Assembly: GCA_934086395.1 (NCBI GenBank)
Contig: CAKOIE010000002.1
Coordinates: 14,678-78,677 of the forward strand
From: an uncultured Bacilli bacterium
GTDB taxonomy: Bacteria; Bacillota_I; Bacilli_A; RF39; UBA660
Length of the DNA stretch: 64,000 nucleotides
Direction of reading: 5' to 3'
A program made the translations under genes and the position numbers. Shown one piece after another: positions 1 through 64,000 of the stretch. Numbering within the stretch: the first letter of the stretch is position 1; each line of letters opens with the position of its first letter. The notes beneath the pieces are model-generated. The model was given only the letters and a program-made list of their open reading frames with translations. It was not told where the DNA came from and ran no database searches.

Positions 1-21
1 TGAAAAAAAGCTTAAAATATA

Positions 22-58
22 AGGACTGATAAAAAATTTCTTACCAGTCCTTTTTTAT
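22..58. terminator. Intrinsic terminator-like hairpin (AAGGACTG..CAGTCCTT) followed by a T-run, just downstream of the Fic gene
   Basis: Perfect 8-bp inverted repeat with a 15-nt loop, then TTTTTTATT. Confidence 0.5.
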
Positions 59-63
59 TATGA

Positions 64-903
64 TTAATTAAACAGCTCTTTCATTATTAAATCTTTTGAT
101 TGTAAATTATTATTTTTACCTAATAATAGATTTTCATAAAACTTAATTAAATAACTATTATCTTCCCTAACATTTTTTTCATTATTAAAATAATTGCTTC
201 TTACTAATGCATTTCTAAAATAAACAGATTTATCTTTGAATAAAGTATTATCAACTTGATATCCTAAACTAACCAAATATTTTATGATAAATATAGCTGT
301 TGTTCTAGTATTACCTTCTCTAAATGGATGAGTTTGCCATATTCTTGAGGAAAAATCTGCAATATTATTAATAATTTCAACAATATTCATTTCTTTGTAA
401 TTCTTAACTCTTTCTAAAGAAATATCATATTCTAGTGATTCTTTTAAAGTTTTACAATCACCATACAAAGCTGAATCATTATTAAGTATTAATTCATGTT
501 TTGAAAAAATTATTTTTCTAAATTGTCCAGCAAAATCGTATATATCTTTAAACAAATATCCATGAATATATTTTAGAAAATTCACTGATAATACAAACTT
601 TTCATCTTCTAAAATTTGCACCATTCTTGTTGATACTAAATCACATTCTAATTCATTATGATTTATAGCATTTATTTTTTCTTTTTCAATATAATATTCT
701 TTTAATTCATGTTCAACTTCATAAATAATTTTTTCACCCTTTATATTTTCTTCTACTAATTTCTTTAAATACTTTGAAGGTTTTAAACTATCTACTTCTT
801 GAAGACCAATAGCAGCATCCCATTGTAATTGTTTTACATAATTTAGAGAGCATTTTTCTTCTATGTAATTATTAACACTTGAATCTAAATCTTTTTCAGA
901 CAT
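64..903 (-). CDS. Fic/DOC (Fido) family protein
   Basis: Fic motif HPFREGNTRTT near the C-terminus. Separated by 14 nt from the RhuM gene upstream. Confidence 0.75.
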   Translation of the reverse strand: MSEKDLDSSVNNYIEEKCSLNYVKQLQWDAAIGLQEVDSLKPSKYLKKLVEENIKGEKIIYEVEHELKEYYIEKEKINAINHNELECDLVSTRMVQILEDEKFVLSVNFLKYIHGYLFKDIYDFAGQFRKIIFSKHELILNNDSALYGDCKTLKESLEYDISLERVKNYKEMNIVEIINNIADFSSRIWQTHPFREGNTRTTAIFIIKYLVSLGYQVDNTLFKDKSVYFRNALVRSNYFNNEKNVREDNSYLIKFYENLLLGKNNNLQSKDLIMKELFN

Positions 904-917
904 AGTTACGTCTCCTA

Positions 918-1895
918 TTATTTTTCTATTTCAGATACTTCTTTATTTAATATATCTAAATAATCTCTTTCCGCTATTGTTAAATGATTTTGCATATATT
1001 TATCATATTCTTTATGAGCCTTTTCTAAAGCCTTTTTATGAGATATTGTTCCAGAATTACTTAAAATATCTTTTCTAGTCATTTTTAAAAAAGTATCTAG
1101 TTCATTTACCCAATCTTGCATAGTCATTGGACGCCTATCTAAAGCATTTAATTCAGCTACATCTAAATAAGCTGATACCATTCTATTTAAAATATTAAGT
1201 TCTTCTTCAGTTAAGTAATTTTTTGCAATTTCCGTTTCACTTTTTGTTGGATATTTTCCTTTAAAATTGGTAAGTCCTAAATTTTCTTTTTCAGAATCAA
1301 CACGAGTAAATATCAATTCAGCAGCTGTATGTCCATGAGTTGCATAATGCATTTTATTTTGAACAGTTTTAAAGAAATCGATAGATAATTTATTTTTAGG
1401 ATCATAATCAATACTTGTTGCATATATGTCTAATACTTTTCTCCAAAATATTTTTTCAGAAGATCTAATATCACGAATTCTAGCAAGTAATTCTTCAAAG
1501 TATGGACTTTCCCCATTATTCTTTAGTCTTTCATCATTTAAAGTAAATCCTTTAATCATATACTCTTTTAATACTCTAGTAGCCCATATTCTAAATTCAG
1601 TAGCCTTTTTAGAATTTATCCTATATCCAACAGCAATAATTGCATCTAAATTATAATGTGAGACATTATATTTTTTACCATCTTTGGCAGTTGTCAAAAA
1701 ATCTTTGACAACTGAATTTTTATCAAGTTCTTCTTCTTTAAATATATTATTTATATGATAACTAACGTTCTGCTTTGTAGTTCCATAAAGATTAGCCATT
1801 ACATCTTGACTCATCCAAATATCTTCATTTTCAATGCTAACATCAACTTTAACATTTCCATCTTTTGATACATATATAATCATATTATTTTTCAT
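918..1895 (-). CDS. RhuM family (virulence/antirepressor-like DNA-binding) protein
   Basis: N-terminal 'IYVSKDGNVKVDVSIENEDIWMSQDVMANLYG' and 'AVGYRINSKKATEFRIWATRVLKEY' are typical RhuM signatures. Confidence 0.75.
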   Translation of the reverse strand: MKNNMIIYVSKDGNVKVDVSIENEDIWMSQDVMANLYGTTKQNVSYHINNIFKEEELDKNSVVKDFLTTAKDGKKYNVSHYNLDAIIAVGYRINSKKATEFRIWATRVLKEYMIKGFTLNDERLKNNGESPYFEELLARIRDIRSSEKIFWRKVLDIYATSIDYDPKNKLSIDFFKTVQNKMHYATHGHTAAELIFTRVDSEKENLGLTNFKGKYPTKSETEIAKNYLTEEELNILNRMVSAYLDVAELNALDRRPMTMQDWVNELDTFLKMTRKDILSNSGTISHKKALEKAHKEYDKYMQNHLTIAERDYLDILNKEVSEIEK

Positions 1896-2500
1896 AAATT
1901 AACCATCCTTCCCATATTATTTCCAACTTCTTTTCCATTTTCTAAAATATTACTAATAAATTCATTCATTGTACAATCATATGTAGGATTAGTATATTCA
2001 TAAATATGCAAACAATTTAGAATTTCTTTATTTATGACATTTCTTTGTTCATTATATTCAATATGTTTATTTCTTTGATAATCAATAGCATCTTGATATG
2101 TTTCAAATTCATATATTCCTCTATTTTTAAAATCAGAATGTTCAAAATAATAGTACTTTCCATCTTTTTCAAACACTAAATATGTATGCATTGAATATGA
2201 ATTATTAAAAGGAAGCTCAAACATTATATAAAATGTTTTAAAATTGTAGTTATGATTATTAAACCAATCTCTTTCTAATTCAACTTGGTCAAAGCAATGT
2301 CCATATCTAACTTTAATTAATCTTTCAGGACTAGATAAACGCCAATTTGTTTGACACCCTTGTTGAAATTCTTGATTATTCCAAGGACCATATATTTTTT
2401 CATTATCATCAACAAATCCATATTTTATATTTTCATCCATATATTTTAATAATTGTTCTGGTGTTTTAATATCATTATATTTCATTAGTATATCCTCCAA
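1892..2500 (-). CDS. Hypothetical protein, first gene of the putative 3-gene operon with RhuM and Fic
   Basis: Overlaps the RhuM start by 4 nt. Contains a Cys/His-rich motif RYGHCFDQ. No confident family assignment. Confidence 0.5.
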   Translation of the reverse strand: MEDILMKYNDIKTPEQLLKYMDENIKYGFVDDNEKIYGPWNNQEFQQGCQTNWRLSSPERLIKVRYGHCFDQVELERDWFNNHNYNFKTFYIMFELPFNNSYSMHTYLVFEKDGKYYYFEHSDFKNRGIYEFETYQDAIDYQRNKHIEYNEQRNVINKEILNCLHIYEYTNPTYDCTMNEFISNILENGKEVGNNMGRMVNL

Positions 2501-2805
2501 GTAAATAGTACCAAATTTATATATAAAAGTCTTTAATTTTAAATAACTAATTACAATAAAATTTACTATTTAAAACAATTAATGCACTATAAATATCAAC
2601 AATTCTAAAACATTATAATGCAAATCAATTCCTTATAAATGTATAATTATTTTCTAGCTATAATAACAACTTTTAAGTTAATGACATTATCTACACATTT
2701 TATTCAAGTATGCATTAGTTGTTAAGTTTTTCTTAACAACTGAATTATAAATTATTTTGTTTTCATAAGCCAAACATTTCATAGTAAATTTACACCATCT
2801 TAGCA

Positions 2806-3477
2806 TTACTTACACATATTACTTTTAAAATTTAAATTATAATCTCCAATATAAATATCTTTATTACCATCTATCGTATTACATTTAATTAATGTAATAT
2901 TCTTATCTTTATTTTTAAATATAATTGTTCCACCATCTTTTAAAATAGATTGCTTATTTAATAAGTTAGTAATATTTTCAATTGACTTATCCACTACCTC
3001 AGTACTATTAATTATATTTTTTCTTAAAGATGTTTGTTTTTTATTTTCAACAATAAATAATTCACTAACGTTTTCTGCTAAATAGATAGTTCTATTATCA
3101 AATTTTAAATATTCTTTAAAATTAATATTTTTATCATTATTTTCCGAAGATACTTTTAAATCAATATCTAAACTATTAGTATTATAAGGTCCACCTTGTT
3201 CAAACTTAATATATTTAGAATCAATATTAGCTTTTTCTAAAAATTCATTTTGTTTTAATTCACTATTATCAATTAAGTTAACTACAATAATATTATTTTC
3301 TTCATCTAAATAAAAAGCACCTAAATTAGATCTATCTACACTACTATCGTCAAAATAATTACCAACCGCACTATAAGTATCTTGTAAATTTGTTGGTTTT
3401 TGTACACTTTTATTACCACAACCAAACGTAACTAAAGTTAAAATTGAACATAAAACTAAAATACATATTTTTTTCAT
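2806..3477 (-). CDS. Putative lipoprotein
   Basis: Signal peptide with lipobox-like LVTFGC. Confidence 0.55.
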   Translation of the reverse strand: MKKICILVLCSILTLVTFGCGNKSVQKPTNLQDTYSAVGNYFDDSSVDRSNLGAFYLDEENNIIVVNLIDNSELKQNEFLEKANIDSKYIKFEQGGPYNTNSLDIDLKVSSENNDKNINFKEYLKFDNRTIYLAENVSELFIVENKKQTSLRKNIINSTEVVDKSIENITNLLNKQSILKDGGTIIFKNKDKNITLIKCNTIDGNKDIYIGDYNLNFKSNMCK

Positions 3478-3598
3478 TTAATATCCTTTCTATAATTCTT
3501 AGCACTACTAAATTACAACACAAGCATAACATATTTTTTTAAATAAAAAAATTAATTTAACAATAATATACTTAAAAAGTAGCTCATACGGCTACTTA

Positions 3599-6007
3599 CT
3601 ACTCGCTTCTTAAAGCATCAACTGGATTCTTTTTACTTGCCATCTTAGATGGAATAAGTCCTGCTATAACATTTAATAAAACACTAAGTAAAATCATTAT
3701 AACACCTTGTATTAAAGGTAAACTGAAATTAAGATTAACTTTAACTAATGTTTTTAAAATAATATTAATTGGTATAGACAACAATACTGATATACCTACA
3801 CCTAACACTCCAGCAATAACACCTTCAATAATAGTTTCAGATTTAAATACTCTTGAAATATCTTTTCCACTAGCACCAAGTGCTTTTAAAATTCCAATTT
3901 CTTTTGTTCTTTCAAGTACACTAATATAAGTAATAATTGCAATCATTATACTAGAAACAATTAAACTTACACTAACTACACCAATTAAAACTGCACTTAC
4001 TCCACTTACAATTGATGAAAGTTCAGTAAGAATTATTTTATTTTCATCACTATAAACTATTTTTTTATTTGTATTACCTTTATCTAATTGTTCCTTATTA
4101 TAGTTATCAATATATTCCTTAATTTTATTTTTAGAATCAAAATCTTTCGGAACGATACTAATACCTTCCGGATTATCTATATCTAATGAATTTAATAAAA
4201 GCATATTTCTATCATAAGTAGTATAAACATTATCAAATTTATCTCCACTAAAGACATCTATATCTTTATTCTTAATTTGTTCTTTAACTATTTCACTATC
4301 ATTTATATGCTGAACAAATTTTTTAAATAATTCTTCACTATAATATATATAAGAATCAGCATATTCACTATTATCATCTTCACTTGTATATTTAAGAATA
4401 CCAACAATATTTAAGTCAATTCCTTTCGTAATTAAATCATTCATATATTCCTTATCATTAAGTTTATTTATGTATTTTTCACCAACTTTTTGATATATAT
4501 CAGTATTATAAATTAACTTATATTTTAATTTTAAAAATGTATCATATGTATATGTTGTAGATTCGACTTTTTCATTTTTATTAATTAAATCTAAAACATT
4601 GTCCTTATCTTTAAGATATAAATAATATAGTACTGAATCATTAATTATTCCATCACTAGGAACTAATAATACCATATCATTTTCAGTTTCCGGATAATTT
4701 CCAGCCACTAAAGTATATTTATCATTTTCTTTTAAATAGTCAAAATTAATCTTATTAAATTTAATACCAGAAAAAGAATTTTTTAACCCATCATCTTCAT
4801 TAACAAATTCTATTAAAGGTTCAGTTATTTTAACAAAATCATCTTTATATTTATAATATATTGGAAGTGTATAATCATATTCATAATCTACATTTTTTGC
4901 ATATTCTTTAATTGAATTATTATTTTCAATATACTTTTTGAAAGATTTTAAATCATTTTTAATATATAATCCATCTTTTTTATTAAAACTTGATACAACA
5001 TCATCGTAAGAACAAATATCACTTTCACATTTATTTTTATCTGAATTAGAGTTGCTAAAATAATTTTCCATATCAAATGTGCTTTGTGAAATCGTTATAG
5101 GAAAATCTTCAAGAGTTTCTTTTTCAAATTTATTAATGTAATTTTTTAATCCTGAATTTAAAATTAACACTAAGCATATTCCTAGTATTCCAATAGATCC
5201 AGCAAAACTTGTTAAAAATGTTCTTCCTTTTTTAGTTAACAAATTTTTTAAAGATAAACTAAGTGTTGTTAAATAAGGCATATTTGTCTTATTAAATTTA
5301 ATTTTAGAACCATCTTCACTATTAGTTATTTTATAACTATTACTATCCCCAACAATTTTTCCATCCTTAAGTTCAATTATTCGATCTGAATATTTATTTG
5401 CTATTTCTTTATTATGAGTAACCATAATAATTAATTTATTTTTAGATATTTCTTTTAAAATATCCATAATCTGTACACTAGTATTTGAGTCTAATGCTCC
5501 CGTTGGCTCATCAGCTAAAATTATGTTTGGATTATTAACTATGGCTCTTGCAATAGCTACTCTCTGCATTTGTCCACCCGATAATTGATTAGGCTTTTTA
5601 TATAAATGATCATTTAATCCAACTTTTATTAATGCTTCGGTTGCTTTAATTCTTCGTTCTTTTTTGTTTATTCTTGATAAAGTTAATGCTAGTTCTACAT
5701 TTTCAAGAACACTTAGATGTGATATTAAATTATAATTTTGAAATACAAACCCAATTTTATAATTACGATAACTGTCCCAATTCTTTTTGGTGAAATTTTT
5801 AGTAGATAAATTATCAATAACTAAATCTCCGCTATCATAAACATCTAATCCACCAATTATGTTTAAAAGTGTTGTTTTTCCACTACCACTTGCTCCTAAA
5901 ATAGATACAAATTCATTTTTTCTAAAAGTTATATTTATATCCTTTAAAACTTGTTGCTTTTCTTCACCTATAATATAACTCTTATAAATATTTTTTAACT
6001 GCAACAT
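3599..6007 (-). CDS. ABC transporter, fused ATP-binding domain and FtsX-type permease (MacB-like)
   Basis: N-terminal Walker A GASGSGKTT, ABC signature LSGGQMQR and Walker B IILADEPT. C-terminal FtsX-like transmembrane helices with a long extracytoplasmic domain between them. Confidence 0.8.
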   Translation of the reverse strand: MLQLKNIYKSYIIGEEKQQVLKDINITFRKNEFVSILGASGSGKTTLLNIIGGLDVYDSGDLVIDNLSTKNFTKKNWDSYRNYKIGFVFQNYNLISHLSVLENVELALTLSRINKKERRIKATEALIKVGLNDHLYKKPNQLSGGQMQRVAIARAIVNNPNIILADEPTGALDSNTSVQIMDILKEISKNKLIIMVTHNKEIANKYSDRIIELKDGKIVGDSNSYKITNSEDGSKIKFNKTNMPYLTTLSLSLKNLLTKKGRTFLTSFAGSIGILGICLVLILNSGLKNYINKFEKETLEDFPITISQSTFDMENYFSNSNSDKNKCESDICSYDDVVSSFNKKDGLYIKNDLKSFKKYIENNNSIKEYAKNVDYEYDYTLPIYYKYKDDFVKITEPLIEFVNEDDGLKNSFSGIKFNKINFDYLKENDKYTLVAGNYPETENDMVLLVPSDGIINDSVLYYLYLKDKDNVLDLINKNEKVESTTYTYDTFLKLKYKLIYNTDIYQKVGEKYINKLNDKEYMNDLITKGIDLNIVGILKYTSEDDNSEYADSYIYYSEELFKKFVQHINDSEIVKEQIKNKDIDVFSGDKFDNVYTTYDRNMLLLNSLDIDNPEGISIVPKDFDSKNKIKEYIDNYNKEQLDKGNTNKKIVYSDENKIILTELSSIVSGVSAVLIGVVSVSLIVSSIMIAIITYISVLERTKEIGILKALGASGKDISRVFKSETIIEGVIAGVLGVGISVLLSIPINIILKTLVKVNLNFSLPLIQGVIMILLSVLLNVIAGLIPSKMASKKNPVDALRSE

Positions 6008-6035
6008 TCTAATAACTCCTAATCATTTATTTTAC

Positions 6036-6629
6036 TTACTTATTTTTTAATTCTTTATTATAAAACACACATTGTTTAAACAAATAATAAATAATTACTG
6101 TAAATAAATCAATACAACACAAGATAATAAAAATATACTCATTAACAAATAAAAAACTAAAAAAAGCTAAAAATACCATAATAAAACAACAATTTCTAAT
6201 TATTAATGCATATTTTAATTTTTCCTCGGTAAATAATTCATCTTTAGTTGAAACCTTATTAACTATTTTAAAAACATAAATTAAAATTATTATAAGAATT
6301 GCAAAAATAACAATTAATAAAACTACTGGTTGATAAATGTTTAACATTGAAAATCCATTAAGCTTAATATTATTAACTAAATTCGTTACTTCTGTTGCAT
6401 CAGAATATCCACAAAAATTTCTTAAAAAAGACATAATTGGTTCATTTGCTAAAATCTCATCAATAGATTTTTCTTTAATAAATAAGTAAATTAATGTACC
6501 TAAATTTGCAACATAAATAGTAAAAAACACAACTAAAGCTATTAATAAATAAACAAATCTTTTTATAGATTTCATATCTTTAATTATATTTTCTTCTTCA
6601 TCTTTTTTAATATTATTTTTCTTTACCAC
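6036..6629 (-). CDS. Membrane protein, hypothetical
   Basis: Multiple hydrophobic helices. Directly upstream of the ABC gene on the same strand. Confidence 0.45.
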   Translation of the reverse strand: MVKKNNIKKDEEENIIKDMKSIKRFVYLLIALVVFFTIYVANLGTLIYLFIKEKSIDEILANEPIMSFLRNFCGYSDATEVTNLVNNIKLNGFSMLNIYQPVVLLIVIFAILIIILIYVFKIVNKVSTKDELFTEEKLKYALIIRNCCFIMVFLAFFSFLFVNEYIFIILCCIDLFTVIIYYLFKQCVFYNKELKNK

Positions 6630-6675
6630 ACTAACTCAAACTCCTATCTACTATAATAATAACATAAACCAAAAA

Positions 6676-8070
6676 TTATATCTTATTATTTCTTATCTCA
6701 TATCTAATATTTTCATCATATCCATGATATAAATTATAATACCTACCAAAATATTCTCCATCTATTTTATCAAACCATACATAATTAGGATACTTATAAC
6801 TATTAACCTCAATTATCTTTTTATCTAAATTATTTTTAATAAAACTATCCCTTTCAACTTCACACCCATAATTTTCAATATTTACATACAAAAGTAAAAC
6901 ATATAAAATAAAACAAAAAATCTTAAACCAAACATAATCCTTAATAATAATCTTATTTATATCTAACACCCTAAACATTAAAATAATAATTAACACATAA
7001 GGTAAAAAGAATAATCTTTCTCCTAAAGGATGTATAAATACTAAAGGTAAAATAACACATACAATTAACAATACTAATTCCCATACATCTTTATTAAACT
7101 TAACTAATTTATATATTAAATAAAAATATAATATCAAATATAAAACATCTACTATAAATATAAAGTAAATATTAAACTTAAATAATCCACATAATATAGT
7201 CAAACATGTTAACATATTAAAAATTATCAACAATAAAGTATTTTTTAATTTACCTTTAAAATATAAATAAGAAAAAACAAACAATATAAATCCATTCAAA
7301 ATAACATTATCATTAATTAAGTTCACAAATATTCCATTAAATAAATTATTACTAATAATTCTAACTAATGAAGATTTATCTTGAGGAATATATCTATCAT
7401 TTAAAGTAGTACCAAATATTAAATTTAGATAACTTGGATGAATAAACATCATAATTGCACCAATAATACTACCAATTAACATAATAATTAGATTAATATT
7501 AACTCTTTTATTTTTAATAAAATATATTAAATTATAAATAAATAAAATCATTAAAGTACCAACAGTTATATTTTCAACGACTAATGAATTAAGTATTGTA
7601 ACAACAAATATTCCAATTTTTTCATACCATTTACTATTAGTTTTTTTATAATACTTCTTAATTAAATAGTATACACTTATAAAAAGTAATGTACTAATCA
7701 TATAATTACTAAATCCACTACCCCAAATTATAACTTGTGTAAATCTATTAATAGGCATTAAAAGTATTAATATTAAGAATATCCACAATGATATTTTTTC
7801 ATTTTTATCAATTAAATATAAAAGTAAAGTACTAACAAATGAAATTACTAATGCTTTAATTAAATGATTATAAGATATAAAAATTGCAACAAAATTCCCT
7901 AACCATCTTCCATTTAAAAATAAATCATTATATATATCTTTAATTGTACTAAAACTTAAACTTTTACTACCCCAATAAAAATCATCACATGAAAAAGGAA
8001 AGAAAAAAGAAAGTAACATTATCAAACAAAACAATATTATATATTTTTTATACTTCTTTAAATAATTCAT
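6676..8070 (-). CDS. Polytopic integral membrane protein (possibly a glycosyltransferase-like or YfhO-like membrane protein)
   Basis: 464 aa with more than 10 predicted transmembrane segments. Family is uncertain. Confidence 0.45.
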   Translation of the reverse strand: MNYLKKYKKYIILFCLIMLLSFFFPFSCDDFYWGSKSLSFSTIKDIYNDLFLNGRWLGNFVAIFISYNHLIKALVISFVSTLLLYLIDKNEKISLWIFLILILLMPINRFTQVIIWGSGFSNYMISTLLFISVYYLIKKYYKKTNSKWYEKIGIFVVTILNSLVVENITVGTLMILFIYNLIYFIKNKRVNINLIIMLIGSIIGAIMMFIHPSYLNLIFGTTLNDRYIPQDKSSLVRIISNNLFNGIFVNLINDNVILNGFILFVFSYLYFKGKLKNTLLLIIFNMLTCLTILCGLFKFNIYFIFIVDVLYLILYFYLIYKLVKFNKDVWELVLLIVCVILPLVFIHPLGERLFFLPYVLIIILMFRVLDINKIIIKDYVWFKIFCFILYVLLLYVNIENYGCEVERDSFIKNNLDKKIIEVNSYKYPNYVWFDKIDGEYFGRYYNLYHGYDENIRYEIRNNKI

Positions 8071-8310
8071 CTACCATCACTACAAATATAGTATCATACT
8101 AATAATTATACATAAACAATTATTTTAATTAATTAAACTTTTTAACAAATAAGACCATTAAAAAAACTTTTTTTAAATAATTAACGAATTTTCATTGATG
8201 AACATTTGTTTTATGTGTATAATAGTAGTTACAAACCAAAAGTAGATAATATATGTAAATTTATTATATTAAATACTTTAATTAAATTTATACAATAAAG
8301 GAGGAAAGTT

Positions 8311-9258
8311 ATGAAAAATGAAATTGTATTATTTAAAAATCAAAATGTAAAACTTGAGGTTAATATGAAAGATGAAACTGTATGGTTATCATTAGATCAA
8401 ATGGCTAAATTATTTGGTAGAGATAAATCCGTTATATCTAGACATATTAAAAATGCATTAGAAGAGGAACTTGATATCTCAACTGTTGCAAATTTTGCAA
8501 CAGTTCAAAATGAAGGCGGCAGAAACGTAACTCGTAATATTGATTACTACAATCTCGACATGATAATAAGTGTAGGTTATCGTGTTAAAAGTCAAAATGG
8601 TGTTATTTTCAGAAAATGGGCTACTAAGATATTAAAAGAATATATGATTAAAGGTTATGCTGTAAATCAAAAGAGATTAGAATATCTTGAAAAAACTGTT
8701 AAATTAATAGATATTGCTGGAAGAATAGATACCAAATTAAAAGAAAATGAAGCCCAAGAAATAATTAAAGTAATAAATAATTATTCTAATGCTTTAGACC
8801 TTCTAGATGATTATGATCATAAAAGAATTATTAAACCAAATGGAACTAAAAATAATAAACAAATCACTTATGAAGATTGTTTAAATATCATTACTAAACT
8901 AAGATTTAGTAATGATAGTGATTTATTTGCCCTTGAAAGAAATCAAGGATTAAAAGAAATTATTGGTGCTATATACCAATCATTTGATGGTAAAGATTTA
9001 TATCCTACTATAGAAGAAAAAGCTGCTAATTTCCTTTACTTAATTATTAAAAATCATGTTTTTATTGATGGAAATAAAAGAATTGCTGCTACTCTATTTA
9101 TATATTTTCTTGAATTCTATAATATCTTATATTTTGAAAATAAACAGATTATAGATAATAATACTCTTGTTGCAATTACTCTCCTAATAGCAGAATCTAA
9201 TCCAAAAGAAAAGAATATACTTACTGATTTAGTAATGAATTTTTTAAACAACAAATAA
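8311..9258 (+). CDS. RhuM N-terminal domain fused to a Doc/Fic toxin-like domain
   Basis: The N-terminus aligns with the RhuM protein at 918..1895 (VWLSLDQMAKLFGR.., SVGYRVKSQNGVIFRKWATKILKEY). The C-terminus has the Doc motif HVFIDGNKRIAA. RBS AAGGAGG 8 nt before the ATG. Confidence 0.7.
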   Translation: MKNEIVLFKNQNVKLEVNMKDETVWLSLDQMAKLFGRDKSVISRHIKNALEEELDISTVANFATVQNEGGRNVTRNIDYYNLDMIISVGYRVKSQNGVIFRKWATKILKEYMIKGYAVNQKRLEYLEKTVKLIDIAGRIDTKLKENEAQEIIKVINNYSNALDLLDDYDHKRIIKPNGTKNNKQITYEDCLNIITKLRFSNDSDLFALERNQGLKEIIGAIYQSFDGKDLYPTIEEKAANFLYLIIKNHVFIDGNKRIAATLFIYFLEFYNILYFENKQIIDNNTLVAITLLIAESNPKEKNILTDLVMNFLNNK

Positions 9259-9314
9259 TACATTATACTTTAGTTTATAAAATTAATTACATAAAAAAAG
9301 GGCCTAACCCCTTT

Positions 9315-10061
9315 TTAAATTTCCTTAATATTTTTAATATCTAATACTTCATTAATACTTGTTTTCTTATTCCCTACTAAATAAACAGTAACTAAACTGT
9401 TATCATAATCAGTAATTCCTATTTTAGTAAATAAACTTTTTAAATCAGTTTCACTTAAACTATCTATGGCAATTAATTTAAAACTATCATCAATCATCTT
9501 ACTTAATTTAACATAATCTAAAATATTATCATAATTGTAATTATTTGAAACTAACACAACCTTTTTCTTACTTTTACCTTTATAAATAGATAAAAATTCC
9601 TTAACATTAATATAATATTTTTCATCAAAATTAATTTTATATAATTCATTGTATTCTTGTTCACTTAAATTATTATCATCCATAAATTTATGTTCATAAG
9701 CAAGTTCTTTACTATTATAAAGAGTCTTCTCTTCCCCATTAATAGTTACAACCAATTTTTTATCATCATATGTTGCAATATATAACTTATTATTTTTAAT
9801 ACTACAATCTAACTTAATAACATTAGAAGAATTATTATATTTATAAGTATTACAATCCTTATATCTTTCTTCATTATTACTAACATTTTTAAAACTAAAT
9901 CTATTATTTGCTAAATTAAGAACATACATATCATTATTTTCTAACAAGTACCAATCATGTCCACCTAATTGTTCACTAGGCATATCACTAAAATCATATA
10001 TAAGAATAGCCCCGACAAATAAGACTGCTAGAATAAGTATAAATATAAAACCTTTTTTCAT
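9315..10061 (-). CDS. Secreted or membrane-anchored hypothetical protein
   Basis: N-terminal signal/anchor sequence. No recognisable domain. Confidence 0.45.
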   Translation of the reverse strand: MKKGFIFILILAVLFVGAILIYDFSDMPSEQLGGHDWYLLENNDMYVLNLANNRFSFKNVSNNEERYKDCNTYKYNNSSNVIKLDCSIKNNKLYIATYDDKKLVVTINGEEKTLYNSKELAYEHKFMDDNNLSEQEYNELYKINFDEKYYINVKEFLSIYKGKSKKKVVLVSNNYNYDNILDYVKLSKMIDDSFKLIAIDSLSETDLKSLFTKIGITDYDNSLVTVYLVGNKKTSINEVLDIKNIKEI

Positions 10062-10077
10062 AAATACCTCTTATCTA

Positions 10078-10881
10078 TTATCTAAATATAAAATATAAAA
10101 TTACGATAACACTAAGTATTATACGATAATATCCAAATATTTTAAAGTCATTTGTTTTAATATATTTAAGTAAGTATTTAATTGCCATTAAAGATACAAT
10201 AAACGCAGTAATCATTCCAACTAATAATATAATTATTTCACTACTTGTAAATACAAACCCAAATTTAAGTATTTTTAATAAAGACGCTCCAGCCATAACA
10301 GGAATAGCCATATAAAAAGTAAAATTAGTAATAGTTGTTCTATCAAGTCCCATTTCTAAACCACCAATAATAGTTGCTCCACTTCTACTAGTTCCAGGAA
10401 TAATAGATAATACTTGAAATAAGCCAACTTTAAATGCATTTAAAAATGATACCTCTTTTATTGTATTTTTCTTTTTATGATTTTCAACTATTATAAATAA
10501 AACACCATAAATAAATAATGTTATTGCAACAGTCCATGGATTATAAAAATGTTCATCTATCCAATCATCAAATAACAATCCAACTATTGCGCATGGTATA
10601 CATCCTACTAATATTTTACACCATAATATAAAAGTATTCTTAGTATCATCTTTAGTTTTATTAAATCCCCAAGGAAATAAATCTTTAAAATAAATAACAA
10701 CAACAGCCATAATAGCACCAAGTTGAATAACAACTTCAAACATTTTCCAAAATTCACTTGATACATCCAATTTAATCAATTCATTTGCTAAAATCATATG
10801 TCCAGTACTACTTATTGGAAGCCACTCAGTAACACCTTCAATTATACCTATAATAATAGTCTTTATAATATTTAAAAACAT
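10078..10881 (-). CDS. uppP: Undecaprenyl-diphosphate phosphatase (BacA/UppP)
   Basis: Conserved N-terminal motif GIIEGVTEWLPISSTGHM and about 8 transmembrane helices. Confidence 0.85.
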   Translation of the reverse strand: MFLNIIKTIIIGIIEGVTEWLPISSTGHMILANELIKLDVSSEFWKMFEVVIQLGAIMAVVVIYFKDLFPWGFNKTKDDTKNTFILWCKILVGCIPCAIVGLLFDDWIDEHFYNPWTVAITLFIYGVLFIIVENHKKKNTIKEVSFLNAFKVGLFQVLSIIPGTSRSGATIIGGLEMGLDRTTITNFTFYMAIPVMAGASLLKILKFGFVFTSSEIIILLVGMITAFIVSLMAIKYLLKYIKTNDFKIFGYYRIILSVIVILYFIFR

Positions 10882-11633
10882 TATTTTTCCTTCTTTCTTT
10901 GAATTTTATATAAAATCTTTAATTGTAATCTATACGGTAAAAATCTAGAAAAGAATATTCCAAGTTTCATCATCATACCAGGAACAATTATCATTTTTCC
11001 CTTTAACGCTTTATCAATTCCATATTTAGCAACATAACTACTACTTAAACTTCTCGTATTAAATCCACCACCAGCTACACTATTAAAATTTGTATTAACC
11101 GGTCCCGGACACAAAGCACTAATTGCAACATTAGATTTCTTAACTTTTAATTCTTCATTAATTGCCATCGTAAGTTTAAGAACATAATTCTTAGTTGCAT
11201 AATAAGTATTTAAATAAGGCCCAGCAAAAAATCCCGCTGATGATGCTACATTAAGAATCTTACCTTTATTATATTTAACCATATCTTTTAAAAATAGTTT
11301 AGTTAAAATATGTAAAGCCTTTATATTAACATCTATCATTTCTAATTCTTTATCCAAGTTAGTTTCATCAAAAAATCCAAATAATCCAAAGCCAGCATTA
11401 TTTATAAGAAAATCAATTTTTTCACCCTTAACTTTTTCATACAACTTATAAACATTAGCATCAATCGATAAATCATAATCATATATCGCTTTTGCGTTTT
11501 TACATAAATCAGCAACCTCTTGAAGTCTTTCTTTATTTCTACCTACCAAAAAAACCTCATATCCTAAACTATCTAAATAAATAGCCATATCTTTACCTAT
11601 ACCTGAAGATGCTCCAGTAATTAATGCTTTCAT
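10881..11633 (-). CDS. SDR family oxidoreductase
   Basis: TGASSGIG dinucleotide-binding motif. Confidence 0.75.
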   Translation of the reverse strand: MKALITGASSGIGKDMAIYLDSLGYEVFLVGRNKERLQEVADLCKNAKAIYDYDLSIDANVYKLYEKVKGEKIDFLINNAGFGLFGFFDETNLDKELEMIDVNIKALHILTKLFLKDMVKYNKGKILNVASSAGFFAGPYLNTYYATKNYVLKLTMAINEELKVKKSNVAISALCPGPVNTNFNSVAGGGFNTRSLSSSYVAKYGIDKALKGKMIIVPGMMMKLGIFFSRFLPYRLQLKILYKIQRKKEK

Positions 11634-12244
11634 TCTATTTCTCTCCTATTCAAATAATTAATTCCTATTAATAATACTACAAATCCCCACAAGAAACCAC
11701 CTATTACATCCGAAAAATAGTGTACACCCAAATATATTCTACTCATACCAATCAAAATAACTAATAAGCCAAGTAAAGAAATAATCACTCTTTTAATATT
11801 TATATTAATTTTACTTTTATAAATAAAATAGCAAATTATCCCATAAAAAACAAAAGATGTCATTGAATGTCCTGAAGGAAAACTAAAATTATTCTCACTT
11901 ACCAACCATAAACTTATATTAGGTCTTTCTCTTTTAACAATTATTTTTAATAATGAGTTTACAAATGAACTACACGCTGAAAAAAGGACTATTCTAAAAC
12001 ATTTATTATTTTTCTTAACAATTCCATATATAATAGCTAAAACATTAAGAATAACAATAAATTTAACACTCCCCAAAAAAGTAATTACTTTAAAGAAGTT
12101 AGTAAAAAAATCACATTTTAAACTAATTAACAAATTATATATCCAATTATCTATCACTTTGAATTGATTAGCTACAACTAATAATGTCCAAATTAAAGCA
12201 ATAATTATTAACAAAAATTTTAAATATTTATATTCTCTTTTCAT
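11630..12244 (-). CDS. PAP2 family phosphatase (membrane)
   Basis: PAP2 motifs PSGHS and SRIYLGVHYFSDV. Confidence 0.7.
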   Translation of the reverse strand: MKREYKYLKFLLIIIALIWTLLVVANQFKVIDNWIYNLLISLKCDFFTNFFKVITFLGSVKFIVILNVLAIIYGIVKKNNKCFRIVLFSACSSFVNSLLKIIVKRERPNISLWLVSENNFSFPSGHSMTSFVFYGIICYFIYKSKININIKRVIISLLGLLVILIGMSRIYLGVHYFSDVIGGFLWGFVVLLIGINYLNRREIE

Positions 12245-12283
12245 AATTAAAATTATATAACATCAATCATAAAATATCTATAA

Positions 12284-12718
12284 TTAATACAATTCTTGAC
12301 ATACACCTCTATTCGGTTTATAAAAACAATGATTTTTATAACTACCAGCAAAAGGTTGATCATACCAATTTGCGAGACATGAACTTTTTCCAGGTGCATA
12401 AAACCATAACGCATGAGTTGCCGGATAATAATATTCACCTTTTAAACATCTTTCAGCTAATTGTTTTTCTTTTGTTGTTGCTGTTCCAACAAATAATGAA
12501 CTATTGACTCCACTAAAACCACCAGGATTTTGATTAACTACCCCACTTATACTTCTAATATTTTTAAATGTATAACAAGACGCTATTGCTCTATTAACTA
12601 TAACATTTCCAACCATAAGCATCCCCAAATTTCCTTCAGCTAGCGCCTCAGCCCTCATAAGCCTAGCCATCATATCAAGTTCCTTACTTGTATAATTAAT
12701 TAACATAATAACCACCAT
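12284..12718 (-). CDS. Cell wall hydrolase, SleB/CwlJ (hydrolase_2) family
   Basis: 'LMRAEALAEGNLGMLMVGNVIVNRA' is typical of spore cortex-lytic enzymes. Confidence 0.7.
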   Translation of the reverse strand: MVVIMLINYTSKELDMMARLMRAEALAEGNLGMLMVGNVIVNRAIASCYTFKNIRSISGVVNQNPGGFSGVNSSLFVGTATTKEKQLAERCLKGEYYYPATHALWFYAPGKSSCLANWYDQPFAGSYKNHCFYKPNRGVCQELY

Positions 12719-12746
12719 TTTATTATATGTTTTAACAACAAAAATA

Positions 12747-12774
12747 TTGAAATTATCTAATTTTATGCTATAAT
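12747..12774 (+). promoter_or_regulatory. Sigma-A-type promoter for tRNA-Trp (TTGAAA, 16-nt spacer, TGcTATAAT)
   Basis: Consensus -35 and extended -10 located 14 nt upstream of the tRNA 5' end. Confidence 0.55.
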
Positions 12775-12788
12775 TAATTCATACACAC

Positions 12789-12862
12789 AGGGGTGTGGTA
12801 TAATGGTAGCATAGGAGTCTCCAAAACTTTTGATGGGAGTTCGATTCTCTCCACCCCTGCCA
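12789..12862 (+). tRNA. tRNA-Trp (anticodon CCA)
   Basis: Cloverleaf with acceptor AGGGGTG/CACCCCT, anticodon loop CUCCAAA and a terminal CCA. Closely resembles Bacillus tRNA-Trp. Confidence 0.85.
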
Positions 12863-12877
12863 TGATTGTATATAAAG

Positions 12878-12908
12878 ACACTATTATTTCTTGATAGTGT
12901 TTTTTTAT
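12878..12908 (+). terminator. Intrinsic terminator after tRNA-Trp
   Basis: Hairpin ACACTAT..ATAGTGT followed by TTTTTTT. Confidence 0.6.
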
Positions 12909-12938
12909 TAACAAAAAGATACTATTTAATATAATATC

Positions 12939-14213
12939 TCACTTATTGTACATAAATTTATATTTGTGGATTGTTAATTCCTTTTTTGTTTTATCATACC
13001 TCATAGCATATATTTCATACACACCAGATTCATTAGGAATAGCATTATATTCATTAGTAGTTTTATTATATACTGAATAATATAAATCTTCTTTAGCCCT
13101 AAACTCGGAAGGTAATAATATTTTAAGTTCAGATTTCATTTTAGTACTTAAAATCCAATTCATACTATTTTCAATACTACTAACTAAATTACTAACATCT
13201 TCATTATCATAATAAACATTAATAATAGAATACTCTCTCTTATCATCATCAAAATAATTTCCCCAATAATGAATTTCTAACTCTCCATTGCTAGGTATAT
13301 TAGCATCTATATAATTCCTATAATCATTAATTTTACTATAGTCTTCACTAAAAGTTGGCATCAAACAAAAAGAACCATAAATTAATAATAAAAAAACTAT
13401 TATAAATCCACCAACAATATTTTTAGTACAATTTATTCCTTTATTTTTATATTTATAACCAAGCACTATTGATGTAATTGGAATAGGTAAACAACACCAA
13501 AATATCCAAGTATTTTTTAAAAAATTAAACCCATGTTGAGGATTTAATTCATCAATTACAGAATATAACCATAAAGCGCCCCATAAACTACCAATAGTTA
13601 AAATAAATAAAAAAGTCATAAAATAACTTATTGATAATGTATTATCAATATTTTTAAAATTATCTACTCCTTTAATTTTTGAATTATCTCCTAAATTATT
13701 CTCCAAATTTTTGAACTTACTTCTTATAAAATTAATTAATTCTAAATCACATTTATTTTTTTGTATAATTATAATTATATTCTTATTAGGATATTCAAAA
13801 TAAAAATTAGTATCAGTTTCCACACATCTACTTATTTCAGAGTAATTAATAGTTACAGAACTTTTTTTATGATTAATTATAATATAATCTTCATAAAACT
13901 CATTTTCACCACTAACCTCTGCCATACCTTTTTTAATTCTATTATTTTGAAATCTTTCAGTTACAGATTCTAAACAAGTTTTATAATAAATAAAAATATA
14001 TATTTCTAATAAAACAAAGAAAATTAAACTAATAATCCAATTTTTAAAAAGTAATGAAATAAAACCTGTTATAACAAAATTTAATAAAGTTTCTAATTTA
14101 ATATATACCCAATATATTCTTTTTGGAAAATACTTTGCCATTTTACTATACTCATATCCATCAGTTATACTTTCACATTTATATAAACATCTATTCTTTT
14201 TTTCTTTATTCAT
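12939..14213 (-). CDS. Membrane protein, hypothetical
   Basis: Several transmembrane helices. No family call. Confidence 0.45.
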   Translation of the reverse strand: MNKEKKNRCLYKCESITDGYEYSKMAKYFPKRIYWVYIKLETLLNFVITGFISLLFKNWIISLIFFVLLEIYIFIYYKTCLESVTERFQNNRIKKGMAEVSGENEFYEDYIIINHKKSSVTINYSEISRCVETDTNFYFEYPNKNIIIIIQKNKCDLELINFIRSKFKNLENNLGDNSKIKGVDNFKNIDNTLSISYFMTFLFILTIGSLWGALWLYSVIDELNPQHGFNFLKNTWIFWCCLPIPITSIVLGYKYKNKGINCTKNIVGGFIIVFLLLIYGSFCLMPTFSEDYSKINDYRNYIDANIPSNGELEIHYWGNYFDDDKREYSIINVYYDNEDVSNLVSSIENSMNWILSTKMKSELKILLPSEFRAKEDLYYSVYNKTTNEYNAIPNESGVYEIYAMRYDKTKKELTIHKYKFMYNK

Positions 14214-14330
14214 ATTTACCTCACTTACATTTCCAAATAAACCTATCTAATTTAATTGTACCACATATATTTTAGAAATCCCTACATTAATTTTATTGAA
14301 AAGAAAAAATAGTTTTTTAGAACTATCTTT

Positions 14331-14906
14331 TTATATAAAATTACTAAATCTATTATATTCTTCTTTTAAGTATTTAACTACATTATTAATATTCTTTTTA
14401 AAGATAATAATATCTATTAAAGATGAAATACTTGAAACAACAATTATAATTCCTAAACTAATTGTAATAGCACTTACGCTTTCTACTGGATTAATTAATA
14501 AGATAACACCACATATTACAGTAATAATATTAGTTATTAATGATAGGATAAAATATGGTTCATCTTTCATATAAATATCTAATCTAATTTTAAAGATACC
14601 TGATATTAAGAACCATAGTCCTAAGAATATTGGTAGTATTACTTTTAATGTAACTGGATTTAAAATTATTAAGATACCTATTAAAGTTAAAAGAATTGCA
14701 TATAGAAATACGTTAATAAAGATATTTTTTGTTTTAGAATCAATAATAAATAGATAAATACCTGATACTATAAGAGATGCTCCAATTAGATAAGATATAA
14801 TATTAAAAGATATATCTGGTTTAACTATTAAGATACCTCCTACTAATAAGAATACGATTGTTAGTATTATTCCTGAGTTTAAATACTTGTTTAATTTGTT
14901 TAACAT
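14331..14906 (-). CDS. HdeD/DUF308-like small membrane protein
   Basis: Six short transmembrane helices in an HdeD-like arrangement. Confidence 0.45.
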   Translation of the reverse strand: MLNKLNKYLNSGIILTIVFLLVGGILIVKPDISFNIISYLIGASLIVSGIYLFIIDSKTKNIFINVFLYAILLTLIGILIILNPVTLKVILPIFLGLWFLISGIFKIRLDIYMKDEPYFILSLITNIITVICGVILLINPVESVSAITISLGIIIVVSSISSLIDIIIFKKNINNVVKYLKEEYNRFSNFI

Positions 14907-14929
14907 TTTTTACCTCTTTCTTTTCTTTT

Positions 14930-17900
14930 TTATTTGAACAAGTTTTTAATTCTTGTCCATAAATTTGTTTTAGATGTCTCTTCAGTTACGTTTGTTTTTT
15001 CTTCTTGTTTTTCTTTACCATCTAACACTATTATAAACTTGGTTTCATCATTTATGCTAGTACCTTTTGATGCATATGATGTATAGTTGTCAGCAAGTTT
15101 ACTTAATGCTTCTACTCTAGCTTTTGATGAAGCAATAGGTCCATTAACTAATGCTGATATTTCTTCAATACCTTCTTTGTTAAATGTTGTAATACCAGTT
15201 GATAATGTGTTCATATTTGAATCGATATAATCAATATTTGTATATAATGTATTTAGTGATGAAGTAAATGATTTAATTGATTCATTTTTAACTTGATTAG
15301 ATAAAGTTGGGGCTAAAGTATTTACAATTGATTCAGCAGTGCTCATAGCTGTTTCTTCAGCAACTGTTGATGCTACACTTTTAGAAACTTTTTCAGCAAT
15401 ATAATTAGTTGTATTTGTAGTAAGTGATGTTATTTCTTGTTTTAAAGTTAAAGCAAAAGCATTTATTTTATCAATATCATAATTATTTTGAATTAGATAT
15501 GCGCATGATTCCATATTACCACTTACACATAACATATATTTATTTAAGGCTTCTTCACTACCTAAATAAGATAATAATATTTTTGATACAGTTTTAGTTG
15601 CTAAGTCAGTAACATAAGTATCATTTGAATTTTTCAAGTTTTCTTCTACTTTAATCCATGCACTTTCACTTAATTTCTTTTTATAATCATTAGTAAAAGT
15701 ATTTTGAACAGTATGCATAGTTTGAGTTCTAATACCAGCAAGAGTATTTTCATCTAAAGCATCTTCATTATTATTTTTTAAATTGTTAATTGAAGATGAT
15801 AAAGAATTTTTTAATTTATTAATTCCTTTAGATAAGTCACTTGCACCAGTATCAATCTTATTCATATTAGTTTGTAATTCATCTACTTTAGAGTTTAAGC
15901 CATCTAATTTATTAAAAACAGACAAGTCAGTATCAGAAAGTAATTTATTAGTTGCAACAAAGTACATTGTTGGTAATTTAAAATTATCAGTTTCATAAGA
16001 TAGAGTTAATGTATTTAAAGAAGATAGTTCACTTATATTTAAACTTCTATTTAAGTATGGTGAAGAGATACCAACAACTATATTTTTATTTCCACTAGCA
16101 ACTACTTTACCATTATTAATTTTTATATTTGTAGCACTACTATCTAACATAGTTCCCATAGTTACTAAAAATGGTGTATACATAGTTTCTTGTTTTCCAT
16201 TAACTAAAGCATTATGTTTTTCATTATTAGTAAAATTAATTACGATTTTAATTTTACCTGATTTACCTAAGATATTATCTAAAGATTCTTCTTTTCCATC
16301 TAGATAATATTTAATGTTAACTCCTATCGGTAATGTTTTTTTACTAGTTCCTTGATAGAATACATCTTTTCCTAGGACATTAATTGTTATATTTTTATTT
16401 AATTTAGTTATTTCATCGTTTGATGAGATATTTAAAATATCTTCTAATTCAGTATAATCTTCGATGGTATCTAATTTTTTAGTATTTTTTATTTGTTCAT
16501 TAACTGTTGTACTTATAACATTACCGTTTTCATCTATTTTAGAATAAACAGTTTCATTTTTAGTATTGGCAAAAACACATAAGGGGCTTAGCATAGCAAC
16601 TGTTAATACGGCTAAATTTAATTTTTTCATTTTATTTCCTTTCATATTAGTTTTATTTATTATGTTATCAAATATAAGTAGAATTGATGGTAAAATAGTT
16701 AAAACGAATAACATACTTATTAGGGCTCCTCTACTTATTAAGTTACAAATTGAACCAATCATTTCAATTTTAGAATATACTCCTACTCCAAATGTAGCAG
16801 CAAAGAAACAAGCCGCACTTACTAGAACAGAATGTCCACAGTAATTTAAAGTATTAATCATACATTCTTTTTTACTCTTATTAGTTTTACGATTATTTAC
16901 ATATGTTGTAGTTATTAAAATAGCATAATCAATTGTTGCACCTAATTGGATTGTTCCTAAAACGATGGGAGCAATAAATGGTAGAACACTTCCTGTAAAG
17001 TATGAAATGCTCATGTTAGCAAAAATAGCTCCTTCAATAACAATTATTAGTAAGAATGGTAAGGAGAAATTCTTTAATATAATAAATAGGATTAAGAAAA
17101 TACATAATATTGATGAATAGTTAACATTTTTAAAGTCAGTATCACAAATTGTTACTAAATCTTTCATTAAGGCTCCTTCTCCAGCAACTATTCCATTTTG
17201 ATCATATTTCTTAACTATTTTATTTATTTCTTCGATTTGATTATTTAATTCATTAGTTGCAACATCATATTCAGAATTTATTAATATTAAGTTATATTTA
17301 TCACTATCAAATAAGTTAATCATATTATCTGATAGACCATATTCTACTAATTTGGTTGTTGATAAGGTTAAATCGATTCCTTTTAATGATGATAATTCAT
17401 TGGTTAAATTTGTTAAGTCATCTGTTTTTAGATTTTTATCTACTAAGATAATTTGAGGACTAACTATATTATATTTTTCTTTTAATAATTCATTTGTTTT
17501 AACACTTTCTAAATAACTTGGAAGTGATCTATCTAACTTATAATATACTTCTACTTTATTATTGGCTAAGTAAAGAGGTATTAATAATATAATGAATATT
17601 ACAAAGAATGCTTTGTTGTGATTTACTATAAATGTATTTATTTTATTAAAGTTTGGCATTAACTTTTTATGTTTTGTTTTTGTTACTTGTTTATCAAAGA
17701 ATAATAATAAACTTGGGAAGATAGTAAGTACTGAGATAATTCCTAGTAATACACCTTTAGCCATAACTATTCCGAGGTCAGTACCTAACGTTAACTTCAT
17801 TGTACATAAGACTAAGAAACCCGCAATTGTTGTTAAGGATGATCCTACTACTGATGTAAATGTTTCAGAGATAGCTTCTTCCATAGCCTTTTCTTTACTC

Positions 17901-18682
17901 ATTTTTTCTTTTTTATCTTCATAAGCATGATATAAAAATATTGAGTAATCAGTTGTTACACCTAATTGTAAAACAGCAACTAACGCTTTGGTTATATATG
18001 AGATATCTCCTAAGAATACGTTGGTACCAAAGTTGAACATAATAGCCATTCCTATGTTAGCAAGTAAAAGAATTGGTACAACATATGAATCAAGAGATAA
18101 CTCAAGAACTAATAAACAAAGAACAACTGCAATTATTACATAAATAGTTATTTCTTCATTAGATAAGTTCATTGTATCTAAGACCATTGAACTCATACCA
18201 CCTTGCATTAATTTGTGATCTGTGATATTTCTTATTTCTTCTACAGCATTAATGGTTCTTTCATCACTTGTTGAATACTTGAAAGTTATAAACATTAAGT
18301 CGGTATTATCTTGATGAATTTTATCTTTAATTTCTGATGGTAAAACATCAATTGGTATGTTAGTTCCTAATACATCATAGATACTTAAAACTTCATTTAC
18401 TCCTTCAACTTTAGTAATTTTATCTTTTAAGTTTAATATTTCTTTAGGAGATAAATTTTCAGCAACTACCATAGAATAAGAACCCATATTAAATTCATCA
18501 GTTAAGATATCTTGTCCTTTAATAGTATCTATTTCACTTGGCAAATAAACTAAGATATTGTAATTTATTGTTGTTAGTTTCATACCAATAAATGATAGAG
18601 CTAAAAGGATACATGATATAATTAACACTTTTGTTTTATTGTTAATTATAAATTTACTTATTTTTTTCATTTTTCCCTCCAC
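14930..18682 (-). CDS. MMPL/RND-superfamily transporter with a YhgE/Pip-like central extracytoplasmic domain
   Basis: Two blocks of about 6 transmembrane helices resembling MMPL domains. A long coiled-coil-like Ser/Asn/Thr-rich middle domain is reminiscent of YhgE/Pip. A divergent TetR gene lies upstream. Confidence 0.65.
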   Translation of the reverse strand: MEGKMKKISKFIINNKTKVLIISCILLALSFIGMKLTTINYNILVYLPSEIDTIKGQDILTDEFNMGSYSMVVAENLSPKEILNLKDKITKVEGVNEVLSIYDVLGTNIPIDVLPSEIKDKIHQDNTDLMFITFKYSTSDERTINAVEEIRNITDHKLMQGGMSSMVLDTMNLSNEEITIYVIIAVVLCLLVLELSLDSYVVPILLLANIGMAIMFNFGTNVFLGDISYITKALVAVLQLGVTTDYSIFLYHAYEDKKEKMSKEKAMEEAISETFTSVVGSSLTTIAGFLVLCTMKLTLGTDLGIVMAKGVLLGIISVLTIFPSLLLFFDKQVTKTKHKKLMPNFNKINTFIVNHNKAFFVIFIILLIPLYLANNKVEVYYKLDRSLPSYLESVKTNELLKEKYNIVSPQIILVDKNLKTDDLTNLTNELSSLKGIDLTLSTTKLVEYGLSDNMINLFDSDKYNLILINSEYDVATNELNNQIEEINKIVKKYDQNGIVAGEGALMKDLVTICDTDFKNVNYSSILCIFLILFIILKNFSLPFLLIIVIEGAIFANMSISYFTGSVLPFIAPIVLGTIQLGATIDYAILITTTYVNNRKTNKSKKECMINTLNYCGHSVLVSAACFFAATFGVGVYSKIEMIGSICNLISRGALISMLFVLTILPSILLIFDNIINKTNMKGNKMKKLNLAVLTVAMLSPLCVFANTKNETVYSKIDENGNVISTTVNEQIKNTKKLDTIEDYTELEDILNISSNDEITKLNKNITINVLGKDVFYQGTSKKTLPIGVNIKYYLDGKEESLDNILGKSGKIKIVINFTNNEKHNALVNGKQETMYTPFLVTMGTMLDSSATNIKINNGKVVASGNKNIVVGISSPYLNRSLNISELSSLNTLTLSYETDNFKLPTMYFVATNKLLSDTDLSVFNKLDGLNSKVDELQTNMNKIDTGASDLSKGINKLKNSLSSSINNLKNNNEDALDENTLAGIRTQTMHTVQNTFTNDYKKKLSESAWIKVEENLKNSNDTYVTDLATKTVSKILLSYLGSEEALNKYMLCVSGNMESCAYLIQNNYDIDKINAFALTLKQEITSLTTNTTNYIAEKVSKSVASTVAEETAMSTAESIVNTLAPTLSNQVKNESIKSFTSSLNTLYTNIDYIDSNMNTLSTGITTFNKEGIEEISALVNGPIASSKARVEALSKLADNYTSYASKGTSINDETKFIIVLDGKEKQEEKTNVTEETSKTNLWTRIKNLFK

Positions 18683-18841
18683 TTAATAATAATATACTTA
18701 TGAAACTAAATTAACACCAACATGTTAATATTTTTGTTTGATAAGCAACATAATTATGAATATGTATTAATAAATAATAGACTAATGTTGTTTTACTTTT
18801 AATTTTTAATAAACTGATGTATCATTAAATTGGTGAATTAA

Positions 18842-19405
18842 ATGGAAAAGAAAGAAGATTTAAGAATTACTAAGACTAAAAAGTTATTATATGAAGCCCT
18901 TTTAAAGGAAATGGAAACAAAAGCTTTTGAAGATATAAAAGTAAATGATCTATGTACTATAAGTATGATTAATAGATCAACATTTTATTCTCATTATAAT
19001 GATAAATATGATTTATTTGTTGATTTACTTAATACTTTAAAAAAAGAACTATTTGATAAGCTAGATGAAAATAAATATATTGTTAGTACTAAAGAATATT
19101 ATATGGAACTAATTAGACTATTACTTGACCATTTAGAAGAACATAAAAATATATATTATTCTATAATTTTAAGTAATAGAAATAGTTTAGTTGTTGATAT
19201 CATTTTAGATACTACAATTAAAGATATTAATAAAAGATTAAATATTAGTAATATTGATAGAAAAAGTGTTCCAGCTGATGTAATTGTTAATTTTTATTTA
19301 GGTGCTGTTTCAATGGTTGGACTTAATTATTTAAAGAGTGATAATAAATATAGTAAACAAGATATTATTAATTATTTGAGTGTGCTTATTCCAGATAATA
19401 TTTAA
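18842..19405 (+). CDS. TetR/AcrR family transcriptional regulator
   Basis: N-terminal HTH 'DIKVNDLCTISMINRSTFYSHYNDKYDL'. Divergent from the MMPL transporter gene. Confidence 0.75.
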   Translation: MEKKEDLRITKTKKLLYEALLKEMETKAFEDIKVNDLCTISMINRSTFYSHYNDKYDLFVDLLNTLKKELFDKLDENKYIVSTKEYYMELIRLLLDHLEEHKNIYYSIILSNRNSLVVDIILDTTIKDINKRLNISNIDRKSVPADVIVNFYLGAVSMVGLNYLKSDNKYSKQDIINYLSVLIPDNI

Positions 19406-19424
19406 TAATTATTTTATGTCAATT

Positions 19425-19449
19425 GTGTCGCCAATGGCGACACTTTTTT
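19425..19449 (+). terminator. Intrinsic terminator of the TetR gene (GTGTCGCC-AAT-GGCGACAC then TTTTTT)
   Basis: 8-bp GC-rich perfect stem, 3-nt loop and T-run, 20 nt after the TetR stop. Confidence 0.7.
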
Positions 19450-19560
19450 ATATAACAATATTTGTTCCAACTTAATTGGTGCTACAATGTCGCACCTTTT
19501 TCAATTAACAAATAAATTGTTTATCATTTCAAAATTATAACATTTTTTAATTTGATTAAT

Positions 19561-19902
19561 CTAATAATTTATTTCATTGTATTTATAAAGAGATAATAAC
19601 AATCTACAGTTTGACCATGACAATTGTGTCCCCACTGGGGACACTTTTTCATCACTAAATACTTTATAAAACTGTTTCATTCTAAATAATGTACGCCGAT
19701 TATATTTTTTACCTACTTCTACAACTAATCTTTTAGAATATTCATCAATTATATTATCGCCATATTTACCACCAGCTTCGGTTAATAATCTACCTATTTC
19801 AAAATAAGTATTCACAGTATTTCTTTCTTTTGAATAATCTTTTACTTTAGAGTATATTTCATTATCTATTATTTTATTTTTTATTTCTTCATAATAATTC
19901 AT
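19561..19902 (-). pseudogene. Truncated DUF1016 (YhcG-like) gene, N-terminal 113-aa fragment
   Basis: The first 68 codons are nearly identical in DNA to the two full-length copies. The ORF stops prematurely before the PD-(D/E)xK domain. Confidence 0.65.
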
Positions 19903-19917
19903 TTATCTTCCTTCTTT

Positions 19918-20808
19918 CTATACTAATTCATAATTTCTAGCTATAATTCTTTTATCACTACAATATTCAATAATATATTCATTATTTTCTCTACATACAA
20001 TTATTCCAATTGTTTTATCTTGATTTGATTTCTTTAAATTATTATCTATATAATTCATATATATTTCTATTTGTCCAATATGTTCTTTCTTTAGTTTTGC
20101 AACTTTAAGTTCTACTACAACATAACAATTAAACTCTATGTTATATAGTAATAAATCAATATAATTATATCTATCACCTAATTTTATAGGATACTCATTA
20201 CTAATAAAGCTAAAGCCTGATCCTAGTTCTTGCATAAAATTTTTAATATCTTCTAATATAATTTGTTGCAATACTTTTTCGGATATTTCAATATATTTAT
20301 TTGTATTTTTAATCAATATTGGATTCTTTACTAAATCAGGTAATAATGGTTCTTCATTTGCAATAAGTTTAGTCTTAGCGCTTTCATTTAATCTTTCGTA
20401 TTCTTTGAATTTAATTTTTTCGTCTAATTGTCTTTTTGTTAAATTATATTTTATACATTCATTAGCGTAATAGTTAATTTCGTCATAATTTCTTAATGGA
20501 ATTAAAAGTAAACAATTGCTCCAAGATAATTGTCGCACCAATGGAGCGACTTTTTCATTACTAAAAATTTTAAATAATTGTTTCATTTTGTATAAGGTTT
20601 TAGTATTATACTTTTTGCCTACTTCTACAACTAATCTTTTAGAATATTCATCAATAATATTATCGCCATATTTACCACCTGCTTCATTTAATAATCTTCC
20701 TATTTCAAAATAAGTATTTACAGTATTTCTTTCTTTTGAATAATCTTTTACTTTAGAGTATATTTCATTATCTATTATTTTATTTTTTATTTCTTCATAA
20801 TAATTCAT
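19918..20808 (-). CDS. DUF1016/YhcG-like PD-(D/E)xK nuclease family protein (copy B)
   Basis: N-terminal DUF1016_N-like region with a QLSWSN motif. C-terminal PD-(D/E)xK-like 'YIDLLLYN...YVVVELK'. The C-terminal 150 aa are identical to copy A. Confidence 0.7.
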   Translation of the reverse strand: MNYYEEIKNKIIDNEIYSKVKDYSKERNTVNTYFEIGRLLNEAGGKYGDNIIDEYSKRLVVEVGKKYNTKTLYKMKQLFKIFSNEKVAPLVRQLSWSNCLLLIPLRNYDEINYYANECIKYNLTKRQLDEKIKFKEYERLNESAKTKLIANEEPLLPDLVKNPILIKNTNKYIEISEKVLQQIILEDIKNFMQELGSGFSFISNEYPIKLGDRYNYIDLLLYNIEFNCYVVVELKVAKLKKEHIGQIEIYMNYIDNNLKKSNQDKTIGIIVCRENNEYIIEYCSDKRIIARNYELV

Positions 20809-20823
20809 TTATCTTCCTTCTTT

Positions 20824-21714
20824 CTATACTAATTCATAATTTCTAGCTATAATTCTTTTATCACTACAATATTCAATAATATATTCATTATTTTCTCTAC
20901 ATACAATTATTCCAATTGTTTTATCTTGATTTGATTTCTTTAAATTATTATCTATATAATTCATATATATTTCTATTTGTCCAATATGTTCTTTCTTTAG
21001 TTTTGCAACTTTAAGTTCTACTACAACATAACAATTAAACTCTATGTTATATAGTAATAAATCAATATAATTATATCTATCACCTAATTTTATAGGATAC
21101 TCATTACTAATAAAGCTAAAGCCTGATCCTAGTTCTTGCATAAAATTTTTAATATCTTCTAATATAATTTGTTGCAATACTTTTTCGGATATTTCAATAT
21201 ATTTATTTGTATTTTTAATCAATATTGGATTCTTTACTAAATCAGGTAATAATGGCTTTACATTTGCAATAAGTTTAGTCTTAGCGCTTTCACTAAGTCT
21301 TTCATATTCTTGAGATTTAATCTTATTTCGCAATTCTCTTATACTAATATTAAAGTTATTACAAATTCTTATGTAGTATATTATTGCATTGATATTTTTT
21401 AGCTTTAATAATTCTGAATAATGACTCCAAGTCAATTGTGTCGACAGTGTCGACACTTTTTCATCACTAAATACTTTATAAAATTGCTTCATCCTAAATA
21501 AGGTACGGCGATTATATTTTTTGCCTACTTCTACAACTAATCTTTTAGAATATTCGTCAATAATATTATCGCCATATTTACCACCAGCTTCGGTTAATAG
21601 TCTACCTATTTCAAAATAAGTATTTACGGTATTTCTTTCTTTTGAATAATCTTTTACTTTAGAGTATATTTCGTTATCGATTATTTTATTTTTTATTTCT
21701 TCATAATAATTCAT
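20824..21714 (-). CDS. DUF1016/YhcG-like PD-(D/E)xK nuclease family protein (copy A)
   Basis: Same architecture as copy B. The N- and C-termini are identical and the middle ~75 aa diverge. Confidence 0.7.
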   Translation of the reverse strand: MNYYEEIKNKIIDNEIYSKVKDYSKERNTVNTYFEIGRLLTEAGGKYGDNIIDEYSKRLVVEVGKKYNRRTLFRMKQFYKVFSDEKVSTLSTQLTWSHYSELLKLKNINAIIYYIRICNNFNISIRELRNKIKSQEYERLSESAKTKLIANVKPLLPDLVKNPILIKNTNKYIEISEKVLQQIILEDIKNFMQELGSGFSFISNEYPIKLGDRYNYIDLLLYNIEFNCYVVVELKVAKLKKEHIGQIEIYMNYIDNNLKKSNQDKTIGIIVCRENNEYIIEYCSDKRIIARNYELV

Positions 21715-21754
21715 TTTATCCTTCTTTCTAATTTATTTTTTCTTATTATCAATA

Positions 21755-22477
21755 TTATTTGTAGCTAATACACGTAACATTATCATCTAACATAAGTAAA
21801 TTCATTGGTTTATTTGAATAATTTTCTATTAATTTAACAACATTAAGTAATATTTCATCATCACCTGCTAATTGATATGAATAACTTATACTTAAAGATG
21901 TTAATAACTTTAATGCTTTAGTTAACCAACTATTAACATTATTTAATTTATTTAAAGATACATAAGTAGTTAAAGGAGTATTTTTAATAATCTCTCCTGT
22001 TTTATAATCACTATAAACATACTTTTCAATTAAAAAATTATTATTATATTCATAAGTTTGTAAAACAACTGAAGCATATCCTATTTTTTTATTATTCAAA
22101 GTTAAATTATTTTTTAATTCAAAACGAAAAATATAAGAATTACTACTAATTAATAATTTATTATTATAATTATTACTAATATTAGAAGAATCTATAAATA
22201 TATCAATAACTGGTTTATTTAATTCATATCTCATGTATTTAAAACTATCATTAGTAATAACATAAGAATTAATAATATTATTAAGTTCAATATCAAATAC
22301 TTTAGATATAATAGTTTTAAAATATATATTATATTTATTAAATAAATATTTAAATACTTCTTCATTAATTATTGGTAAATGAAAATCATTATTACATTTT
22401 AAATAATTATTAGTATTAATTAACTTAAGATTATAATTTAATTTATCTAGATCATATATTGTAATTAATTTTGCCAT
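21755..22477 (-). CDS. Hypothetical protein
   Basis: 240-aa Asn/Tyr-rich ORF. RBS AAAGGAATAAAATTT before the ATG. Confidence 0.4.
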   Translation of the reverse strand: MAKLITIYDLDKLNYNLKLINTNNYLKCNNDFHLPIINEEVFKYLFNKYNIYFKTIISKVFDIELNNIINSYVITNDSFKYMRYELNKPVIDIFIDSSNISNNYNNKLLISSNSYIFRFELKNNLTLNNKKIGYASVVLQTYEYNNNFLIEKYVYSDYKTGEIIKNTPLTTYVSLNKLNNVNSWLTKALKLLTSLSISYSYQLAGDDEILLNVVKLIENYSNKPMNLLMLDDNVTCISYK

Positions 22478-22489
22478 AAATTTTATTCC

Positions 22490-22518
22490 TTTCTAAAAAG
22501 AGGAAATATTTTCCTCTT
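22490..22518 (-). terminator. Terminator-like hairpin (GAAGAGGAAA..TTTCCTCTT then TTTT) at the end of the 3' UTR of the 22778..24295 gene
   Basis: 9-bp inverted repeat with a T-run on the minus strand. Confidence 0.45.
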
Positions 22519-22777
22519 CTATATATATATTTAGTATAAAGTTTATTAATTTACTTGTTTTTTTTGTAAATAAAATAGAATTTAATTAAAATAAAAAAGA
22601 CATTGAACCAATCAATATCCATTTTAACTTATAATATCTAAATAAAATAACTTCATATATTGTTAAAAATAACACTGTAAGAAATAGAAAATGTTTATAA
22701 AGTTTTCCTAAGAACGGGCTCCTATAATCGCGTGGCAGGTCCCTACCTGCCTGCTCTCCCTCGCGCTTCGCTATATA

Positions 22778-24295
22778 TCACTCAAGTGTATATGCATTTT
22801 CTATACTTTCGCCTGTTCCTCCAGCTATCACGACATCAGATTTTAAGAAAAGGGCCGGACGCACACCATACGTGCTGAAAGCAACGCGGTCGCTGACATC
22901 CCCGCCCGAACCGACACGGAACACATAATCCGCATCGCCAGAACTAGGGGACAAAGTCCATTGATATGCACTGTTAAATAACCAGTTATTTACTTTACTA
23001 TCAGCATCATCACAGTCGTATAAACTATTTCTGCATGCAGCTCCGGTTGATGCATATCCATAATCACTTGGATAAATTAAGGCGATTTTTCCATCCCATG
23101 CATTTTTTCTTGCTATTCCGTCTGATGGATTACTGATATGTAATGTTCCTCTTTCGGCATTGTACATATTCAAAGCAGAAACTGAATATGTATTATAACC
23201 ACCTAGATTCCATCTTACTTTTGCTACTTTATCTAATGAACTACTTTTTATATTTTTTCTATAATCGTATGATCCATTTTTTTCATTATTTTGTCCATTA
23301 TACCATAAGGTTGTACCACTCGTTTTATTTGATAAATACCCTTCAGCAATATCACTTCGACAATATGCTGTGCTTCCACTACCATCACAGTTTAATTCAT
23401 ACATTAAATCTGCTTGACTCCATTCATTTACTCCCCATCCATTATTTATACTTGATTCAGAAGTATCCCATGAATAATTTCCTAGTAAATCATTTCTTAC
23501 TATTTTTACAAGTGATTCCTTCTTTTCTTTACCATTCTCATCTATTGTTGTTATATTATTAAATACTCCTATTATTCTCCATATTTCATCACCATTAAAT
23601 TTTAGATAGTTCCTTGGTGATGCTCCTACATATCTTATATTTTTTTCTGGTGTATCATCTTTTTCTAATCCATTATCTGTTGCTGCTTTATTGTATGTAT
23701 TATTTAAATGTAAAAATAAGGGGGTTAGTGATGATGTATCGTTTGTATTTTCTATTGTTATTTTAGCGTTCAAAACTAATTGCCCATTTTTATTTTGAAT
23801 TTTATCTGATTTAGGAAAATATAAATTTAAACGATACTTAGTAGTTGTATTTGTTTTAGGTGATATTGTTAATTCTTTTAAAATTGCTTTACCAGCTGCT
23901 ATAGTTGGAAACATTGTCTTTTCTTGAACTACTGTACTATAATTTGTTCCACTATAAATATCATAATATAGAACACCGTCATTTTCAGTATCAGTAAATG
24001 TATTTAAATCTATTATTGTCTTCAAATACAATTTATAACTATTATTAGAAGTGTTTTTTACTGTTATAGAAAAATCCTTATAACCAATTGGTGTATCACC
24101 AGGTAATGCATTTTCAATAGTTATAGTACTCGTCGATTCAAACTTTGCAGATAACTGAGCACCTCCAATAATCATAGTTGATGAATCTTCTGACTTTATA
24201 TTTAAATCAAAATATGCATAAGTTATACCAAAAAATAATCCAATAGTTAATAAGAATACTAATAAAGTTATTATAATAATTTTGTTATTTTTCAT
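22778..24295 (-). CDS. Secreted protein with a TasA/camelysin-like SipW-cognate signal peptide and a conserved C-terminal domain (paralog 1)
   Basis: N-terminal 'KIIIITLLVFLLTIGLFFGITYAYFD' resembles TasA/CalY signal regions (GGTxAxF). C-terminal '..WTLSPSSG..VRPALFLKSDVVIAGGTGESIENAYTLE' is shared with paralog 2. Lies 35 nt downstream of the GH31 gene. Confidence 0.6.
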   Translation of the reverse strand: MKNNKIIIITLLVFLLTIGLFFGITYAYFDLNIKSEDSSTMIIGGAQLSAKFESTSTITIENALPGDTPIGYKDFSITVKNTSNNSYKLYLKTIIDLNTFTDTENDGVLYYDIYSGTNYSTVVQEKTMFPTIAAGKAILKELTISPKTNTTTKYRLNLYFPKSDKIQNKNGQLVLNAKITIENTNDTSSLTPLFLHLNNTYNKAATDNGLEKDDTPEKNIRYVGASPRNYLKFNGDEIWRIIGVFNNITTIDENGKEKKESLVKIVRNDLLGNYSWDTSESSINNGWGVNEWSQADLMYELNCDGSGSTAYCRSDIAEGYLSNKTSGTTLWYNGQNNEKNGSYDYRKNIKSSSLDKVAKVRWNLGGYNTYSVSALNMYNAERGTLHISNPSDGIARKNAWDGKIALIYPSDYGYASTGAACRNSLYDCDDADSKVNNWLFNSAYQWTLSPSSGDADYVFRVGSGGDVSDRVAFSTYGVRPALFLKSDVVIAGGTGESIENAYTLE

Positions 24296-24329
24296 TTACT
24301 CACCTTCTTTTATGATTATATATTATTTT

Positions 24330-26741
24330 TTATAATTCTGCTATATATTCTAATAATTTTAAGAACATTGTTATATATTTAGGATGTAATCCTTTTCTTT
24401 TTAATTTACGAATAGATATTCTTTTAGTTCTTATTTCTTCATCACTAAATAATATAGTCGCAATTTTTTCTTTTAATTCAGTTGTTATTTGTAAATCAGA
24501 TAGAATTGAATCTAAATCTTCATTTATTATTCTTTCTGCTTCTATTTCAATGTCTTTTCCTTTACAATTAATAGATAATTGAGTATTAGTTGGAACATTT
24601 AAAATAGATACTACAAAGTCATTTTCTTCTATAGAATATTCAAAATTATCTTGTTTTTCTTCACCAATATATACTAATACATCACTTGGTTTACGAACAT
24701 TTCTAAATCTTATTTTATAATTTCTAGTAGGCATTATTACTCTAGTTGTTCCACTTGTTGGTCTTATAATTACAGTATAATTATTTAATTGATAATTATA
24801 GTCTATATTTGTTATTAAATAAGCTCCTTTTTCATATTCAAGAGTTGTCCCATCATCTTCATATAATTTATACGTATTACTTTGTCCTGGAAATATTTGT
24901 ATTTCTAAATCTTTCGGATTAGATGTATCATTAATATTTTTTTCATCTAATATAGCCAAAGGAATTATAGTTCCTCTTTTAGCAAATACAGGATAATCTT
25001 CATCTTCATAGAATGTAACATATCTTTTTCCTCCCATAAATTTTTTACCAGTTTTAAAGTCATACCATATTCCATTTGGTAAAAATATTCTTTGGACTGT
25101 TCTATTCATTATTATATTCTTTTTAGTTGTTATAGGAGATATAAATAATTCACTACCAAAATAATATTCATTTTTATAATCTAGTTCATCATATATTTCA
25201 GGATAACGATAATATATTGGTTGAATTAATGGTAATCCAGTTTGACTATATTTATATGTTTCTGTATAAATATAAGGGATAAGACGATGTCTTAAATTTA
25301 AATAATCTTTAACTATAAGATATGTTTTAACATCCCATAACCATGGTTCTCTTTTATAATAGTGTGATGTATCTGATGAAAATCTAAGTATTGGAGAGTA
25401 TGTTCCTAGTTGGACAAATCTCATATATAGTTCAGGATCTTCAGTTCCTAATTTATATCCTCCAATATCATGAGACCAAAAACTTATTCCAATATTTGAT
25501 GATTTTGAATTAAATTCAGGTACCAAATTTAAATTCTTCCAACTTACAATTGTTTGTCCACTATAAAGAATTGGATATTTATGAGATGCAATTAAACCAT
25601 TACGAGAAAGTATCATTGGTCTTTTATTAAAGAATCTTTTAAAATCATATGTATGATAACGATTTAATGTTCTTAAAATACTAATATTTTTAGGATTATT
25701 ATAATCTATCCAGAAAAAATCAGTACCAAAATCATATAGTGGTTTAATTAGTTCATCAAAATATGCATTTAACATATCTGGATTATAAACATTAAAAGGT
25801 ATAATTCCTTCTCCTTCATATTTTGATTCTTGTTTAAATCTATTATAAGCTATTTCATCAGGAGATATTCCTTCCATAGGATTTATATTTAATCCAATAT
25901 GTATATTGTTATTGTGAAGATTATCTATTAATTCTTTAGGGTTATCTATTAAATTATAGTTGAATGTGAAACCAGAATTAGTTCCTTCATACTTTAAATG
26001 CCAATCTTTATTTAATAATATAATAGATAAAGGGATATTATGATATTTAAAGTTTTCTATAAGTTCATTTATCTGTTTATCAGTATAAGCAATATTCTTA
26101 TTCCACCAATTACCTAGAGCATATCTTGGTATAAGTGGTGGTTTTCCAGTTAGTTTAAAATAATCTCTTAGACAATACCCAAAATCTTTACGATATAAAA
26201 ATACATATGTATCTATTCTTTCATCTTCTCTTTTAATTAAGGAACCATCATCATTTATTATTAAAGAATTACTATCATCTATTGAAGCAAATCCATCTGT
26301 TGAATATAGGCCTTTTTCAAAATTAGCTGTTCCATCTATATCATCTAAAGAATATGATGTTCCCTTAAAGTTTCTAGCTTCAGGAGCACCAAAAAACCAT
26401 AGTTTATCAGTATTATTTAGACTAATCCTTAAATTTATATCTGGAGCTATTTTAGTTCCATAAAATGGTTTTTCTTTTTGATATTCTAGTTTAAAATAAT
26501 TAGTTGTAATGGTTAAAAATTCTTTATCATTTTTTACAAAGAATTTTGGTGGTTGGAATCTTCTAAATGAAGCAAATTCAGTTGGTCTATTTTCAAATTT
26601 TCCTTCATTTGAATATTCTAATCTTATTAAAACATCACTAAGTATAGTTATACGATAGTTTTTACCAATTATCATTGATTCTTCAAGTGATTTAGCTTCT
26701 TCATAATTTCTTATTAAAAAATGATCTTTTAATCTTGTCAT
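24330..26741 (-). CDS. Glycoside hydrolase family 31 (alpha-glucosidase/alpha-xylosidase-like)
   Basis: 803 aa. GH31-like catalytic region 'FFWIDYNNP' and 'HDIGGY'. Confidence 0.65.
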   Translation of the reverse strand: MTRLKDHFLIRNYEEAKSLEESMIIGKNYRITILSDVLIRLEYSNEGKFENRPTEFASFRRFQPPKFFVKNDKEFLTITTNYFKLEYQKEKPFYGTKIAPDINLRISLNNTDKLWFFGAPEARNFKGTSYSLDDIDGTANFEKGLYSTDGFASIDDSNSLIINDDGSLIKREDERIDTYVFLYRKDFGYCLRDYFKLTGKPPLIPRYALGNWWNKNIAYTDKQINELIENFKYHNIPLSIILLNKDWHLKYEGTNSGFTFNYNLIDNPKELIDNLHNNNIHIGLNINPMEGISPDEIAYNRFKQESKYEGEGIIPFNVYNPDMLNAYFDELIKPLYDFGTDFFWIDYNNPKNISILRTLNRYHTYDFKRFFNKRPMILSRNGLIASHKYPILYSGQTIVSWKNLNLVPEFNSKSSNIGISFWSHDIGGYKLGTEDPELYMRFVQLGTYSPILRFSSDTSHYYKREPWLWDVKTYLIVKDYLNLRHRLIPYIYTETYKYSQTGLPLIQPIYYRYPEIYDELDYKNEYYFGSELFISPITTKKNIIMNRTVQRIFLPNGIWYDFKTGKKFMGGKRYVTFYEDEDYPVFAKRGTIIPLAILDEKNINDTSNPKDLEIQIFPGQSNTYKLYEDDGTTLEYEKGAYLITNIDYNYQLNNYTVIIRPTSGTTRVIMPTRNYKIRFRNVRKPSDVLVYIGEEKQDNFEYSIEENDFVVSILNVPTNTQLSINCKGKDIEIEAERIINEDLDSILSDLQITTELKEKIATILFSDEEIRTKRISIRKLKRKGLHPKYITMFLKLLEYIAEL

Positions 26742-26759
26742 AGCAACCTCTCTATTCTA

Positions 26760-26970
26760 ATTTATAATAGCATAATAATTTTAATTTGACAATTAAATAT
26801 ATTATGTTATAATAGTTAATGATTTGAGGCAGATATATGCTTTAATTTAATTGTTTATTTGAAATAACTTTAGTAACTTAAACTGCCTAAGGGAAAAAGA
26901 TAATAAACTGTTAAATTATTTAATAAGTATAAAATAACTCTTATCAAATATATAGAAAGGAGTAATAAAA
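26760..26970 (+). promoter_or_regulatory. rpsD leader region (probable S4 autoregulatory 5' UTR)
   Basis: About 200-nt untranslated region upstream of rpsD with RBS AAAGGAG. Confidence 0.4.
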
Positions 26971-27573
26971 ATGTCAAGATATACTGGTCCTATTTATAAA
27001 AAATCTCGTAGATTAGGTTTTTCTGTATTAGAAAATGGTAAGGAACTTGCTAAAAGACCTTATGCTCCTGGAATTCATGGAACAAGTAGAAGAAAAAAAT
27101 CTAGTGAATATGGAATCCAATTAGAAGAAAAACAAAAATTAAGATTTATGTATGGATTAAGTGAAAAACAATTTGCTCGTACTTTTGAAAGAGCTGGTAA
27201 GATGAGTGGTATTCATGGTGAAAATTTACTTAAATTACTTGAAAGTAGATTAGATAATATTGTTTATCGTATGGGTCTTGCTAACACTAGAAGAGGTGCT
27301 AGACAACTTGTTAATCATGGTCATATTACTGTAAATGGAAAGAGTGTTAATATTCCTTCTTATACAGTTAAACCTGGTGATGTAATTAGTGTTAAGGAAA
27401 AATCTTTAAATCATCCAGCAATGAAACAAGCTTTAGAAAATGTTGTTGCTAGAGCTAAATTTGTTGAATTTGATGCTAATAAGATGACTGGAACTTATGT
27501 TAGATATCCAGAAAGAAGTGAACTTAACGCTGATGTTAATGAATCATTAGTAGTTGAATTCTATAACAGATAG
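26971..27573 (+). CDS. rpsD: 30S ribosomal protein S4
   Basis: '[18 protein letters not shown]' and the S4 RNA-binding domain '[34 protein letters not shown]'. Confidence 0.95.
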
Positions 27574-27575
27574 TA

Positions 27576-27600
27576 GGAACGAAGAAATTCGTTCTTTTTA
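27576..27600 (+). terminator. rpsD intrinsic terminator
   Basis: GGAACGAA-GAAA-TTCGTTCT followed by TTTTT. Confidence 0.6.
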
Positions 27601-27810
27601 TTTGTTTTTTAATATTTTATGCTACTCTATTTGTATATCAGTTAACGTAAAAAAATTAGTTATACTACTTTAAGAGACTATGACTAATTTATAAGGTTAT
27701 AAAAAATATAGAAGTTATTTTTGATAGTATAACACTTACAAAATACAAACGAATAAGAATTGAAAAGTAAAAACAATAAATTATGATAGGCTCAGCATTT
27801 TTCTTTTATA

Positions 27811-27848
27811 AAAAAAATAGTAAGATTAATTTCTTACTATTTTTTTAA
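27811..27848. terminator. Bidirectional terminator at the ileS 3' end (A-run, AGTAAGA..TCTTACT hairpin, T-run)
   Basis: 7-bp stem flanked by A8 upstream and T8 downstream. Overlaps the ileS stop codon. Confidence 0.55.
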
Positions 27849-30554
27849 TACATCATGACATCTAGGGCAAACATCGCCAACTAATTCATCAACATAATTC
27901 CAACATCTATTACATTTTTGACCAGATGATTTTTCAACTAAAAGATTTACATTTTCTCCTTTAGGTAATTCTTCATTAGTAAAGATAACTTTAGATACAA
28001 TCAATAATTGATGAATATATTTGCCTAATTCTTCTTTAACTAAATTGTATTTTTCTGATAAATTAAGTTTAACTTCGGCTTCTAGAGATGAACCAATAAC
28101 TTTTTCACTTCTTGCTGTTTCTAATGCTTTATTAACATCTGCTTTTATTTCGAAGAATAAATCCCATACTTTTTCATCAAAATTATAATCTTTTACTGTA
28201 GGCATATCTAATAGATGAACGCTTTCGCTCTTATTTTCACCAGGAATATATCTATATGCTTCTTCTGATGTGTAAGGTAAAATTGGAGCAAGTAATGTAA
28301 CTAAATTATTTATAATATTATATAAAACTGTTTGAACGCTTCTTCTGACTTTTGAATCAGCTTTTTCAATATATAAAATATCTTTAGTCATATCTAAGTA
28401 GAAGTTAGATAATGTGAATGAAATAAAGTTATTTGTTTCTTTATATACATTATTAAATTCATATTTACTATAGTAATCTAAAACATTTTTAGTATATTTG
28501 TTTAGTTCACTCATCATGTATTTGTCGTATGGATACATGTCAGCAAATGTAATTGTGTTTTCTTCTGGTTTGAAATCATTTAAGTTTCCTAAAATAAATT
28601 TATAGGTATTTCTAATTTTACGATAACTTTCTTGAACTTGTTTTAAGATTTCATCGCCGATACGAACATCTTCGGTATAATCTGTAGATGCTGCCCAAAG
28701 TCTTAGAACATCGGCACCTCTTTTATTGCATTCAGTTACAGGATCAATTCCATTACCTAATGATTTAGACATTTTATTACCTTTTCCATCAAGAGTGAAT
28801 CCATGGGAAATACATTCTTTGTATGGGCTTCTTCCATGAACAGCTACTCCGGTAATTAATGATGAATTAAACCATCCACGATATTGGTCAGATCCTTCTA
28901 AGTAGATGTCTGCTGGATAATCTAGACCTCTTGCACATAATACGCCAGTATGAGTTGAACCTGAATCAAACCAAACATCCATAATATCTTGTTCTTTAGT
29001 GAACTTTCCATTTGGACTTGCTGGGTTAGTATATCCTTCTGGTAATAAATCTTTCGCTTCTCTTTCAAACCAAACGTTTGAGCCATATTCTCTAAATAAA
29101 GCTGCTACATGCATCATTACATCATAATCTAAAATAGCTGAACCATCTTCATTATAGAAAATTGGTAGTGGTACTCCCCAAACTCTTTGTCTTGAAATAC
29201 ACCAGTCTCCTCTACCTTCAATCATATTATGAAGTCTTACTTTACCCCATTCTGGATGCCATTTAATATTATTTTCAATTTCATCTAAGATTTGTTTTTT
29301 AATTGGCTCGATTGAGCAGAACCACTGAGATGTTGCTCTAAAAATAATTGGTTTTTTAGTTCTCCAGTCATGTGGATATGAGTGAGTTATTTCTTTAACG
29401 CAAAGTAAATTTCCTAATTCTCTTAATTTAGTAATAATTGCTTTGTTAGCATCTTCAAAATATAGACCAGCAAATTCTTTGCCAGAGTTTTCGTTTAGTT
29501 TTCCATCATCGTTAACTCCAAAAATCATTTCTAATCCGTATTTTTTACCCCAAGCAAAGTCAACTTCACCATAACTAGGTGCTGTGTGAACTAAACCGGT
29601 TCCATCTTCATCAGATACTTCTTCTCCACAAATTACTGGACTAATTCTTTCTACTAATGGGTGAGAATATTTAACTCCTTCAATATCTTTTCCTTTAAAT
29701 CTTGAAATTTCAGTATAGTTTTCCCATTTAAATAGTAGTGTTACTTTATCAAGAAGTGTTGCTCCTACTACATAATGTTTTCCATCTACTTCTACTTTAA
29801 CATATTCAAAATCAGGATTAACGCAGATTCCAGTATTTCCTGGTAATGTCCATGGAGTTGTTGTCCAAATAACTAAATATTCTCCATTTTCTAAATAATT
29901 ATTTCCTTCACAAACTGGAAATGCAACAAAGATTGATAAATCTTTTTTATCTTTATATTCAATTTCAGCTTCTGCTAGGGCTGATTCAGAAGATGGTGAC
30001 CAATATACTGGCTTCATACCTTTAAAAATTAAACCTTTTTTAGCCATTTCAGCAAATACTTCAATTTGTTTAGCTTCTAATTCATGTTGAAATGTAGCAT
30101 AATAGTGCTCCCAATCAGCTAAGACATTTAATCTTTTAAATCCTTCCATTTGTTTAGATACTTGTTCTTTAGCATATTTTTCACAAATTGTTCTAAATTC
30201 AGCTTTTGACATTGATTTACGATCAATACCACTATTTGTAACAGCTTGTTCAATTGGTAGTCCGTGAGTATCCCATCCTGGAATATATATTACGTCTCTT
30301 CCACTCATCATATAATAACGATTAATAAAATCTTTAAGAATTTTATTCATGGCATGACCAATATGAATTGAACCATTAGCATATGGTGGTCCATCATGTA
30401 AAACGAATGGTTTCTTTCCTTTATTCTTTTCTCTAGTTTTAGCGTAAAGATTCATTTCTTCCCATTTTTGGGCTTGAATTATTTCATTTTCGCCTAAATT
30501 TCCTTTCATTTGAAATTCGGTTTTTGGCATTAATAGTGTTTCTTTGTAATCCAT
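27837..30554 (-). CDS. ileS: Isoleucine--tRNA ligase
   Basis: HIGH motif 'PYANGSIHIGHA', KMSKS motif 'KMSKSLGN' and a C-terminal zinc knuckle 'CNRCW...CPRCH'. Confidence 0.95.
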   Translation of the reverse strand: MDYKETLLMPKTEFQMKGNLGENEIIQAQKWEEMNLYAKTREKNKGKKPFVLHDGPPYANGSIHIGHAMNKILKDFINRYYMMSGRDVIYIPGWDTHGLPIEQAVTNSGIDRKSMSKAEFRTICEKYAKEQVSKQMEGFKRLNVLADWEHYYATFQHELEAKQIEVFAEMAKKGLIFKGMKPVYWSPSSESALAEAEIEYKDKKDLSIFVAFPVCEGNNYLENGEYLVIWTTTPWTLPGNTGICVNPDFEYVKVEVDGKHYVVGATLLDKVTLLFKWENYTEISRFKGKDIEGVKYSHPLVERISPVICGEEVSDEDGTGLVHTAPSYGEVDFAWGKKYGLEMIFGVNDDGKLNENSGKEFAGLYFEDANKAIITKLRELGNLLCVKEITHSYPHDWRTKKPIIFRATSQWFCSIEPIKKQILDEIENNIKWHPEWGKVRLHNMIEGRGDWCISRQRVWGVPLPIFYNEDGSAILDYDVMMHVAALFREYGSNVWFEREAKDLLPEGYTNPASPNGKFTKEQDIMDVWFDSGSTHTGVLCARGLDYPADIYLEGSDQYRGWFNSSLITGVAVHGRSPYKECISHGFTLDGKGNKMSKSLGNGIDPVTECNKRGADVLRLWAASTDYTEDVRIGDEILKQVQESYRKIRNTYKFILGNLNDFKPEENTITFADMYPYDKYMMSELNKYTKNVLDYYSKYEFNNVYKETNNFISFTLSNFYLDMTKDILYIEKADSKVRRSVQTVLYNIINNLVTLLAPILPYTSEEAYRYIPGENKSESVHLLDMPTVKDYNFDEKVWDLFFEIKADVNKALETARSEKVIGSSLEAEVKLNLSEKYNLVKEELGKYIHQLLIVSKVIFTNEELPKGENVNLLVEKSSGQKCNRCWNYVDELVGDVCPRCHDVLKK

Positions 30555-30860
30555 TTTTAACTCCTCCTTTAATTAAAAAAAGTTCATAAATATAGAGACG
30601 ACTAATCGCGGTACCACTCTACTTTATGAACTTTAATTCATACACTCTTTCTCTTAACGTGAGATTGCCGTACTTTCCTTATCCGAAAGTCACATCAGAA
30701 GTGATTTACATTATATTTTATTATATCTTAATTTCACCATATATAAGACTCTCTAAATAAACCATATAATGTCGTCTTCATCAATTGCTTTATGTCTTAA
30801 ATTATAGAATTTATTTACATGTTTGTCAATTAGTTAGTTTGACTTATGCATGTTTTATAA
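30555..30860 (-). promoter_or_regulatory. T-box riboswitch leader of ileS
   Basis: Conserved T-box sequence AGAGUGGUACCGCG on the minus strand. It is followed by terminator AGTTCATAAA...TTTATGAACT then TTTTTTT, directly upstream of the RBS GGAGGAG. Confidence 0.85.
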
Positions 30861-30880
30861 ACTATTTTCTTTTATTTCTT

Positions 30881-31549
30881 TTATTTTCTTTTATTGTCTA
30901 ATGTCATTTTTAATACTGGACCTTTTTCTTCTATTGTATCTTCTAAAATAGTTTCTTCGTCATTAAATCCAAATGGTGAGATTCTTTCGATATTCTCTCT
31001 TAATGCCTTTAAATCACTTAACGAATATTTATCAATATTATTAATATTAAATGGTTGCTTGTTTCTACTCCTCTGTAACTCAATTTGTTTAATGGCTTTT
31101 TTACTAACACCCAATTTTATATTTTCACTTTTTTTAATATTTTCATTTAATTCTTCTTTATGATCTAAAAAATAATTTAATTTTTTTATATCTCTTTTCT
31201 TTATTGCATTTATTATTGTTTTAGCAGGATAATAAATTGCACCTTCAGCAATAATAGCAAGAAACATACCATAAAACCATCCACCATTATTTACAAAATT
31301 CATAATAGCTATTGGTAACATCAATGGTTGACTTATTGTTAATATTTTATCTAGCATTTTAAGCGGTTTTGGTTGTGCATATCTAGCTTGTTCTTCCATT
31401 CTAGATATTATTTTATTTTCATTTTCCTCTGAATATGGAACTGTGTATGATTCTCCACTTGCTAATTTTGCAACAATTTTTCCATTTTCTATTTTATAAG
31501 ATAATATAAATTTTTTAGAATCATCATAATTTAGCGAATAATTTTTCAT
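30881..31549 (-). CDS. Hypothetical membrane-associated protein
   Basis: 222-aa ORF with a central hydrophobic segment. Confidence 0.4.
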   Translation of the reverse strand: MKNYSLNYDDSKKFILSYKIENGKIVAKLASGESYTVPYSEENENKIISRMEEQARYAQPKPLKMLDKILTISQPLMLPIAIMNFVNNGGWFYGMFLAIIAEGAIYYPAKTIINAIKKRDIKKLNYFLDHKEELNENIKKSENIKLGVSKKAIKQIELQRSRNKQPFNINNIDKYSLSDLKALRENIERISPFGFNDEETILEDTIEEKGPVLKMTLDNKRK

Positions 31550-31828
31550 TATATTTTCCCCGTCTCAAAAAGTTTACTATTATTATAGTGTTTTCTCAAT
31601 AAAAGTCAAGACATACTCCTTTATTTTGCTCTTATTTCCTTTTATTCTATATATAATCTATGAAATCATAATTATTTTTTATTGTTCTAATTCATCATCT
31701 TTGCTATATTCATTTTTAATTGTATCTATATCATCATTATCTAAAATCTCTTCTTCATCTAATTCATAAACTCTACAATTTGTTCTTTCTGGAATAGATG
31801 TGAATACTTCTTCTTCATTATCCAATAA

Positions 31829-32233
31829 TCATTTTTCATCATTACCAATATAAATAACTCCTAATTGTATTCTATCTATTTTATCCATTTTCTTATAATC
31901 TTCTATTGGAAATATTCTTACAATGTTTCTATTTTGATAATCATTAAAGAACATTACTTTATCATCATAATAATAAGTTGCTTCAAAATAACCAACATTA
32001 TAAAATTGTCTTAATGTAAATATTATTTCACTAACTTTTTCTATTGGTAAGTATTTACTAAATCTTAATTTAGTTCCAACACAACCAAGTATTGCATAAT
32101 CTTTTTTATCTAAATAACCTGCATCATATAAATTATTACAAGGTTTACAAATGCTTTCTCTAAAATTAACTTCACCAATTTTGACTTTGTTATCAGTATA
32201 ATATTCAAGTTCAACATTATCTACATATCTCAT
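31829..32233 (-). CDS. Hypothetical protein
   Basis: 134-aa ORF. No recognisable domain. Confidence 0.35.
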   Translation of the reverse strand: MRYVDNVELEYYTDNKVKIGEVNFRESICKPCNNLYDAGYLDKKDYAILGCVGTKLRFSKYLPIEKVSEIIFTLRQFYNVGYFEATYYYDDKVMFFNDYQNRNIVRIFPIEDYKKMDKIDRIQLGVIYIGNDEK

Positions 32234-32447
32234 TATTAAATCTGATTTTTCTTTTCTCGTATAATCTTCCTACATATAAATTCTATCTTCTTTTTTAATT
32301 CATCATCAAACCCTAATTCTTTCTTAACAATATTAATCGTTTAAATCTGTCCTTTCTTTAATTAACAAAAAAATACCAACTTCTTTTAGAAATTGATATT
32401 TTCTATATTAAGTCCAAAACTTTAAAAAGTCTGGACAGATTTCCCAA

Positions 32448-32525
32448 TGGTGCTAGAAAGAGGAATTGAACCTCCAACCTACTGATTACGATTCAGTTGC
32501 TCTACCTAATTGAGCTATTCCAGCA
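32448..32525 (-). tRNA. tRNA-Thr (anticodon CGU)
   Basis: Cloverleaf GCUGGAA.../...UUCUAGCACCA with anticodon loop AUCGUAA and T-loop GGTTCAATTCC. Confidence 0.8.
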
Positions 32526-32539
32526 TGGAAAGCTTTAAT

Positions 32540-33949
32540 TTAGTTTTCGATTATTTCTCCATCTAAACTAAAACTTTTAGCATCCGTTATTTTAACATTT
32601 ATAATTTGTCCAATAGTGTCCATAGGTGCAGTTACATTAACTAATTTCATATTTTCAGTATATCCACATACTTTGTTACTATCTTTTTCAGATACACCAG
32701 TAACTAATACTTTTTGAATTGTGTTAAGCATTCTTTCGTTACTTTCTTTAGAATATTTATTAACTAATTCATTTAAACGATGTAATCGGTCCTCTTTTTC
32801 AGCTTCAGTTAAATCATTTTTCATTTTAGCAGCAGGGGTATTTTCTCTTGGAGAATAGATAAATGTAAATGCGCCATCATATTTACAAGTATTAACTACA
32901 TCTAATGTATCATTAAAGTCTTCTTCAGTTTCACCAGGAAAGGCCACTATAATGTCAGTTGTTATTGAGGCATTTTTAACCTTGTTACGAATTTTATTAA
33001 ATAGTTCTAAGTATTCTTCTTTCGTATATCTTCTACCCATTAACTTTAAAATTTTATTTGATCCACTTTGTAATGGTAAATGAATATATGGCATAATATT
33101 TTCTCTTGATGCTATAACGTCAATCATTTTATCAGTAAAATCCCAAGGATGAGATGTTACAAATCTAATTCTTTCAATTCCGATATCACTAACTTTTTCA
33201 AGTAGTTTACTAAATTCAATTTCGCCATCTAAGTCTTTACCATAAGCATTAACATTTTGACCTAATAAAGTTATTTCTTTATATCCTTGTTCTTTTAGTT
33301 CTTTAACTTCTTTTAGAATATCTTCTGATTTACGACTTCTTTGTTTTCCTCTAGTATAAGGAACTATACAATAAGTACAAAATTTATCACAACCATACAT
33401 AATATTTACCCAAGCTGTTATTTTAGAATCTCTTTTATATAAGTTACCAAATTCAATTACGTCTCCTTCTTTACTATAAACATTAATTGATTGCTTACCA
33501 TAAAAATTCATTAGCATATCAGGTAATTCATTCATATTGTGTGTACCAAAAACTATATCAATATATTTATGTTTTTCCCTTATTTCTTTTACAACATTTT
33601 CTTCCTGAGCCATACATCCACAAAGACCAATAATTAAATCTTTATTAGTTTTCTTTAAATGCTTACATCTTCCTAAAAAACCAAATACTTTATCATGAGC
33701 ATTTTCTCTTATAGCACAAGTATTTAAAATAATTAAATCTGCTTGTTCATAATCTTCTATTTCAGTATAACCTAAATTTTCTAATATCTTTTTAATTTCT
33801 TCGCTATCGTGAACATTCATCTGACAACCATAAGTTTTAATAAAATATTTTTTTCCTTTAAATACCTCATTATAATTACGATTCTCATATAAATATTTTA
33901 CTTCTTCTTTTCCTCTTTTTCTGGCATCTGCCATGTTTGGATAATTCAT
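32540..33949 (-). CDS. miaB: tRNA methylthiotransferase MiaB (radical SAM)
   Basis: N-terminal MTTase domain 'KTYGCQMNVHDSE', radical SAM 'CDKFCTYCIVP' and a C-terminal TRAM domain. Confidence 0.85.
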   Translation of the reverse strand: MNYPNMADARKRGKEEVKYLYENRNYNEVFKGKKYFIKTYGCQMNVHDSEEIKKILENLGYTEIEDYEQADLIILNTCAIRENAHDKVFGFLGRCKHLKKTNKDLIIGLCGCMAQEENVVKEIREKHKYIDIVFGTHNMNELPDMLMNFYGKQSINVYSKEGDVIEFGNLYKRDSKITAWVNIMYGCDKFCTYCIVPYTRGKQRSRKSEDILKEVKELKEQGYKEITLLGQNVNAYGKDLDGEIEFSKLLEKVSDIGIERIRFVTSHPWDFTDKMIDVIASRENIMPYIHLPLQSGSNKILKLMGRRYTKEEYLELFNKIRNKVKNASITTDIIVAFPGETEEDFNDTLDVVNTCKYDGAFTFIYSPRENTPAAKMKNDLTEAEKEDRLHRLNELVNKYSKESNERMLNTIQKVLVTGVSEKDSNKVCGYTENMKLVNVTAPMDTIGQIINVKITDAKSFSLDGEIIEN

Positions 33950-33985
33950 TTATATCACCAACTTCGTTAATGATTATATCATACT

Positions 33986-34180
33986 TTAAGCCATTGTGGT
34001 AATAATATTAAAGTTTTTGGAGTAATTATCTATTTGTTTACTCCGAAAACCAATTGCAACAATAATTATTAGTACAATTAGATAAAAAATAATTAATCCT
34101 TTATATTCTTTTAATGCGTTAGTCATTACTACCACTCCTTCCAACAATATTAATATAAACCAAACAAATGTATTTGTCAA
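33986..34180 (-). CDS. Small membrane protein (64 aa)
   Basis: Two hydrophobic helices. Function unclear. Confidence 0.35.
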   Translation of the reverse strand: MTNTFVWFILILLEGVVVMTNALKEYKGLIIFYLIVLIIIVAIGFRSKQIDNYSKNFNIITTMA

Positions 34181-34227
34181 TATTTTTTAAACAATTGTTT
34201 GACTTTATTTTTTGTTTATGTTAATAT
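34164..34227 (+). promoter_or_regulatory. lexA promoter with candidate LexA operators (palindromes ACAAATGTATTTGT and AAACAATTGTTT)
   Basis: Promoter is TTGACT (34199-34204), a 17-nt spacer, then TAATAT (34222-34227). The 12-bp palindrome AAACAATTGTTT (34189-34200) is a one-mismatch variant of the Gram-positive GAAC-N4-GTTC box and overlaps the -35. Confidence 0.5.
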
Positions 34228-34244
34228 ACACGTAAGGAGGAATT

Positions 34245-34871
34245 ATGGACGAAAAAAAATTAACAAAAAAACAAAAAGTCGTACTTCAATATATAAAGAA
34301 ATATGTTGTAAGTCATGGATATGCACCAACTGTTAGAGAAATTTGTCAGGGATTAAACCTTTCTAGCCCTGCAACAGTTCATTCTCATTTATCACAGTTA
34401 CAAGGAAAAGGTTATATAAGGAAAGGTAAAGGAAAATTTAGAACAATTGAAGTTTTATGTGAAAATGAATTTGTACCTAAAAATGAAGAAATTGTAAAAG
34501 TTCCATTACTTGGAAAAGTTACTGCTGGTACCCCAATTGAGGCTATTGAAAATCCAAATGAATATTTTTCATTACCTATTGAGTTAGTACCACCTAAAGA
34601 AACTATCTTTACTCTTAAAGTATCAGGTGAAAGTATGATAAATGCGGGTATTTTAGATGGAGATATCGTTATTGTACAAAAACAAAGAGTTGCTAGAAAT
34701 GGTGAAATAATTGTTGCAATGACTGAAGAAAATGAAGTAACATTAAAAAGATATTATAAAGAAAATGGTCATATTAGATTACAACCAGAAAATGATACGA
34801 TGGCACCAATTATTTTACCTAATTGTACTATTTTAGGTAAAGCGATAGGACTTTATAGAAAAATAAATTAA
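34245..34871 (+). CDS. lexA: LexA repressor
   Basis: N-terminal winged HTH, Ala-Gly cleavage site region 'VTAGTPIEA', and S24 peptidase Ser-Lys dyad (GESM ... KR). Confidence 0.9.
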   Translation: MDEKKLTKKQKVVLQYIKKYVVSHGYAPTVREICQGLNLSSPATVHSHLSQLQGKGYIRKGKGKFRTIEVLCENEFVPKNEEIVKVPLLGKVTAGTPIEAIENPNEYFSLPIELVPPKETIFTLKVSGESMINAGILDGDIVIVQKQRVARNGEIIVAMTEENEVTLKRYYKENGHIRLQPENDTMAPIILPNCTILGKAIGLYRKIN

Positions 34872-34909
34872 AAAAGAAAAGTAATTTAACTTATAAAATT
34901 TAAGTTTTG

Positions 34910-35938
34910 TTACTTTTCTTTTTTTGGTTTTACTAATTCATTTCCTAATATTGTTAACATTTTAATAAAATAATCCTTAGTATTTTTATCAATATCTTTA
35001 ATATTTAAAATTATATTATAAATTTCTTTAATGTTCAATTTTGCTTTTTTATTATCAACTAAATAATTTATAATAGTATCAAAAGTTTTTTGTAAATCAT
35101 TTTGATTTATTATGGAAATTCCACTAGTAGTAATATCATGTAGCTTTGTGGAAAATGAACTTGGTTTTTGCTTAATAAATTCTTCTCCAAATAAAATCCA
35201 CGAATAAGGATAATGAACTTTTATACCCATTCCATTTGATTTAATATAAGTATAATTATCATTATACAGTAAACTTCCCACAAAAGAATCACTTGGCAAA
35301 TAATTATGTAATTTGGAAGAAACTTTTTTATATTTTTTAGTTAAATATTCTTCCTTTCTTAAACCAGGACCATCAAAATTATCTATTCTTTTAATTTTAT
35401 TATAAACACTACTTTTACATTCCATCACACCAACTAACGCTAAATTACCACCTTTAGAATGTCCATTAACAAATATATTATTTCCTTTTATCTTATTTAA
35501 ATAATTAATAGCGTACTTGTGAGTAACTGTTGGATAAGTATATGCAATTTTTAAATTTTCAATCCAACTTATCATTGAATCATCTGATCCTCTAAATGAT
35601 ACAATAGTGTTTTTATTAATAGAATAAGTTATAGCACTAAACTGAGTTTCCGTATTTAAAATATATTCAGAATTTATAATATATAAATCTTTATATCTTG
35701 GTAATTCAAGAAGTTTCTTTAATAAATCGAAAGATTTTTGACTTGATTTACTTTGAAGAGCTTTATCTTTATTTTGATCAATATAATTATAGAAATCTAA
35801 TAAACTATATTTTTTCTTAAATGATTCAAAAGGAAGATAAGCTAAAAGTGAACATATTAAATTATCCTGAACATTCCAATTAATTTCATCTATTTTTATT
35901 TCACCATAATATTTTATATAATCATATATTGTATACAT
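34910..35938 (-). CDS. Alpha/beta hydrolase, lipase class 3 / Mbeg1-like (DUF2974) protein
   Basis: Nucleophile elbow GHSKGG. Confidence 0.55.
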   Translation of the reverse strand: MYTIYDYIKYYGEIKIDEINWNVQDNLICSLLAYLPFESFKKKYSLLDFYNYIDQNKDKALQSKSSQKSFDLLKKLLELPRYKDLYIINSEYILNTETQFSAITYSINKNTIVSFRGSDDSMISWIENLKIAYTYPTVTHKYAINYLNKIKGNNIFVNGHSKGGNLALVGVMECKSSVYNKIKRIDNFDGPGLRKEEYLTKKYKKVSSKLHNYLPSDSFVGSLLYNDNYTYIKSNGMGIKVHYPYSWILFGEEFIKQKPSSFSTKLHDITTSGISIINQNDLQKTFDTIINYLVDNKKAKLNIKEIYNIILNIKDIDKNTKDYFIKMLTILGNELVKPKKEK

Positions 35939-35952
35939 TAAATAAGTCTCCT

Positions 35953-36165
35953 TTATGCATTTTCACTTAACAAAGGGGCTAAATAACTAATTAATTCATT
36001 ATCTGTAATAATTTCTAAATCTCCATTAATAATTTTTCCATAAAAATATTTTATATCATTATCTAACTTACCTAAATAACAATATGTTTCATTATTATAT
36101 TCTATTTTACTTACAATAACATATTTATCATCATTATCTAAAGTTAATATATATTTATCTTCCAC
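35953..36165 (-). CDS. Hypothetical small protein
   Basis: 70-aa ORF. Overlaps the upstream ORF by 11 nt. Confidence 0.3.
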   Translation of the reverse strand: MEDKYILTLDNDDKYVIVSKIEYNNETYCYLGKLDNDIKYFYGKIINGDLEIITDNELISYLAPLLSENA

Positions 36166-36610
36166 TATATCTTACTCCTCTATTACAATTCATATAATTT
36201 TGCCTATTATATTTATCATTATGTATTTCAACTATATTATCATATAGCCCTGGATATTCCGATTCCAAAAAAGCACGATATCGTCTTTCATCACCTGATA
36301 TTAACAATCTTTTTATTTTTTTATACTTTCTAATATCATCATTTAATTCTATTGTACTTTTAAAATTTCCATAAATACTTCCTACTGATATAACTGTTAA
36401 AATTGTAAACAAGATTGGTTTAGCTAAACTAATAAAATTTGCATCTACTACTTCTCCAGCTGTTACATATGCACAAGATGATAGCAAAAGTGTCATTCCA
36501 ATATTTACAACTAATGATACCTTTTGCTTTATTTTATTTCTCTCTGTTTCATCTATTAATCTATCATAGTAATCAATTGCTTTCTCTATTCTTTTTATTT
36601 TCATTCTCAT
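36155..36610 (-). CDS. Hypothetical membrane protein
   Basis: Two to three transmembrane helices. Confidence 0.35.
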   Translation of the reverse strand: MRMKIKRIEKAIDYYDRLIDETERNKIKQKVSLVVNIGMTLLLSSCAYVTAGEVVDANFISLAKPILFTILTVISVGSIYGNFKSTIELNDDIRKYKKIKRLLISGDERRYRAFLESEYPGLYDNIVEIHNDKYNRQNYMNCNRGVRYSGR

Positions 36611-36794
36611 TTAATGTATCACCTATTTTAATGTTATCATATATAGTCAAGGTTTTAATCATTTATTTAATTAATTTACAAAATAAATGTAAAGTAATAG
36701 CTTAATAATAATTATTAATAAATCAAATATTATATGATTACTAATCAAAATAACAAAAAACATAAAAAAAGGTTAACAATTAAGTTAGCCAATT

Positions 36795-37913
36795 TTATTT
36801 TATTAATAAATAAATTAAGAATACTAAATAGATTGATAAAATAATATATCCATTAATTTTAGTTGATTTTTGAGTTTTGTTATCTATTCCTAAAGCCATA
36901 GTTATAAAGATTCCACCAATAAGTCCACCAATATGAGCCCAATTATCAATTCCACTAAAAGTAAAACCTATAAGTAAGTTAAGTACTATAATAGGAACTA
37001 TTTCTTTAAGTAAAACAGAACCTAAATATAATCTATAATGCATTCCAAAATATAATAAACTTCCTAATAATCCAAAGATAGCACCAGATGCACCTAGTGA
37101 ATAACTATTAGTTAATATGCATGATAATAATGAACCAGATAATCCACTAATTAAATAGATAATTAAATATTTCCATTTACCTAAGAATGTTTCCAATTGA
37201 TTACCTATAACATATAATGAATACATATTTACAATCAAGTGATAAATTGATCCATGCATAAATATAGAGGTAATTAAACGATATATTTCACCATTTCTTA
37301 CTCTATATGGATCTAATATTAAAGCATTAAATAAGTTATCATTAAACATCGTTAAGACAAAGACTATAACATTTAATATAATTAGAATATTAGTAACAAT
37401 AATTTTTTTTGGAGCAAATATACTTTCAAATCGTTCATTTTTTTCAGCACTTCTAGTATTAATATCATTAGTAATATTTATAAAAGTATCAAATGAATTA
37501 TCTTTCTTTAAAGATACTGTTTTTAATTTAGGAAAGATACCAGCAATATTATTGTCACTTCTTAAATCTTTTAAATCAGTTATTTTATAATTATTTATAG
37601 TTTTAGAATTTGTTAAATCAACATTATCACCTACATCTAGTAAAAGATTTAAAGTTTTCATATTAAATGTTAAAGTTTTTTGTTTAATTTGCCTTGTTAC
37701 ATTCTTTATTTTATAGTTATCAAACGCTAATTGATCATTATTATGAATATAGTTAGAATTAATACGAATTACTTTATATGGTGCTTCTAAATTTTCTAAC
37801 CATATTTCATTTTTAACACCATTAACTATCATTGGTTCATAGTTTTCTTCAGTTATAAAGTAATGAACTAATTTCATTATTAATTCTTCTTTGGGATCCA
37901 TATAATTATTCAT
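36795..37913 (-). CDS. Rhomboid family intramembrane serine protease
   Basis: Catalytic motifs GASGAIFGLLG and HIGGLIGG in the C-terminal six-transmembrane core. Confidence 0.8.
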   Translation of the reverse strand: MNNYMDPKEELIMKLVHYFITEENYEPMIVNGVKNEIWLENLEAPYKVIRINSNYIHNNDQLAFDNYKIKNVTRQIKQKTLTFNMKTLNLLLDVGDNVDLTNSKTINNYKITDLKDLRSDNNIAGIFPKLKTVSLKKDNSFDTFINITNDINTRSAEKNERFESIFAPKKIIVTNILIILNVIVFVLTMFNDNLFNALILDPYRVRNGEIYRLITSIFMHGSIYHLIVNMYSLYVIGNQLETFLGKWKYLIIYLISGLSGSLLSCILTNSYSLGASGAIFGLLGSLLYFGMHYRLYLGSVLLKEIVPIIVLNLLIGFTFSGIDNWAHIGGLIGGIFITMALGIDNKTQKSTKINGYIILSIYLVFLIYLLIK

Positions 37914-37977
37914 TTCTTTTCACCTAATTTCATATAATATTTTATAACAAAAGGATTCATTAGTAAAGGAGAAAAAT

Positions 37978-38424
37978 ATGTTAAAGAAAATAGTATTCTT
38001 TGGAATTATTGTTTTAATGTGGAATTTAGGCTTAATTTTATTTCCGATTGATTATGGTTATTTAACAACTTTTAGACATTTAATTTACTTTAATTATGAT
38101 ATTTATTTAGTTATATGGGGATTTGTTTCTTTATTTATTAGTTATTCTTTTTATAGGTTATTTATTGATTTTGACTTAAATAATAATTATATATTTATAT
38201 TTTTAATTAATTATATATTTACAGAGGTATTTGGTATATTTTTCTTTGTTTTTAATAGTTTAATTTTAAGTATAATTTGTATGTCTATAGTTGCAACTAG
38301 TAGTGTCTTAGTTTATTTAGAAGCAAAAAAAATTGATAGACATAGTTCTATGTTTGGAATTATACCTATCATATTTAATGGAATTAATTTAATATCTTTA
38401 ATGGTAATGTTTATTCTAAACTAG
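37978..38424 (+). CDS. Hypothetical membrane protein
   Basis: Four transmembrane helices. RBS AAAGGAG. Confidence 0.4.
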   Translation: MLKKIVFFGIIVLMWNLGLILFPIDYGYLTTFRHLIYFNYDIYLVIWGFVSLFISYSFYRLFIDFDLNNNYIFIFLINYIFTEVFGIFFFVFNSLILSIICMSIVATSSVLVYLEAKKIDRHSSMFGIIPIIFNGINLISLMVMFILN

Positions 38425-39301
38425 TCAGAGTATCTAGAAAGTCTTGAAATTCTTTAGGTAATGGAGCTGTAAAATGAAGATGTTCTTTAGTTATAGGATG
38501 ATAAAAATCTATTTCTCTTGAATGAAGAAATTGACCGAACGGAGTGCATTTCATTTTAGTGTATACGGGATCATTATAAATTGGATAACCAATATATTTC
38601 ATGTGAACTCTTATTTGATGAGTTCTTCCAGTTTCTAATTTTAAATTTATCAATGTATATCCTTTGTATCTTTTTAATACGTTAAAATGAGTGATAGCAT
38701 TTTTGCTATTTTGTTTAGTAACTGTGTAGCGTTTACGTTCACTTGGATCACGGCCAATGGGAGCATCAATTAATCCCTCAGAAGTATCTAACTCACCTAT
38801 TACTAATGCTGTATAATATCTATAAATATCTTTATTTTTTAAAGCTTCAGCAAGTAATTCATGTGCTTTATTATTTTTTGCAACAACCATTAAACCACTT
38901 GTATCTTTGTCAATACGATGAACAATTCCAGGACGTGCTTTACTACCATCACTTAAATTAGTAGTATATCCCATAAGAGCATTTACTAAAGTATGTTCTT
39001 GATTACCATTACCAGGATGAACTACCATTCCACTTGGTTTATTAATTATCATTAAATCATTATCTTCATAAACAATGTCTAATTTAATATTTTCTGGTAA
39101 AATATCAGTTTCTTCTTTAAAGTTATCATCTACTATAATTTTATCATTAAGTTCTAATTTATAACTTGCTTTAGTTTTTTTATCATTTACTTTAATATTC
39201 TCATTATCAATCATTTTTTGAATAATAGTACGAGAATAATCTAAATTTTCACTTAAATATTTATCAATTCTTTTTCCAACGTTTTCTTCACTTATTATCA
39301 T
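38411..39301 (-). CDS. rluD: RluA-family 23S rRNA pseudouridine synthase (RluD-like)
   Basis: S4-like N-domain and catalytic 'HRIDKDTSGLMVVAKN'. Confidence 0.8.
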   Translation of the reverse strand: MIISEENVGKRIDKYLSENLDYSRTIIQKMIDNENIKVNDKKTKASYKLELNDKIIVDDNFKEETDILPENIKLDIVYEDNDLMIINKPSGMVVHPGNGNQEHTLVNALMGYTTNLSDGSKARPGIVHRIDKDTSGLMVVAKNNKAHELLAEALKNKDIYRYYTALVIGELDTSEGLIDAPIGRDPSERKRYTVTKQNSKNAITHFNVLKRYKGYTLINLKLETGRTHQIRVHMKYIGYPIYNDPVYTKMKCTPFGQFLHSREIDFYHPITKEHLHFTAPLPKEFQDFLDTLTSLE

Positions 39302-39740
39302 TTTTATCCTCTTTTATTGTTTTTATAATTATTAGAAATATACCTAAACATATACAAATATCACTTATATTGAATATAGGAAAATTATAATTAAAGATTC
39401 TAAAGTCTAGGAAATCTCTAACGTAACCAAAAATTAAACGATCTATTAAGTTACCTATTATTCCACCAAGTAATATATAAAATGAGATATTTTTTTCAAT
39501 ATATTTATCTATTAAATAGATAGCTATTAATGTTACACAAATAAATAATAAATTATAGCCTGATAGAATACTAAAAGCTGCTCCATTGTTATGGGCATTA
39601 GTTAAATAAAAAAAATTTTTAATAATTTGAAATGATTTTAAATATTCAATATTTTGATTAATTAAAAATTTTGTTAACTGATCTATAATTATTATTAGAA
39701 ATGTTATAAGGATATATTTCTTTTTTTTCATATTAATCAC
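39288..39740 (-). CDS. lspA: Lipoprotein signal peptidase II
   Basis: Motifs 'NNGAAFS' and 'FGYVRDFLDF...FNISD'. Confidence 0.8.
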   Translation of the reverse strand: MINMKKKKYILITFLIIIIDQLTKFLINQNIEYLKSFQIIKNFFYLTNAHNNGAAFSILSGYNLLFICVTLIAIYLIDKYIEKNISFYILLGGIIGNLIDRLIFGYVRDFLDFRIFNYNFPIFNISDICICLGIFLIIIKTIKEDKNDNK

Positions 39741-39758
39741 AGGATTATTATACTTTGT

Positions 39759-39980
39759 TTATTTTAAATTTACAAGTATTACGTCGGAACCGATTTTAGT
39801 AATGGATGAATAATCAATTTTGTATTCAGAAGCAGAAAATTTTTTAATCATTTTTAGAGAACCCACAACAAAATAGTTAATAGAACCATTTTCATTTACA
39901 TCTATATCAATTATTTTTCCTAGGTTAGCACCAGTATTTTGATTTATGATATCTTTATTTTGCATATCGGATACTAGCAT
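39759..39980 (-). CDS. ylmC: YlmC/YmxH family sporulation protein (PRC barrel)
   Basis: 73 aa ending 'GSDVILVNLK'. Position downstream of sigG is conserved in spore formers. Confidence 0.7.
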   Translation of the reverse strand: MLVSDMQNKDIINQNTGANLGKIIDIDVNENGSINYFVVGSLKMIKKFSASEYKIDYSSITKIGSDVILVNLK

Positions 39981-40005
39981 AATGTATCACCAATTAATTA
40001 TATGT

Positions 40006-40779
40006 TTATCTTAAATACTTTTTCATATTATTGATGGCATTTTTTTCGATACGTGATACTTGGGCTTGTGATACGCCTAAATCAGCTGCAATTTCTAACT
40101 GAGTTTTACCATAAATATATCTAGCATAAAGAACATTTCTTTCTCTCAAGTTTATTTGATTTAAGGCACCAGTTAAAGATATTGTATCATTTTGATCAAT
40201 TAAATCTTTTTTACTTGATAACTGATCTTCTAAGTAAATTGTATCTCCTCCATCATTATAAATTGGTTCAGAAATTGATACTGGTTCTATTAATGATTCT
40301 AAAGCAAGAGATAAATCATACTCAGTAATATTTAATTCATGACATATTTGTTTATTAGATGGTTCGATTCCATGTTTAAGTAAATAATTTTCTTTATATT
40401 TTAGAATTTGATAGGCTGTATCTTTAATGCTTCTAGATATTCTTACAACACTTGATTCTCTAATAAATCTTTTTACTTCTCCTAAAATAAGGGGTACTGC
40501 ATAAGTAGAAAATCGAACATCATAATCAAGTGAAAAATTATCTACTGCTTTAATTAAGCCAACTGTTCCAATTTGAAATAAATCATTCATGTCATATTTG
40601 CCACTATTATAATGTTTAATTACGCTTAAAACTAATTTAAGATTACCATTTACTATATCATCTTTAGCAAGTTTGTCTCCTTTTTGATATTTTTTAAATA
40701 ATTCAATAGTTTCTTCATTTTTTAATACTTTTAATTTGTTTGTATCAATTCCAGTTATTTCAACTTTATATTTTCCCAA
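40006..40779 (-). CDS. sigG: RNA polymerase sporulation sigma factor sigma-G
   Basis: Aligns along its length with B. subtilis SigG ('KVEITGIDTNKLKVLKNEE', 'LVNGNLKLVLSVI', 'FSTYAVPLILGEVKRFIRE', 'ISQAQVSRIEK'). Confidence 0.85.
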   Translation of the reverse strand: MGKYKVEITGIDTNKLKVLKNEETIELFKKYQKGDKLAKDDIVNGNLKLVLSVIKHYNSGKYDMNDLFQIGTVGLIKAVDNFSLDYDVRFSTYAVPLILGEVKRFIRESSVVRISRSIKDTAYQILKYKENYLLKHGIEPSNKQICHELNITEYDLSLALESLIEPVSISEPIYNDGGDTIYLEDQLSSKKDLIDQNDTISLTGALNQINLRERNVLYARYIYGKTQLEIAADLGVSQAQVSRIEKNAINNMKKYLR

Positions 40780-40890
40780 AATAAATCTCTCCTCTAATTT
40801 ATAGTGGAAAGATTTTGAGATGTTTATTCATACTTAATTATTTATTTTATTGGTCTCATGGTTTTAGCCTCTAATCGTGCATTAAAATTT

Positions 40891-41222
40891 TAACGAATAT
40901 TCATATATTTTTGTTGACTATTCTATAATCTATTTGATATATTAATTTTCAGGAACATCTAATATGTTTGAGTGATTACTCCATATCTTTATTTTTTAAA
41001 GAAAGGAGTGATTTTATGAGAAAAATTGATTATCTAATCCTTTTTCTTATAGTAATTATTTTTATATTATTATTTATTATTATTAAACTGATATAAAAAA
41101 ATCACCATAAACTTTGGGGGTTTTGGTGAAACTTTGATAAAGGGTAATCACCTAGCTATCCAAATTAGGTGTTCCTTTTTTATTTTATGTAAGTCTTACT
41201 TACGTATTCATTATAGCAAAAA
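40891..41222 (+). repeat. Tandem direct repeat unit 1 (~332 bp) containing promoter, small ORF and terminator
   Basis: About 95% identical to 41256..41590. Begins TTAACGAATATTCAT. Confidence 0.8.
41016..41096 (+). CDS. 26-aa hydrophobic peptide MRKIDYLILFLIVIIFILLFIIIKLI (type I toxin-like small membrane peptide), copy 1
   Basis: Strong RBS AAAGGAGTG 7 nt before the ATG, with promoter-like TTGACT upstream. Terminator CACCTAGCTATCCAAATTAGGTG then T7 follows. Not in the ORF track because it is short. Confidence 0.55.
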   Translation: MRKIDYLILFLIVIIFILLFIIIKLI

Positions 41223-41255
41223 ATATTTTTATCTTCAATAGTGTTACCATAATAA

Positions 41256-41590
41256 TTTAACGAATATTCATATATTTTTGTTGACTATTCTATAATCTAT
41301 TTGATATATTAATTTTCAGGAACATCTAATATGTTTGGGTGATTACTCCATATCTTTATTTTTTAAAGAAAGGAGTGATTTTATGAGAAAGATAGATTAT
41401 TTAATCCTTTTTCTTATAGTAATTATTTTTATATTGTTATTTATTATTATTAAATTAATATAAAAAAATCACCATAAACTTTGGGGGTTTTGGTGAAAAT
41501 CACAAATTAGGATAATCACCTAACTAACCAAAATTAGGTGTTCCTTTTTATTTTATGTAAGTCTTGCTTACGTATTCATTATAGCAAAAA
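41256..41590 (+). repeat. Tandem direct repeat unit 2 (~335 bp)
   Basis: Second copy of the module. Followed by TTGACGAATTTT, a truncated start of a third unit. Confidence 0.8.
41383..41463 (+). CDS. 26-aa hydrophobic peptide, copy 2 (identical peptide, 6 synonymous nucleotide differences)
   Basis: Same RBS and terminator. All differences from copy 1 inside the ORF are synonymous. Confidence 0.55.
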   Translation: MRKIDYLILFLIVIIFILLFIIIKLI

Positions 41591-41630
41591 TTTGACGAAT
41601 TTTCAAGATGCTAAAATACGCAATTTCATA

Positions 41631-42323
41631 TTATTTAACTTCCATAACTGTTTGAAGTTTTTTAATAACCTTTTTTTCAATACGTGATATGTAAGACTGA
41701 CTTATACCTAACATTGCTGCTACTTCTTTTTGAGTATATTCTTCATTATTATTTAAACCATAACGAAGTGTCATAATTTCTTTTTCACGATCATTTAATT
41801 TTACCAATTCTTTTTTTAATAAATCTTTATCTACTTTTAAAGAAAACTCATCAAATACGATATTATTATCAGTTCCTAAAATATCTTCTAAGTGCAATTC
41901 ATTACCTTCAGGATCATAGTTTATTGCATCTTCTAAAGAAACTTCTGTTTTTCTTTTTTTATTTTTGCGAATATACATTAATATTTCGTTAGCGATACAA
42001 CGAGATGCATAGGTAGCTAATCTAATATTTTTATCTGGTTTATAAGTTTCAATTCCTTTAATTAAACCAATAGATCCAATAGATACTAAATCTTCTAAGT
42101 CATAACCCGTACTTTCATATTTTTTAGCTAAAAAGACTACCAATCTAAGATTATGTTCTATAAGTTTATTTCTAGCTTGTATATCACCTTGTTTACTTTT
42201 AATAATTTCTTCAAACTCTTCTTCTTTGGATAAAGGTGGTGGTAATATATCTGCACTACCAACAAATAGTAAACTATTATCTATTTTTAACAACTTAAAT
42301 ATTAAATCAATTAATTTTCTCAT
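41631..42323 (-). CDS. sigE: RNA polymerase sporulation sigma factor sigma-E (pro-sigma-E)
   Basis: Pro-sequence then 'ALPPPLSKEEE', 'LIEHNLRLVVFLAKKY', 'ATYASRCIANEILMYIRK', 'ISQSYISRIEKK'. Matches B. subtilis SigE. Confidence 0.9.
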   Translation of the reverse strand: MRKLIDLIFKLLKIDNSLLFVGSADILPPPLSKEEEFEEIIKSKQGDIQARNKLIEHNLRLVVFLAKKYESTGYDLEDLVSIGSIGLIKGIETYKPDKNIRLATYASRCIANEILMYIRKNKKRKTEVSLEDAINYDPEGNELHLEDILGTDNNIVFDEFSLKVDKDLLKKELVKLNDREKEIMTLRYGLNNNEEYTQKEVAAMLGISQSYISRIEKKVIKKLQTVMEVK

Positions 42324-43084
42324 AGTATCTCCTTATTTAATATAATTTTTATTCCATTTATATTTACATCTGACAAACCAATTAAAGCTTTTTTTGTTTT
42401 TTTATTATTAACCATAATTTTTTGAGGGGAAAACACTTCAAGTAAATCTTTATTATTAACAGTGTAATACGGAACTAAAAATGTTTTAATATGATCATCT
42501 ATTAAAGATGAATTTACTAAAATGATTGGTTTATGAAAGTAAGGATCTTTTAATTTATTACCAGTATCTAAAAAGGCAGTATCTTTAATAACTTTATCAT
42601 TATAGTATATTTCAATATTGTAATAGTTTTGATATTCAATTTGATAATGTTTTTGTTTATTAATAAATTTAATTATAATAAATGGACTAATTAATAAAAG
42701 TAAATAAAGATTTATTTTTAAACCATTATTTTCAAAGATATACCCTTTATTTGACAAAGTAACTGTATCATTAAGTAAGTAAATTGTTCCACCTAAAATA
42801 ATACTAAGAATATATAAATAAATAAGATTATCTTTAAAATAATTAAAGTTTTGATATTTAAAACTAATAATTATCATAATAATACTAGTTATTAACTTAT
42901 ACATTAATAATAACATGTTATTGTTTAGATAAAATAATAGTATAGTTGATAATGAACCAATAATAGAAGCAATAATTATACGAAATATATTTGGTTTTCT
43001 TTTTAATAAAACTGATACACCAATTAAAAGTAATAAATCTATTAAAAAATTAAATAAAATAATTAAATCAACATATATTACCAT
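42320..43084 (-). CDS. spoIIGA: Sigma-E processing peptidase SpoIIGA
   Basis: Five N-terminal transmembrane helices and a C-terminal aspartic protease motif 'FLDTGN'. Overlaps sigE by 4 nt. Confidence 0.8.
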   Translation of the reverse strand: MVIYVDLIILFNFLIDLLLLIGVSVLLKRKPNIFRIIIASIIGSLSTILLFYLNNNMLLLMYKLITSIIMIIISFKYQNFNYFKDNLIYLYILSIILGGTIYLLNDTVTLSNKGYIFENNGLKINLYLLLLISPFIIIKFINKQKHYQIEYQNYYNIEIYYNDKVIKDTAFLDTGNKLKDPYFHKPIILVNSSLIDDHIKTFLVPYYTVNNKDLLEVFSPQKIMVNNKKTKKALIGLSDVNINGIKIILNKEIL

Positions 43085-43128
43085 TTACCATCACCATTTA
43101 GATTATAAAATATAGAAATTTAAAAAAA

Positions 43129-43266
43129 TGTCGAAAAAAATTGTAGTATCTTAACTTTATTTATTTTTCATTAGCTGTTATTTACGACAAAATAATTAAA
43201 AATAAAGCACTATTAAAAAAATTAAACATCCAATATTATACCCAAAAAATGGTTTTATTAAGACAA
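43129..43266 (-). promoter_or_regulatory. Candidate spoIIG promoter region with Spo0A boxes
   Basis: 0A-box TGTCGAA at 43129-43135 (on the + strand). TTGTCGTAA on the minus strand at 43182-43190. Minus-strand TTGTCT -35 (43261-43266) and TGgGTATAAT -10 (43235-43240) are separated by a 20-nt spacer, as in the B. subtilis spoIIG promoter. Confidence 0.4.
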
Positions 43267-43314
43267 GCAACTATCACCTAGATCCAATAAAAAAATAACT
43301 CAAAAAAGTTATTT

Positions 43315-43722
43315 TTATTTTCCTTTATTTTCTGTTTTTTCTAATTTAGCAACAGTTTCATTTAAAACTTCAATAGTTTTCTTTCTAACATCAGAAGCAG
43401 CTTTTTCCAAAACAGGAGTTCCTTTTTCAACAGCTAAATTATATAAATCATTAGCTTTCTTTTCAATCTCTTTACCTTTTTTCTTAACAACAGAAACTAC
43501 CTTTTCCTTATCTAAATCTTTTAATTCTTTTTGGATCTCATTAATAGATTTTTCAATAGAATCTTTTACATCATCATATTCAATATCTTTAGCTTTTTCC
43601 CAAAGATTTTTCATCTTATCAACTAAATCCTTTCTAGTATCTTCACCCTTTTTTGGTGCAAATAACAATCCTAATGTAGCACCTACTGCAAGTCCAGCAA
43701 ATAATCCACCTTTTTTACTCAT
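43315..43722 (-). CDS. YtxH domain-containing protein
   Basis: N-terminal 'GGLFAGLAVGATLGLLFAPKKGEDTRK' followed by a coiled-coil Lys/Glu-rich region. Confidence 0.65.
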   Translation of the reverse strand: MSKKGGLFAGLAVGATLGLLFAPKKGEDTRKDLVDKMKNLWEKAKDIEYDDVKDSIEKSINEIQKELKDLDKEKVVSVVKKKGKEIEKKANDLYNLAVEKGTPVLEKAASDVRKKTIEVLNETVAKLEKTENKGK

Positions 43723-44005
43723 AATCGTCTTCCTCTTCCTTTCTCTTCTTTAAACTTACAATTTTATTGACAATTCCTTTTACAAAACCAGCAACATAAT
43801 CAGTAAGAAATCCAATTTTATTAGTAAATAAATCAAAAACATTAAAAACTTTATCTAGACTTTTTACTTTCTTAGTTACATCATCAATTAAATAATTGAA
43901 ATTGTCTATTGTAATTATAAGTTTAATTCCTAAAATAATACCTATAACTAATAAAATAATAAGTAAAATATAAATAATAATTGGTAATACTTCCATTAAT
44001 GTCAT
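43715..44005 (-). CDS. DUF948-like membrane-anchored protein
   Basis: Single N-terminal transmembrane helix and a charged C-terminus. Overlaps the neighbouring genes. Confidence 0.5.
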   Translation of the reverse strand: MTLMEVLPIIIYILLIILLVIGIILGIKLIITIDNFNYLIDDVTKKVKSLDKVFNVFDLFTNKIGFLTDYVAGFVKGIVNKIVSLKKRKEEEDDYE

Positions 44006-44880
44006 TATTCTTCTTCCTCCTCGTCCTTATTTTCATACATAGAATCTATTAAGTTAAATAAATCTTTTTCTAAAGTATCATCTTCATCATCTTTTGTTGT
44101 TTCTTCAATTTTTTTATCTTCTACTATAGGCATTTCAGATGTAGTCTCTACTTCTTCATTTTCACTTACAAATTCTTCTTTACTAATTTCTTCAGGAACT
44201 TCAGGCAAAATATCATCTTCTAATGGTTTTTCTTTTTGAATCTCTTGATTACTAATGAGAATTTCATCTAATGTCTTTAAAGGTTCAGCAAATTCATCAT
44301 CTACCTTTTTATTTTCTACTTCTTTTTTCTTTTCATACGCTTTTTTTCTAACATCTTCTAAACTTGGTCCCTTTACTCCTGTATCTGTTTTAATAATTAC
44401 ATCATCTTTAGTATAATTTTGATTTAAAACCCCATAAACAGGAGAAATTACTGGAGACGGAGTAAATATCTTTTTCTTTTCTTCTTTCTTTTGCTGTAAA
44501 AATTTAGAATAATCTCTAGGTTGTTCTCTCTTTCTTTCAGGTTCTTTGACAACATATTCATCTTTATTTCTTCTAGGAACATCATAATCATCATCAAAAA
44601 AGCTACTATTACTACTTGATTGTGAGTAACTATTACGTTTATTAACACTCAATTCCTTATCACTTCTAGTTGGTAGATCATCATCGAAATCTAAAGGAAA
44701 ATTAAAGTTACTTGTCTTTTTTTGAGGTTCACTAACAATATCATCATCCTTATCTTCAACAGGCATTTTAACCTCTTTTATCGGATTACTTTCCTTTACA
44801 ACACTCTTTTTCTCATAAGTAGTTTCCTCATCTTCATCAATATCAAATAATACATCTTTTATTTTCTTAAAAACACTCAT
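44005..44880 (-). CDS. Acidic low-complexity protein, hypothetical
   Basis: 291 aa, highly acidic. N-terminus 'MSVFKKIKDVLFDIDEDEE' resembles the SepF N-terminal helix, but no SepF core domain is present. Confidence 0.4.
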   Translation of the reverse strand: MSVFKKIKDVLFDIDEDEETTYEKKSVVKESNPIKEVKMPVEDKDDDIVSEPQKKTSNFNFPLDFDDDLPTRSDKELSVNKRNSYSQSSSNSSFFDDDYDVPRRNKDEYVVKEPERKREQPRDYSKFLQQKKEEKKKIFTPSPVISPVYGVLNQNYTKDDVIIKTDTGVKGPSLEDVRKKAYEKKKEVENKKVDDEFAEPLKTLDEILISNQEIQKEKPLEDDILPEVPEEISKEEFVSENEEVETTSEMPIVEDKKIEETTKDDEDDTLEKDLFNLIDSMYENKDEEEEE

Positions 44881-44883
44881 TAG

Positions 44884-45528
44884 TTATTCTCCTTTTATTA
44901 AATCATAATCTGGTACTTCATCATCTTTATAATTATCATACTCTTCAACTACCTTTAAGAAGTTTGAATCTTTTGAATTAGTCTCAAATATATTAAAACT
45001 CTCTTCACTATAGTTAAGTACATCTTCCTCAAGTAAATTTCCAATTATATCATCATTATACTCTACTGAAGATAAAATAATTAAACTATTTGCAATAGCA
45101 TTAGCAATATCATTACTATCTACTATTACTTCTATTTTAGCATAATTATACATTATTTCAATTAAATATTTATCATTTTTTACATTTATTTCAATATATC
45201 CACTCTTATTATCATAATTAATTAACTCACTCATATAAACATTATCTTTAACTTTATAACTATTTTCCACCTTATGATAATAACTAACAATATCTACAAA
45301 CATATAATATTTAAGATTATTTTCTCTAAACACTATATTTCTCTCATTAATTTTATCTATCACTAAATTAGATGGCAAATAAAATTTATAACCATTTTTA
45401 TATTCATTAGCGTTATTACTTTTACTAGATATAACTTTATTAATAATTTGTTCAACATTATTATTATCTATTTTAGTACAACCACACAATAAGGTTACAC
45501 TAAATATTAATATTATTATTTTCTTCAT
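44884..45528 (-). CDS. Putative lipoprotein
   Basis: Lipobox LLCGC. Confidence 0.5.
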   Translation of the reverse strand: MKKIIILIFSVTLLCGCTKIDNNNVEQIINKVISSKSNNANEYKNGYKFYLPSNLVIDKINERNIVFRENNLKYYMFVDIVSYYHKVENSYKVKDNVYMSELINYDNKSGYIEINVKNDKYLIEIMYNYAKIEVIVDSNDIANAIANSLIILSSVEYNDDIIGNLLEEDVLNYSEESFNIFETNSKDSNFLKVVEEYDNYKDDEVPDYDLIKGE

Positions 45529-45569
45529 CTATATCCCTCTAAATAATCATATCACAAATATGGATCTTC

Positions 45570-45624
45570 ATAAAGAAAAAATTTGCAAACAAAAACTAGA
45601 AGCGCCTTTCTAATCGCTTCTAGT
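45570..45624 (-). terminator. Intrinsic terminator (ACTAGAAGCG..CGCTTCTAGT, 10-bp stem) downstream of the 45722..46483 gene
   Basis: Perfect 10-bp stem, then T-rich TTTTTGTTTGCAAATTTTTT on the minus strand. Confidence 0.6.
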
Positions 45625-45721
45625 CAAAACCATTGTCCAAGCAATATTGAAAATTCTATTTAAACGAAAGACCTTTTTCTTATCGGCAATAGGACAACCC
45701 AAATCATCTACTTCTGGCATA

Positions 45722-46483
45722 TTATGATAAGTGAACATCGACACCACCCATTTGATCGTAGACTCCGACAGCAGATCCATAGAAGAAGAATACACCGCCA
45801 TATCCACCAAATCCTGTTGTATATTTCTTACTAGTTTCTAATGTTATTCTCTTAGTAGCATGTTGATATGAGGAATAAAAAGTACCATCGCCCTTTACTT
45901 CTAAGTCAATATCTTGAACTATTCTCATATTTACTGAACTTTTTGGTAAAAGAACAGTACATCCATAACCATTGCCGTTATAGACTCTATCAGTAAATTC
46001 GACCGCTTCTCCAGACCAGTATAAAAATGTATTTGGAGTTGTTAATCTTGTTAAATTGCCATATAAATATGAGCCTATTACATCATAACTTAAAACTTTT
46101 GGAAATCCTTTCCATTGCAATCCAGTTACCATTCCACAAAAACGGTCATTACAAGAATAAGCAAGAGTTAATTTTTTCGCTGTAGTTTCGTGAATTAATG
46201 CTTTAGGTGATTCCACGCTACTTTCAAAATCTTCTATCTCTTTCTTATAAACTTTCTTACCATATAATCCCATAGAAAGATATTTATTAAACTTATCTTG
46301 AGTAATAATCTCTTGATAGCCATCAAAATATAACTCACCTAAGAAATTATACTGTTCTTCCGTCATACCTACTCCATTCTTATTTGTATAATATACATCA
46401 TCTGCATGGACATTAATGCTTAAAACATTAATTACAAATAATGAACAAATAAGAATCAAAGATAACCTCACTAGTTTAAACAT
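45722..46483 (-). CDS. Secreted hypothetical protein
   Basis: N-terminal signal peptide. Gly/Tyr-rich C-terminus. Confidence 0.45.
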   Translation of the reverse strand: MFKLVRLSLILICSLFVINVLSINVHADDVYYTNKNGVGMTEEQYNFLGELYFDGYQEIITQDKFNKYLSMGLYGKKVYKKEIEDFESSVESPKALIHETTAKKLTLAYSCNDRFCGMVTGLQWKGFPKVLSYDVIGSYLYGNLTRLTTPNTFLYWSGEAVEFTDRVYNGNGYGCTVLLPKSSVNMRIVQDIDLEVKGDGTFYSSYQHATKRITLETSKKYTTGFGGYGGVFFFYGSAVGVYDQMGGVDVHLS

Positions 46484-46547
46484 ACATCACACTCCTTTCT
46501 TATTTCAACCATACCGCATCTTAACTAAAAAAGGTAGTGAATGTCAT

Positions 46548-47633
46548 TCACACCTCTAAAAAATCCTTAAAATACTTAGATAAATACTGATTAAAATATT
46601 TTTTATAAAGAGTATATTTTGAATTTTTTTGATCATTAATATTAACTGAAAAATTCTCATACAAATCATAATTATAATAATAAAACATCGATTTATCTAA
46701 ATAAAGTGTTATAAATACCTTATTCAAATTACTTTTAATTTTAATAACATTATCTTTTGGGAAATAAGAATACTCTACATTATCCTCTTTTAAATAATAA
46801 TATCCAACCTCACTGTTATATTTAAATCCATTTTCCATTAAACCTTTAATTAAATCATCTGTTTTGCTACACCTATTATTTCCTCCAGCAACACTATCAT
46901 CATTTAAATTACTTACCATAAGATTATCATTTTTAAAATCATTAAAATAATCAAGTTTAATTTTAGTACAAGACTTATTATAACAAGCATCTAAATAAAG
47001 TTCTTTATTCTTACTTAATAAATTCATAAATGTTTCTTGAGACTGTTCAATTTCTACAATTAAATTCTTGGCACCACCAGTTAATAAAATAACCTCATTA
47101 CCATTTTCATCATAATAATATAATCTTATAATATCGACACTAATTAAATTATCTTTATTATCATAAAAATTGCCAGGTCTAAAATAAACTTTTTCTTTAT
47201 TCATAACTAGAAGTCCATCTCTAGTTCTAACAGAGTCATTTTCTCCATAAATCATATATACTTTTACTGAATTATAAGTGCTTACAAAGTAATAAAATAA
47301 AAATGATATTAAAACAAATAATAAACCAATTTCTAAAAATATTATTATCTTTTTACTTCTACTTTTAGATTTAATAAGAGTAATTAAAGTATTACTAGTA
47401 GGCGTAGTATCAATATTCTTCTCATTTCTTTTACCATTTAATAATTCATCTATTGAAACATCAAAGAAATTAGCAATCGAGATTAACTTATCATTAAGTG
47501 GAATTATATCCTCATTTTCCCACTTATTAACTGTAGTCCTATGAACAAATAATTTCTCAACTAACTGTTCTTGACTAAGCCCACGCTCCAATCTCAATTC
47601 CTTTATAAATTTTGAAAATTTATTTGTATCCAT
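46548..47633 (-). CDS. XRE-family HTH domain protein with transmembrane anchor and extracytoplasmic domain
   Basis: N-terminal HTH 'LSQEQLVEKLFVHRTTVNKWEN', a single transmembrane helix near residue 95, and a C-terminal domain of about 250 aa. Confidence 0.6.
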   Translation of the reverse strand: MDTNKFSKFIKELRLERGLSQEQLVEKLFVHRTTVNKWENEDIIPLNDKLISIANFFDVSIDELLNGKRNEKNIDTTPTSNTLITLIKSKSRSKKIIIFLEIGLLFVLISFLFYYFVSTYNSVKVYMIYGENDSVRTRDGLLVMNKEKVYFRPGNFYDNKDNLISVDIIRLYYYDENGNEVILLTGGAKNLIVEIEQSQETFMNLLSKNKELYLDACYNKSCTKIKLDYFNDFKNDNLMVSNLNDDSVAGGNNRCSKTDDLIKGLMENGFKYNSEVGYYYLKEDNVEYSYFPKDNVIKIKSNLNKVFITLYLDKSMFYYYNYDLYENFSVNINDQKNSKYTLYKKYFNQYLSKYFKDFLEV

Positions 47634-47897
47634 TACTTCATCATCCCAAACAATAAATCTACCACTTATCTATTAAAAAAGAAACTACTTTTGTTTCTTC
47701 TTGCCATAGTATAAACTATTTAAAACTTTTACCTTAACACCTTTTTCATATTTGAACATTTTTCTAACGTTTTTAGGTAATTCTTTTTTATAAACTTTCA
47801 TAATTTCCTCCATCCAACAGACCTATTATAGCACAATTTTATAAATTTTGCCTAGAAAATAGACATATAAATTGATAAATGTTATAATTTTTTAAGA

Positions 47898-48767
47898 TTG
47901 GAGATAATGAAAATGAATAGAAGAGATGGAATTAAAGTAAAAGATATAGACGGAATGCACAATTTAATGTTAGAAATTATGCCCAAAAGATGTGATTCAG
48001 ATGTATATATATCTTCTAAAATTGATGTTACTAATTTAGTTGAATATGTTAACAAATTAAAAAAGAAAGATGACTATAAAAATTTAACTTATTTTCACAC
48101 CTTTTGCATTGCAATTGGAAAACTAATTTATAATAGACCATTACTAAATAGATTTATAATTAATAAAACATTTTATGATCGTAAATACGTTTCTTTAGGT
48201 TTTGTTGCTAAAAAAGAATTTACTGACCATTCAGAAGAAGTATTTACATCAATAAAAATTAATAAAAATGATAATTTAAAAACCATTAGTGATAAAACAA
48301 GTGGTAAAGTTACTAATCTAAGAAACAATAAAACTAATAATACTGATGATTTAGTTAACAAAATAGGTCATATGCCTAAATTAATAAGATATATTATTAT
48401 TAAAATTTTTAAGTTTTTAGATAATCATGATTTAATCCCTAATTCTATTACTGAAAACCTAATTTATTATCAAAGTGCCCTACTATCTAACTTAGGTTCA
48501 ATTAACTGTAATTCTATTTATCATCATCTAACAGACTTTGGTACTAATGAAGCTTTAATCACATTTGGCAAAATTGAAGATGAAGCTAAAGTTATTAATG
48601 GTAAAATTGAAATAAGAAAAATGTTAGATATTGGAGTAACTATAGATGAACGAATAGCAGATGGATTTTACTTTGCAAAATCTCTTAAGTTATTAGAATA
48701 CATTTTTGAAAATCCAGAAACTCTAGAAGATAGTGCTGATACATTATACAATATCAAACTACGTTAA
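47898..48767 (+). CDS. 2-oxoacid dehydrogenase E2 / CAT-like acyltransferase catalytic-domain protein
   Basis: C-terminal 'DERIADG' matches the DHRxxDG catalytic motif of the E2/CAT fold. Confidence 0.5.
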   Translation: MEIMKMNRRDGIKVKDIDGMHNLMLEIMPKRCDSDVYISSKIDVTNLVEYVNKLKKKDDYKNLTYFHTFCIAIGKLIYNRPLLNRFIINKTFYDRKYVSLGFVAKKEFTDHSEEVFTSIKINKNDNLKTISDKTSGKVTNLRNNKTNNTDDLVNKIGHMPKLIRYIIIKIFKFLDNHDLIPNSITENLIYYQSALLSNLGSINCNSIYHHLTDFGTNEALITFGKIEDEAKVINGKIEIRKMLDIGVTIDERIADGFYFAKSLKLLEYIFENPETLEDSADTLYNIKLR

Positions 48768-48804
48768 TAAAATTATATTTCTTCCATAAAGAAATATTAA
48801 AAAA

Positions 48805-48850
48805 AGAAATATTAAAGTTTAAAATAACTAATAATATTTCTTTTTTATTT
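48805..48850. terminator. Terminator-like inverted repeat AGAAATATT..AATATTTCT then T-run, between convergent genes
   Basis: 9-bp arms with a long loop, followed by TTTTTTATTTT. Confidence 0.35.
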
Positions 48851-49911
48851 TATATTCCATAATTAAATCCACTAGAATATTTCATAATTTTATTAAATAC
48901 TCTAACTTTTTCTTTTCCATCTAAAATAACAGGTTGATAATTATTTTTATTTTTAAAACCAGATACTGATGCAGGAACAATTTCAATATTATCATCTAAT
49001 TGTAATTCACCATTAGAAAAATTAAACGTTTGTCTAAACATAAATGTATCTTTATCAGTTGGATTTTGATTCCCACCAAATACAAAATTAGCTAAAGAAT
49101 AAATTATATATTTATCATTATATTTTTCAATCCCCTGTATTACATGAGGATGCGTTCCAACTACTAAATCAGCACCATTATCAATTAAATAATGTCCCAT
49201 CTTTTTTTGTGCTTCATTTTGCATTAAATCTTTCTCAATTCCCCAATGTACACTAACAATAATAAGTTCAGCACCATTTTCTTTTAAATAATCAAGACCT
49301 TTTTTAGCTTCTGCATATTTTACACAATCAATATCATGAAAAGCCATAAATCCAATTTTAATACCATTTACTTCTTTAATTAAATAGTCACTATAACCAT
49401 AATGCAATACATTATTATCATTTAAAGTCTTAATAGTTTCATCATAACCACTTTTACCAAAATCATAAGCATGATTATTAGCAAAACTTACCATTTCTAC
49501 ACTACCTTTTTTTAAAACATCAACATAACTAGTAGGTGCTTTAAAATTAAATGCCTTTTCCACTATATCATTTGAGGAAGTAAATTGTCCCTCTAAATTA
49601 GCAACCGTAATATCATCTTGATCTAAATATTCCTTTACTTTAGCAAAATAATAAGCATAATCCCCATTATTATCATCAAAATACTTATCAAATCTACTTC
49701 CATACCAATATCTAGGATCCCAACCTATTGTACAATCACCAACAAAACTTAAAGTAACCTTCTTTTTATCAAATTTGTAACTATCTTCACTTGTCTTTTT
49801 GATAATTAAAGGTACATTAATAATATTATTTTTATTACTAAATCTAACAAAAAAAGTATAAGCAAATAAACAAAAAATTATAATATACAATCCAATTATT
49901 AACTTTTTCAA
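48850..49911 (-). CDS. CapA/PgsA family metallophosphatase-fold protein (poly-gamma-glutamate synthesis-like)
   Basis: N-terminal membrane anchor. Motifs 'SFVGDCTIGWDP', 'FANNHAYDFG' and 'GTHPHVIQG'. Confidence 0.7.
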   Translation of the reverse strand: MKKLIIGLYIIIFCLFAYTFFVRFSNKNNIINVPLIIKKTSEDSYKFDKKKVTLSFVGDCTIGWDPRYWYGSRFDKYFDDNNGDYAYYFAKVKEYLDQDDITVANLEGQFTSSNDIVEKAFNFKAPTSYVDVLKKGSVEMVSFANNHAYDFGKSGYDETIKTLNDNNVLHYGYSDYLIKEVNGIKIGFMAFHDIDCVKYAEAKKGLDYLKENGAELIIVSVHWGIEKDLMQNEAQKKMGHYLIDNGADLVVGTHPHVIQGIEKYNDKYIIYSLANFVFGGNQNPTDKDTFMFRQTFNFSNGELQLDDNIEIVPASVSGFKNKNNYQPVILDGKEKVRVFNKIMKYSSGFNYGI

Positions 49912-50610
49912 CTATAACTCCTTTAAACTCTTTCCAGATAGTTCAACAGTCTTTCTAGCAAGAACAGTTAAACTATCAACAACATCACTATAATTTATTT
50001 TTAAGTAACTATAAACAACTGATAATTCAGTACAACCTAATATTATTTTTTCACAACCATTTTCCCTAAAGTAATTTAAAATTTCATCAAATTCTTTTAA
50101 TGAAACAACCATATTTTTTTTAACTTTATCATAAATAATACTCATAACTTTTGCTTGATACTTATCATCTGGTACAAATAACAAATCATTATTAATAAAC
50201 TTATGATAAGCACCAGATTTAATAGTACCATCAGTTGCCATAAGACCAATTCTTTTAGGATTATCCTTTAAAACAACTTTACTAGTTTCTTCTAAAATAT
50301 TAATAACCTTGGCGCTAACTTCTTTTTGAACCTCATCAAAGAAATAACTAGCCGTATTACAAGGAATAACAATATATTTGCATCCCTCTCTATCAAGTAA
50401 TTTAGCACAATCAACCATTTCAGATACTGGGCTATCATCTGATTTACCAAGAATAAAACTAGTTCTATCAGGAATACTTGAATACTGACAAACTAACATA
50501 TCAACATTATCTTGATCACTTTCACTAACCGTATTATCTATAACTAAATCCATAAAATAAGTTGTCGCTTTAGGTCCTAATCCTCCAATAACACCAATTA
50601 AATTATTCAT
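49912..50610 (-). CDS. Aspartate/glutamate racemase family protein
   Basis: 'IGVIGGLGPKAT' N-terminus with two conserved Cys regions. Overlaps the ATP-grasp gene by 8 nt. Confidence 0.7.
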   Translation of the reverse strand: MNNLIGVIGGLGPKATTYFMDLVIDNTVSESDQDNVDMLVCQYSSIPDRTSFILGKSDDSPVSEMVDCAKLLDREGCKYIVIPCNTASYFFDEVQKEVSAKVINILEETSKVVLKDNPKRIGLMATDGTIKSGAYHKFINNDLLFVPDDKYQAKVMSIIYDKVKKNMVVSLKEFDEILNYFRENGCEKIILGCTELSVVYSYLKINYSDVVDSLTVLARKTVELSGKSLKEL

Positions 50611-51820
50611 AATATTTCCTGAACTTTCTAATATGATTAATCAAAGCACCAACAATATAATATTTTCTCTTTAAACTAAAATCTTTCTTATAATCTAGTG
50701 GATTATTTTTCTTTAATTTTTTAGCAACTTTAACTAATTCTTTATCTTTACAATATTTTTTAATAATACTAAAAGGAATAATACTATAAAGTTCACATCC
50801 TTCTTGCTTATATGTTTTATCATGTATATCATAAATAAAAGTATCTACAAGTGGTGCTAAATAATTCGTATTACCTGCTCCCATATAAAAGTTACTTCTA
50901 CCAAGTCTTACATTAACCTCAAAGAAATAAAATTCTTTAGTATCATCATCATACTTAATATCAAAATTAGCATAACCTACATATTTGGTTTCTTTAATAA
51001 ATTTTTTAGCTGCTTCTACAATTTTTTCATCTTCCGTATTATATATAGCTGAATAATTTCCAGTTACATCGGGCCCTTTTTCCTCTAATAAAACCCTACC
51101 AACTGATGAAAATATAACATTACTATTTTGATCAGCAAAGCAAGTTAAAACTCTCATATTAGCATCTGATCCTTTAATATATTCTTGAACAACTACTGTA
51201 TCATCATAACCAGAAGCAAATAACCTTTTCATAATTTCTTTATATTCTTCTAAAGATTTAAATAAAAATACCTTCTCTTTTCCTTCAAAACTAAGTCTTT
51301 GATACATTGCTTTATTACTTACTTTAGCTATAAAAGGACACTTAAAACTTATCTTAGTTTTATCATAATCATTCTTATCAACCACAATAGTTTTAGGATA
51401 ATTAATACCTACTTTTTCACATATATCATAAAATCCCTCTTTAGAAGAAACTTTAACTAAAGTATCATAATCAATAGTAGGTACAACATAATAATTACTT
51501 AATTTATCTTTATTTCTAATAATAATTTCAACATAATCTTCACTACATCCAAAAAGTAACAACTTTTTATCTTCATATTTACTTTTAAGTTCTATTAAAA
51601 AATCAATTAATTTTTCTTCTGTCATATTATCAATAGTAAGTACATCTGTTATTTTAGAATATTTAGTCATCCAATAAGTATATTTTCCAATAACAATTGA
51701 TTTAATCTTATAATGCTCATAAATAGTTCTTGCAACACTATAAGCACCTACATCTATTCCTAATATTACTGGTATAAAATCATTATTCATCCTATCACTA
51801 CCTCTAAAATTATTATACAC
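50603..51820 (-). CDS. ATP-grasp domain protein (carboxylate-amine ligase-like)
   Basis: ATP-grasp fold signature region ('YANFDIKYDDDTKEFYFFEVNVRLGRS'). Confidence 0.6.
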   Translation of the reverse strand: MYNNFRGSDRMNNDFIPVILGIDVGAYSVARTIYEHYKIKSIVIGKYTYWMTKYSKITDVLTIDNMTEEKLIDFLIELKSKYEDKKLLLFGCSEDYVEIIIRNKDKLSNYYVVPTIDYDTLVKVSSKEGFYDICEKVGINYPKTIVVDKNDYDKTKISFKCPFIAKVSNKAMYQRLSFEGKEKVFLFKSLEEYKEIMKRLFASGYDDTVVVQEYIKGSDANMRVLTCFADQNSNVIFSSVGRVLLEEKGPDVTGNYSAIYNTEDEKIVEAAKKFIKETKYVGYANFDIKYDDDTKEFYFFEVNVRLGRSNFYMGAGNTNYLAPLVDTFIYDIHDKTYKQEGCELYSIIPFSIIKKYCKDKELVKVAKKLKKNNPLDYKKDFSLKRKYYIVGALINHIRKFRKYYE

Positions 51821-51867
51821 GTATATTAAAAAAGAATAAAGCCATAATTATAAATGGAGGAAAAATA

Positions 51868-52080
51868 ATGAAAAAAGTACCATGCATGTTATCTACTAAA
51901 GATACATCTTACATTGAAGATATGTTTAACTGGAATATAACAGCATATCAAAAATGTGAAGAATATTTAAAAAAAGTAACTAACAAAGAACTACAATCAG
52001 AACTTAAAAAAATAAGTAAAATGCATTATAAAAATTGTGATAAGTTAGTTAAATATATAGGAGGTTTTATTAATGAATGA
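51868..52080 (+). CDS. Small spore-coat-associated protein (partner of the CotF-like protein)
   Basis: 70 aa. Overlaps the downstream CotF-like ORF by 8 nt. Confidence 0.4.
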   Translation: MKKVPCMLSTKDTSYIEDMFNWNITAYQKCEEYLKKVTNKELQSELKKISKMHYKNCDKLVKYIGGFINE

Positions 52081-52330
52081 TAAATTTATTCTATATGATA
52101 TGTTAAATACTGAAAAAAACATGAAAATAAATACAGCAACTGCTTTAAATGAAGCATCATGTGATGAAATATATGATTTATATCATGAAATGTTTGAAGA
52201 TATCTCAACATCTGCCAAAAACTTATTTACCATTGGCTTTAATAATAATTGGTACACCTTAGAAGAAACAAACCAAACTAAAATTAAAGAAAGCCATACT
52301 AAACTAAAGAATTCTTTAAAAGAAGAATAA
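52073..52330 (+). CDS. Spore coat protein F (Coat_F domain) family
   Basis: 'DMLNTEKNMKINTATALNEASCDEIYDLYHEMFEDISTSAKNLFTIGFNNNWY' matches the Coat F pattern. Confidence 0.55.
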   Translation: MNDKFILYDMLNTEKNMKINTATALNEASCDEIYDLYHEMFEDISTSAKNLFTIGFNNNWYTLEETNQTKIKESHTKLKNSLKEE

Positions 52331-52333
52331 TAC

Positions 52334-52372
52334 TTAAAAAAGATACTTGTATATTTATTCAAGTATCTTTAA
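52334..52372. terminator. Bidirectional terminator AGATACTTG..CAAGTATCT
   Basis: 9-bp stem flanked by an A-run and a T-run. Sits between the CotF-like gene and the paralog-2 gene. Confidence 0.5.
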
Positions 52373-52382
52373 TTATTTCTTT

Positions 52383-53978
52383 TCATTCCAAAGTATATGC
52401 ATTTTCTATGCTTTCTCCTGTTCCTCCAGCTAACACGACATCAGATTTCAAGAAAAGGGCTGGACGAACGGAATATTTATAATGAGTATAACTATTACTA
52501 ACACTTCCATCAGTAGTAATTTCAAAACATGCATAGCCGGAACTTGGAGATAATGTCCAAGATCTATTTTTATCATATAGCCAATTATATGCTGTATTAT
52601 CGCAATTATATAAATTATTTCTACACTCAATTTTTGTTGATGCATAGCCATAATCACTAGGATAAATTAAAGCAATTTTTCCATCCCAATAATTAGTTCT
52701 TGTTATTCCGTCTGTGGGATTACTAATATGCAAAATATCTCTTTCATAATTATATGCTTTTATAGTTGGAATATCATCGTACTCATAAATTCCACCAAAG
52801 TTCCATCTTACTGTTGCAATTTTACCTATTGAACTATTTTTTATATTTTTAACATATTTATAGATTGCTGTTTTTTCGTTATTTAATCCATTATACCATT
52901 TAGTTTCACCAGTAATTTTGTTTGATAAATATCCATCAGCAATAGCATCTCGACAATATTTTGGATTACCACTCCCATCACAATTAAGTTCATACATTAA
53001 ATCAGCTTGACTCCACTCATTAATTCCCTTTCCCTCATTAACACTTGATTCAGAGCTATCCCATGAATAATTTCCTAGTGGATCATCTCTTACTATTTTT
53101 ACAAGTGATTCCTTCTTTTCTTTACCTTTCTCATCTATTGAAGTTATATTATTAAATACTCCAACTATTCTCCATATTTCATCATTAAATTTTAGATAGT
53201 TCTTTGGTGATGCTCCTACATACCTTAAGTTTTTATCTGGTGTAACATCTTCTTCTAATCCATTTTTAGTTTTATCTAATTTTGTTAAATAAGTTGAAAT
53301 ATATTTTGGTTCATAATTTACTACTACTTTACCATTAAATGTTTTTCCTTTTTCTGAGTCTTGGTTTTCATTATTATCAGGAAATTGTATTATTAAATTG
53401 AATTTTATAGTTTGTTCAGTCTTTAAAGCAGGAAATACTCCGGTTACCATTTCTGTATATTTACTTCCGTTTTTAAATGTTCCATGAGTATATCCTGTAT
53501 ATGTATCATTTCCTGGTACTGTTTGATTTTTATAATCATCTTCTTTTTTACCTGGTTCAGGTGTTATTACATAATTTGCTGTTACTTGTGAGTTTGTCTC
53601 TCCTTCAACTTCTTTTATATAATAATGTATCATTCCATCACTAAAGGTTGAGGTATATTGTACTCCTACTTTATATGGCATTGGAAGTCCATCACCAGTC
53701 TTCATTCCTACAGTCGTATTTGATCCAGTTAATGTAAATGTTTTAGCAACTATAATGTCATTACTTGGCACAATATTTTTACTTGTTAATATATCACTTG
53801 TTCCATCAGTATAACTAATAGTCATCTTTCCTCCTATTACTTCTACTATTGATGTACTTCCATTATTATTTGTTGATGTAAAAAAAGCATATGTTATTCC
53901 TGAAAACATCATTAATAATATTAATAATGTTCCAATCATTACATATACTTTTGCTCTTTCATTCTTAACCTTATTCAT
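52383..53978 (-). CDS. Secreted protein with a TasA/camelysin-like SipW-cognate signal peptide and a conserved C-terminal domain (paralog 2)
   Basis: N-terminus 'VYVMIGTLLILLMMFSGITYAFFTS'. The C-terminal half is about 80% identical to paralog 1. The N-terminal 90 aa are nearly identical to paralog 3. Confidence 0.6.
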   Translation of the reverse strand: MNKVKNERAKVYVMIGTLLILLMMFSGITYAFFTSTNNNGSTSIVEVIGGKMTISYTDGTSDILTSKNIVPSNDIIVAKTFTLTGSNTTVGMKTGDGLPMPYKVGVQYTSTFSDGMIHYYIKEVEGETNSQVTANYVITPEPGKKEDDYKNQTVPGNDTYTGYTHGTFKNGSKYTEMVTGVFPALKTEQTIKFNLIIQFPDNNENQDSEKGKTFNGKVVVNYEPKYISTYLTKLDKTKNGLEEDVTPDKNLRYVGASPKNYLKFNDEIWRIVGVFNNITSIDEKGKEKKESLVKIVRDDPLGNYSWDSSESSVNEGKGINEWSQADLMYELNCDGSGNPKYCRDAIADGYLSNKITGETKWYNGLNNEKTAIYKYVKNIKNSSIGKIATVRWNFGGIYEYDDIPTIKAYNYERDILHISNPTDGITRTNYWDGKIALIYPSDYGYASTKIECRNNLYNCDNTAYNWLYDKNRSWTLSPSSGYACFEITTDGSVSNSYTHYKYSVRPALFLKSDVVLAGGTGESIENAYTLE

Positions 53979-54004
53979 TTTTATTTCACCTAACCTATAG
54001 TGAA

Positions 54005-54032
54005 ATTATATTACTAAAAGCCCCCCCGTCAA
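54005..54032 (-). promoter_or_regulatory. Strong sigma-A-type promoter for paralog 2 (TTGACG, 16-nt spacer, TATAAT) with a downstream inverted repeat TTTCAC-N10-GTGAAA
   Basis: Consensus hexamers on the minus strand. The inverted repeat at 53984..54005 is conserved upstream of paralog 3 at 55725..55746. Confidence 0.5.
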
Positions 54033-54145
54033 GCGAAAACTTGTTCTATTTTTTATAAATTTTTAAATTAATATACATTTTATGCTGCATACATTCCTTT
54101 TATCAAATTAATAAATATAAAAGGCAAAAGTAAATTAACAGTATC

Positions 54146-55720
54146 TTATAAACTTAATTTATAAGGATTTGTCTTCTCTCCTGTTCCAGTTATAAATGAT
54201 ATATTGGACTTTAAATAAATTGAAGGGAAAACATAGTATAAATAATATGAATGATTTTCAATAATTGCACCACCAACCGAAACAAAAAATATATAGCTAG
54301 AAATACCATAATAAGGAGATAAAGTCCAATAATTAGCTGCATTAAATAGCCAATTATTAGTTTTACATACACCTTTAGAATAATTCCACTTATCAGTCAC
54401 ATTATCATATATTATACCACCTCTTAAATTATCTCTACATTCAATACCTGTTGAAGCAAAGCCATAATCACTTGAATAAATTAATCCAACCTTACCTACC
54501 CATTCAGTAGGACGACTATTTTGATAGGTTATTGTTCCTCTTTCTTTACTATATTGATCTAATAATGGCAACCCGTAAGGCCTACTATAAGGATTACTAT
54601 ATCCATTTCCTCCAATATTCCACACACTTTCACTTATCATATTTTGATAATTACTTTTTATAACTTTAGTATAATCAAATACTCCATTTTGGCGAAGTAC
54701 GGGTTTTCCTGATTCCAAATATGAATTATACCAATTAGTCTTATTTGAAGTTATGGTTGTATCTAAATAATCACCATTTAATTCTTTCATCAAGTCTGCT
54801 TCTGTCCAATTATTAAATCCATAATTATCATTTCCAGTTGCATCCCATGAATATGCTCCTAATGATTCATCTCTAACTAATTTAATCTTTCTTTCTATCT
54901 TTCCTGTTGAATCTTTTACGTTAAATATACCACCTATTCTCCATAGTTCTCCTGTGTTAGCAAACTCAACATAATTATTTGGATTAGCTCCTGTATATCT
55001 TAAGTTTACATCACTTGTATTATCTATAAATAATCCACTTGTTGATACTTCATTTGTTTTTTCTTCTTTATCATAAAGAGCCATTAATGTATCTGTTGCA
55101 GACTCTTTATGATTTACAACTATCTTTCCTGTTAGACTTTTTCCTTTTTCACTATCTTGGTTTAATCCATTATCAGGAAATTGTAGTTTTAAATTAAATG
55201 TAATTGTTTGATTTGTTGTATTTGTTTTAAACTCTTCTGTTGCTAGTTCTAAATATCTATTACCTTTTTTAAGTGTTCCAGTAGTATATCCTGTTTCTGA
55301 GGTGTTACCTGGTATTGTTTGATTTGCTGTTCCAACTAGATTACTTGATACATTATCATTTGCACTCGTTCTTTTTATATAATAATGAATCATTCCATCA
55401 CTAAAGCCTGATATATAATCTAGTCCCACTTCATATGGCATTTCTAAACCACTTGTCGTATTTGTTCCTGTTAATGTAAATGTTTTATTTATTATAATGT
55501 CATTACTTGGCATAATATTTTTACTAGTTAATATATCACTAGTTCCATCAGTATAAGTAATGATCATCTTACCTCCTGTTACTTCTACTATTGATGTACT
55601 TCCATTATTATTTGTTGATGTAAAAAAAGCATATGTTATTCCTGAAAACATCATTAATAATATTAATAATGTTCCAATCATTACATATACTTTTACTCTT
55701 TCATTCTTAACTTTATTCAT
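54146..55720 (-). CDS. Secreted protein with a TasA/camelysin-like SipW-cognate signal peptide and a conserved C-terminal domain (paralog 3)
   Basis: N-terminus identical in type to paralog 2. More diverged C-terminus '..WTLSPYYG...GTGEKTNPYKLSL'. Confidence 0.6.
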   Translation of the reverse strand: MNKVKNERVKVYVMIGTLLILLMMFSGITYAFFTSTNNNGSTSIVEVTGGKMIITYTDGTSDILTSKNIMPSNDIIINKTFTLTGTNTTSGLEMPYEVGLDYISGFSDGMIHYYIKRTSANDNVSSNLVGTANQTIPGNTSETGYTTGTLKKGNRYLELATEEFKTNTTNQTITFNLKLQFPDNGLNQDSEKGKSLTGKIVVNHKESATDTLMALYDKEEKTNEVSTSGLFIDNTSDVNLRYTGANPNNYVEFANTGELWRIGGIFNVKDSTGKIERKIKLVRDESLGAYSWDATGNDNYGFNNWTEADLMKELNGDYLDTTITSNKTNWYNSYLESGKPVLRQNGVFDYTKVIKSNYQNMISESVWNIGGNGYSNPYSRPYGLPLLDQYSKERGTITYQNSRPTEWVGKVGLIYSSDYGFASTGIECRDNLRGGIIYDNVTDKWNYSKGVCKTNNWLFNAANYWTLSPYYGISSYIFFVSVGGAIIENHSYYLYYVFPSIYLKSNISFITGTGEKTNPYKLSL

Positions 55721-55908
55721 TTTCTTTCACCTAACCTACAGTGAAATTATACTCCTAAACGCCCCATCAATTTACATTTTATTTACTTTTATTTTACACG
55801 TTTGACATATTTTATAACTTTATTCAAAATTATTTTAAAAAAATATAATTTTTATTAAATTTTGCTATTGAATTTCTAAAATGAGTATGATAATATAATC
55901 TTGTTCTT

Positions 55909-55985
55909 GGGGAATTAGCTCAGTTGGCTAGAGCATCTGCCTTGCACGCAGAGGGTCAAGGGTTCGAGTCCCTTATTCTCCACCA
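55909..55985 (+). tRNA. tRNA-Ala (anticodon UGC)
   Basis: GGGGAAT acceptor with a G3:U70 pair, anticodon loop CUUGCAC, T-loop GGTTCGAGTCC and a CCA end. Promoter-like TTGCTA/TATAAT upstream. Confidence 0.9.
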
Positions 55986-56046
55986 ATGAATAAACTAAAC
56001 TCAAGTCGAATAGATTTGAGTTTTTATTTTAAGGAGTATGAATTAA

Positions 56047-56643
56047 ATGAACAAAAAAGATATATTATTAGATGTGGATGAAGTTATATGTTTTTCTGGT
56101 TATTTAGAAGCCGTAAATGATTTTTTAAATACTAACTACACCATAGATGATTTTAACAGTTATTACATTGATGAAAAAGTTATACCTAAAGATAGATTTA
56201 ATGAATTTAATGAATTTGTAAGTAAAAGAAATCTCTATAATTATACTTCTTTACTTCCAGATTCAATTGAAACAGTAAAAAAATTAAGTGAAAAATATAA
56301 TATTTATATATGTTCTGCTTGCATCAATCCCTTTGATTTAGATAACTCTGGAATTCAATTTAAAAATAAATATGATTTCTTAAGAAAAAATTTACCATTT
56401 CTAGACCCTAGAAATTTTATATTAACTAGTTCAAAACATATGGTAAAAGCCGATATCCAAATAGATGATTGCTTATCCAACTTTGATAACGATGTTAATC
56501 TTAAAATTCTTTTTCCCTCATATCATAATAAAACTATTGATGAAAAATTACTAAAAGAAAAAAATATTATTAGAGCTGGATATAACTGGAAAACAGGATG
56601 GCAAGAAGTATCTAAAATATTACTTGAAAAAGAAAATAATTAA
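56047..56643 (+). CDS. HAD-family 5'(3')-deoxyribonucleotidase-like protein
   Basis: N-terminal 'ILLDVDEV' DxDxV motif of HAD phosphatases. Confidence 0.55.
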   Translation: MNKKDILLDVDEVICFSGYLEAVNDFLNTNYTIDDFNSYYIDEKVIPKDRFNEFNEFVSKRNLYNYTSLLPDSIETVKKLSEKYNIYICSACINPFDLDNSGIQFKNKYDFLRKNLPFLDPRNFILTSSKHMVKADIQIDDCLSNFDNDVNLKILFPSYHNKTIDEKLLKEKNIIRAGYNWKTGWQEVSKILLEKENN

Positions 56644-56679
56644 GCCATAAATTGGCTTTTTTATGTGTAAAGTTATAAA

Positions 56680-57924
56680 TTGTATCTTGTTTCATATCAT
56701 AATAATATAGTAAAATTTTATTGTAAGGACGTGATATATATAAGAATAGTAGGAACATGTGTAAGAGGAATAAGAACACCCATTATTAAAGAAGGAGATG
56801 ACTTAGCTGCCATTGTTGTAAATTCTTTATTAGAGGCAAGTAAAGAACATAACTTTACATTTAATGATAAAGATATTGTTGGTATAACTGAAGCAGTTGT
56901 CGGCATAAGTGAAGGAAATTATGTAACAATAGATGATATTGCAACCGACATATCATCTAAATTTAATACTAAAGAAATTGGAATAGTTTATCCAATATTA
57001 TCTAGAAATCGTTTTTCTAATATCTTAAAAGGAATAGCTAGAAATATGGATAAAATAACAATTCAATTATCTTTTCCAGCTGACGAAGTTGGAAATGGCA
57101 TCCTAGATGAAAATAAACTAGATAATAGTAACTTTAATTTAGGAAGTTCGTTTACTGAAAAAGAATACAATGAATACTTTGGTGACTGGATTCACCCATT
57201 TACTGGTATCAATATGGTTAAATTTTATAAGGAATTATGTGAAAAAGAAAATTGTAAAACTGAATTTATCTTCTCTAATAATCCATTAGAAATTTTAAAG
57301 TATACTAATAACGTAATAAATTGTGATATTCACACTAGAGAAAAAACTAAAAATATGTTAATGCATCATAATGCGAATGTTTATTCTTTAACAGATATCT
57401 TAAACAAACCAATTAACAACTCTGGATTTAACCCTGAATATGGATTATTAGGTTCAAATAAATCTACCGAAGAAAAGTTAAAGTTATTCCCTAAAACAGG
57501 AAATATTTTAGTCCACAGAATTCAAAATTTATTAAAAGAAAAAACCGGTAAAACAATTGAAGTAATGGTTTATGGAGATGGTGCCTTTAAAGATCCAATT
57601 GGAAAAATTTGGGAACTTGCTGATCCAGTTGTATCCCCTGCTTTTACTGATGGTCTTATTGGAACTCCAAACGAAATAAAATTAAAATATGTAGCAGATA
57701 ACAAATATGCCGATTTAACAGGCAATGATCTAAAAAAAGCTATTATTAATGAAATAAAAGCAAAACAAAATAACCTTGTAGGACAAAATATATCTTTAGG
57801 AACAACTCCTAGAAGAATTACAGACTTAGTTGGATCATTATGTGATTTAACCAGTGGTTCTGGGGATAAAGGAACACCAGTTGTTCTAATTCAAGGATAT
57901 TTTGATAATCTATCAAATGAATAA
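56680..57924 (+). CDS. CofE-like (F420-0:gamma-glutamyl ligase family) domain protein
   Basis: 'GIRTPIIKEGDDLAAIVVNSLLEA' matches the CofE N-terminal motif. The true start may lie downstream of 56680, because the annotated ATG is preceded by a poor RBS. Confidence 0.5.
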   Translation: MYLVSYHNNIVKFYCKDVIYIRIVGTCVRGIRTPIIKEGDDLAAIVVNSLLEASKEHNFTFNDKDIVGITEAVVGISEGNYVTIDDIATDISSKFNTKEIGIVYPILSRNRFSNILKGIARNMDKITIQLSFPADEVGNGILDENKLDNSNFNLGSSFTEKEYNEYFGDWIHPFTGINMVKFYKELCEKENCKTEFIFSNNPLEILKYTNNVINCDIHTREKTKNMLMHHNANVYSLTDILNKPINNSGFNPEYGLLGSNKSTEEKLKLFPKTGNILVHRIQNLLKEKTGKTIEVMVYGDGAFKDPIGKIWELADPVVSPAFTDGLIGTPNEIKLKYVADNKYADLTGNDLKKAIINEIKAKQNNLVGQNISLGTTPRRITDLVGSLCDLTSGSGDKGTPVVLIQGYFDNLSNE

Positions 57925-57957
57925 AACATGGAAATTCAAATCCATGTTTTTATTTTT

Positions 57958-58614
57958 TTAATCTCTATCTCCAAATATTTTAATTAATCTTATTACTTCT
58001 AGTGCTGAAGATAATACTCCGGCAACATATGTTAAAGCTGCACTAACAAGCATTGTCTTTGTTCCATCTGTATCATCACCATATCCACATTCTCTTAAAT
58101 TATTTTGGGCTCTTTTAGAAGCATTAATTTCTGTTGGTAAAGTAACTAATTGGAATAATAAACCAAGTCCAACAAGGGCAATACCTAAAGTAATTAAATC
58201 CATAGTTTCTAAAAGTAATCCAATAACTAAAACAACATACGCAAACTTAGTACCCAAGCTAACAACTGGAAAGATAAAACTTCTTAATCTTAAAAAGAAA
58301 TACCCATCTTTATCCTGAATAGCATGTCCACATTCATGAGCAGCTATAGCCATCGAAGCAATACTGCTTCCATTATATACTTCTTTAGATAATCTAACAG
58401 TCTTTCTTTTAGGATCATAGTGATCACTTAAAGTCCCCGTAGTTTCTACAACATAAATATCATTTAAACCATTATCATCTAATATTCTTCTAGCAACATC
58501 ATATCCAGAAACATTACTAGAATTTTTAATCTTTTTATATCTTCCATATGTTACTGAAATATAAATTTGAGCAGCCATAGGAATTAACAACATAAGTAAA
58601 TACATATAATCCAT
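57958..58614 (-). CDS. YugP-like membrane zinc metallopeptidase
   Basis: 'AAHECGHAIQD' HExxH-type motif. Overall resemblance to B. subtilis YugP. Confidence 0.7.
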   Translation of the reverse strand: MDYMYLLMLLIPMAAQIYISVTYGRYKKIKNSSNVSGYDVARRILDDNGLNDIYVVETTGTLSDHYDPKRKTVRLSKEVYNGSSIASMAIAAHECGHAIQDKDGYFFLRLRSFIFPVVSLGTKFAYVVLVIGLLLETMDLITLGIALVGLGLLFQLVTLPTEINASKRAQNNLRECGYGDDTDGTKTMLVSAALTYVAGVLSSALEVIRLIKIFGDRD

Positions 58615-58617
58615 ACT

Positions 58618-60066
58618 TTATACCTCCTCGTAAGTAGTTCCCTCTCTAGTATCAATTAATTTAATACCATTACTATATAATTCATCTCTTATTGAATCAG
58701 CTAATTCATAATTTTTACTCTTCTTTGCCTTATCCCTTTTTTCAATTAATTTCATAATTAAATCATGATCTTCTCTCTTAGTCACATCTTTCTTTAATAA
58801 ATCAAGTGCTAAAACCCTATCAAAAGATCTAATAAGTTCAATTTTAGTAGTACCATTAACAGTTTCATCTTTAAGTAAAGAATAAATAACTGTGATCGCA
58901 TTAGCGCTATTTAAATCATCAGTAATACAAGCAGTAAATAAATTAGTATAGTTTTCAAAATCGCCATCACTAAGAATTCCCTCTTCTTTTAAATTAGCAA
59001 TCTTATTCTTTAATTTCTTATATTCATTTTCTGCCGCATTAAGAGCATCAAAAGAAAATATTAATTGTTTACGATAATGACTATTTAAACACATATATCT
59101 AAATGACAAAGGATTATATCCTTTATTAATTAAACTATCAACAGTAACAACATCACCATGACTCTTACTCATCTTACCATCAATACTCATTAAATGTTCC
59201 GTATGTACCCAGTAACTGCACCACTTATGTCCTAAATAAGCTTCACTTTGAGCAATCTCATTAGTATGATGAGGAAAAATATTATCAACACCACCAGTAT
59301 GAATATCTAAATATTCACCTAAATTTTTAATTGATATACCAGAGCATTCAATATGCCATCCAGGGTAACCTGTTCCAAAAGGAGAATCCCATTTAAGTTC
59401 TTGATCTTCAAACTTACTTTTAGTAAACCATAAAGCAAAGTCAGCCTGATTTTTCTTATTACCATCAAACTCTACTCCATCTCTTACCCCAACAACCATT
59501 TCATCTTCCTTATGATTAGTTAGTTTATAATAATCATCTAATTTAGAAACATCAAAATAAACATTACCACCAGCTTGATAAGCATAACCATCCCTAAGTA
59601 ACTTCTCTATAATTTTAATATACATATCAATATTATCACTCGCATTACTTACAATTTCTGGTCTCTTACAATTTAAAGCATCAAAATCCTTAAAAAAAGC
59701 ATCAGTATAAAATTTAGCTATATCTAAAACACTTTTATGTTCCTTCTTAGCACTAGCAACCATTTTATCTTCTCCAGAATCAGAATCACTCTTTAAATGA
59801 CCAACATCTGTAATATTCATACATCTTTCAACTTTATAACCAATATATCTTAAAGTCCTATCCAATAAATCATTACATACATAATTTCTTAAATTACCAA
59901 TATGTGCATAATGATACACAGTAGGACCACAAGAATAAAAAGTAACCCTATCTTTATTATAAGGTGCGAATTCCTCTATTTTTCTAGTTAAAGTATTATA
60001 TATCTTCATAATTACCTCCTTCATATACCTAATTTTATCATTTATAATCAAAAAATTAAACAACAT
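58618..60066 (-). CDS. cysS: Cysteine--tRNA ligase
   Basis: HIGH motif 'YHYAHIGNLR', KMSKS motif 'KMSKSHGD' and the Cys-coordinating 'WHIECS' motif. Confidence 0.9.
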   Translation of the reverse strand: MLFNFLIINDKIRYMKEVIMKIYNTLTRKIEEFAPYNKDRVTFYSCGPTVYHYAHIGNLRNYVCNDLLDRTLRYIGYKVERCMNITDVGHLKSDSDSGEDKMVASAKKEHKSVLDIAKFYTDAFFKDFDALNCKRPEIVSNASDNIDMYIKIIEKLLRDGYAYQAGGNVYFDVSKLDDYYKLTNHKEDEMVVGVRDGVEFDGNKKNQADFALWFTKSKFEDQELKWDSPFGTGYPGWHIECSGISIKNLGEYLDIHTGGVDNIFPHHTNEIAQSEAYLGHKWCSYWVHTEHLMSIDGKMSKSHGDVVTVDSLINKGYNPLSFRYMCLNSHYRKQLIFSFDALNAAENEYKKLKNKIANLKEEGILSDGDFENYTNLFTACITDDLNSANAITVIYSLLKDETVNGTTKIELIRSFDRVLALDLLKKDVTKREDHDLIMKLIEKRDKAKKSKNYELADSIRDELYSNGIKLIDTREGTTYEEV

Positions 60067-60098
60067 AACTTAAAAAAGTGATTACTTTACCATAATCA

Positions 60099-61784
60099 CT
60101 ATGCAACTAATTCATTAAATCCAATTCTACTTGTCTCTTCATTATTAAATACAAATATAATCGAATTATTTAAATATACCTTCTCATTATTCATATTACT
60201 TATATAACCATTACTAATCATCGAATCAACTAAATTCCTAATAATTCTCCCAGCCTTATCATAATTATTAAAACAAATAATTGAATAAGGATTCTCATCT
60301 ATCTTATCATATAAATAATTATTATTAATTAACTTATTAATTCCAAATTCATCATTAAACTCTAAACAATTAATATTAATTAAATTAATTCCTAACTTAT
60401 TAGCAATATAACTAATTATTTTTTCTTTACTCTTACTCTCTCCATTTAAAAACATATACTTATTAAACTTATTATCTCTAATAATATTCATTATATTTTT
60501 AACAATCAATTCATTATATTTTTTCTCAAGTTCACATTTAACCTCATTAAACTTATTATCATCTATATTAATAATATTAACTCTCTCCTTAATTAAATTA
60601 TCTACATCTATCATTTTAATGTTCATATCTTTAGATTTATTAACATAATTATCAAGTATTTTCTTAGAACAAACAGTATCTAACACTTCTATTGATTTAT
60701 CTGGATTATATAAATTAGGCATATATTTATCTGTATTACTAATAATATAATTAACTAAATTTTTACTTATCTTTAATTTATAGTACTCTTCATAACTTTT
60801 CTTAACTTTATTTAATATAAATTCCATATCTTTTAAACTTGGTTCATTAACCATAATAGGAGTAAACCTTCTAAGTAAAGCCTGATCTTTCTTAATATAT
60901 TCATTATATTCACTTATAGTAGTAGCTCCAATAATTTTTATATCCCCATTACATAAATAAGGTTTTAATATATTACCAGCATCTATTGCTCCTTCACTAG
61001 AACCAGTTTTCATAATTGTATGAATTTCATCTATAAATAAAATTATATTTTTATTTTTAATACACTCTTTAATTAAATCATTAACTCTTGCTTCAAACTC
61101 TCCTCTATATTTAGTTCCTGATATTAAAGAACTAACTTGAACTGAAATTATTTTTTTATCCTTTAGTTCTATCGGAACTTCTCCAAACTTTATTCTTCTA
61201 GCAAGTTCTTTAACTAAGGCAGTTTTACCAACTCCCGCATGCCCTATTAACAAAGGATTATTTTTATTTTTCCTTAAGAGTATCTCCATAATATTTGTTA
61301 TTTCCTTATCTCTTAAATATATTTTATCAGTTACCTCATCATTTAAAACAGTACCAAATTCATTTAAAACACCTTGATTATTAAGTTCTAAAGTAAGAGC
61401 ATCTAAATCAATACCCATATTATTTACTATACTATAACCTATTCCATCTTTATAAGATAACAAACTAGATAACAAATAATATTCATCTAATTCTTTATTA
61501 TCTTTATCTGAATTTTCTCTTGCTTTATTAATTACTAACTTTAATAAAGGAGTATATAAAATATACTTAGACTCTTTAGTAGCACTTCCTATAATCTTAA
61601 GTAAATTCTTTTTATAATTATAATAATTTAAATTATATTTATAACAGATCTTACTAATATTTTTATTCTTTAATAAAGATAATAATAAATGTTCAGTTCC
61701 AACATAAGGATGATGACAACTAAGCATTTCTTTTTCTGCAACTTTAAGTATTTTATTTGTTTCACTATTATAACAATTTTTCAT
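60099..61784 (-). CDS. AAA+ ATPase with Clp N-terminal domain (ClpA/B/C-family-like, single AAA module)
   Basis: Clp_N-like repeats at the N-terminus. Walker A 'GHAGVGKTALV' and Walker B 'ILFIDEIH'. Confidence 0.6.
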   Translation of the reverse strand: MKNCYNSETNKILKVAEKEMLSCHHPYVGTEHLLLSLLKNKNISKICYKYNLNYYNYKKNLLKIIGSATKESKYILYTPLLKLVINKARENSDKDNKELDEYYLLSSLLSYKDGIGYSIVNNMGIDLDALTLELNNQGVLNEFGTVLNDEVTDKIYLRDKEITNIMEILLRKNKNNPLLIGHAGVGKTALVKELARRIKFGEVPIELKDKKIISVQVSSLISGTKYRGEFEARVNDLIKECIKNKNIILFIDEIHTIMKTGSSEGAIDAGNILKPYLCNGDIKIIGATTISEYNEYIKKDQALLRRFTPIMVNEPSLKDMEFILNKVKKSYEEYYKLKISKNLVNYIISNTDKYMPNLYNPDKSIEVLDTVCSKKILDNYVNKSKDMNIKMIDVDNLIKERVNIINIDDNKFNEVKCELEKKYNELIVKNIMNIIRDNKFNKYMFLNGESKSKEKIISYIANKLGINLININCLEFNDEFGINKLINNNYLYDKIDENPYSIICFNNYDKAGRIIRNLVDSMISNGYISNMNNEKVYLNNSIIFVFNNEETSRIGFNELVA

Positions 61785-61859
61785 GATTTATCTCCCATAA
61801 TATTCTATGAATATAATGGTTTAAGTATTAAAAAAATATTCAGGTTTCCCTAAATATTT

Positions 61860-62612
61860 TTAATGTATCTCTAATCTTAATTTATCTGCTAAAGTAGCTA
61901 TGAACTCCGAATTAGTTGGTTTTGCTCTATCATAATCAACAGAGTGACCAAATATTTCTTCCATTACTTCATAATCTCCTCTAGTCCAACTTACCTCAAT
62001 TGCATGTCTTATTGCTCTTTCAACTCTTGATGAAGTTGTATCATACATACTAGCAATTTCCGGATATAATTCTTTTGTAATAGCACCTAACATACTAGGT
62101 TTGTTATACATTAAACTAATACTATCTCTAATGTAACTATAGCCTTTAATATGACTAGGCATTCCAAGTGAATGTAATAAATTTGTTATAGCTTGTTGTA
62201 AGTCTTTATTATCAATTCTTATTTTATTTTGATTATTAACAATTCTTTTAATAATATCAGCTAAAGAATCTAAATTATATGGTTTTAACATATAATAACT
62301 TACTCCTACATCCATACACTTATTAATTATATCTACTGAATTTATACATGTAGTAATTATACTTTTAATATTTATATTTTCTTTCTTTAATTCTTCTAAG
62401 ACGCTAAGTCCATCTCTTTTTGGTATAACTAAATCCATTAAAACTAAATCATAACTACCATAATTCTTTTTTAATTCATTTAAAGCATCTTCTCCATTAA
62501 AACAAGATCCTACTATTTCTACACCAACATTCTTACTACTAAAATACTTCTTTACTTCATTGACAACCTCTTTGTTATCATCTACCATAAATACCTGTAT
62601 TTTGGTTTTCAT
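61860..62612 (-). CDS. spo0A: Sporulation master regulator Spo0A
   Basis: Receiver domain plus the diagnostic Spo0A_C region 'SRVERAIRHAIEVSWTRGD...IFGHSVDYDRAKPTNSEFIATLADKLRLE'. Confidence 0.92.
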   Translation of the reverse strand: MKTKIQVFMVDDNKEVVNEVKKYFSSKNVGVEIVGSCFNGEDALNELKKNYGSYDLVLMDLVIPKRDGLSVLEELKKENINIKSIITTCINSVDIINKCMDVGVSYYMLKPYNLDSLADIIKRIVNNQNKIRIDNKDLQQAITNLLHSLGMPSHIKGYSYIRDSISLMYNKPSMLGAITKELYPEIASMYDTTSSRVERAIRHAIEVSWTRGDYEVMEEIFGHSVDYDRAKPTNSEFIATLADKLRLEIH

Positions 62613-62694
62613 TTTCTCTCCTTTTCATCTTTTATTATATAAATACCACATAAATTAATTATACACCTAAATGTGACAAATAAAAAGAAAATAT

Positions 62695-62733
62695 CCTGAC
62701 AACTATTGTCAAGATATGTAAACTTTTGTCGAA
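62695..62733. promoter_or_regulatory. spo0A upstream region with a 0A-box (TGTCGAA, 62727-62733) and the palindrome TGACAA-CTA-TTGTCA (62695-62709)
   Basis: Exact 0A-box heptamer and a 6-bp-arm palindrome within the 120-bp intergenic region upstream of spo0A. Confidence 0.45.
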
Positions 62734-63957
62734 TTATTTAAAATTTACCTCTACATCTTTTTTATCTAAAGGTTCAATTAATATAGCATCAAATCCATAA
62801 TCTTTTAATTCTTTCTTTAACTGAATATTTTTCTTCTTAGTTATAACAAAAACTTTTCCTTTAAAACTATCTACTTTTCTTACTTTATCTAAAAAACTTC
62901 TAGCATCTATTTTATCCATATCTTCATCTATCACAATTGTGTCAAATGCTTCACCATCTCTTATTTTATCTAAACAAGTTTTAGTCATTTCAAATGATTC
63001 TACTATATAATTATTTTTCTTTCCAATTTGCTTAATTACTTTTACATTATCTTTATTTTCACTTATTACACCTATAATTTTTTTATCACTCATATACTTA
63101 TTATATGTATCTAATTTTTCATCTAACGTACTTCCATCACTTTGTACTATCTTTTGATCTAATGTTATATTTACTATTGTTCCATTATTATTAAGTGATT
63201 CCATTGATAATGTTCCACCTATCATATTAATTAATTTGTTTACTATCTTTAAATTTACTATTAAATCATCTTTTCCTTTTATTTCATTTACATTTAATTC
63301 AGAATTATCACTTAATATCTTATTTTGTTTTACTAAATCTATTCCTGATCCCGAATCTTCTATTGAAATTATTAATCTACATATATCATATTTTACTATA
63401 CATGATACTCTTAGCTCTATAAATCCTTCACTAGTATTTTTTATTGAATTATCTATAACACTATTTATAATTTGTTTTACTTTTATAGAATCACCATATA
63501 ACATATCTGGTATTGTATTACTTATATCATATCTAAAATCTATATTATTCTTAATTTTATTTCTATTGTAAGCTACTATTCCATTTAATAAATTTACTAT
63601 ATTATAAGTATTATTTATTACTTTTAATTCTTTAGAATCCATCTCCGAAATATTTATTGTTGCATTTACTCTTTTTTTACTATTATCAACTATTGCATCT
63701 ATTTCTTTTAAACTATTTTTTATTTCGCTAACATCATTCATTTTATTAATATTATTTAATTTAGTTTTTACATTATTTAATACTAAATTCATTTCATCTG
63801 TAACATGATATAAAAATGATGATTTATCTTCATTAGTTTTCTCTGTTATTTCTTTAATCTTTGTTAGCTCTTCTAACATCTTTAAATCAGGATTTTCTAT
63901 TGTAAAATACATTAAAAATAAAATATAAGATTCAATAGGCGTAACAAGTAATAACAT
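62734..63957 (-). CDS. Sensor histidine kinase-like protein with C-terminal receiver-like domain (hybrid HK-like), immediately upstream of spo0A
   Basis: N-terminal transmembrane helices. H-box-like 'SFLYHVTDEMNLV'. HATPase N and G boxes ('IKVKQIINSVIDNSIKNT', 'IEDSGSGID'). C-terminal REC-like 'TIVIDEDMD...KVFVITKKK'. The N-terminus may extend beyond the window edge. Confidence 0.5.
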   Translation of the reverse strand: MLLLVTPIESYILFLMYFTIENPDLKMLEELTKIKEITEKTNEDKSSFLYHVTDEMNLVLNNVKTKLNNINKMNDVSEIKNSLKEIDAIVDNSKKRVNATINISEMDSKELKVINNTYNIVNLLNGIVAYNRNKIKNNIDFRYDISNTIPDMLYGDSIKVKQIINSVIDNSIKNTSEGFIELRVSCIVKYDICRLIISIEDSGSGIDLVKQNKILSDNSELNVNEIKGKDDLIVNLKIVNKLINMIGGTLSMESLNNNGTIVNITLDQKIVQSDGSTLDEKLDTYNKYMSDKKIIGVISENKDNVKVIKQIGKKNNYIVESFEMTKTCLDKIRDGEAFDTIVIDEDMDKIDARSFLDKVRKVDSFKGKVFVITKKKNIQLKKELKDYGFDAILIEPLDKKDVEVNFK

Positions 63958-64000
63958 TGGATTAGAAATTTGCCATATTATAGCTAATGAGCCAAAAATA

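Follow-up and report, generated by a model that had tools for sequence, protein, structure and literature searches.

A duplicated cassette between sigG and sigE

The window, i.e., the whole stretch of 64,000 nt that was analysed, derives from an uncultured human-gut bacterium. The genes sigG (40006-40779), sigE (41631-42323) and spoIIGA (42320-43084) are located on its minus strand, and a cassette with two copies lies between sigG and sigE on the strand opposite to both. Two direct repeat pairs were found, 40883-41131/41250-41498 (96% identity, spacing 367) and 41141-41222/41509-41590 (spacing 368). The homologous unit is approximately 334 nt long (40889-41222 and 41256-41590), with a non-homologous linker of approx. 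30 nt between the units and a period of 367-368. Thus, the two direct repeats of about 335 bp described in an earlier note are real, but this length is that of the unit and not the period. Using repeat families (D1/D2 for copy 1), pairwise alignment and an alignment of ten copies, the sigG-proximal copy 1 was placed at 40889..41238, from the terminal direct repeat to the −35 element of an antisense promoter, and the sigE-proximal copy 2 at 41256..41606, both on the plus strand. The supposed truncated third copy shrinks to about 20 nt (41591-41610); 15 of 20 positions match the start of the unit (its first 20 nt), and the stretch coincides with an antisense −35 region. Exact searches and searches with 3 mismatches detected no further cassette copies in the window; Tandem Repeats Finder reported nothing here, though both repeat units are real.

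An independent assembly (L001, 99.7% identical) contains the same two-copy arrangement with zero differences within the cassette, and the Logan contig L002 ends within copy 2, at 41542. A conserved position beside sigG, proposed as a check, was borne out: one or two copies occupy the same site in every related contig recovered, and same-site cassettes occur in six other species-level gut MAGs and four further metagenome contigs. Sister lineages without the cassette have a sigE-sigG spacer of 51-55 bp or an MFS gene at this site. A phage or plasmid origin was considered and rejected, as four pattern scans of IMG/VR retrieved a single chance match (L009, an unrelated GC-rich gene) and nothing else, and blastn against phages and plasmids returned chance matches of approx. 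45 nt in AT-rich sequence only. We conclude that the cassette is genus-restricted, single-locus, vertically inherited and chromosomal.

Against the two species at greatest distance, sigG and sigE have an identity of 0.73-0.76 at synonymous third positions. The corresponding values are 0.95-0.96 for the ORF of the cassette, 0.93-1.0 for its hairpins, and 0.93-0.94 for the 5′UTR where this is intact (L006; 0.80 in L003, where the promoter is deleted and the 5′ end is missing).

Coding capacity of the ORF

Each copy contains an open reading frame on the plus strand, ORF 1 at 41016..41096 and ORF 2 at 41383..41463. Both specify the same 26 aa peptide, MRKIDYLILFLIVIIFILLFIIIKLI (GRAVY 2.5). Its charged N-terminus is followed by an 18-residue hydrophobic core (Y6-I23), one transmembrane helix is predicted, and the sequence AGGAGT 6 nt ahead of the ATG provides a proper Shine-Dalgarno (SD) sequence and start codon.

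The earlier note had argued from the differences between both copies that the peptide is a real gene under selection, and the wider comparison agrees. The ORF copies differ at 6 nt and all 6 differences are synonymous (chance under random substitution 5e-5 to 3e-4). The near-invariance of the upstream region was likewise recovered, with 1 difference in 127 nt, and the 35 nt after the stop codon show none (ORF versus flanks, Fisher p=0.006). Among nine promoter-intact copies from six species, 9 of the 11 variable ORF sites are synonymous and 2 non-synonymous (binomial 4.6e-5), and 7 are at third codon positions. The remaining five frames over the ORF are full of stops, and the synonymous concentration is confined to the ORF frame.

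Hydrophobic pseudo-ORFs are easily obtained at 24% GC, where any frame is rich in I/L/F/K. Further, the L002 assembly breaks in the repeat, and the ORF was never called as a gene in a collection of 5.8 billion proteins. On these grounds, the locus could be an intergenic repeat that codes for nothing, or a product of misassembly, in AT-rich DNA in which the ORF is incidental. However, we regard this as highly improbable: variation concentrates at synonymous sites in the ORF frame only, the arrangement recurs in independent assemblies and across species, a spacer within the cassette evolves in a neutral-like manner while the rest is conserved, and the ORF decays only where its promoter was lost. 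Judged by its substitution pattern, the ORF of the peptide is a genuine coding sequence under selection.

Databases were searched for homologs of the peptide. Profiles of Pfam and NCBIfam yielded noise only (E<=10), and no profile HMM placed the peptide in the families TxpA/BsrG, BsrE/BsrH or YonT, or, in Pfam-A or NCBIfam, in Fst/Ldr, Ibs, ShoB or TisB. For Hok/Gef, the HokA profile NF007290 gave E=0.49 and 10.5 bits versus a cutoff of 89. No PADLOC anti-phage defence profile matched the peptide, a TTG-extended ORF of 42 aa had no homolog among the 5.8 billion proteins, and, at the RNA level, covariance models of antitoxins and other small RNAs in Rfam 15 gave no match at gathering score and none of significance at E<=10 (best E-value 0.71, 22.7 bits versus a cutoff of 99). 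The proposed likeness to type I toxins (Fst, Ibs, TxpA) stands for the mRNA organisation, but membership in these families is absent by HMM and the likeness is one of analogy only.

Sense promoter and predicted fold of the mRNA

The sigma-A-like sense promoter reported before was found in both copies as TTGACT-18-TATATT with a TG extension, at 40914..40943 (predicted start near 40950) and 41281..41310 (predicted start near 41317) on the plus strand. Promoter-like matches are no more common than in shuffled sequence of this 24% GC DNA (35 versus 36.9 expected), so that the promoter calls rest on conservation only. The hexamers are kept in nine copies, including L005, where they are retained though the spacer and the upstream sequence are unrelated.

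From these starts, mRNAs of approximately 237 nt (copy 1, 40950..41186; MFE −63.8 kcal/mol, z=−5.9) and 238 nt (copy 2, 41317..41554; MFE −68.7 kcal/mol, z=−7.2) are predicted, each with a terminator hairpin and U-run at its 3′ side (41149-41171 and 41517-41540, respectively). The consensus fold of nine copies comprises 82 pairs with 99.6% of cells paired. Only 11% of the paired columns vary versus 50% of the unpaired ones (p=4e-11), and pairing is kept at 14 of 17 variable paired positions. Double compensatory changes were not found in the mRNA fold of these closely related sequences (85-99%); all changes are one-sided wobbles.

Two elements of this fold concern translation. The first is a clamp between the 5′ and 3′ ends, a 13-bp helix of nt 2-14 with the 3′ terminator arm (in copy 1, 40951-40963 with 41164-41176), which is paired in 100% of cells and has four wobble-compatible one-sided changes and no double change. 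The second is the pairing of ACUCC with GGAGU claimed in the earlier note (in copy 1, anti-SD 40978-40982 and SD 41005-41009), which appears both in the single-sequence folds and in the nine-sequence consensus fold and is invariant in the nine folded copies. The predicted probability of the SD being unpaired was 0.00-0.07 in all four modelled copies, and none of the modelled states was predicted to leave the SD open. When the 3′UTR was blocked, the anti-SD helix was predicted to lengthen to 8-9 bp, and the 5′ end became 50% unpaired. The full-length mRNA is predicted to fold such that its 5′ end is clamped to its 3′ end and both SD and AUG are buried, and this burial is conserved.

A predicted antisense RNA in every copy

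The search for a cis-encoded antisense RNA, which the note had suggested, led to a candidate predicted from a promoter and a terminator conserved in every copy. The minus-strand promoters read TTGAAG-17-TATAAT in copy 1 (41210..41238) and TTGAAA-17-TATAAT in copy 2 (41578..41606; 11 of 12 consensus positions), both with a TG extension. Across copies, the consensus is TTGAA[A/G]-17-TGnTATAAT; hexamers and TG extension are kept in 10 of 10 copies, and two unrelated classes of promoter spacer occur. The small hairpin after the stop codon, earlier assigned to the plus-strand module, precedes U7 when the minus strand is read and is, consequently, a minus-strand terminator; it is invariant across copies.

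The predicted minus-strand RNA of copy 1, a candidate antitoxin, is approximately 113 nt long (41091..41203; covariance-model match 137.7 bits) and would form a 5′ hairpin, a middle hairpin and a terminator hairpin (41102-41128) before U7. That of copy 2 is approximately 114 nt long (41458..41571; fold z=−3.7), with its terminator hairpin at 41469-41495, again followed by U7. One compensatory change from C-G to U-A occurs in the middle hairpin. Further, substitutions in the 5′ hairpin of L003 and in the middle hairpin of the second copy of L006 are U-G wobbles on the minus strand and C.A mismatches on the plus strand. Applied to the window and 23 loci, the covariance model of the antisense RNA retrieved known copies only. 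The terminator hairpins of both mRNA and antisense RNA are weak (about −8 kcal/mol) and have large loops of 7-10 nt, which is why a simple terminator scan with a loop limit of 3-8 nt remained blank. The overlap with the mRNA amounts to approximately 90 nt, from just past the stop codon to the mRNA terminator. Each copy is predicted to encode an antisense RNA of about 113 nt covering the 3′UTR of the putative toxin mRNA.

The sole fast-evolving part of the cassette is a spacer and loop region (copy 1, 41132..41163; copy 2, 41499-41533). Its identity to the most distant species is 56-61%, versus 93-100% for the rest of the cassette, which corresponds to a neutral-like rate in an otherwise conserved element. 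Spacer types are common to several species, and three trans-specific types were distinguished. Calculated duplex energies are −155 to −159 kcal/mol for cognate and −114 to −122 kcal/mol for non-cognate pairs, suggesting that this region may set the specificity of cognate RNA-RNA interaction.

A lineage without the sense promoter

Sense promoter and mRNA 5′ end are lost in one lineage (L003, L010-L012, L026, L027). Here, the ORF has 7 non-synonymous or disruptive changes, including a frameshift in L012 and a stop loss in L010, L011, L026 and L027, versus 2 synonymous ones, which reverses the picture in the promoter-intact copies (Fisher p=0.02). In contrast, the antisense region between the stop codon and the predicted start has only 2 variable sites and the antisense promoter hexamers are unchanged. 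Homologous loci in which the ORF is disrupted while the repeat persists, which the earlier note would have counted against a coding function, do therefore exist in L012, L010, L011, L026 and L027. Since every one of these cases shares the deletion of the sense promoter, they suggest a pseudogenised gene for the presumed toxin and are not evidence against coding.

Relation to sigG and sporulation

Read-through from spoIIG extends into sigG in Bacillus subtilis, and the resulting transcript has to stay untranslated (PMC5942855). The cassette had been connected to such read-through, but this link is weak given the cassette's own minus-strand terminators, a sigG promoter candidate outside of it, and sister lineages without it. 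This candidate sigma-F/G promoter, GAATA-N18-CACTATA, is located at most 45 nt from the sigG start, and a relative without the cassette has it too. Since the conserved motif adjoins the sigG RBS, outside the cassette, the idea of a sigG promoter within the cassette was discarded; likewise, a general antisense function between sigE and sigG was dismissed in view of the cassette-free sister lineages. A paper on antisense RNA and sigE/sigG in C. acetobutylicum concerns engineered knock-downs and is irrelevant here. The analysis lends no support to a dedicated role in the control of sigG.

Reading the sequence downstream of sigE, the antisense-RNA terminator at 41469-41495 is the first terminator-like hairpin, and no hairpin with a U-run was seen in 41572-41630. 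This terminator and the B. subtilis precedent, together with the lineage in which the antisense and terminator half is almost unchanged while the ORF decays, would also fit a selected function that is transcriptional, i.e., a bidirectional terminator and insulator which ends the spoIIGA-sigE transcript and shields sigG from read-through, with plus-strand transcription working against any that occurs and the peptide being secondary. However, neither the selection acting on the codons of the ORF nor the conservation of SD, anti-SD and sense promoter in nine copies would be accounted for. In addition, close relatives cope with a spacer of 51-55 bp and no cassette, and the candidate sigG promoter lies outside the cassette and occurs in a cassette-free relative as well. 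We thus consider this function quite improbable.

The cassette might also be wired into sporulation: as no further terminator-like hairpin was noticed after sigE in the sequence, spoIIGA-sigE transcripts would end at the antisense-RNA terminator, carry the entire antitoxin sequence as their 3′UTR and silence the toxin, and the cassette would insulate sigG. We rate this as rather doubtful. If true, Spo0A-driven spoIIG transcription would silence the toxin and its loss would release it; furthermore, a separate host function would fall to the antisense and terminator half, which would explain its conservation where toxin promoter and ORF decayed. Owing to the constant location of the cassette between sigE and sigG, a connection of a toxin-antitoxin pair with the sporulation cascade can be tested.

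A probable type I toxin-antitoxin-like cassette

We consider it likely that each repeat is a type I toxin-antitoxin-like cassette. From the sequence elements, their conservation, the selection on the ORF and the predicted folds, we infer the transcripts, RNA-RNA repression and toxicity as follows. A sigma-A-type promoter would produce the plus-strand mRNA of about 237 nt for the 26-residue single-helix membrane peptide, the presumed toxin. At full length this mRNA would be translationally closed: the 3′ arm of the mRNA terminator would be paired with its first 13 nt, the following 12 nt would pair with the sequence directly past the stop codon, the anti-SD would hold the SD (ACUCC:GGAGU), and the AUG would be buried in a hairpin with codons 10-14. 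The convergent minus-strand promoter just downstream would give rise to the RNA of about 113 nt, which, as it would end at the hairpin and U7 right after the stop codon, would be fully complementary to approximately 90 nt of the toxin 3′UTR. Pairing would create a long duplex on which RNase III could act, dislodge the 5′ clamp and, as in bsrG/SR4, lengthen the SD-blocking helix from a predicted 5 to 8-9 bp. By means of the fast-evolving spacer and loop between two hairpins, each RNA would prefer its own mRNA in the tandem pair.

Alternatively, the peptide could be a non-toxic small membrane protein, e.g., one that modulates sporulation or a membrane complex, with its synthesis tuned by the cis-antisense RNA; the layout would then be identical but would not follow toxin-antitoxin logic. 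The cassette is indeed chromosomal, single-locus, vertically inherited in one genus and adjacent to sporulation genes, and small membrane proteins of C. difficile promote sporulation without being toxins (bioRxiv 10.64898/2026.06.10.731418). On the other hand, the combination of clamp, anti-SD, buried AUG and 3′ antisense RNA is a hallmark of toxic peptides and unusual otherwise (PMC5416894, PMC3834814). Loss of promoter and ORF with the antisense RNA kept, as well as the existence of cassette-free sisters, better fit a dispensable or harmful gene, and the promoter is sigma-A-like rather than of a sporulation-sigma type. A non-toxic function therefore appears unlikely, and the toxin-antitoxin-like reading is preferred.

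The cassette would add an unannotated family of type I toxin-antitoxin systems with no match in Rfam, Pfam or NCBIfam. To our knowledge, no such systems have been described in the uncultured, very AT-rich, spore-forming human-gut lineage of the host. Natural variants of the cassette form a comparative series for experiments: it occurs singly or in tandem and in three trans-specific specificity types, and in one lineage the sense promoter is deleted and the ORF is decaying while the antisense half is intact.

Comparison with known systems

The convergent layout of the cassette is that of bsrG/SR4, as well as txpA/RatA, bsrE/SR5 and yonT/SR6, of Bacillus subtilis. Shared with this group are an antisense RNA of about 100 nt with its own promoter, which overlaps the 3′ part of the toxin mRNA, and a small single-helix peptide as toxin. 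SR4 lengthens the SD helix of bsrG from 4 to 8 bp (PMC3834814), comparable to the predicted 5 to 8-9 bp upon antitoxin binding in the cassette, and RNase III would be expected to act on the duplex as in this group (PMC3531473, PMC6562991). However, there is no similarity in peptide or RNA sequence; the peptide is shorter (26 aa) than the toxins of the bsrG group, with three residues (K-L-I) after the hydrophobic core. Unlike many type I systems of Bacillus, the cassette is not found on prophages, skin-like elements or plasmids.

Type I modules of Clostridioides difficile lie within prophages, and their toxins have about 50 aa. They resemble the cassette in that small hydrophobic toxins are paired with cis-antisense RNAs in a gut spore-forming Firmicute, but their toxins have no detectable homology to the peptide. 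These modules, described in PMC5961336 and reviewed in PMC6563280, also adjoin CRISPR arrays (PMC5961336).

Adjacent copies with near-identical toxins and a divergent interaction stretch favouring cognate pairing are known from zorO-orzO/zorP-orzP, ibs/Sib and ldr/Rdl, and the duplicated zor/orz locus consists of discriminating tandem paralogues (PMC3919570). Those systems, however, are enterobacterial and have 5′-overlapping or divergent antitoxins, and discrimination in the cassette is predicted from energies only.

An inert full-length mRNA with end pairing and SD sequestration, as predicted here, is a feature of hok/Sok of plasmid R1 and aapA1/IsoA1 of Helicobacter pylori; the full-length aapA1 mRNA is untranslatable owing to its fold (PMC5416894). 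The likeness extends to successive local hairpins, which keep the nascent RNA closed (PMC5416894, PMC6733600, PMC9841398). Their antitoxins target the 5′ region of the mRNA once it has been activated by 3′ processing, whereas the antisense RNA of the cassette would cover the 3′UTR; sequence similarity is absent, and the host of the cassette is a Firmicute. The predicted 5′-3′ pairing thus resembles Hok/Gef in mechanism only, by analogy. Compared with bsrG/SR4, the cassette adds this end clamp, with its 3′ arm inside the antitoxin target. One small transcript would accordingly unite a clamp in the manner of hok and aapA1 with a 3′-overlapping antitoxin in the manner of bsrG/SR4 aimed at the clamp arm, and could serve as a compact model system for the control of a toxin by RNA strand displacement.

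A duplicated cassette between sigE and sigG

No intergenic gap in the window is larger than the one (40780–41630, 851 bp) that separates sigG (40006–40779, minus strand) from sigE (41631–42323, minus strand, with spoIIGA upstream); it holds two direct repeats that recur at an interval of 367–368 nt. The homologous units, copy 1 (sigG-proximal, 40889–41222) and copy 2 (sigE-proximal, 41256–41590), are each about 334 nt long, in agreement with the duplicated module described in an earlier note on this DNA. Of the truncated third copy proposed there, a repeat-like stretch is present, but it comprises just about 20 nt (15/20 identical) and falls on the −35 element of a predicted antisense promoter. 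An independent assembly (L001; 99.7% identical over 12.7 kb) contains the same two-copy structure with zero differences inside the cassette. Contig L002, a Logan assembly 100% identical to window 41542–45188, ends inside copy 2, which shows that the tandem repeat breaks short-read assemblies; cassette copies may be undercounted in MAGs.

Every cassette, single copies included, is bounded at both ends by an imperfect direct repeat of about 16 nt, TTAACGAAT(A/T)T(T/C)CA (window 40889–40904, 41256–41271 and 41594–41609; also both ends of the single-copy cassettes of loci L004 and L007), which at the 3′ end overlaps the antisense −35. They may date back to the initial insertion event, or have been left behind when a longer tandem array collapsed.

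Selection on the peptide ORF

Each unit contains one peptide ORF (MRKIDYLILFLIVIIFILLFIIIKLI; 41016–41096 and 41383–41463), the presumed toxin gene; the five other reading frames have many stops. The two ORFs differ at 6 nt, all of them synonymous (P = 5e-5 to 3e-4 under random substitution), which confirms the original observation. The single upstream difference reported with it also stands, although the stretch measures 127 nt rather than 125 nt, and the 35 nt downstream are identical. Among nine promoter-intact copies, 9 of the 11 variable ORF sites are synonymous and 7 lie at third codon positions (binomial 4.6e-5), the two non-synonymous changes being V13I and I23N; the claim of a peptide gene under purifying selection is thus supported. 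When the window was compared with L003 and L006, the two species furthest from it, identity was 0.95–0.96 in the ORF, 0.93–1.0 in the hairpins and 0.93–0.94 in the 5′UTR of intact copies (L006; 0.80 in L003, whose 5′ end is deleted), with 0.73–0.76 at synonymous third positions of sigG/sigE and 0.56–0.61 in an internal spacer of about 20 nt. Since this neutral-looking spacer sits inside an otherwise frozen element, the comparison argues that the cassette is under purifying selection and was not recently transferred.

A predicted antisense RNA and a promoter-deleted lineage

On the minus strand, just past the mRNA terminator, each copy carries a predicted promoter with a TG extension (copy 1, TTGAAG-17-TATAAT, 41238–41210; copy 2, TTGAAA-17-TATAAT, 41606–41578), whose hexamers are kept in 10/10 copies even though two unrelated classes of spacer sequence occur. 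The small hairpin after the stop codon had been read as an element of the plus-strand mRNA; its U7 lies on the minus strand and marks a minus-strand terminator instead. From promoter and terminator we predict in each copy an RNA of about 113 nt with three hairpins (41203→41091 and 41571→41458, minus strand), a cis-encoded antisense candidate of the kind the earlier note suggested searching for, complementary to about 90 nt of the toxin 3′UTR. One compensatory C-G to U-A change was found in the middle hairpin (L008_c1), and substitutions in the 5′ hairpin of L003 and the middle hairpin of L006_c2 give U-G wobbles on the minus strand and C·A mismatches on the plus strand. Because of this compensatory change and the two minus-strand-compatible wobbles, there is evidence for the minus strand being the selected one.

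A deletion of about 70 nt, common to six loci (L003, L010, L011, L012, L026, L027), removes the sense promoter and mRNA nt 1–14. ORFs of this group carry R2K, V13A, I23N and K24N/I, a stop-loss extending the ORF to 37 aa (L010, L011, L026, L027) or a 1-nt frameshift (L012), altogether 7 non-synonymous or disruptive vs 2 synonymous changes (Fisher p = 0.02 vs the intact group). Their antisense RNA region, from stop codon to predicted start, has just two variable sites, and the antisense promoter hexamers are unchanged. Broken ORFs in a persisting repeat, named in the earlier note as evidence against a real gene, do literally occur (the frameshift and stop-loss loci), but solely where the sense promoter is deleted. 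Such decay is the pattern expected of an inactivated toxin gene with its antisense half retained.

Judged by its sequence, the cassette is real, conserved and previously unannotated and has the defining features of a type I toxin-antitoxin system, in line with the type I-like mRNA organisation first suggested. In sequence it forms a new family, whereas its architecture is of a known kind; transcripts, RNA–RNA repression and peptide toxicity are proposed properties of this candidate system.

Distribution

A degenerate MRKIDYLILF pattern, scanned over GTDB with one genome per species, matched six MAGs of uncultured human-gut bacteria that carry the labels Bacilli, Bacillales or Tenericutes. In 6/6 the match falls in the sigE–sigG interval, on the strand opposite to these two genes, which bears out the conserved position beside sigG proposed as a check; L003, L004, L005 and L007 have a single cassette, L006 and L008 two. 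A looser pattern over a metagenome collection added four further contigs, all four at this site. Sister lineages were ranked by SigE identity, and the cassette was absent from the sigE–sigG junctions inspected at 82–90% identity: the two genes flank an MFS transporter gene at 90%, 88% and 86%, the spacing is 51–55 bp at 87% and 85%, and polA follows sigE at 82%. Since these lineages are without it, the cassette is an insertion limited to one genus-level clade, with one locus per genome. No relatives were found in phage, plasmid, Rfam, Pfam, NCBIfam or PADLOC searches, and the ORF was never called as a protein in a 5.8-billion-protein collection.

The junction itself varies among close relatives, with MFS transporter insertion in one lineage (L014–L016, L022, L023), a minimal spacer in others (51–55 bp; L018, L019, L024, L025) and linkage loss in another (polA after sigE; L020, L021). 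Public MAG records label the source lineage (GC ~24%) ‘Tenericutes’, ‘Bacilli’ or ‘Bacillales’, yet spoIIGA-sigE-sigG is present. The pair ftsA-ftsZ is not upstream of spoIIGA in this genus; it precedes spoIIGA in sister lineages L018 and L020.

Elsewhere in the window, an intergenic 46-aa ORF (33986–34126, minus strand) with an AGGAG Shine-Dalgarno (SD) sequence and one hydrophobic helix (MTNALKEYKGLIIFYLIVLIIIVAIGFRSKQIDNYSKNFNIITTMA) may encode a further unannotated small membrane protein. A 905-aa ORF (27837–30554) has a T-box leader upstream of it (30591–30793, minus strand; 96 bits, narrowly exceeding the gathering score, 93). The second-largest gap in the map of ORFs of at least 90 aa (51821–52382) contains two shorter plus-strand ORFs, both with an SD-like GGAGG ahead of them.

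Relation to sigG

Read-through from spoIIG extends into sigG in B. subtilis, where a large hairpin prevents translation of this transcript (PMC5942855). The suggested link of the cassette to such control is weak: a candidate sigma-F/G promoter, GAATA-N18-CACTATA, lies outside the cassette at most 45 nt from the sigG start (window 40780–40830, minus strand), and close relatives are without the cassette, which leaves a dedicated role in sigG control unsupported. This promoter is invariant across the genus (window, L003–L007, L012) and recognisable as GAATA-N18-CACTCTT in a cassette-free sister lineage (L024). The sole terminator-like hairpin noticed between sigE and sigG on reading the sequence is the cassette's; spoIIG transcripts probably end there and would then carry antitoxin sequence in their own 3′UTR. 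A role in sigG control is the most interesting remaining possibility. In the 55-bp spacer of L018, again by reading, an upstream GCUUC appears able to pair with the sigG SD.

Predicted mRNA fold, proposed mechanism and known systems

The predicted sense promoter, TTGACT-18-(TG)nTATATT, keeps its hexamers in nine copies, including L005, whose spacer and upstream sequence are unrelated. The predicted mRNA of about 237 nt has a far more stable fold than shuffled controls (z = −5.9 and −7.2); in the nine-copy consensus, 82 pairs form and 99.6% of cells are paired. The main predicted helices join nt 2–14 to the terminator 3′ arm (a 5′–3′ clamp), nt 17–28 to the sequence directly after the stop codon, the AUG region to codons 10–14, and ACUCC to the SD GGAGU, a pairing already proposed from the sequence and here a main helix. 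Variable columns make up 11% of paired vs 50% of unpaired positions (p = 4e-11), and 14 of 17 variable paired positions retain a standard pair (binomial 0.006). Covariation support for the fold is indirect, since the nine-copy consensus contains no double compensatory change.

Antisense binding was imitated in silico by blocking the mRNA 3′UTR, upon which P(unpaired) of nt 1–14 rose from 0.1 to 0.5 and the predicted SD-blocking helix grew from 5 to 8–9 bp; the SD was paired in all modelled nascent intermediates. In the proposed mechanism, the antisense RNA would pair with the 3′UTR, free the 5′ clamp and lengthen the helix closing the SD, and the long duplex would be expected to undergo RNase III cleavage (PMC3531473). 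The variable spacer and loop fall into discrete types that different species share (A: win_c1, L004, L005, L008_c2; B: win_c2, L006_c2; C: L003, L008_c1; win_ denotes window copies), tandem partners are always of different type, and cognate RNA duplexes are computed to be more stable than non-cognate ones by 33–45 kcal/mol. Trans-specific types, unlike partners and more stable cognate duplexes suggest that the duplication is old and has been kept for discrimination, much as at further type I loci that are duplicated (PMC3919570).

By analogy, the layout matches that of Bacillus 3′-overlapping type I systems (PMC6562991). As in hok and aapA1, the full-length toxin mRNA would be closed (PMC5416894, PMC6733600, PMC9841398), here in a predicted fold. 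The lengthened SD helix resembles that of bsrG/SR4, where binding of SR4 to bsrG mRNA was measured to extend the SD-blocking helix from 4 to 8 bp (PMC3834814), compared with the predicted 5 to 8–9 bp here.
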